This document shows positions 1 through 12,209 of a stretch of DNA of 12,209 nucleotides, piece after piece. How positions within the stretch are numbered: position 1 is the first letter of the stretch; every line of letters starts with the position of its first letter. The notes under the pieces are model-generated. The model saw nothing but the letters and a program-made list of their open reading frames with translations. It did no database searches and was not told the origin of the DNA. The position numbers were made by a program, and so were the translations under genes. Origin of the DNA: a virus (lineage: Duplodnaviria > Heunggongvirae > Uroviricota > Caudoviricetes); the IMG/VR virus record IMGVR_UViG_2547132415_000021, positions 1 to 12,209 of that record. One strand, given 5' to 3'.

Positions 1-1362
1 ATGTTTAAACCGGAACTCCTTTCCCCGGCGGGAACGCTGAAAAATATGCGTTACGCTTTCGCTTATGGCGCAGATGCTGTTTATGCGGGCCAGCCGCGTT
101 ACTCCCTGCGTGTGCGCAACAACGAATTCAACCACGAAAATCTTCAGCTCGGCATCAATGAAGCCCACGCGCTGGGGAAAAAGTTTTATGTCGTGGTCAA
201 CATTGCACCGCACAACGCCAAGCTGAAAACCTTTATCCGTGACCTGAAACCGGTGGTGGAAATGGGGCCGGATGCGCTGATTATGTCCGATCCAGGGCTG
301 ATTATGCTGGTGCGTGAGCACTTCCCTGAAATGCCGATCCACCTCTCGGTGCAGGCTAACGCCGTAAACTGGGCGACGGTGAAATTCTGGCAGCAAATGG
401 GCCTGACCCGCGTGATCCTCTCTCGCGAGCTGTCGCTGGAAGAGATTGAAGAGATCCGCAATCAGGTGCCGGATATGGAGATCGAGATCTTCGTTCACGG
501 CGCACTGTGCATGGCCTACTCCGGTCGCTGCCTGCTCTCTGGCTATATCAACAAGCGCGATCCGAACCAGGGTACCTGCACCAACGCCTGCCGCTGGGAG
601 TACAACGTCCAGGAAGGGAAAGAAGATGACGTTGGCAACATCGTACACAAGTACGAGCCGATTCCGGTGCAAAATGTTGAGCCGACGCTGGGTATCGGCG
701 CGCCAACCGACAAAGTGTTTATGATCGAAGAAGCCCAGCGTCCGGGCGAGTATATGACCGCGTTTGAAGATGAGCACGGCACTTACATCATGAACTCGAA
801 AGATCTGCGCGCCATCGCCCATGTAGAACGCCTGACCAAAATGGGCGTGCATTCGCTGAAAATCGAAGGCCGTACTAAATCTTTCTACTATTGCGCACGC
901 ACCGCACAGGTTTACCGTAAAGCTATCGATGACGCCGCTGCGGGCAAACCGTTCGATACCAGCCTGCTGGAAACTCTGGAAGGTCTGGCGCATCGTGGCT
1001 ATACCGAAGGTTTCCTGCGTCGTCATACTCACGACGATTATCAGAACTACGAATACGGTTATTCAGTTTCTGACCGCCAGCAGTTTGTTGGTGAGTTTAC
1101 CGGTGAGCGCAAGGGGGACCTCGCGGCGGTAGCGGTGAAAAATAAATTCTCCGTTGGCGACAGCCTTGAGCTGATGACGCCGCAAGGCAACATTAACTTT
1201 ACCCTTGAGCACATGGAAAACGCCAAAGGTGAAGCGATGCCGGTCGCACCAGGCGATGGTTATACTGTGTGGCTCCCGGTCCCGCAGGATCTTGAGCTCA
1301 ATTACGCTCTGCTGATGCGTAATTTCTCCGGGGAAACCACGCGTAACCCACACGGTAAGTGA
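1..1362 (+). CDS. yegQ: U32-family peptidase-like protein YegQ (also called TrhP, tRNA hydroxylation), 453 aa, apparently complete
   Basis: ORF starts with ATG at position 1 and runs 453 codons to a stop. The protein is recognisable by recall as E. coli YegQ, including the CxxxC-containing region (GALCMAYSGRCLLSGY, TCTNACRWEY) typical of U32 proteins. The gene sits immediately upstream of cyaR as in E. coli K-12. Confidence 0.9.
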   Translation: MFKPELLSPAGTLKNMRYAFAYGADAVYAGQPRYSLRVRNNEFNHENLQLGINEAHALGKKFYVVVNIAPHNAKLKTFIRDLKPVVEMGPDALIMSDPGLIMLVREHFPEMPIHLSVQANAVNWATVKFWQQMGLTRVILSRELSLEEIEEIRNQVPDMEIEIFVHGALCMAYSGRCLLSGYINKRDPNQGTCTNACRWEYNVQEGKEDDVGNIVHKYEPIPVQNVEPTLGIGAPTDKVFMIEEAQRPGEYMTAFEDEHGTYIMNSKDLRAIAHVERLTKMGVHSLKIEGRTKSFYYCARTAQVYRKAIDDAAAGKPFDTSLLETLEGLAHRGYTEGFLRRHTHDDYQNYEYGYSVSDRQQFVGEFTGERKGDLAAVAVKNKFSVGDSLELMTPQGNINFTLEHMENAKGEAMPVAPGDGYTVWLPVPQDLELNYALLMRNFSGETTRNPHGK

Positions 1363-1392
1363 TTAATTTCGATTATTTTTCCCGGATGGAAA

Positions 1393-1439
1393 ATTCTTAG
1401 AAACCGATCACATACAGCTGCATTTATTAAGGTTATCAT
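1393..1439 (+). promoter_or_regulatory. Putative cyaR promoter: CRP half-site TCACA (1408-1412) centred about 42 bp upstream of the sRNA 5' end, and a -10-like TATCAT (1434-1439)
   Basis: Seen in sequence: TCACA at 1408-1412 with an imperfect partner half-site TTAGA at 1397-1401, and TATCAT 8-13 bp upstream of the predicted cyaR start at 1447. Established knowledge: CyaR is CRP-activated. The left half-site is a poor match, so the exact site is uncertain. Confidence 0.4.
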
Positions 1440-1446
1440 CCGTTTC

Positions 1447-1533
1447 GCTGAAAAACATAACCCATAAAATGCTAGCTGTACCAGGAACCACCTCCTTAGC
1501 CTGTGTAATCTCCCTTACACGGGCTTATTTTTT
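1447..1533 (+). ncRNA. cyaR: CyaR (RyeE) Hfq-dependent small RNA, 87 nt, ending in its intrinsic terminator
   Basis: The sequence gctgaaaaacataacccataaaatgctagctgtaccaggaaccacctccttagcctgtgtaatctcccttacacgggcttatttttt matches my recollection of E. coli CyaR. It ends in a CCC..GGG hairpin followed by a T6 run, and lies between yegQ and ogr as in K-12. Confidence 0.8.
1507..1533. other. P2-type attachment core (attR), 27 bp, coinciding with the 3' end of cyaR
   Basis: Positions 1507-1533 read aatctcccttacacgggcttatttttt. Its reverse complement AAAAAATAAGCCCGTGTAAGGGAGATT is what I recall as the 27-bp P2 att core, and ogr (the gene next to attR in a P2 prophage) follows immediately. Recall-based; needs alignment to P2 attP. 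Confidence 0.5.
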
Positions 1534-1596
1534 ACGTACAACAAATTGAAATAAAAGGATTTATTTCTGGTCACGTCCACATATTGACCACATCGA

Positions 1597-1621
1597 CAAA
1601 AAAGCCCCTCGACTGAGGGGC
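1597..1621 (-). terminator. Rho-independent terminator downstream of ogr (minus strand)
   Basis: Hairpin gcccctc-gact-gaggggc at 1604-1621. On the minus strand it is followed by a T6 run (the plus-strand A-run at 1598-1603), about 14 nt after the ogr stop codon. Confidence 0.6.
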
Positions 1622-1634
1622 TTCCTGTTTCTAA

Positions 1635-1853
1635 TTACATCCACATAATTTGCTGCCCTGACGGCAACGGGTGCGGCCTTACGGCGTGGACTTCTCCCGG
1701 CTTCACGATGTATCGCTGCACCGACTCATAAGTGATGAACGTGGCGCTGCAATTCACGTTCTGGCACTGGTGATAACGCTCTTTTGTCGTGTCAGTGATA
1801 TAGCGACTTGTACGCGCATGTGCGGCATGCTGGCATAAAGGACAATGAAACAT
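1635..1853 (-). CDS. ogr: Ogr, P2 late-gene transcriptional activator (C4 zinc-finger), 72 aa
   Basis: Protein MFHCPLCQHAAHARTSRYITDTTKERYHQCQNVNCSATF... has the CxxC...CxxC zinc-finger pattern and matches my recollection of P2 Ogr/OgrK. The start at 1853 is preferred over the upstream in-frame ATG at 1916 because a strong SD (aagaggtg) sits about 7 nt upstream of 1853 and Ogr is 72 aa. Confidence 0.9.
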   Translation of the reverse strand: MFHCPLCQHAAHARTSRYITDTTKERYHQCQNVNCSATFITYESVQRYIVKPGEVHAVRPHPLPSGQQIMWM

Positions 1854-1934
1854 CGCGAGCACCTCTTCCGGTTTTGTTGATGGTGCCATTTTAGTTAATT
1901 TATCCTTATAAAACAAACAGATAAAACAAAAACA

Positions 1935-3098
1935 TCACTCATCACCTTCGGTTTCGTACTCCACATCAGAAAGCCTGACCTCAAGCTCCAAGGACGTCGT
2001 GAAGCCGCTATTATTCAGAAAATGTGTCACCTTAGTGATTGTCCAGTCCTGCTCGTCTATGACGCGCTTAAAGCCTGACACTTTGACCGGCGTTTCCGTG
2101 TAAATATCTGCCCGACCGGTAGCCAGGCTGATGGAGAACTCCGCAACGCCCCGTTGCAGTTTATCCCACTTCGCCTGAGCGGCGCGCATGGCCTGCGCTT
2201 TCGTGGCATATACCGTGGTCAGGGCAAAAACATTGTCAGCCTCACCGGCCATGTATTCACCTTCGCGCGCTTCCGGTACTTTTGACGCTTTCTTCTGCGT
2301 GACCGGTTTCGCTTTCGGGTGCTCCAGTGCGCGCAGGTGTTTCTCTTTCTTTTTGCGTTTCAGTTTTACCTTCTGCTTTTGCGGCTTCGGGTCTTTGGTG
2401 TGTAACCACTTTGCCGTTACGCCTGTGTAGGCTCCACGGTCAGCAATCGCAAAATGATGACGGTCGCCGTCGCTGCGGGTGATGGTAATCTGCGGGATTT
2501 TTTTACCGCTGGCCGTCACCCCCTGCCCCGCTTTGAGAAACAGCAGTTTTCCCATTTTTACCGACACCTCACCGCCGTTGCGTTCAGCAAGACGGGTCAG
2601 GAATTTCGCATCGGACTCCTGCGACTGGTCGATGTGCGGGATTTTAATTCCGGCCAGTGACGGAGCGACACTGGCTTTCAGCCTGTTACGGGAGGCTATC
2701 TCCTCAACAATCGCACCGAGCGTGGTGTCATGCCAGGAGCCTTCACGGCGGGAATTGAGCGTCCCGCGAAAATCTGCACTCCGGGCGCGGATGGTAACCA
2801 CATCCGGCGCGCCCCGGTGTTCAACCTCATCAACGGTAAATTTCCCTTTGCATACCAGGGCAAAACCTTTCCAGCCGATATACACCGTCAGGACAGCGCC
2901 ACGAACCGGCAGCCCGACCTGCCCGTCGGCATCGTTCAGTTCAATATCAAGCTGGTCAGCCTCAAAGCCCCGGTTATCCGTCAGGGTCATGCTCATCAGA
3001 CGGTCGCTGATATTGCCGGTAATATCCCTGCTGTCGAGCATCAGCATGTAATCCGGCGTCAGCGTACTGCCTGCATCAAATGTCAGCGCATCCGGCAT
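1935..3098 (-). CDS. D: P2 gpD-like tail protein (phage late control D family), 387 aa
   Basis: 387-aa ORF in the position and order of P2 D, between U and ogr. Its start ATG overlaps the U stop (TAATG at 3096-3100). Full length, unlike the truncated yegZ remnant of K-12. Confidence 0.88.
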   Translation of the reverse strand: MPDALTFDAGSTLTPDYMLMLDSRDITGNISDRLMSMTLTDNRGFEADQLDIELNDADGQVGLPVRGAVLTVYIGWKGFALVCKGKFTVDEVEHRGAPDVVTIRARSADFRGTLNSRREGSWHDTTLGAIVEEIASRNRLKASVAPSLAGIKIPHIDQSQESDAKFLTRLAERNGGEVSVKMGKLLFLKAGQGVTASGKKIPQITITRSDGDRHHFAIADRGAYTGVTAKWLHTKDPKPQKQKVKLKRKKKEKHLRALEHPKAKPVTQKKASKVPEAREGEYMAGEADNVFALTTVYATKAQAMRAAQAKWDKLQRGVAEFSISLATGRADIYTETPVKVSGFKRVIDEQDWTITKVTHFLNNSGFTTSLELEVRLSDVEYETEGDE

Positions 3099-3577
3099 TA
3101 TCCCGCCCCCGTCATACCTGTGAATCTGGTCGCCATACTGCCGGCCTTACCGATGAGCGATTCCGCCTGTTTACCGATATCGCCATAAAGCGCGGCCAGT
3201 GATTCATCAACGCGGGTGAGCGACAGCGTAAAATCAATTTTCCGGGGTGTGCCGTCTGCAAAGAAAATACTCCCTGTTTCACTCACCTTACTGATGACAT
3301 ACATGCCGTAAATCATGCCGGTGCCATCCAGCAACGGCCACGCCCGACCTTCCTCTGCCATCAGCCTGAGCGTGGTCATCGTCAGCTTGCCGCCGGTCAG
3401 TTCGGGATAAAGCACACCGGCCAGCGTGATGTTTTCCTCACCCACACCGAGAAACTGAAAGGCATCCCGTTTGCCGATACGGGAATTTGACGGCCAGCGA
3501 TAATCTGATTCACGCTGCATGGTCTGGTGTGGCAGCGTCTGGCGCATAAAAACAAACATACCTAACGCGAGCATCAT
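3098..3577 (-). CDS. U: P2 gpU-like tail protein, 159 aa
   Basis: 159-aa ORF between T and D. A strong SD (ggaggtg) lies 7 nt upstream of the ATG at 3577 and overlaps the T stop codon. Confidence 0.85.
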   Translation of the reverse strand: MMLALGMFVFMRQTLPHQTMQRESDYRWPSNSRIGKRDAFQFLGVGEENITLAGVLYPELTGGKLTMTTLRLMAEEGRAWPLLDGTGMIYGMYVISKVSETGSIFFADGTPRKIDFTLSLTRVDESLAALYGDIGKQAESLIGKAGSMATRFTGMTGAG

Positions 3578-3591
3578 TTTTCGTCACCTCC

Positions 3592-6039
3592 TTAACCGTC
3601 ATGCATCATGCTGGCACGGGCGCGCGCACGTTTATCCCGCTCGTATTTTTCGAGTGCATCCTGTAACTGGCGGTCGAGCTGTGTCCCCGGCGCAGTACCA
3701 CCCGTCAGGCTGATGTGATATTCGTTTTTACTCTGGTCCACATAAGAGCGGCCAGCCGGTGCCGTAACCGGCTGATAAGCCTGATAGCCTGCATAAGAGC
3801 TGGTCGCCGGAATATAACCACCGCTGCCATACGTGGTGGCTTGAGTTCTGGCGGCGGTCTGGTCAAGTGTGTCTGACTCTTTGTTGATAACACCGAGTTT
3901 TTCCAGTACCCAGTCAATTCCGCTGCGCAGTTTGTTGAACGCATTAAGCGGCAGCATCAGCGCGTCAGCCAGTGCCTGCCCGAACATGACGCCAGTATCA
4001 CGGCAACGGTTCAGGGTGTCCTGGGTGGCTTTGACCGGGGCAATCAGGTTTTTAAACCACTGCCACGCGGCCTGTAACTTTTCGCCCAGCCAGTCAAACA
4101 CCGGCTTAAGTGGCGTGAACAGTTCCCCCACCGGCGCAAATGCCGCTTTCAGCCCTTCCATCACACCGCCAAAGAATGCGCTGACAGGCTCCCAGTATTT
4201 ACGGATAAGCAACGCCCCGGCGACAATGGTGGCCACCACGGCCACAACCGGCCAGCTAATCGCCCCGATGGCGGTCATAACAGCACTGCCAACCGTCGTG
4301 AAGACTGCCCCCATTGCGCCTGCTGCCGCGATGATGGCATTAATGCCGGTGATAACCGGCCAGGCTACAAGACCAATTGCACCGATGATGCCAGTAAGCG
4401 CCAGTGCGCCACCGACAATGAGGCCGATGGTTGACGCCAGTGATTTGTTTTTCTTGATCCAGCCGTCGAGTTTTAACACATACTTTGTGGCCGTCTGAGT
4501 GAGCTTACGCAGCGCGCCTTCCTGCTGGTCAAACAGGTCAGTCCCCACCGCCTCATAAGCGGACTGAAACTCCTTAAAGTCACCGCCGAGGTTGTCCTGC
4601 ATGATATTTACCAGCTCGGCGGTCTTCCCGTCTGAGGCTTTAAACGCAGCGGTCAGTTTGTCCAGCTTTCCGGTTGAGGCGGCAGTCATCAACACGGCGG
4701 CGGCTGAGCTGGCCTCCTCCCCGAAAATAGTTTTCATGTATTCAGCCTGCTGGGCAGTACCGAGCCGGTTTTTCTCAAAACTGGCCTGCATTTCTTTCAG
4801 AATGGTAAATACTGGTCGAGTATTCCCTTTACTGTCTGAGGTTTTCACGCCAAGCTCTTTCAGTGCATCCCATGCTTTTCCCGTCGGTGCCTGCAGGCGG
4901 CTTAACACGGCACGGCTTCCCGTCCCCGCCATTGAACCGGTAATTTTTGCATCATGCAGCGCCCCGACCATTGCGGCGGTTTCTTCAATGCTGACACCAG
5001 CATTTTTTGCCACAGGTGCGGCATAGGTCAGCGCATCGCTCATGCCATCAAAATCGGCGGCGGTTTTGTTCATCGTCATGGAGAGAACATCCCCGATATG
5101 AGCAACCTTATCGTTTGAAAGCTGAAAGGCGGATTTCATCCCCATCAGCAGGGCGGCGTTTTCTTCCATCGTGCGACGGTTCGCCAGCGCCATATTCAGC
5201 GTGACCGGCGTTGCCGCCTGAATGGCATCAACATCCCCACCGGCTTTCGCAATAATAATCTGCGCACCGGCTGCATCATCTGCCGAGGCTGCGGTATTGT
5301 CGCCGAGCTGGCGCGCCTGCTTGCGTAGTGCAGCCATTTCGGCGGAGTCTTTTGCCACACCGAGCACAGCCTGCAATTCTGAGTTTTTCTGCGCAAACTC
5401 ATAACCGGGCATCAGCAACTTAACTCCGGCCATCGTTCCCGCAGCAGCAATCCCCACACCGGCAGCGCCCACTGAGGCCATATTTCCGGCCAGTTCCTTT
5501 CCGGCCTGATAACGCTGTTTTACTGCGTTAAGTTTTGCCTGTTGTGCACTGACACGCGCCAGCGCGTCACGCTGACGGTTAAGCTGTGCGGTGGTTTCAC
5601 TGATACGGTTTTTCAGTCCCTGCTCATCATGTGCAAGATTGCGGGTATTAATTCCCACAGCGGCCAGTTCCCGCTGCTGGCGTTTAATGGAATCTGTCAG
5701 GCGGTTATATTTCGCCTGTAAGTCCTCCGCCGCACGCTTTGCGGATTCCAGCACTTTCGCCTGAGCACGGGTCGGACGTTCAGTGTTTTTAAACTGTGTG
5801 GCAAGGGCTTCGGCTTCCTGCCGTGCCTTTTCAAGTGCATGACCAGTCACGGCAAGCTGTGCGCTGGTCTTGCGAAATCCCTCAATACGGGATGCGTGAC
5901 CGTTCAGCTCGCGCAGTGATTTTTGTGTTTCCCGGATATCCCCCGACAGCGACTTACTCGCTGTACGGATGGATTTAAACGGGCGGGATGCCTGGTCAAC
6001 AGCCCTGAGCAATACCTGTAATTTTACATTGTTACTCAT
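3592..6039 (-). CDS. T: Tail tape measure protein (P2 gpT-like), 815 aa
   Basis: 815-aa ORF with a long Ala/Gln-rich, coiled-coil-like N-terminal half and hydrophobic Gly/Ala-rich segments, typical of tape measure proteins. It lies immediately downstream of the E/E' frameshift chaperone pair, and its start overlaps the E' stop. Confidence 0.9.
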   Translation of the reverse strand: MSNNVKLQVLLRAVDQASRPFKSIRTASKSLSGDIRETQKSLRELNGHASRIEGFRKTSAQLAVTGHALEKARQEAEALATQFKNTERPTRAQAKVLESAKRAAEDLQAKYNRLTDSIKRQQRELAAVGINTRNLAHDEQGLKNRISETTAQLNRQRDALARVSAQQAKLNAVKQRYQAGKELAGNMASVGAAGVGIAAAGTMAGVKLLMPGYEFAQKNSELQAVLGVAKDSAEMAALRKQARQLGDNTAASADDAAGAQIIIAKAGGDVDAIQAATPVTLNMALANRRTMEENAALLMGMKSAFQLSNDKVAHIGDVLSMTMNKTAADFDGMSDALTYAAPVAKNAGVSIEETAAMVGALHDAKITGSMAGTGSRAVLSRLQAPTGKAWDALKELGVKTSDSKGNTRPVFTILKEMQASFEKNRLGTAQQAEYMKTIFGEEASSAAAVLMTAASTGKLDKLTAAFKASDGKTAELVNIMQDNLGGDFKEFQSAYEAVGTDLFDQQEGALRKLTQTATKYVLKLDGWIKKNKSLASTIGLIVGGALALTGIIGAIGLVAWPVITGINAIIAAAGAMGAVFTTVGSAVMTAIGAISWPVVAVVATIVAGALLIRKYWEPVSAFFGGVMEGLKAAFAPVGELFTPLKPVFDWLGEKLQAAWQWFKNLIAPVKATQDTLNRCRDTGVMFGQALADALMLPLNAFNKLRSGIDWVLEKLGVINKESDTLDQTAARTQATTYGSGGYIPATSSYAGYQAYQPVTAPAGRSYVDQSKNEYHISLTGGTAPGTQLDRQLQDALEKYERDKRARARASMMHDG

Positions 6040-6459
6040 TCGTGTTTCCGCTTCGCCGGAGCGCCTTTTCGCGCCATGTGATGAGTTCGGTCAGGCTCAT
6101 GGGATACAGTTCTGATGGCGGCCAGTGAAATATCACTGCCACATCCGCCATCAGGTCATCGACCGACAGATTTTTCGGGAACGTTACTGCACCGAGTTCG
6201 GCGACAAAAAACCGACCACCTTACCGGCCAGCGCCACAAGGTCAGGCAGTTCCAGCGCGGCGACTTCCTGCTCGGTCAGCATCGGTGCCGTCATGCGCGG
6301 CAGCACCTTAATCAGTGCATCGACTTCGGAGTTCGCGACCGCTGCCAGACTGACACCGCGCAGCGTCCCGGCACTGGGTTTCATCAGCGTGACCTGTTCG
6401 ATAACCTGCTCACCACGTTTGACCGGATTGTCCAGGGTAATGACGTTTTCTTTGTTCAT
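6032..6459 (-). CDS. E+E': gpE+E' tail assembly chaperone made by programmed -1 ribosomal frameshift (142 aa predicted)
   Basis: Hand translation: after a -1 slip on the heptamer T-TTT-TTG (minus strand, 6205-6211) the reading frame continues ...GFFVAELGAVTFPKNLSVDDLMADVAVIFHWPPSELYPMSLTELITWREKALRRSGNTNE to a stop at 6032-6034. That gives 142 aa, the length I recall for P2 E+E'. Confidence 0.75.
6184..6459 (-). CDS. E: gpE tail assembly chaperone (zero-frame product), 91 aa
   Basis: 91-aa ORF directly upstream of T. It contains the slippery heptamer near its 3' end, the arrangement analogous to lambda G/GT and conserved in P2. Confidence 0.85.
   Translation of the reverse strand: MNKENVITLDNPVKRGEQVIEQVTLMKPSAGTLRGVSLAAVANSEVDALIKVLPRMTAPMLTEQEVAALELPDLVALAGKVVGFLSPNSVQ
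6205..6211 (-). promoter_or_regulatory. Slippery heptanucleotide TTTTTTG, the -1 programmed frameshift site of E/E'
   Basis: Minus-strand sequence ggt-ttt-ttg at codons 83-85 of E. The -1 frame downstream is open for 57 further codons and ends overlapping the T start. Confidence 0.7.
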
Positions 6460-6515
6460 GGTTTTCTCACTTCTGAATCGTGGTTAACCGGTCAGCCAGG
6501 CTGACCGGATGAAAA

Positions 6516-7034
6516 TCACAGGCCGATATTGCGGCGGTGTTGCTCCAGCCGGTCGACGCCGTTCACCTTCTCAATCATGTTGATGGTGTCGATTTCGACC
6601 AGCTCCTTACCGTCCATCGTCAGCCGGAAATAGGTGCAGACCACGGAGATTTTCGACTCGGTGTCTTCTCCCTGTTTACCCTCGCCGGTGTCGATTTCTT
6701 TCTGACGTCCACGCATGACCACCTCGACGGCCACCGTTTCGCCGGTATCGTCGCGCTGGTAAGAGCCTGCAAAACGAATCGGCACAGCATCCACACCGGT
6801 TGCGGCGTAAAGCTCCCAGATAACCGAATCCGGGAAGCCCCCGAGCGACCACTCCATTGACAGCGCATCGTCATCAAGGCCGAGGTCTACCGGTGCGCTG
6901 CCGTTCATCCCCGCACCGCGATAGTTTTCGAGCTTACGGGTCAGTTTTGGCAGCGTGACGGACTTTGCAACGCCCTGATAGCTGTAGCCGTTCAGAAAGA
7001 CGTTCATTAACTTGAGTTTGCGCGGCATTGCCAT
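6516..7034 (-). CDS. FII: Tail tube protein (P2 gpFII-like), 172 aa
   Basis: 172-aa ORF immediately downstream of the sheath gene. SD aaggag lies 8 nt upstream of the ATG at 7034. Order and length match P2 FII. Confidence 0.9.
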   Translation of the reverse strand: MAMPRKLKLMNVFLNGYSYQGVAKSVTLPKLTRKLENYRGAGMNGSAPVDLGLDDDALSMEWSLGGFPDSVIWELYAATGVDAVPIRFAGSYQRDDTGETVAVEVVMRGRQKEIDTGEGKQGEDTESKISVVCTYFRLTMDGKELVEIDTINMIEKVNGVDRLEQHRRNIGL

Positions 7035-7046
7035 CGGTCAGGCTCC

Positions 7047-8237
7047 TTAATTGCTGTTAACCGAGGTGACCAGATTTGCCAGATATTTATCGGTAATACG
7101 CTGGCGCAGGGTCAGGTTTTCGAGAGGAGGCACCGGGGTATAGTCGTAGTCGATATACAGTTTTCCGGCCTTGAGGGTTTCCGCATCGTTGGATTCTTCG
7201 CTGAACCAGCAGGTCGCATCCACGATATAGCCGTTTGTTTTCAGCTCACGGAATTTGGCATTGATGCCGTCAACGATGTCGCGAATCAGCGTTGCGGTGA
7301 TGGGCTTGTCCACCGCCCACATGTGCGCCTCAGCCATCGTGTCGGCCAGCACCTGCGCGGTGCGGGTGTAGTTTTCAAAGAGGAACAGCGGGTCATCGGA
7401 GCAGGTACGGTTACCCCAGAAGCGGAAACCGTCGCGGCGAATCAGCGTTGTGACGCCTGACTCGTTAAGCAGGTCAGCATCGGTGCCGGACTCCTGCAAA
7501 TCCCAGAATACAGATGCGCTGATGCCGGTAACACCGTTCACCCCGACATTGGACAGCGTTTTATGCCAGCCCTGCTCTTGGTCGATTTTAGCGCGCAGAC
7601 CCAGCGCACGGGCGGTGGCATACGCGGTGGCGGTGGTGCTGCTGACCGTATCCCATGCGAGGAAATCCGGCCAGATGACCATCAGCTCACGCTGGCTGAA
7701 ATTCTGGCGGTAGGCTTTCACCTCGGAAATGGTTTTGCAGCCCCATGCGCTGATATACCCGAAAGCGCGCAGCTTCTGACAGACTGATGCCAGTGCAACA
7801 GCAACCTCTTTGGTGTCCAGTCCCGGCACGCCGAGAATACGCGGTTTAACACCGGTTACCGACTCCGCCGCCAGCAGGGCTTTCAGTCCGGTGTACTGAC
7901 CGTTTTCGTCGGTGGTGCCGATGATATTGGAAACGGTCTGCGCGAGTTTCGTTTCCTCGTCTTCGCCGGTGCCGTCTTCCACACGCACGACAACGGTGAC
8001 CGGTTTTGACTGGTCGGCGATAGCCTGCAACGATGCCGCCAGCGTGCCTTTTTTACCGGCCTTTGCAATCGCGCTCTGCACATTGGTAATCAGCACCGGT
8101 TTATTGAGGGGGAAGATTTCCGCATCCGCATCGCTGGCCGTGCAGACCATGCCGACAATGGCCGTGGATACAGTGGAAATGACACGGGTGCCGTCGTTAA
8201 TCTCCAGCACCTGCACGCCGTGATGATAGTCACTCAT
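7047..8237 (-). CDS. FI: Contractile tail sheath protein (P2 gpFI-like), 396 aa
   Basis: 396-aa ORF, first gene of the FI-FII-E-T-U-D block. Length and position match P2 FI. Confidence 0.9.
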   Translation of the reverse strand: MSDYHHGVQVLEINDGTRVISTVSTAIVGMVCTASDADAEIFPLNKPVLITNVQSAIAKAGKKGTLAASLQAIADQSKPVTVVVRVEDGTGEDEETKLAQTVSNIIGTTDENGQYTGLKALLAAESVTGVKPRILGVPGLDTKEVAVALASVCQKLRAFGYISAWGCKTISEVKAYRQNFSQRELMVIWPDFLAWDTVSSTTATAYATARALGLRAKIDQEQGWHKTLSNVGVNGVTGISASVFWDLQESGTDADLLNESGVTTLIRRDGFRFWGNRTCSDDPLFLFENYTRTAQVLADTMAEAHMWAVDKPITATLIRDIVDGINAKFRELKTNGYIVDATCWFSEESNDAETLKAGKLYIDYDYTPVPPLENLTLRQRITDKYLANLVTSVNSN

Positions 8238-8332
8238 CCGTTTAACTCCGTGGTTAATGGGTGCAACTATTTTCTGTTGGGCAGTGCATGAGACGCTATT
8301 TGACCTGACTGGTCAGTGGATGAAACAACAGA
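8238..8332 (-). promoter_or_regulatory. Putative late promoter region upstream of FI (PF-like), containing the dyad TGACC-N5-GGTCA at 8301-8315
   Basis: Seen: an inverted repeat tgacctgactggtca centred about 71 bp upstream of the FI ATG. Established knowledge: P2 late operons start at Ogr-dependent promoters with an upstream dyad. I could not find a clean match to the TGT-N12-ACA element I recall, so this is tentative. Confidence 0.3.
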
Positions 8333-8364
8333 TAAAGAAAAGGCGGGCAATCAGATTGCCTGCC
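8333..8364 (-). terminator. Rho-independent terminator ending the cargo/upstream transcript ahead of the FI promoter
   Basis: 10-bp stem ggcgggcaat/attgcctgcc (one G-U pair) with loop cag at 8342-8364. On the minus strand it is followed by TTTTCTTTAT. Confidence 0.5.
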
Positions 8365-8469
8365 TTGATTTGTGCTCACTCATTTTCCGACTGACAGTTT
8401 ACATAGCCAAAACGCTATCAAATCTGACAGCCTGCTTTGAGCGAGGAACGGACTAAATGCTCATCTCAG

Positions 8470-8505
8470 CGGTCAAAGGATATTTTTCTTTGACCGTTCT
8501 CTTTA
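8470..8505. other. Perfect 9-bp stem hairpin (cggtcaaag / ctttgaccg, 9-nt loop) just downstream of the SIR2-like gene stop; the U-rich tail is on the plus-strand side
   Basis: Seen in sequence at 8470-8496, followed on the plus strand by ttctctttat. On the minus strand (the gene strand) there is no U-tail, so it may stabilise the mRNA 3' end or block antisense read-in rather than act as the main terminator. Confidence 0.35.
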
Positions 8506-8516
8506 TAGAGAAAAGA

Positions 8517-9425
8517 TTATCTGTTAGTTTTATTCTGAATATCTTTGATTACATCGAGGTAATACTCTTTTTCCTTCCCTTTGAACACTAACCCGAAATT
8601 ATGATTAATTATAACCCCAACACTTTTCAAAAGATCGATTTTTGGTTTGGAAGCAGCGTCATTATAATAATAACCAGGGATGTAATATGTCACCTCATAT
8701 TGCAAGCTTATTTTCTTTGCAATTCTAGTCCTTTCTCTAAATGTAAGTAACCACCAAAGATCAATTTCAACAAAATCCAAATTCAAGCCTAAGATATATA
8801 CATCCTTAGTAAAAAAATCATCGATCCAGCTATTACCAATATCATTTGCTTGCAACCGCTTTGTAAGCGGCTCGTTGAACGATTTATTGGAATACTGACT
8901 TCCGGTAGTTGTATACCCCCGCATGCTTTGCAAATAACCACTGTAATGCTCATAGCCAAGAATTATTGAGCTTGGGTTATTCACTGCTCCATGTATATGC
9001 CATATGTTTTTGTTTTTCACCTGATAATGCCTGAAAATATTGTATTTACTTTCTTTTATTACACCTTCATTTTTTAAATCATCAGGCTTGATGCTGTCGT
9101 CTAAACAATATTCAAAAGCTAAATCATAGTTTGTTGTTAAAATATTATTGCATTCTAATCCAATTATTCTTTGATGGATTTCATTTGGCTTTATTGTGTT
9201 TATCTTTGATGCGATGGAATCTTTTATTTTATTTTCTGAAAATCCATTCACTTGCTTATTTGAAATATTAAAATAAATCTCTTCATAGGCTAGTGGAAAT
9301 GGTTTTTCATGCGTGTCAATTTTTATCCCATATGTTGCCCCTAGGTTATTTAAAACATCAAGCCAAGAATTTCCATTTGTAATATTATTTATGCCATTTC
9401 CAATAAGCAGTGAATAATCGCGCAT
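8517..9425 (-). CDS. Standalone SIR2-like (ThsA-type / SIR2_2-like) putative NAD+-hydrolase, 302 aa; candidate antiphage effector
   Basis: N-terminal Gly-rich motif LLIGNGINN (compare ThsA AGAGLS), TTNYD motif at residues 97-101 (ThsA has WTTNYD), and IWHIHGAVNNPSSIILGYEHY at 141-161 (compare ThsA YKMHGDVEHPSEAVLIKDDY). No SLOG or other sensor domain. SD aaggga lies 5 nt upstream of the ATG. Gene is strongly AT-rich compared with the flanking phage genes. Confidence 0.8.
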   Translation of the reverse strand: MRDYSLLIGNGINNITNGNSWLDVLNNLGATYGIKIDTHEKPFPLAYEEIYFNISNKQVNGFSENKIKDSIASKINTIKPNEIHQRIIGLECNNILTTNYDLAFEYCLDDSIKPDDLKNEGVIKESKYNIFRHYQVKNKNIWHIHGAVNNPSSIILGYEHYSGYLQSMRGYTTTGSQYSNKSFNEPLTKRLQANDIGNSWIDDFFTKDVYILGLNLDFVEIDLWWLLTFRERTRIAKKISLQYEVTYYIPGYYYNDAASKPKIDLLKSVGVIINHNFGLVFKGKEKEYYLDVIKDIQNKTNR

Positions 9426-9549
9426 TTCTATCCCTTATGTTAGATACATTTTTTACACTATACTACTGATATTTATTCTAATACCAGTCATTGGCATGTT
9501 CGACACCGATAAGTTTGATCTTGCCTAGCAACTTATGTTTTCGAATATG

Positions 9550-9557
9550 CCCCCCCC
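9550..9557. repeat. Homopolymeric C8 tract (G8 on the minus strand) in the spacer upstream of the SIR2-like gene
   Basis: Seen: atgccccccccatg at 9547-9560, about 125 bp upstream of the SIR2-like start codon, in otherwise AT-rich sequence. Confidence 0.9.
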
Positions 9558-9655
9558 ATGAAAGTCTTAGACAACTATACCTATTAATATCCTACAGAGT
9601 GCTCTTCGTAGTCAGAAAATGAGAACGAGATAACATCAGTTCATTGGTTTACTCC

Positions 9656-9892
9656 CTACGCAGTTTGTGAGTTAGCACCGTCCGCTTCTGGCACGTAGGG
9701 GACCAACCAGCTGGTCCTCAGGTCCGATATGAGCGAGAAGCTAAAATTCGCAGTTGTTCCCAAAGTCGATGGAGGAATTTTTAACATTACAGTGTATTTA
9801 TCAACGGGAAGCAGGTCACTCTCTATGGTTCTCGCATTATTTGTTAACAAAATAACATATTCTTTTGCTTCATCGATAGTATTGAATATCAT
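9656..9892 (-). CDS. Hypothetical small ORF (78 aa) in the spacer between the two cargo genes; uncertain whether real
   Basis: ATG at 9892 with a weak SD-like GGGAA 3 nt upstream. The N-terminal half (MIFNTIDEAKEYVILLTNNARTIESDLLPVDKYTVML) has cargo-like AT-rich codon usage; the C-terminal half runs through a GC-richer patch with inverted repeats and looks less protein-like. Confidence 0.2.
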   Translation of the reverse strand: MIFNTIDEAKEYVILLTNNARTIESDLLPVDKYTVMLKIPPSTLGTTANFSFSLISDLRTSWLVPYVPEADGANSQTA

Positions 9893-9980
9893 AAGTTCCC
9901 ACTTAACATCGATATCTGCGGTAACTGATTAACACAAAGAAATTCATCCAATAGCAGAGAATAACTTTGAGTTTTAGATT

Positions 9981-10823
9981 TTAAAAAACCTTCAGCCATA
10001 ATGTTTCGAGCCTTGTGCCAATCACGCCTTTTCCAATGTTATCCAGCCCTCGAACCATTGCGTATAAGCCACCTAATATTTGAATCCCTTCCTTTACACC
10101 TAAAGACGAATAGTCAAAAGTTGGAAAGAGGACGTAATAAGACATAATTACCCCAATACAACACTCGAAAACTCCATAGGAAAGACGGAAATTTTCTCTG
10201 TACCAAAATAGTATGAGTCCTAAAACGGGTAAACCCATCATTGTCCCCCAAACTGTAATGGTAGATACCAGTACTTCCATATTGGAATAGACGATGTTTG
10301 CGACTAGAGAAGCAAGCCCGCCGAGCACAAAACTGGCTTTTAGGTAACGCTTTTGAGATGAAACAGCTTTTTCTGCTTTCTCTTCTATTTCTTTATTTAG
10401 AAAATCGCCTTTGCTTTCATTTATAAACTCAATGCCAGTCATAGATGTAATATTCCGACTAGCAAGAAAATAAGACAAGGCACGATCATTGGTCACGACG
10501 CAAGGAACTTCTTCTCCTTGCCGTTCTGCGTAAGAAATAGCTATTCGAGCAATATCAAAGTCTGCCCCAGTCAAACGCTGAGCATTTCTATCGGATTGGA
10601 AGATGTCGTTTTTTATTTTTTCAGGCGCTTCAACTATGAGCACACCAGCGGGAATTGACGAGGCCACTAAATCAGTAATATCTGACCATTTGTTGCTTTT
10701 CCCTCTATATGAAAGCTCATGCATCACAGCTCTTGGGATAACTAGCTTCCGATTTCCAGCTCTAGACAATATCTCCGGATGCTGCAATAAAACATTAGTA
10801 TCTATTATGTATCTACTTGGCAT
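9981..10823 (-). CDS. PIN-domain nuclease fused to a C-terminal 3-4 helix transmembrane region, 280 aa; candidate antiphage effector
   Basis: N-terminus YIIDTNVLLQHPEIL resembles the PhoH2/YlaK-type PIN domain, with candidate acidic residues D8, E36, D89/D91 and D113 (VVTNDRAL). C-terminal hydrophobic segments ASFVLGGLASLVANIVYS, VLVSTITVWGTMMGLPVLGLILFWY and YGVFECCIGVIMSYYVLFPTF. SD aggga lies 6 nt upstream of the ATG. AT-rich. Confidence 0.8.
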   Translation of the reverse strand: MPSRYIIDTNVLLQHPEILSRAGNRKLVIPRAVMHELSYRGKSNKWSDITDLVASSIPAGVLIVEAPEKIKNDIFQSDRNAQRLTGADFDIARIAISYAERQGEEVPCVVTNDRALSYFLASRNITSMTGIEFINESKGDFLNKEIEEKAEKAVSSQKRYLKASFVLGGLASLVANIVYSNMEVLVSTITVWGTMMGLPVLGLILFWYRENFRLSYGVFECCIGVIMSYYVLFPTFDYSSLGVKEGIQILGGLYAMVRGLDNIGKGVIGTRLETLWLKVF

Positions 10824-10839
10824 AAGCTATCCCTGATAC

Positions 10840-10870
10840 CTTAATTTATCAAATAAAACGGTATGTAAAC
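10840..10870 (-). promoter_or_regulatory. Possible sigma70-like promoter for the PIN-TM gene (-35 TTTACA at 10864-10869, -10 TAAATT at 10843-10848 on the minus strand)
   Basis: Seen in sequence only. The spacer is 15 bp, which is suboptimal, so this is a weak candidate. Confidence 0.2.
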
Positions 10871-10970
10871 ATATAAAACATAACTTCACAACTCACTTAT
10901 CAATGCAAGTTTCCCAACCAGGCAAGCCATGTGCTTAGATATCTGACCTAACGTTTCTAAATTGATGAAT

Positions 10971-10994
10971 GTCCGCTATTGGCACGGAGCGGAC
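10971..10994. other. Hairpin gtccgct-N10-agcggac about 60 nt downstream of the G stop codon
   Basis: 7-bp perfect inverted repeat with a 10-nt loop. There is no clear U-tail on either strand, so its role (weak terminator or RNA processing site at the end of the H-G operon) is unclear. Confidence 0.3.
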
Positions 10995-11054
10995 TGTCAG
11001 ATTAGGCTTTACTCTGTGCCATAGATATGTAAGCTCCCACCAGAGCTCATACAC

Positions 11055-11582
11055 TTATTGCGGCATTTCCGGCCATTCAGGATTTGCAGTATCCACACGA
11101 CTGACAAGAACGCTGTAGCGTTCCCATGCCTCCAGTCGACTGCGCTCCTCATCTGTTGCCATATTCAGCCTGACAGCGCGCTCCAGCGGCAAAATCAGGG
11201 ATTCGGCTTCGGAAAGCAAAGTTGCCTTTTGTGATTCTGCCAGTTGCTGCTGTTCGTCTGCCGTATAAATCCGCTTAATCACTGCACCATCCTTAAACAT
11301 CCATTTACCTGAGTCATCAGCACGCCGGTTGGCAGTAATATCAGGAACCTCAACGACGCTAAAACCTTCAGGATTAAGCGTTGAAGCATCTCTGGTGATG
11401 GCGACAATAATATTATTTTCATCATAAACAATCTTTATTGTCTCTGGCTGAAAATTACTTACTTCCTCATACCAGTTTTTTCCGTCTTCGGACCATAACC
11501 AGATAACATCAAAATTCTTTGTTAGCTGATATTGCTCTTTTGTTTTTGGATTACCTGACTTAATGTTCTTTAAATGCTGCAT
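11055..11582 (-). CDS. G: Tail fibre assembly protein (P2 gpG-like), 175 aa
   Basis: 175-aa ORF immediately downstream of the tail fibre gene (H stop at 11586-11588, G start at 11582). Length and position match P2 G. Confidence 0.88.
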
Positions 11583-11585
11583 AAC

Positions 11586-12209
11586 TTATACCTGCGCAAC
11601 GTTATACCATGTGCCATTGATGTATTTTTGTATTGGTCTGAATACTGCCGGATCATCGCCATCAACTTCACCGACAATACCAAGCCCCGTAATTGCATGG
11701 CCTGATTTTTCATACATCACGCCTTTCTGCATGGTCTGCACAACACGTGTGCCAAGTCTGATATCTCTCACATAGCGGGAATCAAAGTTACCGTAATCCG
11801 AGGGATTAACACGCCCCGTAATATTTATGGTCTTATTACTTTGAATGCTTCCGGAGACAAAGCGCATAACATGGACGTTATTAGCATAAACATCTAGATT
11901 ACCATCGCCATTTTGTTTAAATCCGGTGTCGCTATCACCAAGAACAATAGAGTTCCCACCCAACGCGTTATTCGTGCCAAGTGCCAGCCCGCCATCAATC
12001 CTGGCACCATTACCAACAGACACAACTCCTGTTCTTAAGTTGATACCGAATGGCCTTAATGGCCCGATATCCCCATTTTCACCCTCATTTTCTCGTGTAG
12101 GGATGATATACAGGTTTTCTTCAGAACGGCGAAAAATAGCACCAAAAGATGAATTAAATATCCTCAGTGCATTGACTGTAGATATTTTTACTTCACTGCT
12201 GAAAAGGGC
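11586..12209 (-). CDS. H: Tail fibre protein (P2 gpH-like), C-terminal portion only; the 5' end lies beyond the window
   Basis: The reading frame stays open on the minus strand from the window end (12209) to the stop at 11586-11588 (hand-translated), so the GTG 'start' at 12023 in the ORF track is internal. The Gly/Asn-rich repetitive C-terminus is typical of tail fibre tips. Confidence 0.85.

Follow-up and report, generated by a model that had tools for sequence, protein, structure and literature searches.

A predicted SIR2 NADase and a PIN-transmembrane protein in the P2 G/FI hotspot, probably carried as two independent one-gene cassettes

Organisation of the locus

The window, that is, the whole stretch of DNA that was analysed, comprises 12,209 nt of the Caudoviricetes record IMGVR_UViG_2547132415_000021, and all coordinates refer to it. 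The phage genes all lie on the minus strand, in the order G, PIN-TM, SIR2-like and FI (Table 1). An earlier reading, made from the sequence alone (the sequence-only reading), had placed an insertion of about 2.8 kb at 8238-11054; the presence of cargo was confirmed, but not its full extent, as comparison with the P2 backbone confines the true cargo to 2.5 kb (8455-10961), and what lies outside is conserved P2 intergenic DNA. According to the gene list and domain searches, the cargo holds two genes only, encoding the SIR2-like and the PIN-TM proteins. Its G+C content is 0.363 vs 0.559 in the tail genes D to FI, which agrees with the AT-richness noted earlier; genes G and H have a G+C content of only 0.43-0.44, and therefore the contrast is smaller on that side. 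The coding sequences of the two cargo genes also differ in composition (0.319 for SIR2 and 0.402 for PIN-TM).

Table 1. Features of the G/FI island and its flanks in the window
Feature	Position	Strand	Basis or remarks
P2 gene G (tail fibre assembly), upstream flank	11055..11582	-	RefSeq annotation; Caudo_TAP
Outer A'-type palindrome GTCCGCT-CCGTGCCAAT-AGCGGAC, cargo start, G side	10971..10994	-	
PIN-4TM gene, 280 aa	9981..10823	-	
Degenerate B-type palindrome TTTAGCT-TCTCGCTCAT-ATCGGAC, ends the PIN-TM cassette	9722..9745	-	
ORF of 78 aa between the two genes, straddles the cassette junction	9656..9892	-	
Junction A'-type palindrome GTCCCCT-ACGTGCCAGA-AGCGGAC, starts the SIR2 cassette	9680..9703	-	
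Non-coding leader of the SIR2 cassette	9426..9679	-	AGGGA 9431-9435; G8 tract 9550-9557
SIR2-only gene, 302 aa	8517..9425	-	One complete SIR2 NADase-like domain, no sensor domain
Strong hairpin within the SIR2 cassette, 19 nt past the SIR2 stop codon	8468..8498	-	z -5.7
Degenerate B-type palindrome GTCCGTT-CCTCGCTCAA-AGCAGGC, cargo end, FI side	8430..8453	-	
Terminator-like hairpin of the P2 backbone, between cargo and FI	8340..8366	both	Conserved with P2-EC58
P2 gene FI (tail sheath), downstream flank	7047..8237	-	Phage_sheath_1; annotation

Each gene has its own ribosome-binding site, as previously suggested, in the form of an AGGGA Shine-Dalgarno motif located 5-6 nt before the ATG (10830-10834 for PIN-TM and 9431-9435 for SIR2), and a search upstream of the two genes gave no sigma-70-like promoter above chance level. 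The promoter of the SIR2 cassette presumably lies within its leader, which is 97.5% conserved with a Klebsiella locus (L047), where the hairpin following the SIR2 gene is also kept. The 78-aa ORF is probably not a gene: its last third or more is read through the palindrome doublet at the junction, it has no match in Pfam, PADLOC, NCBIfam or PHROGs, it matched only L001 and L040 among all loci (tblastn), and it is absent upstream of SIR2 in L047.

The assignment of the island to the G/FI hotspot is upheld by the conserved P2 borders and inverted repeats between G and FI, and these borders match GenBank AJ512683, 'P2-EC58 proviral Z-region'. Identical borders enclose other cargo in 1017 of the 5426 complete E. 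coli genomes, and the complete cargo described here is present in one of the 5426. The interpretation of the island as variable accessory cargo of this hotspot is supported. Nilsson et al. reportedly found the P2 Z-region to be variable in 2004 and are said to have proposed site-specific recombination there. The source given earlier for cargo at G/FI, Rousset et al. 2022, proved to be a misattribution, since its hotspot analysis covers A/Q (old/tin) of P2 and not G/FI (PMC9122126). The fun locus was named the second P2 defence hotspot ('defence hotspot 2') by Vassallo et al. 2022.

The encoded proteins

The SIR2-like fold of the first protein was matched by Pfam SIR2_2 at 2.8e-10, above the gathering score, and in the structure model the whole chain corresponds to the SIR2 domain. 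Residues N99 and H145, which align with N112 and H152 of ThsA, are invariant in 93 homologues. On these sequence features the protein appears to be a stand-alone SIR2 domain of the ThsA/KomC NADase type and is predicted to act as an NADase. PADLOC returned partial matches only, to ThsA (profile positions 23-178 of 478), LmuA and PDC-S25; neither a DSR match nor the AbiH family was among them. An AbiH assignment was rejected, because the Pfam profile PF14253 scored 27.5 bits, below the cut-off of 30.9, and was covered at positions 114-244 only.

In the second protein, residues 5-121 form an N-terminal PIN_4 domain, which a long linker helix joins to 3-4 transmembrane helices bundled at the C-terminus. 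Both halves had been recognised in the sequence-only reading: the PIN nuclease fold was matched by Pfam PIN_4 at 3.3e-11, above the gathering score, and the fused membrane part shows three clear hydrophobic segments and a weaker one. The acidic residues D8, D88 and D113 are near-invariant, as in a PIN active site, and the C-terminal bundle bears the motifs WYRExFRLSYGxFE and LYxMVRGLDNIGKG. This membrane module was found in at least 442 protein clusters and is absent from Pfam, PHROGs and PADLOC, and the search of the protein with PADLOC gave no match. PIN_4 is retained in 85 of the 114 distant relatives recruited by the membrane module alone, and the comparison of these sequences shows the fusion to be ancient and stable. 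A VapBC-type type II toxin-antitoxin pair was rejected, as there is no ORF between the A' palindrome and the PIN start and no conserved neighbour in 30 loci, and Pfam PIN (PF01850) matched only with an E-value of 0.13.

Distribution of the two genes and cassette boundaries

The palindrome that delimits the cassettes is 24 nt long, GTCCGCT-N10-AGCGGAC, and has two loop types, YTGTGCCARR in A' and YYTCGCTCAW in B. The outer A' copy belongs to a 33-nt inverted-repeat arm (10971-11003) and the FI-side B copy to an arm at 8421-8453. The island had been described as bracketed by hairpins, and this is partly correct: the G-side palindrome folds well (z -3.9), as does the hairpin after SIR2 at 8468-8498, and there is a terminator-like hairpin at 8340-8366, but the FI-side palindrome, like the junction copies, is degenerate and folds no better than shuffles. 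The junction A' palindrome is identical to the G-side copy at 20 of 24 bases. The B-type palindrome that ends the PIN-TM cassette, with its counterpart at 7080-7103 of L040, is followed by an 18-nt spacer (9704-9721), so that the doublet at 9680-9745 has the spacing of the B-18nt-A' doublets of L047. This doublet marks the junction between SIR2 and PIN-TM, and the same doublet parts unrelated cassettes elsewhere. In gene orientation, the order of the cargo is G, A' - PIN-4TM - B* - 18 nt - A' - SIR2 - B, FI, where B* is the degenerate junction copy.

The SIR2 cassette (8434-9703) has 97.5% DNA identity to a region of the Klebsiella variicola chromosome (L047) in which PIN-TM is absent, and the PIN-TM cassette (9680-10985) has 97.6% DNA identity to the right end of a Mu-like prophage (L040) in which SIR2 is absent. 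Homologues of SIR2 are solitary or located beside unrelated genes in Klebsiella, Dickeya, Planctobacterium, Salmonella, Proteus and Vibrio, and SIR2 without PIN-TM was found in seven contexts. The loci of PIN-TM come from many phyla and have no conserved neighbour; outside this E. coli lineage a SIR2 gene was found at none of 29 (tblastn and family HMM). Both genes occupy prophage accessory positions, and the pair was found in a single near-clonal P2 lineage of E. coli/Shigella and on one plasmid-backbone contig, and nowhere else.

The island is thus best explained, with reasonable confidence, as a tandem of two independently mobile one-gene cassettes, each most likely encoding a self-contained accessory protein. 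SIR2 and PIN-TM would be neighbours because cassettes accumulate at palindrome-bounded sites, and not because of a joint function.

Among the 11 readable breakpoints, ten fell within the three palindromes (eight of the nine from comparisons of cassettes, plus the two edges of the P2 backbone). The only breakpoint outside them, an end at 9510, belongs to the most diverged comparison (Dickeya, 82%). Homology with a plasmid-context contig (L068) starts at 10994, exactly at the outer A' palindrome, whereas that with L040 ends at 10985, inside the same palindrome, and at 9680; homology with L047 ends at 9703 and 8434. The other breakpoints on the FI side are at 8433 (L039), 8432 (L045), 8439 (L068) and 8454 (P2 backbone).

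The A'...B organisation and the B-18nt-A' doublets recur in a Klebsiella array, E. coli islands and a plasmid, and cargo of other kinds is bounded by the same palindromes in P2 phages and further prophages, on plasmids and in chromosomal arrays. Of 5426 E. coli genomes, 1188 carry the doublet, each at 1-3 sites, which does not fit a REP/BIME-type repeat, for which tens to hundreds of copies per genome are expected. An integron cassette was rejected as well, since the motif has no GTTRRRY/RYYYAAC boxes and the loci contain no IntI. In the literature searched, this wider cassette network and its tandem-array logic are not described.

It may tentatively be proposed that Enterobacterales have an unrecognised system for the exchange of gene cassettes, comparable to integrons, in which recombination takes place at the palindromes. 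Units of the form A' - cargo - B, about 1-3 kb long and often carrying single defence-like genes, would be moved precisely and stacked in tandem, and a putative recombinase or a structure-specific mechanism would exchange them among P2 Z/fun, prophages, plasmids and chromosomal arrays. SIR2-only and PIN-4TM might then be two new single-gene immune effectors spread by this system. Another possible, although somewhat doubtful, explanation might be that the palindromes are only terminators or insulators of independent 'moron' genes with no role in mobility, the breakpoints being clustered by chance or by recombination that favours short shared sequences. The weak covariation of the stems (5 compensatory cells, matched by 48 of 500 shuffles), the absence of a recombinase consistently near the palindromes and the partial degeneracy of the copies in the window are in line with this. 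However, the palindromes have no T-run, the loop YTGTGCCARR is conserved across P2, Mu-like, plasmid and chromosomal contexts, the A'-to-B polarity is constant whichever way the cargo gene points, and the breakpoints are concentrated within the three 24-nt motifs.

Predicted function of the cassettes

The predicted SIR2 and PIN-TM domains are typical of abortive-infection effectors, an assignment supported by the domain matches, and the candidate role of each cassette is most probably that of an abortive-infection or phage-exclusion factor carried for the host. The SIR2 protein would be switched on by infection, probably through the assembly of oligomers or filaments by analogy with its closest structural relatives, and would then hydrolyse NAD+, starving both the phage and the cell; the sensorless domain offers no obvious route to the detection of infection. 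PIN-TM is predicted to be a cytoplasmic PIN endoribonuclease tethered to the inner membrane by 3-4 helices, with the most conserved motifs on the cytoplasmic side. Its membrane module might either oligomerise or sense a disturbance of the envelope or membrane in the infected cell, and then license RNA cleavage, by which translation would stop.

It is rather unlikely that one or both genes have no anti-phage role and serve instead as addiction or stabilisation toxins, lysogenic-conversion factors or counter-defence (for example, by degrading an NAD-derived signal), or are decaying passengers. Such roles would be consistent with the lack of a match of either protein to a validated single-gene defence model (PADLOC), with the cargoes of neighbouring palindrome-bounded cassettes, which are mostly uncharacterised and of which nine among the ten examined have no PADLOC match, with the presence of forms of the membrane module without PIN on viral contigs, and with the non-defence cargo that is also carried in P2 hotspots (PMC9122126; bioRxiv 10.1101/2024.10.15.618418). 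On the other hand, both ORFs are intact and their catalytic residues vary little or not at all among hundreds of diverged homologues; both genes are therefore under purifying selection. The structures nearest to the SIR2 protein are all immune NADases, and a Lamassu-type LmuB_C gene is located near the Vibrio homologue. At 22 loci, a total of 139 ORFs lie within 5 kb of PIN-TM; the PADLOC matches among them, which are raw, uncorrected counts pooled over these loci, include GajA of Gabija, MADS components, Cas1, two retron-type reverse transcriptases and AriA-like ATPases.

The sequence-only reading had found no named system here, and indeed none was found for either protein or for the pair in PADLOC v2, NCBIfam or the literature searched. 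Its further proposal, that SIR2 and PIN-TM are both required in a single undescribed anti-phage system (in which, for example, a membrane effector would be paired with a sensor or primary effector), is improbable, because the genes are usually apart in other genomes, each is found alone with its own flanks, a cassette-boundary doublet and an intergenic gap of 555 nt separate them, and one E. coli isolate, in which SIR2 is split into 84 and 216 aa, keeps PIN-TM intact. The genes are nevertheless co-oriented and adjacent, the SIR2 protein itself lacks a sensor, and apart from that isolate the pair is intact in the E. coli/Shigella contigs read. There neither gene occurs without the other, and identity is 99.7% or more, although all these cases represent a single near-clonal prophage lineage; the tandem also passed as a single block between a plasmid backbone and the P2 hotspot, and therefore a functional link in this lineage is possible.

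Taken as a tandem of independent cassettes, the island provides two compact, uncharacterised one-gene candidates for immunity. For the bare SIR2 domain, it is of interest how a sensorless effector becomes active, and the second candidate joins a PIN nuclease to a conserved membrane module missing from the domain and defence databases named above. The most interesting lead is the palindrome-bounded cassette architecture: common palindromes with breakpoints inside 24-nt motifs would explain how such hotspots are filled, and accessory and defence genes could be collected by searching the A'-to-B intervals.

Comparison with known systems

ThsA of Thoeris is a SIR2-SLOG NADase, whereas the SIR2 protein described here has neither a SLOG nor a Macro domain and is not accompanied by a ThsB TIR gene; no TIR domain was matched in the island by Pfam or PADLOC. 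KomC of Kongming is a SIR2 NADase of 264 aa, but the KomA and KomB genes are missing here, as are HerA of SIR2-HerA (Nezha) and the LmuB SMC ATPase of Lamassu. HerA, LmuB, KomA and KomB were not found at the Klebsiella, Dickeya and Planctobacterium SIR2 loci either, and all four systems were rejected. Unlike ThsA and KomC, the present protein stands alone in most genomes. DSR1/DSR2, sole-Sir2 and lactococcal AbiH are likewise encoded by one gene with a SIR2 effector domain, but they carry an extra sensor region, whereas the 302-aa protein is a SIR2 domain only. NAD+ hydrolysis was demonstrated for DSR2 and for sole-Sir2, a protein of about 440 aa that is a precedent for single-protein SIR2 defence (sole-Sir2: bioRxiv 10.1101/2024.12.27.630466).

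PIN-TM has the PIN endoribonuclease fold and conserved acidic residues in common with VapC and with DS-3 and DS-5 (DefensePredictor, PMC13092281), but differs from them in the combination of an N-terminal PIN_4 domain (SMG6/Nob1/Dis3-like) with a membrane module of 3-4 helices and no antitoxin gene. In DS-3, which is a one-protein PIN defence without an antitoxin (PMC13092281), PIN lies in two parts, one at each terminus, and the protein has no described membrane module.

The island resembles other P2 Z/fun cargo in its G/FI site, conserved borders and annotated left and right inverted repeats. The other Z-regions examined contain one unit each and no internal doublet, whereas the present island contains two tandem units with an internal doublet. 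The palindromes differ from Acinetobacter pdif modules in the absence of XerC/D half-sites, and from integrons in that there is no integron integrase or other consistent recombinase near them. Integron attC cassettes and pdif modules are likewise short, promoter-poor units delimited by imperfect palindromes, and they share with the cassettes described here the organisation in tandem arrays of fixed polarity that are common to phages, plasmids and chromosomes.

Location and extent of the island

The window covers the right end of a P2-like prophage adjoining trhP, with every phage gene on the minus strand. The gene of the CyaR (RyeE) sRNA (Rfam 100.7 bits, gathering score 47) lies between trhP (yegQ) and ogr, so the prophage adjoins cyaR; the Rfam scan found no family within the island, and CyaR was the sole match elsewhere in the window. 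An AT-rich insert between genes G and FI had been proposed in a sequence-only reading and is borne out by the G+C content, which is 0.363 over 8455-10961 (down to 0.26-0.42 along the island) versus 0.559 for D to FI, with just 0.43-0.44 in G and H. Backbone homology to GenBank AJ512683 ('P2-EC58 proviral Z-region') stops at 8454 and restarts at 10962, which leaves about 2.5 kb of cargo; of the extent first proposed, 8238-11054, the insert stands while its size of about 2.8 kb does not. The same reading was right about a SIR2-like protein (Pfam SIR2_2, 2.8e-10; 302 aa) and a PIN-transmembrane protein, PIN-TM (PIN_4 at residues 5-121, 3.3e-11; 280 aa), as well as about ribosome-binding sites of their own, since AGGGA precedes each cargo gene 5-6 nt from the ATG.

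Features of the window and the basis of their assignment
Feature	Position	Strand	Basis or remark
trhP (yegQ)	1-1362	+	ORF call; next to the prophage
cyaR (ryeE)	1445-1530	+	Rfam
ogr	1635-1916	-	ORFs, RefSeq annotation of near-identical locus, Pfam labels
D	1935-3098	-	as for ogr
U	3098-3577	-	as for ogr
T	3592-6039	-	as for ogr
E	6184-6459	-	as for ogr
FII	6516-7034	-	as for ogr
FI	7047-8237	-	as for ogr
Terminator-like backbone hairpin	8340-8366		upstream of FI
Inverted repeat arm, FI side	8421-8453		33 nt, imperfect
Palindrome B, FI side	8453-8430		gene orientation
Hairpin	8468-8498		3' of SIR2; z -5.7
SIR2 gene, 302 aa	8517-9425	-	ORF between FI and G
G8 homopolymer	9550-9557	-	SIR2 leader
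ORF78, 78 aa	9656-9892	-	ORF between FI and G
Palindrome A', junction	9703-9680		gene orientation
Degenerate palindrome B	9745-9722		gene orientation
PIN-TM gene, 280 aa	9981-10823	-	ORF between FI and G
Palindrome A', G side	10994-10971		gene orientation
Inverted repeat arm, G side	10971-11003		33 nt, imperfect
G-side border	11020-11050	-	between G stop codon and A'
G	11055-11582	-	as for ogr
H, partial	from 11586	-	as for ogr

Other cargo was found between identical borders in 1017 of the 5426 complete E. coli genomes, and the full island in one of them. Given the G+C drop, the Pfam domains, the AGGGA motifs, the gap in the backbone and the recurrent borders, the island is a real feature within a known hotspot and not a product of chance, with cargo that is uncharacterised and seldom present in E. 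coli. In the single complete genome, that of E. coli ZH177, much of the prophage has been deleted, with a shortened FI fused to part of D and only portions of V and the terminase gene, yet both cargo genes are intact. The fun locus is a second P2 defence hotspot according to Vassallo et al. 2022 and is handled as well known in a 2024 preprint (bioRxiv 10.1101/2024.10.15.618418); Rousset et al. 2022, earlier cited for the G/FI site, analysed the A/Q (old/tin) locus.

Genomic contexts of the two cargo genes

SIR2 and PIN-TM had been read as one undescribed two-gene antiphage system. The PIN-TM family comprises 109 clusters at 90% identity, and genome look-up of four diverse members found the gene beside Gabija in an ICE-like (conjugation-gene) region of Chlorobaculum, alone in Aeromonas, beside a reverse transcriptase gene in Pseudomonas, and beside RES and DUF6414 genes in Halarcobacter, with no SIR2 neighbour in any of them. 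A scan of one genome per species added 24 loci from many phyla, and a SIR2 gene was present at 0 of 29 PIN-TM loci outside E. coli (tblastn; SIR2-family HMM). All-against-all clustering of the ORFs within 4 kb revealed no conserved neighbour of any kind. A PADLOC scan of the 139 ORFs located up to 5 kb from PIN-TM at 22 loci identified GajA, two retron-type reverse transcriptases, MADS components, AriA-like ATPases and Cas1; as raw counts, these are suggestive of an association with defence genes.

The SIR2 family is large (1444 matches). Its members stand alone in an ICE-like (conjugation-gene) region of Salmonella, alone in Dickeya, Planctobacterium and Klebsiella, after phage tail genes in Proteus, where an unrelated 374-aa gene follows, and among unrelated genes near a Lamassu-type LmuB_C gene in Vibrio. 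In Vibrio parahaemolyticus (locus L007, 8506-10891) a set of CTD7, MC3 and LmuB_C genes lies three genes past the SIR2 homologue, forming a Lamassu-like neighbourhood that adjoins a phage-type integrase. The genes following SIR2 in Vibrio (280 aa) and Proteus (374 aa) were considered as hidden PIN-TM relatives, and both proved unrelated. ORF78 was rejected as a third component: it has no family match, is conserved only in near-identical copies and overlaps the junction repeats. NCBIfam gave nothing useful for SIR2, PIN-TM or ORF78, PHROGs gave weak partial matches only, and the accessions of both proteins had no match in the searched literature or in the DefensePredictor supplements.

Each gene also has a close copy without the other. 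SIR2 with its flanks (window 8434-9703) matches a Klebsiella variicola chromosome without PIN-TM at 97.5% identity. PIN-TM with its flanks (window 9680-10985) matches, at 97.6% identity, the right end of a Mu-like prophage without SIR2, in which Mu gp48, a Gin-like invertase and an invertible tail-fibre segment are present. The SIR2 and PIN-TM coding sequences lie 8 points apart in G+C. The absence of SIR2 from the outside PIN-TM loci, together with these separate copies at about 97.5% DNA identity, told against the two-gene system, and we conclude that two autonomous units came together recently, making the island a stack of two single-gene cassettes. A functional link confined to this lineage would fit the presence of SIR2 at all 17 E. 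coli/Shigella loci with this PIN-TM allele, their islands being at least 99.7% identical; 16 of these loci belong to one P2 prophage lineage. The 17th has the tandem, 99.9% identical, within an E. coli plasmid backbone (BCCT transporter, DUF2254, RelB), and thus at least one transfer carried both genes together as a block. In one E. coli isolate (L062, 5399-6307) SIR2 is split into ORFs of 84 and 216 aa, with PIN-TM and the rest of the prophage intact, and on the whole such a link appears improbable. For the two autonomous units, a defence function of each gene is plausible, both being candidates.

Palindromes at the cassette borders

On either side of the island stands one arm of an imperfect 33-nt inverted repeat. 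The arms match the inverted repeats that the P2-EC58 record annotates as left and right, and each has at its core the 24-nt palindrome GTCCGCT-N10-AGCGGAC. Exactly at the meeting point of the two homology tracts is a third copy of the palindrome, which agrees with the G-side copy at 20 of 24 bases. Two loop types occur, A' (..CTGTGCCAGG..) and B (..CCTCGCTCAT..), and the order in gene orientation, from the G side to the FI side, is A' - PIN-TM - degenerate B - 18 nt - A' - SIR2 - B. Of the 11 readable breakpoints, ten lie inside one or other of the three palindromes. The FI-side copy takes 8432, 8433, 8434 and 8439 (backbone edge 8454), the junction copy 9680 and 9703, and the G-side copy 10985 and 10994 (backbone edge 10962). 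The remaining one, 9510, is where the comparison with Dickeya (82% identity) stops. The expected outer palindromes, without an internal B-18nt-A' doublet, also mark three P2 Z-regions that carry different cargo, although in one of them A' alone reached the match threshold. Single-strand folding of intact doublets is strong (z -4.4), and the copies in the window are partly degenerate.

At the G-side border, GGAGCTTACATA is presumably shared with ERIC repeats, by comparison with the ERIC-PCR primers, and GGGAGCTTACATA, inside a small CTCTG...CAGAG palindrome, resembles the presumed ERIC centre. Site-specific recombination has reportedly been proposed at the P2 Z-region locus, as the title of Nilsson et al. 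2004 indicates.

Palindrome-bounded cassettes beyond P2

The order A' - cargo - B, with units joined by B-18nt-A' doublets whatever the orientation of the cargo gene, recurs outside P2 in a five-unit Klebsiella array, the Mu-like prophage, Dickeya, E. coli genomic islands and plasmid p720632_72. The doublet is present at 1-3 places in 1188 of the 5426 E. coli genomes and is therefore not a REP-type repeat; this low copy number rules out a high-copy REP element. The exact 18-base A' pattern was found in at least 120 viral contigs, where one or two matches would be expected by chance (estimated from an assumed collection size); neither P2 G nor FI occurs in 86 of these contigs, and loop conservation extends past the bases specified. 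This palindrome-bounded organisation, extending well beyond P2, is the most novel lead of the analysis.

The Klebsiella array (K. variicola chromosome L047, 5724-12775) holds about five units with doublets between them, the cargo being SIR2, an HNH_5 protein, GATase with AraC, a 299-aa unknown protein and an ASCH protein; PADLOC had no match for the four non-SIR2 proteins scanned (AraC gene left out). A 269-aa cargo protein without a family match occurs next to PIN-TM in the Mu-like prophage (L040, 7200-8009) and, 95% identical, in a plasmid array (L071, 9643-10452). E. coli plasmids of 72-131 kb carry cargo between the same palindromes beside BCCT transporter and DUF2254 genes (L068, L071). 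Positions 17146-24596 of p720632_72 hold cargo other than PIN-TM and SIR2, including a 200-aa tyrosine recombinase (Phage_integrase, 1.1e-17), which was rejected as the recombinase of the cassettes as it is absent from all other loci; none was consistently found among the palindrome-bounded loci examined.

The PIN-transmembrane protein

Residues D8, D88 and D113 of PIN-TM show no variation among 18 aligned members, and in a larger alignment of 83 members they are at least 90% conserved. A long helix leads to three clearly hydrophobic helices and a weaker fourth, and the charge distribution is compatible with an N-in, C-in topology. The top-conserved motifs, WYRExFRLSYGxFE and LYxMVRGLDNIGKG, are on the predicted cytoplasmic face. 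The membrane module alone recruited 442 cluster representatives in an exhaustive search, which was required because a word-indexed search returned just 3 proteins. Most of these proteins are some 280 aa long and carry the module C-terminally, and PIN_4 is still scored by 85 of 114 distant relatives recruited in this way. Stand-alone module proteins of 119-216 aa also exist, some on viral contigs (L036, L037, L043, L044, L031, L042; P0230-P0232), and in one 332-aa protein (L041) the module follows a different, unannotated N-terminal region. The module was not found in Pfam or PHROGs, and nothing in PADLOC matches the whole protein. PIN-TM may be a membrane-tethered RNase, the membrane module of which would gate its activity upon infection; a rival placement is an attack on incoming nucleic acid at the membrane.

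Expression signals

Both cargo genes are co-oriented with the late tail operons, and a consensus promoter scan gave nothing above chance. Their leaders, of 160 nt for PIN-TM and 254 nt for SIR2, are conserved with the cassettes elsewhere. An identical 8-mer, AGGGATAG, stands right before the start codon of both genes (10830-10834, 9431-9435) despite their different cassette origins. The G8 homopolymer, in place of which the Klebsiella cassette copy has GGGGGAG, might be prone to slippage and lie in a regulatory region. The hairpin 3' of SIR2 is strong.

The SIR2 protein and known SIR2 systems

The AlphaFold2 model of the SIR2 protein is a confident single domain (pLDDT 92). Profile alignment to ThsA via TTNYD and WHIHG equates N99 with ThsA N112 and H145 with ThsA H152, and both residues are invariant across 93 homologues. 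An AbiH match falls short of the Pfam cut-off. Infection would probably trigger NAD+ depletion by this protein, possibly activated through induced oligomerisation.

PADLOC gave partial N-terminal matches only, to ThsA, LmuA and PDC-S25. Unlike Thoeris, in which ThsA has a SLOG domain and a TIR partner gene, the SIR2 protein is without SLOG and its locus without a TIR gene, and none of the HerA, LmuB and KomA/B partners of known SIR2 systems lies beside the gene. The one-protein SIR2 defences DSR1/2 and sole-Sir2, the latter of about 440 aa (bioRxiv 10.1101/2024.12.27.630466), each possess an extra sensor region, whereas the 302-aa protein is without one.

Follow-up and report, generated by a model that had tools for sequence, protein, structure and literature searches.

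A single-domain SIR2 protein on a one-gene cassette of a P2-like prophage as a candidate stand-alone anti-phage NADase

Introduction

The cargo of a P2-like Escherichia coli prophage includes a 302-aa protein of the immune SIR2 type that ends with its SIR2 fold and that, judging from DNA comparisons, travels on a cassette of its own. On balance we lean slightly towards the view that this protein is a self-contained, one-gene anti-phage NADase that would be inactive in the lysogen, would be switched on by infection without a partner and would abort that infection. Few effectors are commoner in bacterial immunity than SIR2 NADases. To our knowledge, sensing is carried out by a separate domain or by a partner in every SIR2 case that has been worked out, namely ThsA, DSR2, SIR2-HerA, Avs5, pAgo-SIR2 and KomC. 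The DNA considered here, referred to as the window, is a stretch of 12,209 nucleotides (IMG/VR record IMGVR_UViG_2547132415_000021, positions 1 to 12,209) that represents the tail-gene end of the prophage, inserted beside trhP.

Results

An immune-type SIR2 protein of a single domain

The SIR2 gene (8517..9425, minus strand) begins with an ATG codon preceded by a Shine-Dalgarno-like AAGGGA and encodes a single-domain protein of the SIRim type (PF13289). A preliminary description of this DNA, made from the letters alone, had read it as a ThsA-like SIR2 domain, a reading that is borne out by a Pfam SIR2_2 (PF13289) match above the gathering cutoff (E-value 2.8e-10; 40.9 bits against 24.5), by the alignment to ThsA and by the structural neighbours. 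A second Pfam match, to AbiH (PF14253; residues 66-226, E-value 4e-6), stays under its cutoff with 27.5 bits against 30.9. The PADLOC matches were weak, partial and generic and fell on the SIR2 part of the ThsA and LmuA models, with the ThsA one limited to profile positions 23-178 of 478; the SIR2 (GAO_19) model matched with an E-value of 0.0044. The NCBIfam search with the protein returned no match, and PHROGs gave a single weak family without known function. Among solved structures, those of ThsA, KomC and human FAM118B are the nearest in sequence.

The TTNYD and H-x-H-G motifs lie where the preliminary description had located them. N99, the predicted catalytic asparagine within T97-T98-N99-Y100-D101 (codon at 9129..9131, minus strand), and H145, the predicted catalytic histidine within W142-H143-I144-H145-G146 (codon at 8991..8993, minus strand), had been likened to ThsA N112 and H152, and counting residues in a HMMER alignment to BcThsA (6lhx) confirms both pairings. 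H145 also matches the KomC histidine that is mutated in entry 9xvc (H146N). A third residue, D217 (codon at 8775..8777, minus strand), resides in a G-L-x-L-D-F-x-E loop before the helix at 221-235 and is, from its position in the fold, likely the counterpart of KomC D194, the aspartate that is required for NADase activity (PMC13454610). The nucleotide-binding loop, G9-N10-G11-I12-N13-N14 (9384-9401, minus strand), is a family-specific variant of GAGxS.

The AlphaFold2 model (pLDDT 92, pTM 0.91) consists of one alpha/beta domain with 7 strands and nothing after it. Pfam and the model thus agree with the earlier statement that the protein carries no sensor or other C-terminal domain, and a scan for hydrophobic segments found none. 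The sheet is of the Rossmann kind with at least 7 strands and there is no Zn-binding cysteine tetrad; indeed, the protein has only two cysteines and therefore lacks the Zn module of deacetylating sirtuins. Its structural neighbours belong overwhelmingly to the immune NADase clade, the protein being closer to immune SIR2s than to deacetylases, so that the structure prediction called for earlier agrees with an immune-type SIR2. A search of the viral structure library (BFVD) with the model gave no significant match. Taken together, the protein is a conserved, single-domain SIR2 of the immune type (SIRim/PF13289) with an intact Asn/His site.

A large family in which the bare form predominates

Conservation was assessed on 78 homologues that are 44-90% identical. 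Invariant among them are G9, N10, N13, T97, T98, N99, Y100, W142, H143, H145 and G146, the predicted catalytic Asn and His, whose lack of conservation would have spoken against the assignment, thus being kept in 78/78; the position of D217 holds D in 76/78 and E220 is found in 78/78. The G-x-G loop announced in the preliminary description is present in the window protein (G9-N10-G11), but it does not hold as a family rule, since 42 of the 78 homologues have G at position 11 and 36 (46%) have D. Whereas ThsA and KomC have GAGxS, the family loop reads G-N-(G/D)-I-N-N, with N10, N13 and N14 conserved in place of the usual A and S. Because the loop departs from GAGxS and carries Asp at position 11 in 46% of homologues, the substrate or the chemistry could differ. 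Purifying selection is clear, with 39 invariant positions, and many invariant aromatic or charged residues lie outside the active site, at K41-E48, 156-171, 199-205 and 216-230.

A word-indexed search with the protein retrieved 1444 clusters at 90% identity (E<=1e-3), and the best 120 of these 1444 are almost all 290-330 aa long. An exhaustive profile search of 1.84 billion representatives (50% identity) gave 2171 matches at E<=1e-3, 1410 at E<=1e-10 and 561 at E<=1e-30, and among its best 150 matches nearly all are 280-345 aa and are covered end to end. Such numbers greatly exceed anything that chance would produce. To judge from these lengths, the bare SIR2 form is the norm in a large family. 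Its hosts are Enterobacterales, Vibrio, Aeromonas, Shewanella and many species of Sphingobacterium and Chitinophaga, and it is nearly absent from sequenced phage genomes and plasmids (2 and 1 distant matches, respectively). A literature search with the accession of the protein found no paper. The family is real, well conserved and uncharacterised, an effector-only form of the SIR2 defence theme on a single-gene cassette.

A cassette with its own boundary sites in the P2 cargo hotspot

On the minus strand the window reads ogr, D, U, T, E, FII, FI, cargo, G, H, so that the cargo is flanked by the sheath gene FI (7047-8237, minus strand) and by the tail-fibre assembly gene G (11055-11582, minus strand). 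The GC content of the FI-G cargo is 0.28-0.40 versus about 0.55 in the phage genes. Flanks of this site are present in 1017 of 5426 complete E. coli genomes, and a single one of those 1017 holds the SIR2 plus PIN-TM cargo. Other P2-like phages carry different genes at the site, and among them are records in which a P2 'Z-region' with left and right inverted repeats is annotated. The cargo site is the G/FI (Z/fun, 'TO') cargo hotspot of P2 phages; we take its name and history to be those of Nilsson et al. 2004, reportedly the first description of inverted repeats in this P2 region. P2-like phages are known to carry anti-phage genes in two variable loci (Rousset et al., 2022; PMC9122126).

Within this cargo, the SIR2 gene belongs to a unit of about 1.27 kb (8430..9703, minus strand) that comprises, in order, an L site, a leader, a promoter-proximal region, the gene, a hairpin and an R site. 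Window positions 9703-8434 are 97.5% identical over 1270 bp (BLASTN) to a Klebsiella locus that has no PIN-TM gene (L008:4724-5992), and the ends of the cassette coincide with the L and R sites. The L site (GTCCCCTACGTGCCAGAAGCGGAC; 9680..9703, minus strand), found by pattern scan and flank comparison, is exactly where the Klebsiella homology starts, while the R site (GTCCGTTCCTCGCTCAAAGCAGGC; 8430..8453, minus strand) is the FI-proximal 'right inverted repeat' of the P2 hotspot. The sites follow the consensus GTCCGCTCyGTGCCAnnAGCGGAC (L) and GTCCGyTyyTCGCTCAnAGCrGAC (R), both of which form short hairpins. Composites of R and L are located between cassettes; for the clean one from Klebsiella, folding gave z = -3.9. 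As to spacing, 197-256 bp separate the L site from the SIR2 start downstream of it, and 63-65 bp separate the stop from the R site after it, in the window, Klebsiella, Dickeya and a further locus (L117). The outermost sites of the window are the counterparts of the inverted repeats in the P2-EC58 annotation.

The leader (GCTAACTCACAAACTGCGTAGGGAGTAAACCAATGA...; 9562..9679, minus strand) is also found in the DUF4297-HerA cassettes of Yersinia and Rahnella, with 86% identity over 134 bp to L009:1257-1387. The promoter-proximal region with the 5'UTR (85 bp; 9426..9510, minus strand) moves with the SIR2 gene in Yersinia and Dickeya, being 72-78% identical to L009:4920-5000 and L002:5919-6000. A consensus promoter scan found sites no commoner than in shuffled sequence and identified no promoter. 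Just 3' of the SIR2 stop codon and inside the cassette is a stem-loop with a 13-bp stem (8468..8498, minus strand; the palindrome was called on the plus strand) that is kept in Klebsiella, Rahnella, Yersinia, Dickeya and L117; since its minus-strand tail is not T-rich, it may not act as a terminator. On the evidence of these alignments, the SIR2 gene is an autonomous one-gene cassette, placed beside an unrelated PIN-TM cassette in the P2 hotspot. Such cassette boundaries would explain the shuffling of single genes of this kind into the hotspot.

A literature search with the sequences of the boundary sites found no paper, and a scan of 709 kb of non-enterobacterial loci found neither L nor R sites. 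As a separate observation, the same L and R sites border variable genes in E. coli islands that encode proteins with YagK/YfjJ domains (inovirus Gp2-type).

The neighbouring PIN-TM gene and the 'spacer' between the two genes

The PIN-TM gene (9981-10823) sits in a cassette separate from the SIR2 unit (9722..10994, minus strand), with an L site (10971-10994) at one end and a degenerate R site (9722-9745) at the other, both on the minus strand. Its product has a PIN_4 domain at residues 5-121 (E-value 3.3e-11) and hydrophobic segments at 188-206 and 218-236, and it belongs to a compact family (109 clusters, about 280 aa). Window positions 10985-9730 are 95.6% identical over 1257 bp (BLASTN) to a Pectobacterium locus that has no SIR2 gene (L018:3840-5095). 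In Pectobacterium the gene stands alone near a relaxase, and in Aeromonas it stands alone between trpA and ydjM. DNA homology divides the cargo into two cassettes with the junction at about 9703-9730, and because BLASTN splits the cargo so cleanly, the SIR2/PIN-TM pairing represents juxtaposed cassettes and no operon. Some lysogens have 247-aa gene calls that suggested a PIN-TM pseudogene, a candidate we rejected because the DNA is identical and the gene caller had picked another start.

It is conceivable that the two genes nevertheless form one system in which the membrane PIN protein senses infection or restrains the SIR2 effector, or the reverse. They are adjacent and on the same strand, and in E. 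coli they are always found together in the same P2 cargo (24/24 contigs for each protein). However, the E. coli copies are one nearly identical cargo and therefore count as a single evolutionary event, a gap of 555 bp with a cassette boundary lies between the genes, and 95-97% identical copies of each cassette exist apart from the other. Moreover, PIN-TM is missing from about 100 other SIR2 loci, including those of Klebsiella, Dickeya, Providencia, Serratia, Proteus, Salmonella and Trabulsiella, and SIR2 is missing from the PIN-TM loci of Pectobacterium and Aeromonas. We regard a two-gene system as highly improbable. PIN-TM was likewise dismissed as a SIR2 partner on the grounds that the sole co-occurrence, in 12 encoding-contig sets and 80 genome loci, is the one E. 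coli P2 cargo, and for the same reasons the proposal that SIR2 activation may depend on the neighbouring PIN-TM protein did not survive.

The 'spacer', which had also been put forward as a possible regulator, is the 555 bp between the SIR2 and PIN-TM genes and holds the cassette junction. It resolves into the 3' flank of the PIN cassette (9980-9746), the degenerate R site (9745-9722) followed by an 18-nt linker and the L site (9703-9680), the SIR2 cassette leader (9679-9562) and the promoter-proximal region (9510-9426). The idea of a regulatory spacer element thus finds no support, its parts being PIN 3' flank, R+L boundary site and SIR2 leader and promoter region; a search of the whole cargo against Rfam in E-value mode was negative, and a repeat search found no tandem repeats of the ToxI type. 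A 78-aa ORF (9656..9892, minus strand) was considered as a small partner or antitoxin. It has no match in Pfam, PADLOC or PHROG and PGAP has no annotation there; because it crosses the junction, lacks homologues and has a start that is broken in Pectobacterium, it was judged spurious and the candidate was rejected.

Genomic neighbourhoods of SIR2 relatives

The Klebsiella relative (97% identical) is alone with an HNH gene nearby, and the relative in the host of P0002 (90%) is alone. The Yersinia SIR2 (85%) lies downstream of DUF4297-HerA, that of Serratia (82%) between McrBC and a GIY-YIG gene, and that of Dickeya (81%) adjoins Phd/Fic. In Providencia (78%) it is part of an integrase island at smpB, together with a kinase/PP2C pair and a PvuRts1I-like enzyme, and in Proteus (71%) it lies at a prophage end, the downstream gene being PD-T7-5 (E-value 1.7e-131), a validated single-gene defence. 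The Salmonella diarizonae SIR2 (53%) is inside an ICE, and sanA and mglC flank the inserted gene in Trabulsiella. In Proteobacteria the gene is thus met in defence islands, prophage hotspots and ICEs.

Eighty further SIR2 loci came from a scan of one genome per species and were compared using crude gene calls and a clustering of three neighbours on each side. Recurrent neighbours in these 80 loci are confined to single genera, and the tightly linked upstream genes considered as partners (AlkB in Chitinophaga, a phytochrome kinase in Sphingobacterium, SanA in Trabulsiella) were set aside as genus-specific synteny. Outside Chitinophaga and Sphingobacterium, 34 loci supplied 122 neighbours, in which no single Pfam or PADLOC family turns up more than 4 times; DUF4297, PtuA/PtuB (Septu), AbiEii, AriA-like and mad genes are sporadic there. 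Across the roughly 100 SIR2 loci there is no conserved neighbour.

Could the protein be an orphan effector to which a diffusible nucleotide signal, made by another system of the Thoeris, Kongming or CBASS kind, binds directly? The closest structures, KomC and ThsA, are those of signal-activated effectors, and the SIR2 gene is often found in defence islands. Yet there is no SLOG, Macro or KomB-like ligand module in the protein or adjoining it, no signal-producing gene recurs in the neighbourhoods, and a cassette that moves alone between genera could not depend on a particular host system. An orphan effector of this sort therefore seems unlikely to us.

Another scenario takes the window gene as the remnant of a three-gene DUF4297-HerA-SIR2 system whose first two genes were lost, leaving the E. 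coli copy inactive or deregulated. In Yersinia and Rahnella, whose SIR2 proteins are 85-88% identical to that of the window, DUF4297, HerA and SIR2 are indeed held within the same L-to-R interval, and taking 3.5 kb away from that interval leaves the window cassette, with the leader in common. Against this, standalone SIR2 is the rule (Klebsiella, Dickeya, Serratia, Providencia, Trabulsiella, Vibrio and Bacteroidota), the Yersinia SIR2 gene retains a conserved upstream region of its own, with a gap of 392 bp, DUF4297-HerA is already known as a system that is complete with two genes (PADLOC DUF4297, 5.8e-163), and the 39 invariant positions testify to clear purifying selection on SIR2. A decayed three-gene system is thus very improbable, although descent from a three-gene unit is conceivable.

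The contexts in Chitinophaga and Sphingobacterium are unusual for a defence gene. In Chitinophaga, SIR2 follows directly after genes for an HhH-GPD glycosylase and an AlkB-type oxygenase in at least 18 species, with gaps of 7-57 bp, and in Sphingobacterium it lies among housekeeping genes. The Chitinophaga synteny could be mere inheritance or could reflect a different, damage-related role. A further alternative is an enzyme that uses NAD to modify other molecules, such as an ADP-ribosyltransferase with protein, DNA or RNA as its target, and that serves in handling stress or damage or in lysogenic conversion. But synteny within a single genus can be a matter of inheritance and not of function, the proteobacterial contexts are those named above, and the structural neighbours come overwhelmingly from the immune NADase clade. 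We give a modifying enzyme a minor but appreciable chance.

Discussion

The SIR2 protein can be set against the known systems that use this fold. By analogy, its mode of action would come closest to that of the Thoeris and Kongming SIR2 effectors. In type I Thoeris, ThsA (BcThsA, 6lhx/8bto; SeThsA, 7uxt) has a C-terminal SLOG domain that binds gcADPR, whereas the window protein lacks SLOG, ends where the SIR2 domain of ThsA ends, and has the loop GN(G/D)INN instead of GAGLS. No Thoeris ThsB/TIR gene was found among the scanned or matched proteins of the window (P2 tail, PIN-TM and TrhP) or among homologue neighbours. KomC of Kongming (8zsf, 9v0g) is a SIR2-only NADase of 264 aa, but its activity requires a filament shared with KomB, the sensor of dITP, which arises through KomA and phage kinases; KomA (a deaminase) and KomB (a HAM1-like NTP pyrophosphatase) are absent from the window and from the recurrent homologue-neighbour families listed. 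Having no SLOG, ThsB, KomA or KomB, the window protein fails membership in Thoeris and Kongming alike. DSR1 and DSR2 are about 1000 aa long, compared with 302 aa here, and carry at the C-terminus a large sensor domain that binds the tail tube; SIR2-HerA (Nezha/GAO_19) depends on a HerA partner that the window lacks, and the HerA near the Yersinia and Rahnella relatives pairs with DUF4297; Avs5 (SIR2-STAND) carries a STAND NTPase and SIR2-APAZ/pAgo an Argonaute, neither of which is present. Closest in architecture is AbiH (lactococcal Abi, PF14253), the only described bacterial defence gene that consists of a single sirtuin-like protein without a partner, and whose mechanism is unknown (PMC13064643). 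Sequence similarity to AbiH is weak, however: AbiH has 346 aa and comes from Firmicutes ICEs, whereas the 302-aa window protein falls under the AbiH cutoff and passes that of SIR2_2, placing the two in different families.

How a bare SIR2 stays off and then turns on is a genuine question, now posed more sharply. With no partner gene and no extra domain, the switch of a self-contained NADase would have to be built into the single SIR2 domain. In the lysogen, the protein would be made in an inactive state. Infection by another phage would then activate it without a partner gene, and the active protein would cleave NAD+ through the site formed by N99 and H145, and probably also D217, so that the infection is aborted. 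Direct sensing of a phage product by the SIR2 domain, which the preliminary description had listed among its options, is our best guess: most likely, a protein or metabolite made by the phage would bind the domain itself, and on binding the domain would be made to assemble into an active oligomer or filament, as with the SIR2 domains of ThsA, KomC, Avs5 and FAM118B. These four structural relatives have all been solved as helical or filament assemblies, and ThsA, KomC and FAM118B are activated through filaments (PMC13454610, PMC12700824, bioRxiv 2024.09.18.613514). As oligomerisation is tied to activity in these relatives, we consider trigger-induced oligomerisation of the bare SIR2 the most likely switch, by pure inference from them. 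The invariant surfaces at K41-E48, 156-171, 199-205 and 216-230 are candidates for the interface.

A bolder scenario, which we offer as speculative, is that a bare SIRim of about 300 aa is a complete immune protein that combines sensing, autoinhibition and NAD+ destruction. The segments KPFPxxYE, LGYEHYSGYLQxMRxY, SWxDxFF and LDFxExxLWWLL would then make up the trigger or filament interface. No SIR2 defence known so far would be more minimal, and FAM118B would have a bacterial counterpart, carried on a hairpin-bounded cassette that might be spread by a putative exchange mechanism common to P2 phages and enterobacterial islands.

The family is large and reaches from E. coli prophages to Bacteroidota, with the effector domain alone and no conserved partner. 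Should the SIR2 protein protect on its own, the SIR2 fold would act as sensor and executioner in one. Were it to give no protection, the Chitinophaga association with AlkB and a DNA glycosylase would point to a non-immune use of an immune-type SIR2 fold. Protection by the protein alone would also provide a very small, tractable model for filament activation that is applicable to human FAM118B, a SIRim-only, filament-forming NADase (PMC12700824). FAM118B and FAM118A (SIRanc) resemble the proposal made here in being SIRim-only and filament-forming, but they are eukaryotic, act in TLR signalling and show about 19% identity.

Hairpin sites at the cassette boundaries

Two conserved 24-nt hairpin sites flank single-gene cargo units in Enterobacterales, an L site at the upstream end of the cassette (consensus GTCCGCTCyGTGCCAnnAGCGGAC) and an R site at the downstream end (consensus GTCCGyTyyTCGCTCAnAGCrGAC), and where two cassettes adjoin, these combine into R+L composite sites. 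In the window, an L site lies at 10971-10994, a composite site separates the PIN-TM and SIR2 cassettes (R, 9722-9745; L, 9680-9703) and an R site lies at 8430-8453. Boundary sites are likewise present in the homologous loci of Klebsiella (L008:4724-4747, 5973-5996 and 7914-7979) and Dickeya (L002:5781-5804, 6975-6998 and 7892-7957), as well as in L117 (3725-3748 and 4973-5037) and L104-L106 (at about 1901, 4005 and 5158). Cross-species DNA homology ends precisely at the L and R sites, and 709 kb of non-enterobacterial loci contain no match to either. In P2-EC58, the counterparts of the window's outermost pair are annotated as 'left/right inverted repeats'; the site sequences themselves were not found in the literature searched. 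Cassettes and composite sites follow one another in an array laid out like that of an integron.

Immediately 3' of the L site starts a leader of ~130 nt (GCTAACTCACAAACTGCGTAGGGAGTAAACCAATGA...; window 9562-9694, L009:1257-1387 and L024 at about 1442-1570) that may be a promoter, a small RNA or another element and has no match in Rfam. It is 86% identical between the SIR2 cassette and the cassette that carries DUF4297-HerA in Yersinia and Rahnella; in both genera a single L-to-R interval holds DUF4297, HerA and the SIR2 homologue.

The neighbouring cassette encodes a PIN_4 and transmembrane protein of 280 aa (9981-10823, minus strand), and this gene is mobile as a separate one-gene cassette. 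The protein belongs to a tight family (109 clusters in Proteobacteria, Chlorobi and Campylobacterota), matched no PADLOC model and is itself an uncharacterised candidate for a toxin or a one-gene defence.

The sole complete E. coli genome with the same cargo is that of strain ZH177, in which the prophage is decayed. Beside the cargo, PGAP marks both the D gene and a tail gene as partial (L001:7607-9000), so most of the FI-to-D tail genes are deleted there, whereas the tail module of the window is complete (1935-8237).

The SIR2 family and its genomic neighbours

Residues 9-14 of the SIR2 family (window 9384-9401) form the loop G-N-(G/D)-I-N-N, in contrast to the GAGxS loop of the NADases ThsA and KomC, and 46% of family members carry Asp in place of its second Gly. 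Such an atypical loop may alter NAD binding or accommodate another ligand.

In Proteus mirabilis, a PD-T7-5 match (L003:6954-8078, E 1.7e-131) lies 38 bp 3' of the SIR2 homologue, and the pair sits at a prophage end, adjoining a tail-tip gene. It makes up a further mini defence island carried by a phage.

In 18 Chitinophaga species, an AlkB-type 2OG-Fe(II) oxygenase gene ends 7-57 bp before the SIR2 homologue (which occupies about 5001-5900 of L052, L057, L067, L068, L070, L074, L075, L077, L081, L084, L086, L087, L090, L093, L094, L096, L099 and L101), often with an HhH-GPD glycosylase before and a META/DUF4377 protein after. This synteny with DNA-repair genes is conserved, an uncommon context for defence genes.

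Follow-up and report, generated by a model that had tools for sequence, protein, structure and literature searches.

The spacer between a PIN gene and a SIR2-like gene in a P2-like prophage is probably a junction of two cargo cassettes at a repeat shared with P2 Z/fun borders

The stretch of DNA analysed here (12,209 nucleotides in all, hereafter the window) is a P2-like prophage sited at the trhP-cyaR-ogrK locus of Escherichia coli, with CyaR at 1445-1530. The tail genes D, U, T, E, FII and FI occupy 1935-8237 (tail-sheath gene FI at 7047-8237), and the tail-fibre genes G and H follow from 11055 on (tail-fibre-assembly gene G at 11055-11582). The interval between G and FI is the Z/fun cargo hotspot, which here holds two genes, both on the minus strand and arranged head to tail. 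One of them (9981-10823) encodes a 280-aa protein with a PIN_4 domain (Pfam E 3.3e-11) and a C-terminal membrane helix. The other (8517-9425) encodes a 302-aa SIR2_2/AbiH-like protein (Pfam SIR2_2 E 2.8e-10, with AbiH below the cut-off) that PADLOC matched to ThsA-SIR2-like (2e-10). Homologues of the PIN protein fall into 108 clusters across Proteobacteria and beyond, and those of the SIR2-like protein into more than 1435 clusters, about 13-fold above the PIN family. A scan for tRNA and tmRNA genes returned none.

The two cargo genes are co-oriented and separated by 555 bp (9426-9980), a spacer that is present in only one complete E. coli genome, that of strain ZH177, where the RefSeq annotation leaves it empty. 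The initial annotation had drawn attention to this gap, and the features that it read from the letters are indeed there. GC content reaches 0.435-0.455 at 9500-9799, as against 0.25-0.36 in the adjoining cargo DNA; the inverted repeats CCCTACG (9654-9660)/CGTAGGG (9694-9700) and GGACCA (9700-9705)/TGGTCC (9712-9717) can be read, as can the palindrome ACCAGCTGGT at 9706-9715; and a 78-aa minus-strand ORF (9656-9892) is open. A further ORF of 67 aa lies on the plus strand at 9729-9932. The suggestion that the patch is a structured element fared less well. Folding of the patch (171 nt, RNA) gave z of -0.27 and +1.2 relative to shuffles, the 75-nt core described below gave -0.7 and -0.5 as DNA, and the best value, z = -2.2, was obtained for the core as plus-strand RNA. 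The CCCTACG/CGTAGGG pair is not preserved in a relative that carries the SIR2-like gene without the PIN gene (the lambdoid contig L205). No known RNA family was matched in the spacer by Rfam 15 even at E<=10, since the only matches in 9350-10050 were chance ones (15-18 bits, E 4-8), and a scan of both strands of 9426-9980 for intrinsic terminators detected no terminator-like site (no T-run). As a thermodynamic fold, the patch is thus unremarkable and hardly above chance; as a repeat, it is clearly above chance.

A profile search located three copies of this repeat in the window, and these are the three inter-module positions of the hotspot. The copy at the junction of the two genes (9679-9818, plus strand; nhmmer 117 bits, E 1e-35, model 2-141) is the best preserved of the three, and it matches the profile on the opposite strand as well, which makes it palindromic. 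Its core, at 9679-9753 (plus strand), is a 75-nt double palindrome and corresponds to what had been described as a GC-rich structured patch. It comprises an L unit at 9680-9703 (GTCCGCTTCTGGCACGTAGGGGAC), a variable spacer at 9704-9721 that includes ACCAGCTGGT, and an R unit at 9722-9745 (GTCCGATATGAGCGAGAAGCTAAA), the last of which is decayed and reads GCTAAA instead of GCGGAC. The core is followed by an outer arm (9754-9818, plus strand) that resembles the left terminal inverted repeat of ISSen4 and has its terminus, ...GGGAAGCAGGTCA, at 9818. The border copy on the FI side (8414-8453, plus strand, with the profile match extending to 8481; nhmmer E 5.6e-6, model 29-101) consists of a spacer remnant at 8414-8429 (..AAATCTGACA) and an R-type 24-nt unit at 8430-8453 (GCCTGCTTTGAGCGAGGAACGGAC). 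The border copy on the G side (10971-11021, plus strand, profile match 10969-11009; nhmmer E 4.6e-7) has an L-type unit at 10971-10994 (GTCCGCTATTGGCACGGAGCGGAC), then a spacer remnant at 10995-11009 (TGTCAGATTAGGCTT), and ends in a 12-nt stub of a second unit at 11010-11021. An independent, model-free repeat search recovered the same relationships as a direct repeat, D3 (9680-9703 and 10971-10994, 83% over 24 nt), and an inverted repeat, I1 (8421-8453 and 10971-11003).

The profile started from homologous copies and was refined by iteration on loci drawn from collections of genomes and viruses. A 15-nt pattern taken from the R unit had served to gather these loci, which inflates the conservation of that unit, and the 120 loci of the pattern scan were mostly chance matches that the profile then filtered. 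The consensus core reads ACGTCCGCTTCTGGCACAAAGCGGACC, about 16 variable nucleotides, and GGTCCGCTATGAGCGAGGAGCGGACGT. Each unit measures 24 nt and places 8-nt inverted arms, GTCCGCTT and AAGCGGAC, around an 8-nt centre (8-8-8), and the two unit types differ in these central 8 nt, which are CTGGCACA in L and TGAGCGAG in R. Across 41 distinct copies, 82% of the cells in the unit dyads are paired and 10 of the 15 pairs show double changes, a level reached by 2 of 500 shuffles; the signal is modest, and the shuffle control does not give a true probability. We also considered a single long hairpin across both units and rejected it, as it showed no covariation and 450-496 of 500 shuffles scored at least as high. 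The complementarity of the two halves of the core seems to arise because the halves are inverted copies of one unit. Two other readings of the repeat were set aside: a sigma-54 promoter at CTGGCAC has, by eye, no -12 TTGC at the correct spacing, and a small leader peptide (MSEERKF... ORFs from a conserved ATG) differs in frame and end among the copies and shows no third-position bias.

Beyond the window, a sensitive DNA search detected copies of about 9680-9820 at 74-87% identity in unrelated places in approximately 200 E. coli genomes. Among these sites are the 3' side of a gene annotated as a 'CBS domain-containing anti-phage protein', the Z region of another P2 phage and, in CP4-like islands, the point at which conserved DNA gives way to variable DNA. 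The core is also carried by 478 plasmids, the majority of them from Klebsiella and Pantoea. A literature search with the exact sequence of the unit returned no paper. Inverted repeats on either side of the Z/fun cargo in P2-like coliphages were reportedly described by Nilsson, Karlsson and Haggard-Ljungquist in 2004, in volume 21:1 of Mol Biol Evol. The two border copies of the window are the same as these flanking repeats as deposited for P2-EC46 and P2-EC58 (GenBank AJ512680, AJ512683): they lie between G and FI, share 92.7-96% identity with them, and coincide with the features deposited as 'left inverted repeat' and 'right inverted repeat'; for example, 8400-8454 of the window matches the right inverted repeat annotated in P2-EC58 at 92.7%. 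Border copies are also present in P2, Wphi and L-413C, and the G-side arrangement is common to P2, Wphi, L-413C, P2-EC46 and P2-EC58. P2-EC46 carries two cargo ORFs and has a third copy between them (L200:1507-1676); whereas the outer repeats are marked in the deposited records, this internal copy is not. By similarity, the central patch in our window is a further and fuller copy of the P2 Z/fun border repeat family. In a passage of a review (PMC8987985), Nilsson et al. (2004) are credited with having proposed site-specific recombination at the repeats that flank fun, with exchange with bacterial genomes. This kind of repeat was thus already described in 2004, and it may be its generality and regularity that have been under-appreciated.

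We found each of the two cargo genes, with its own flanks, in contexts that lack the other. The PIN gene occurs without the SIR2-like gene in a Mu/e14-like phage contig from IMG/VR (L204), where window positions 9680-10985 are matched at 97.6% (protein 98%) and the neighbours are tail-fibre genes and a DNA invertase, and in Pectobacterium carotovorum (L206), where 9730-10985 is matched at 95.6% with a relaxase nearby. The SIR2-like gene occurs without the PIN gene in the lambdoid IMG/VR contig L205, where 8433-9705 is matched at 92.2% (protein 92%) directly after the tail-tip gene J, and in the chromosome of Klebsiella variicola (L207), where 8434-9703 is matched at 97.5%. In the latter, the SIR2 cassette is followed by another copy of the repeat and then by an HNH-nuclease cassette. 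A SIR2 homologue in a Salmonella ICE (L004) has an unrelated spacer without the repeat.

These alignments delimit a SIR2 cassette at 8433-9705 (minus strand), which comprises the gene with its own 3' and 5' flanks and has one repeat unit at each end, and a PIN cassette (minus strand), likewise a gene with flanks, that runs from either 9680 or 9730 to 10985, as its downstream limit differs by context. The limits are reproducible (8433/8434, 9703/9705 and 10985/10985), and all aligned break points in the four contexts fall within units, near the edges of the 8-nt centre, at a resolution that the similarity of the units limits to a few nucleotides. The two genes together were found in one prophage lineage only (at least 99.5% identical, in several E. 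coli assemblies) and not across diverse genomes; they stand apart in four contexts among the few homologue contexts sampled. Since each gene occurs without the other and the homology ends in the repeat, we infer that the pair did not pre-exist as such. A scar from the fusion of two separately acquired genes was one of the readings offered by the initial annotation, and it is the one that these data bear out: either gene has two unrelated contexts of its own, and the breaks in homology fall within the repeat. We are largely confident that the spacer is the junction of two independent cassettes at a repeat copy, a confidence that concerns what the spacer is and excludes the enzymology of its formation. 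By this comparison, PIN and SIR2 are best regarded as two separate cargo genes and not as a demonstrated two-gene system, although a functional link between them, on which genomics alone does not decide, may exist.

The spacer accordingly consists of three pieces, the 5' region of SIR2, the junction repeat and the 3' tail of PIN. The first piece (9426-9678, minus strand) is co-inherited with SIR2 in both L205 and L207, and it probably contains the SIR2 promoter and leader. The earlier proposal of a SIR2 promoter and 5' UTR holds to the extent that 9426-9705 (255-280 nt) travels with the gene in both SIR2-only contexts at 92-97.5% identity and that a ribosome-binding site, AAGGGA, stands 7 nt ahead of the SIR2 ATG; it found no backing in the promoter scan, which detected no sigma-70 site at threshold on the SIR2 strand of the spacer. 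Within the same region lies a run of eight C at 9550-9557 (G8 on the sense strand). This tract is G7, G8 or G9 among prophages that are at least 99.5% identical (L208-L214), and in the SIR2-only L205 and L207 it is an interrupted G5. The third piece (9819-9980, minus strand) is AT-rich and co-inherited with PIN in L204 (97.6%) and L206 (95.6%).

The 78-aa ORF at 9656-9892 (minus strand) extends over the tail of PIN, both arm and core of the repeat, and 23 nt at the start of the SIR2 cassette, and we judge it to be spurious. In the Pectobacterium locus its ATG is ATA and an in-frame stop lies upstream, in the Mu/e14-like contig a 1-nt indel fuses it with another ORF, and its substitutions comprise five non-synonymous and two synonymous changes. 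Neither spacer ORF has a family match in Pfam or PADLOC, is annotated in RefSeq or was called in seven assemblies. Taken together with the weak covariation, this ORF decay in relatives and the want of family matches speak against a small third component, whether protein or structured RNA, as had been proposed for the spacer.

Elsewhere, copies of the repeat stand between modules that comprise one to three genes. An array on a Pantoea megaplasmid has about 16 copies in 25 kb between small metabolic and regulatory modules; no copy lies in the 30 kb to its left, and one weak copy (20.8 bits) lies in the last 25 kb to its right. Adjacent copies that could be confidently oriented were co-oriented in 34 of 34 cases (binomial p 6e-11), a count that includes some related loci, the number of independent pairs being nearer 30. 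Cargo genes are found in either orientation relative to the repeat. No recombinase is consistently linked to the arrays. The window has none beyond the phage genes, and the gene table for the Pantoea array, itself incomplete, shows none at a distance of up to 30 kb.

A rival reading is that the patch owes its recurrence to a mainly cis-acting role in expression, with selection for that role rather than recombination accounting for its spread. Such an element could supply insulating or stabilising hairpins at the 3' end of the PIN mRNA, part of the SIR2 promoter or leader, or a small RNA. Some covariation in the unit hairpins, the z of -2.2 for the core as plus-strand RNA, and the position of Pantoea plasmid copies between convergent genes, as in REP elements, are all in keeping with it, and so is the co-inheritance of the SIR2 5' region with its gene. 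However, the remaining folding energies are the same as those of shuffles, pairing in the R unit is lost in the window copy, and neither an Rfam family at E<=10 nor the T-run of an intrinsic terminator was found. A role in expression would also leave unexplained why the break points lie inside units, and it sits poorly with cargo in either orientation relative to the repeat. We therefore regard the patch as unlikely to be mainly an expression element.

The arm raises the question of transposition. The arm consensus shares, over its last 50 nt, 84% identity with the left end of ISSen4 (IS3 family), beside the transposase gene of that element. The spacer might be the scar of a MITE-like, non-autonomous ISSen4-type derivative that inserted into a pre-existing PIN-SIR2 pair and had no role in joining it. 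The homology of 9754-9818 to the ISSen4 left end, a terminus of the TG...CA type, the few copies that have both arms and the many family copies in plasmids and chromosomes would agree with this. One two-armed copy (L003) lies between direct repeats of 3 bp, GAT, the only target-site duplication that we could recognise, the other two-armed copies being ambiguous. The arm, about 65 nt long, is nevertheless absent from most of the family: of 139 cores, 26 have a single arm, nearly always on the R side, and two have both, which leaves 111 without any, and ISSen4 itself lacks the core. The window copy likewise has a right arm and no left one, instead of two terminal inverted repeats that match an insertion sequence. 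Array copies, moreover, are always co-oriented and locally clustered, unlike independent insertions, and the two genes occur apart with homology ending in the repeat, so that an insertion into an existing pair is improbable as an account of the spacer. The IS3-like arm does show that transposition had a part in spreading at least some of the copies. Two further candidates were considered and discarded: a cargo transposon bounded by two ISSen4-like arms, because the arms point away from the cargo, and the 256-bp MITE reported beside ISSen4 on NDM plasmids, which is another element. It is highly improbable that the 78-aa or the 67-aa ORF encodes a small protein partner of a PIN-SIR2 system, for although both are open in the window and the ATG at 9729 on the plus strand belongs to a conserved block (the R unit) from which short MSEERKF... 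ORFs start in several copies, the latter end variously (10-67 aa) with frame shifts between copies, and both ORFs cross segments of different origin, quite apart from the lost start, the frame shift and the mostly non-synonymous changes of the 78-aa ORF.

The reading of the spacer as a cassette junction leads us to propose how such junctions might form. In this reading, each cassette carries its own flanks and terminates in a dyad-symmetric unit of 24 nt. At the meeting point of two cassettes, the last unit of one and the first of its neighbour are separated by about 18 nt, and together they make up the 75-nt double palindrome. We think that the units serve as recombination sites through which replicons exchange cassettes. 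With one L and one R unit bounding every cassette, a double crossover between like units (L with L, R with R) could swap the cargo without an excised circle. Recombination sites fit the data better than independently inserted MITEs or plain expression signals given the co-orientation and clustering of the copies, the reproducible break points in 8-8-8 dyad units, the single units at array ends, and the occurrence of the repeat at a chromosomal intergenic site without other mobile-element genes. With regard to what makes the join, we tentatively favour a trans-acting, site-specific enzyme of the tyrosine-recombinase type, though we would put its chances at somewhat under even; recombination by short homology or replication slippage at the repeats is a serious alternative to which we give a lesser but still considerable chance, and other routes would account for the remainder. 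The central copy itself may no longer be active, as its R unit is decayed.

Several known systems resemble the repeat in part. Like attC arrays of integrons, including clusters without an integrase, it forms imperfect palindromes of 60-140 nt with a variable central part between small gene modules, the sites are co-oriented, and the same cassette recurs in unrelated replicons. It differs from attC in that the RYYYAAC/GTTRRRY core sites are absent by eye, with only a loose AAC...GTT symmetry beside the units, and in its architecture of 8-nt boxes and 8-nt spacers, twice over, where covariation favours two short dyads and not one long hairpin. Its cargo also stands in either orientation and no IntI is nearby, an integron integrase being neither present in the window nor listed by the Pantoea array. 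In the dif modules of Acinetobacter plasmids, cargo is flanked by pdif sites of the XerC/XerD type. The likeness here lies in small cargo bounded by short dyad sites, in various replicons, with no linked recombinase, a layout that would imply a host enzyme acting in trans; by contrast, our repeat has no similarity to dif, places two heterologous units at each junction and forms co-oriented arrays. The reverse complement of the L-unit spacer, GTGCCAA in the units of the P2 border and the PIN cassette, equals the 7-nt core of the shufflon sfx sites (R64, Rci), but the right arm of sfx, TCCGGTACGTGG, has no counterpart in the repeat, which has TAGCGGAC instead, and the family consensus is GTGCCAG; this 7-nt match may be due to chance and can serve as a lead only. 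Compared by description, ERIC, REP/BIME, YPAL and MITE elements are likewise palindromic, intergenic and multi-copy, whereas most copies of our repeat have no IS-like ends and are clustered and co-oriented instead of scattered.

A broader possibility, which we hold with more doubt than conviction, is that the 24-nt units are the sites of a cassette-exchange system, widespread among Enterobacterales and so far uncharacterised. In such a system, heterologous L/R dyad pairs would flank modules of one to three genes, and a recombinase acting in trans would swap whole modules among P2-like, lambdoid and Mu/e14-like phages, plasmids, islands and chromosomes. If this were true, co-oriented arrays such as the 16-copy array of Pantoea and the rapid turnover at phage defence hotspots would be its outcome, and it would amount to an integron-like system without a linked integrase.

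For annotation, our findings suggest that the PIN gene and the SIR2-like gene should be treated and tested as single-gene cargo modules, not as parts of a two- or three-component system, and that a search for a hidden gene in the spacer is not warranted. Defence cargo at the hotspots of P2 and P4 has been reported to be swapped very fast, and to be common to other mobile elements, by a mechanism that was not given (PMC13586616). The junction repeat may supply such a mechanism, as it lies at every module border, shows reproducible break points, and is found in phages, plasmids and chromosomes. It would thus offer a concrete and testable candidate for how cargo is exchanged, as well as a practical marker for delimiting cargo cassettes.

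The prophage represented by the window occupies the classical P2 attachment locus, where the gene for the small RNA CyaR/RyeE (window 1445-1530; Rfam, 100.7 bits) is flanked by trhP (1-1362) and an ogr-like gene. The only complete genome carrying both the PIN and the SIR2-like cargo is that of E. coli ZH177 (NZ_CM125652, 1835358-1845912), which harbors the same prophage. In ZH177, this prophage no longer has the FI-to-D stretch of its tail module, whose genes are annotated as partial pseudogenes. Since the tail module of the window is intact, the window derives from a different assembly.

The upstream region of the SIR2-like gene contains, at window 9550-9557 and some 125 nt before the start codon, a run of eight cytosines that reads as G8 on the sense strand. 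Sequence comparison revealed that the length of this tract varies among G7, G8, and G9 between otherwise near-identical prophages, and that the two SIR2-only relatives carry an interrupted G5 at the corresponding position. The differences in length could represent homopolymer sequencing errors. Alternatively, the tract could be prone to slippage, with an effect on expression. Two terminator-like hairpins were also noted, at window 8340-8366 and 8468-8498; in this order, the first belongs to the P2 backbone upstream of FI, and the second closely follows the stop codon of the SIR2-like gene but has its T-run on the opposite strand.

Sequence related to the FI-side border of the cargo was detected in Pectobacterium carotovorum, where nucleotides 5081-5144 of the PIN-only locus L206, directly following the half repeat of the PIN cassette, are 78% identical to window 8389-8452. 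This part of the window constitutes the P2 FI-side border and includes about 40 nt past the repeat unit. Because the match reaches beyond the unit, part of what seemed to be P2 backbone is common to a non-P2 context. In the Mu/e14-like contig L204 (4072-4662), a gene for a Pin/Gin-type DNA invertase directly precedes the PIN cassette, and a repeat copy is present near pinE in another locus (L008). The stretch behind the invertase appears to be a further cargo hotspot bounded by the same junction repeat.

Repeat copies also occur at other E. coli loci. One such copy, complete and with its arm, is found in strain B1.H1.18 (L002, 3961-4105) and in about 130 genomes like it. There it directly adjoins the 3′ end of a gene whose annotated product is a "CBS domain-containing anti-phage protein," next to a truncated tyrosine recombinase. 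In four E. coli CP4-like islands (L006, L007, L009, and L010), which carry YagK/YfjJ and "inovirus Gp2 family" genes, the repeat marks the point at which variable cargo meets a conserved gene of 274 aa, with a second half-copy about 1 kb away. The Pantoea sp. MT58 plasmid NZ_CP061084 (L218-L220) contains an array of approximately 16 co-oriented copies at about 445-470 kb, within 30 kb of which no integrase is listed in the incomplete gene table. These copies lie between modules of one or two genes with metabolic, transporter, or regulator functions, and therefore the repeat is not specific to defense cargo.

Follow-up and report, generated by a model that had tools for sequence, protein, structure and literature searches.

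The PIN-TM gene of the window (the whole stretch of DNA analysed, 12,209 nt) encodes a 280-amino-acid protein in which an N-terminal PIN_4 nuclease domain is connected by a charged linker to a conserved four-helix membrane module, and the gene is located in a DNA cassette of its own, independent of the neighbouring SIR2/AbiH-like gene. With slightly better than even confidence, PIN-TM is considered a single-gene, prophage-borne anti-phage RNase that is gated or confined by its membrane module, of which we infer the anti-phage role, the trigger and the topology. The ORF is intact over the span reported in the first-pass annotation, and its start agrees with the N-termini of homologues in alignment. 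In the E. coli genome annotation the product is merely a "PIN domain-containing protein" (WP_097498779). The features of the region, all on the minus strand, are as follows.

8430–8453, minus: type-B hairpin GTCCGTTCCTCGCTCAAAGCAGGC, closing the SIR2 cassette and bordering the hotspot on the FI side
8517–9425, minus: SIR2_2/AbiH-like gene, 302 aa (Pfam SIR2_2, E=2.8e-10; PADLOC)
9656–9892, minus: intergenic 78-aa ORF (PIN-TM to SIR2), unlikely to be a real gene
9680–9703, minus: type-A hairpin GTCCCCTACGTGCCAGAAGCGGAC, junction of the PIN-TM and SIR2 cassettes
9722–9745, minus: degenerate type-B hairpin, downstream end of the PIN-TM cassette (read from the sequence)
9981–10823, minus: PIN-TM gene, ATG start, 280 aa and stop (ORF list)
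9984–10349, minus: predicted four-helix membrane module, residues 159–280 (hydropathy, positive-inside rule, AlphaFold2, invariant motifs)
10350–10415, minus: charged helical linker, residues 137–158 (AlphaFold2 secondary structure, D113-to-S164 spacing)
10416–10823, minus: PIN_4 nuclease domain, residues 1–136 (Pfam, PDB profile, Foldseek, tetrad conservation)
10824–10970, minus: cassette leader of 147 nt from the upstream hairpin to the ATG, travelling with the PIN-TM gene
10971–10994, minus: type-A hairpin GTCCGCTCCGTGCCAATAGCGGAC, upstream end of the PIN-TM cassette and G-side border of the hotspot

The architecture first proposed for the protein, i.e. a PIN domain of the PIN_4 type, a charged linker and three to four hydrophobic helices, was upheld by Pfam, AlphaFold2 and hydropathy. 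The N-terminus matched the Pfam PIN_4 profile (PF13638) at residues 5–121 with an E-value of 3.3e-11 and 44.1 bits, well above the cut-off of 21.9, and the family profile run against PDB returned the Dis3/Rrp44 PIN domain (E~7e-4), the catalytic Asp/Glu positions being in register. The full-length AlphaFold2 model (pLDDT 83) displayed the parallel beta-sheet flanked by helices of the PIN fold together with the C-terminal helices, and in Foldseek this model retrieved the PIN structures of SMG6, Dis3 and Nmd4 (probability 1.0, E~1e-3). The acidic tetrad D8, E36, D88 and D113 aligned with the catalytic positions of Dis3. Both residues named in the first-pass annotation, D8 and D113, are real members of this tetrad, being conserved in 119 and 109 of the 124 family representatives, respectively, with 100/124 for D88 and 95/124 for E36.

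The earlier label "PhoH2/YlaK-type" holds in the sense of the PIN_4 family, which includes SMG6/EST1A, the N-terminal PIN domain of Dis3/Rrp44 and bacterial PhoH2/YlaK, and with which PIN-TM shares the fold and the metal site of four acidic residues. It does not extend to the PhoH ATPase domain, which is absent: NCBIfam PhoH2 scored 14.9 bits against a cut-off of 680, at residues 4–40 only, and the PHROG PhoH-like match was limited to a 42-residue N-terminal stretch (residues 3–44). Where PIN_4 relatives carry a PhoH ATPase/helicase, an exonuclease or a 14-3-3-like domain, PIN-TM instead carries the C-terminal four-helix module. Dis3/SMG6-type PIN endoribonucleases cut single-stranded RNA, single-stranded DNA is left uncut by SMG6, and PIN_4 relatives prefer single-stranded RNA (Matelska 2017). 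The PIN domain of PIN-TM most likely is catalytically active, as an endonuclease on single-stranded RNA that depends on Mg2+/Mn2+, and we infer RNA as its substrate.

The linker (about residues 137–158) is charged and helical, and in the AlphaFold2 model it merges into the first transmembrane segment as one helix of residues 144–180. Its sequence is merely 14% identical across the family, and its length is nearly fixed, with 51–53 residues between D113 and S164 in 96/124 members. Family-averaged Kyte-Doolittle hydropathy was 2.0 for TM1 (residues 161–179), 1.9 for TM2 (189–207) and 1.6 for TM3 (214–232, with the invariant E220). For the fourth helix (243–267, with the invariant R258, D261 and N262), which is followed by a short C-terminal helix, the average was only 1.1, and this helix is therefore regarded as amphipathic and too weakly hydrophobic for a classical transmembrane span. 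Counts of K+R in the successive loops alternate (2.9 / 0.8 / 2.8 / 0.7 / 4.7), which fits, and thereby supports, a predicted four-pass topology with both termini inside. When modelled alone, the module reached an AlphaFold2 pLDDT of 88.5. No counterpart of it was found in Pfam, NCBIfam, PADLOC, PDB or BFVD. A Walker-A-like string, G259-x4-G-K, was considered as a nucleotide-binding loop and rejected, as it falls in a predicted helix without P-loop fold.

The membrane module is the best conserved part of the protein. Its motifs are YRE-x2-RLSYG-x2-E and GGLY-x2-VRGLDN, and the conserved residues R209, R213-L-x-Y-G, E220 and V-R258-G-L-D-N are predicted to lie at the cytoplasmic face. Mean pairwise identity was 42–46% for residues 209–280 versus 23% for the PIN domain, in a comparison biased towards the membrane module by representatives chosen with a C-terminal profile; the same order of conservation was also seen among matches to the full-length query. 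The spacing from R209 to E220 is 11 residues in all 124 members. The module may be a pore or a sensor, as proposed in the first-pass annotation, and its strong conservation argues that it is more than a localisation tag or passive anchor. Moreover, some divergent relatives have kept the module while having lost PIN acidic residues, or the PIN domain altogether, which suggests that the module may be functional in its own right. The seemingly complete protein P0221, for instance, has a coiled-coil N-terminus in place of the PIN domain ahead of the module. Short "module-only" proteins were considered as proof of a free-standing module and found to be weak evidence, because at least one of them, L045, is a broken gene in which a stop codon severs the PIN part from the rest.

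In the favoured model, PIN-TM would be a polytopic inner-membrane protein with its N-terminal PIN_4 domain facing the cytoplasm, where a helix of fixed length would join this domain to the conserved N-in/C-in module of four helices. The gene forms a self-contained, mobile cassette with its own leader in the G/FI (Z/fun) hotspot, in tandem with the unrelated SIR2/AbiH-like cassette, and would most likely be expressed from the prophage as a one-protein exclusion or abortive-infection factor. The RNase would be held in a confined or latent state by the membrane module, whose conserved motifs at the cytoplasmic face would tie cleavage to an event that accompanies infection at the inner membrane. 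Should PIN-TM indeed protect against phage, it would be a compact one-gene system of unusual logic, built around a conserved membrane part rather than around the nuclease. Such a core suggests that a signal is sensed, or activity regulated, at the inner membrane, a level at which the workings of few defence proteins are known.

The roles of the two parts may also be reversed, with the membrane module as the effector, i.e. a pore, ion leak or disruptor which kills or arrests the cell, and the PIN domain as the sensor that triggers it on binding or cutting a phage nucleic acid. This is rather unlikely in our judgement, although the superior conservation of the module, the presence of the invariant charged and polar residues E220, R258, D261 and N262 in or at the membrane and the rigid spacing all speak for it, as do P0106/P0107 and L042–L044, in which the module is kept while the PIN acidic residues degenerate, and the coiled-coil variant P0221. 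Membrane effectors triggered by a soluble sensor domain are also common in known systems: CBASS, Pycsar, type III CRISPR (Cam1, Csx28) and type II Thoeris. On the other hand, conservation of the PIN tetrad is strong within the core family, although a pure binding sensor would have no need of it, and some of the short "module-only" matches are broken genes.

Cam1, Csx28, Pycsar PycTM, the CBASS 2TM and 4TM effectors and the TM-type ThsA sense a nucleotide messenger made by a partner enzyme. PIN-TM is generally similar to them as a small protein with a cytoplasmic domain and a conserved multi-helix membrane part, found in defence islands. It differs in having no conserved partner and in possessing, as its soluble domain, a nuclease whose active site is intact. 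Sequence or fold similarity to these defence effectors was not found in PADLOC, PDB or BFVD.

Membrane-anchored nuclease effectors had been called unusual in the first-pass annotation, which is partly so: both the COG4956 family, with four transmembrane helices, PIN and TRAM, and SNIPE are known. The COG4956 membrane PIN family is presumably the same as YacL. PIN.COG4956 proteins have four N-terminal transmembrane helices followed by PIN and TRAM domains, are of unknown function and number about 2000 sequences, almost all bacterial (Matelska 2017). They resemble PIN-TM in the fusion of PIN to about four transmembrane helices, and their structure 3ix7 was among the Foldseek matches (E~1e-2). 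Their helices, however, are N-terminal and those of PIN-TM C-terminal; their TRAM domain is missing from PIN-TM according to Pfam; their PIN domain is of the PF01850 type, not PIN_4; and they are widespread and core-like, whereas the PIN-TM family is sparse and mobile.

SNIPE is a DNA-cutting single protein with GIY-YIG and DUF4041 domains and one N-terminal transmembrane helix (Saxton et al., Nature 2026). Both proteins have a nuclease that faces the cytoplasm from an inner-membrane anchor, on the PIN-TM side by prediction, with the tether proposed to limit its reach. Against the domains and the single N-terminal helix of SNIPE, PIN-TM has PIN_4, four C-terminal helices and RNA as the expected target, and Pfam found PIN-type domains only. 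By analogy, the PIN domain could act at the entry site and cut the phage genome, likeliest as ssRNA or ssDNA, while it crosses the inner membrane, leaving the host unharmed. SNIPE gives the precedent of a constitutively membrane-bound nuclease whose tether prevents self-damage (Saxton 2026), the fixed linker would set the active site at a constant distance from the membrane, the PIN_4 preference for single-stranded RNA (Matelska 2017) would suit such a target, and prophage-encoded exclusion suits the fun locus. We nevertheless consider entry-site cleavage quite improbable, as in SNIPE the nuclease is the most and the transmembrane region the least conserved part, which is the reverse of PIN-TM. 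Furthermore, PIN-TM is devoid of a DNA-binding or tape-measure-binding domain and, in Pfam and PADLOC, of domain homology to SNIPE. Double-stranded DNA, the form in which most coliphages deliver their genomes, is also not a known substrate of PIN_4-type enzymes.

More than 100 full-length homologues of PIN-TM were identified. The C-terminal profile search yielded 1948 clusters at E<1e-3, and among the top 150 of these matches nearly all share the layout of about 280 aa. No paper on the protein or its architecture was found in the literature, and with hundreds of diverse members annotated no further than "PIN domain", one experiment would name many genes. The gene is horizontally mobile and accessory. 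It was present in 1 of 5426 complete E. coli genomes, and its relatives are scattered across phyla with up to 67–79% identity between E. coli and Chlorobaculum or Cellvibrio. Carriers include two different E. coli prophages, a Pectobacterium integrative element, an Erwiniaceae IncFII plasmid and a Sulfuricurvum plasmid. Only four PIN-TM loci were obtained by the IMG/VR search, and no homologue was found in deposited phage genomes (50,697 records).

An all-against-all comparison of neighbours revealed no conserved partner gene outside closely related genomes. Recurrent downstream ORFs of about 230–270 aa were considered as partners and rejected, since they are mutually unrelated apart from two epsilonproteobacterial HNH-like proteins. 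Many homologue loci outside Enterobacterales are without recognisable defence or mobile-element neighbours, and several have ordinary metabolic ones. In Reyranella and Rhizobium, a 32%-identical relative lies 4 nt behind an aminotransferase gene in conserved synteny, and it could have a housekeeping role in that clade.

These loci bear on a non-immune role of PIN-TM, either as a selfish toxin or addiction module stabilising the mobile element or as a physiological membrane enzyme of RNA processing, to which we assign little probability. PIN domains typically serve as toxins in toxin-antitoxin systems, and membrane PIN proteins, probably housekeeping, exist in COG4956 (Matelska 2017); the metabolic neighbours and the syntenic position of the Reyranella-type relatives point the same way. 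Against this, no antitoxin-like gene was recognised. The 147-nt leader contains no ORF, no conserved neighbour was present in 18 homologue loci which could be a VapBC-type antitoxin gene, and no Rfam match or repeat array indicative of an RNA antitoxin or other non-coding RNA was detected. The 78-aa ORF downstream had no family matches in Pfam, PADLOC, NCBIfam or PHROGs and its frame is cut where the PIN-TM cassette has another neighbour; it was rejected as an antitoxin or immunity gene because it straddles the B/A cassette junction. The sparse, horizontally scattered distribution is also unfit for housekeeping, and the hotspot and the cassette arrays are rich in defence genes.

Elsewhere, homologue loci adjoin Dsr1, a type II-A retron, an LmuB-like ATPase, and a methyltransferase with a SIR2-like gene, and judged by these neighbours, by the P2 site and by the defence genes carried in the same cassette system, PIN-TM occupies the hotspot, island and mobile-element locations expected of a defence gene. 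Membership in a known defence family was rejected, as PADLOC-DB v2.0.0 (2023) had no family match at E<=1, NCBIfam gave nothing meaningful and PHROGs only the 42-residue PhoH-like stretch. The location in a defence hotspot, as claimed in the first-pass annotation, was substantiated: the island is situated between the tail genes G and FI of a P2-like prophage, a site known as the defence-enriched fun locus (Vassallo 2022). Other cargo was found at this G/FI (Z/fun) site in 1017 genomes.

At the DNA level the island comprises two independent cassettes, each bounded by 24-nt palindromes of the form GTCCGCT-N10-AGCGGAC, which coincide exactly with the limits of the variable G/FI cargo in P2-like prophages. 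At the G side, the type-A hairpin at 10971–10994 was identified by repeat family D3 and by pattern search, with 0.00 chance matches expected, and homology blocks stop there. At the FI side, the conserved P2 flank (window 8002–8454) stops at the B hairpin at 8430–8453 in prophages with other cargo. Between them, the DNA-homology block of PIN-TM extends from 10985 to 9680 and that of SIR2 from 9703 to 8434, so that the two separate blocks meet at the hairpin at 9680–9703, the left flank of which resembles PIN-TM cassettes elsewhere and the right flank SIR2 cassettes elsewhere. The degenerate B hairpin at 9722–9745 (loop TCGCTC; left stem 4/7, right stem 6/7) lies exactly 42 nt, start to start, before this next A hairpin, which is the canonical B-to-A spacing, and an intact copy of it was found in L031.

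The presence of the SIR2-like neighbour at 8517–9425 was confirmed by the SIR2_2 match; its pairing with PIN-TM was not. The first-pass annotation had suggested a dual-effector or sensor-effector pair and a co-occurrence check with the SIR2-like gene, and in this check neither a homologue of the window SIR2 nor any other conserved neighbour was found at the 18 PIN-TM homologue loci from other genomes. A two-gene system of PIN-TM and SIR2, as sensor plus effector or as two effectors, is largely refuted by distribution and highly improbable, even though the genes are adjacent on the same strand in the window, the exact PIN-TM protein in the P2 hotspot is always accompanied by SIR2 (in at least seven places), and a SIR2-family gene occurs near two distant homologues, namely Dsr1 in L021 and, two genes off in L018, a small SIR2-like gene. 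The latter shares no more than its superfamily with the window SIR2, and Dsr1 is a known stand-alone system, located on the opposite strand in L021. Each gene also occurs without the other: PIN-TM is without SIR2 as a 98%-identical variant in another E. coli prophage and as a 94%-identical variant in a Pectobacterium mobile element, and SIR2 homologues of 97, 81 and 71% identity are without PIN-TM. The SIR2 gene has a large family of its own, far bigger than that of PIN-TM. Finally, the two genes are 555 bp apart, differ in G+C content (28–35% vs about 40%) and are enclosed in homology blocks each with its own hairpin boundaries. The SIR2/AbiH-like gene is an independent neighbouring cassette and no partner of PIN-TM, and this separation averts the cloning and testing of a wrong two-gene model.

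The geometry of the junction is fixed as a 66-nt site of B hairpin, 18 nt and A hairpin, 42 nt start to start, with the consensus GTCCGCT-nnTCGCTCnn-AGCGGAC-18 nt-GTCCGCT-nnGTGCCAnn-AGCGGAC and no GTTRRRY core. About 14% of complete E. coli genomes contain this B-18-A junction. The cassettes hold one or a few genes in either orientation and are strung into arrays, and elsewhere the same hairpin-bounded cassettes carry PD-T7-1, PD-T7-5, PARIS AriA, Septu PtuA, Gabija GajA, DarT and others. The hairpins provide a base-pair-exact rule for where hotspot cargo starts and stops, which could help in mining new defence genes and may point to a mechanism devoted to exchanging cassettes. Earlier studies of P2 hotspots may describe such borders.

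PIN-TM and SIR2 may be cargo of a hitherto undescribed, integron-like system of cassette exchange in which the recombination is hypothetical. The recurrent 200-aa tyrosine recombinase WP_001305361.1 and the P2 integrase would be candidate enzymes for it. A combined reading, in which a one-protein membrane sensor gating a tethered RNase is spread by integron-like, site-specific recombination of hairpin-delimited cassettes among Enterobacterales prophage hotspots and chromosomal islands, is clearly speculative and unlikely as a whole; there, the module would read an infection signal at the inner membrane, e.g. loss of membrane potential or genome entry.

Integron cassettes and their attC sites are similar in that the cargo is bounded by imperfect palindromes, forms arrays with junctions of fixed geometry and is very diverse, including defence genes. 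In contrast to the hairpins here, attC sites have R′/R″ boxes of GTTRRRY, and integrons have an IntI-type integrase and attI adjoining; neither was seen beside these arrays, and no integrase flanks the P2 site. A consensus promoter scan of the PIN-TM leader gave no strong site, and the promoter of the cassette, together with its ribosome-binding site, is for this reason only presumed to lie within the 147 nt. Unlike integron cassettes, those described here carry their own leaders and occur in both orientations, and the leader of PIN-TM is 95–97.5% identical alongside the gene in three unrelated contexts. A TTTACA ... TAAATT pair was spotted in this leader by eye.

The window corresponds to the right-hand end of a P2-like prophage, beside the chromosomal gene trhP, with the P2-like genes ogr, D, U, the tape-measure gene, E, FII and FI on the minus strand. 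Between FI and the tail-fibre assembly gene G, which is followed by the end of H, lies a low-G+C island of two genes, a SIR2-like gene and PIN-TM, which encodes a PIN_4 nuclease domain joined to a C-terminal membrane module. The PIN-TM ORF extends over exactly 10823 to 9981, as first annotated, and its product is 280 aa long.

Features of the island and its flanks (window positions)
7047-8237, minus strand: FI (sheath)
8430-8453: 24-nt hairpin, end of a DNA-homology block
8517-9425, minus strand: SIR2-like gene
9680-9703: 24-nt hairpin, end of DNA-homology blocks
9722-9745: degenerate fourth hairpin, read from the sequence
9981-10823, minus strand: PIN-TM
10971-10994: 24-nt hairpin, end of a DNA-homology block
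11055-11582: tail-fibre assembly gene G, beyond the island

P2 itself carries fun at the G/FI position, its second variable locus. The proposed location in a phage defence hotspot was borne out, as Vassallo et al. (2022) describe this P2 G/FI (fun) locus as a second one enriched in defence genes. The same flanks enclosed other cargo in 1017 of 5426 complete E. coli genomes, including FRG-domain, HNH, DUF3606 and hypothetical proteins and a “lysogenic protein”, and the PIN-TM/SIR2 island was found in a single one, E. coli ZH177 (NZ_CM125652). The prophage copy of this strain has decayed relative to the window, with D a pseudogene, the tail genes from FI to U deleted and several further pseudogenes, and both cassette genes are intact, consistent with their retention after the death of the prophage.

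On DNA comparison, the region common to other PIN-TM contexts (10985 to 9680) separated from that common to the Klebsiella and Dickeya SIR2 loci (9703 to 8434), and the island therefore consists of two cassettes. Both homology blocks terminate in a 24-nt imperfect palindrome, GTCCGCT-N10-AGCGGAC, of which none is expected by chance, and where P2-like prophages hold other cargo, the conserved flanks end exactly at the two outer hairpins, which are the exact borders of the G/FI hotspot. With its own leader of 147 nt, PIN-TM forms a self-sufficient unit that is moved as one piece. An inverted 10-nt repeat brackets the whole island directly outside the outer hairpins (left 8421-8430, AATCTGACAG; right 10994-11003, CTGTCAGATT), and the same motif follows the downstream (type B) hairpin in other P2-like prophages as well as in the Pectobacterium element with a PIN-TM copy. 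A 78-aa ORF between the two genes (9656-9892, minus strand) returned no family matches, spans the B/A junction of the cassettes, and is therefore most likely spurious.

The dual-effector or sensor-effector pair with SIR2 suggested in the first-pass annotation was rejected, since the two genes are distributed apart and lie in separate DNA blocks. A homologue of the window SIR2 gene was present at none of 18 PIN-TM homologue loci obtained by scanning 100,044 species genomes, and all-against-all comparison of neighbours revealed no conserved partner. SIR2 accompanied the exact PIN-TM protein every time in the P2 hotspot; it was absent beside a 98% variant immediately following a DNA-invertase gene in another E. 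coli prophage, and beside a 94% copy in a Pectobacterium element with integrase and relaxase. The SIR2 family is much larger (1394 matches below 1e-10), and no PIN-TM lay near its homologues of 97%, 81% and 71% identity in Klebsiella, Dickeya and Proteus. Within the window, the two genes are separated by 555 bp and are unequal in G+C. The 302-aa SIR2 product is a SIR2_2, weakly AbiH-like protein with motifs TTNYD and HIHG; PADLOC gave weak matches only, to ThsA and LmuA in their SIR2 domains. Its gene, from a family of more than 1,394 members and standing alone in Klebsiella, Dickeya and Proteus, is itself a mobile cassette and probably constitutes an independent defence candidate of one gene, targeting NAD.

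PIN-TM belongs to the PIN_4 domain family, every defining feature open to computation having been found. Residues 5-121 matched Pfam PIN_4 with 44.1 bits (cut-off 21.9). The “PhoH2/YlaK-type” designation is right only as far as a PIN_4-type domain goes. In the PDB, a profile of 28 family members matched the Dis3/Rrp44 PIN domain (E about 7e-4), whose aligned Asp/Glu residues correspond to D8, E36, D88 and D113; these are kept in 119, 95, 100 and 109 of 124 family representatives, respectively, and the active site, including the originally singled-out D8 and D113, is thus under selection. The AlphaFold2 model (pLDDT 83, pTM 0.71) has a PIN fold at residues 1-136, with Foldseek matches to the PIN domains of SMG6, Dis3 and Nmd4, followed as expected by the charged linker.

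From the linker, a single long helix (144-180) continues into the first hydrophobic segment of the model, and further helices are at 191-211, 213-230, 243-267 and 273-279. The anticipated three to four hydrophobic helices were recovered by family-averaged hydropathy as two clear transmembrane segments (161-179, 189-207), a borderline third (214-232) holding an invariant glutamate, and a fourth under the usual threshold. Lys+Arg counts alternate in successive loops (2.9, 0.8, 2.8, 0.7, 4.7), the pattern that would be expected of four spans with both ends cytoplasmic. Invariant or nearly invariant residues are grouped at W192-G-T, R209, R213-L-x-Y-G, E220, G224 and G252-L-Y-x-x-V-R-G-L-D-N, and if the topology is N-in/C-in, the strongest pair of motifs would lie at the cytoplasmic face beside the tethered nuclease.

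By sequence conservation, the membrane module is the core of the family. Mean pairwise identity was 23% in the PIN domain, 14% in the linker, 42% in residues 209-236 and 46% in residues 246-280 among the 124 representatives, whose selection by the C-terminal profile biases this comparison; matches to the full-length query gave the same pattern. Spacing within the module is near-constant (R209 to E220 11 residues in 124/124, W192 to R209 17 residues in 121), whereas the loops of the PIN domain vary widely, and the linker is constant in length and variable in sequence. A few distant relatives (L042 3032-4054, L043 4533-5531, L044 1589-2239, P0106, P0107) retain the module (RLSYG ... GLY-x-VRG-x-DN) with PIN domains that have lost acidic residues, and one complete 209-aa protein (P0221) has a coiled-coil N-terminus in place of the PIN domain, which suggests that the module may function without nuclease activity. 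Of the short forms, at least one represents a broken gene.

PIN-TM would be a membrane-gated or membrane-confined RNase, because characterised PIN_4 relatives cleave single-stranded RNA with Mn2+ or Mg2+, the active site is conserved, and its distance from the module is fixed. The conserved face of the module would be turned towards the PIN domain, and the module could respond to a collapse of the membrane potential, to a membrane protein of phage or host origin, or to the entry of a genome. One live alternative takes the module itself as the toxic effector and the PIN domain as its trigger, as favoured by the reversed conservation, higher in the module than in the PIN domain, and by the relatives with degenerate PIN domains; the conserved active site speaks for the RNase reading. 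Also in contention is an entry-site nuclease like SNIPE, the conservation pattern of which is, however, opposite to that of PIN-TM. The toxin of a toxin-antitoxin system is a weak candidate, as the cassette contains no second gene or RNA element. PIN-TM is none of PhoH2/YlaK, COG4956 membrane PIN-TRAM, VapBC toxin or SNIPE, and is not included in PADLOC v2. Membrane-tethered nucleases are by now a known kind in defence, which makes the first claim of their being unusual only partly true, and small proteins pairing a soluble domain with TM helices are likewise known; new is the predicted PIN_4 RNase with a C-terminal, highly conserved, otherwise undescribed four-helix module, acting alone.

A word-indexed search identified 109 family proteins, nearly all full length at about 280 aa, in Gamma-, Beta-, Alpha- and Epsilonproteobacteria, Chlorobi, Bacteroidota and candidate phyla. 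Chlorobaculum and Cellvibrio homologues share 67-79% identity with the E. coli protein, indicating horizontal transfer. Against 1.84 billion representatives, the C-terminal-module profile matched 1948 clusters at E<1e-3, 435 of them at E<1e-10. The module lay at residues ~150-280 in nearly all of the best 150 matches, and 118 of the 143 new proteins among these also matched the family PIN profile. One PLSDB plasmid carried the family, 50,697 deposited phage genomes contained no member, and NCBIfam, PADLOC and PHROGs gave no family name beyond the PIN match.

PIN-TM is associated with validated defence genes on three levels, namely in the hotspot, within the cassette system and among the neighbours of distant homologues. 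These neighbours include Dsr1 (IncFII plasmid), a type II-A retron (Pseudomonas), an LmuB-like ATPase (a Bacteroidetes genome), and a methyltransferase together with a SIR2-like gene (Dyadobacter). A defence role is likely but not certain, because about half of the distant loci have either nothing recognisable beside them or ordinary metabolic genes, and Reyranella-type relatives are syntenic behind an aminotransferase gene.

The hairpins are of two loop kinds, type A (..GTGCCA..) upstream and type B (..TCGCTC..) downstream of the cargo. An exact type A search of IMG/VR returned at least 119 stretches, of which 80 loci were analysed together with related loci, and hairpins were located besides the window in L031, L036, L040, L046, L047, L053, L056, L124 and L167-L169. 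The order A-cargo-B was found in 73/80 cases, and the next A followed B at 42 nt start-to-start in 25/31. In the resulting 66-nt B-18-A junction, the spacer is conserved and the flanks are unrelated. Hairpin stems show compensatory variants and are mismatched at junctions, as expected of exchange within the loop. Of 5426 complete E. coli genomes, 742 contain the junction, in every case within intergenic DNA that is unannotated, and P2 G/FI sites constitute only about a quarter of the hairpin loci. The arrangement resembles integron arrays, but without attC signatures or an adjacent integrase. No description of it was found in the searchable literature; it may overlap with what a 2004 study by Nilsson and co-workers reported for P2.

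Cassette cargo in viral contigs L048-L127 was extremely diverse, comprising 121 ORFs in 101 clusters, with the defence genes PD-T7-1, PD-T7-5, PD-T4-4_A, PARIS AriA/AriAB, Septu PtuA, Gabija GajA, MADS mad3, Menshen NsnB, SAVED-HNH and DarT, the PADLOC candidates PDC-S06 and PDC-M68A, some regulators and enzymes, and many proteins without a family; the hairpins could thus mark loci for mining new defence genes. Most recurrent among the sampled cassettes was a 269-271-aa protein of phrog_21495 (E=2.6e-193; L031 6200-7009, L054, L085, L109, L169 4024-4833), which adjoins PIN-TM in the second of its E. coli prophages. A 200-aa tyrosine recombinase (WP_001305361.1, “site-specific integrase”), similar in size to FimB/FimE, recurs inside arrays at about 9 of the sampled loci (L167 6608-7210, L169 2339-2941, also L059, L065, L080, L084, L129 and L151) and is a candidate enzyme for moving or inverting the cassettes.
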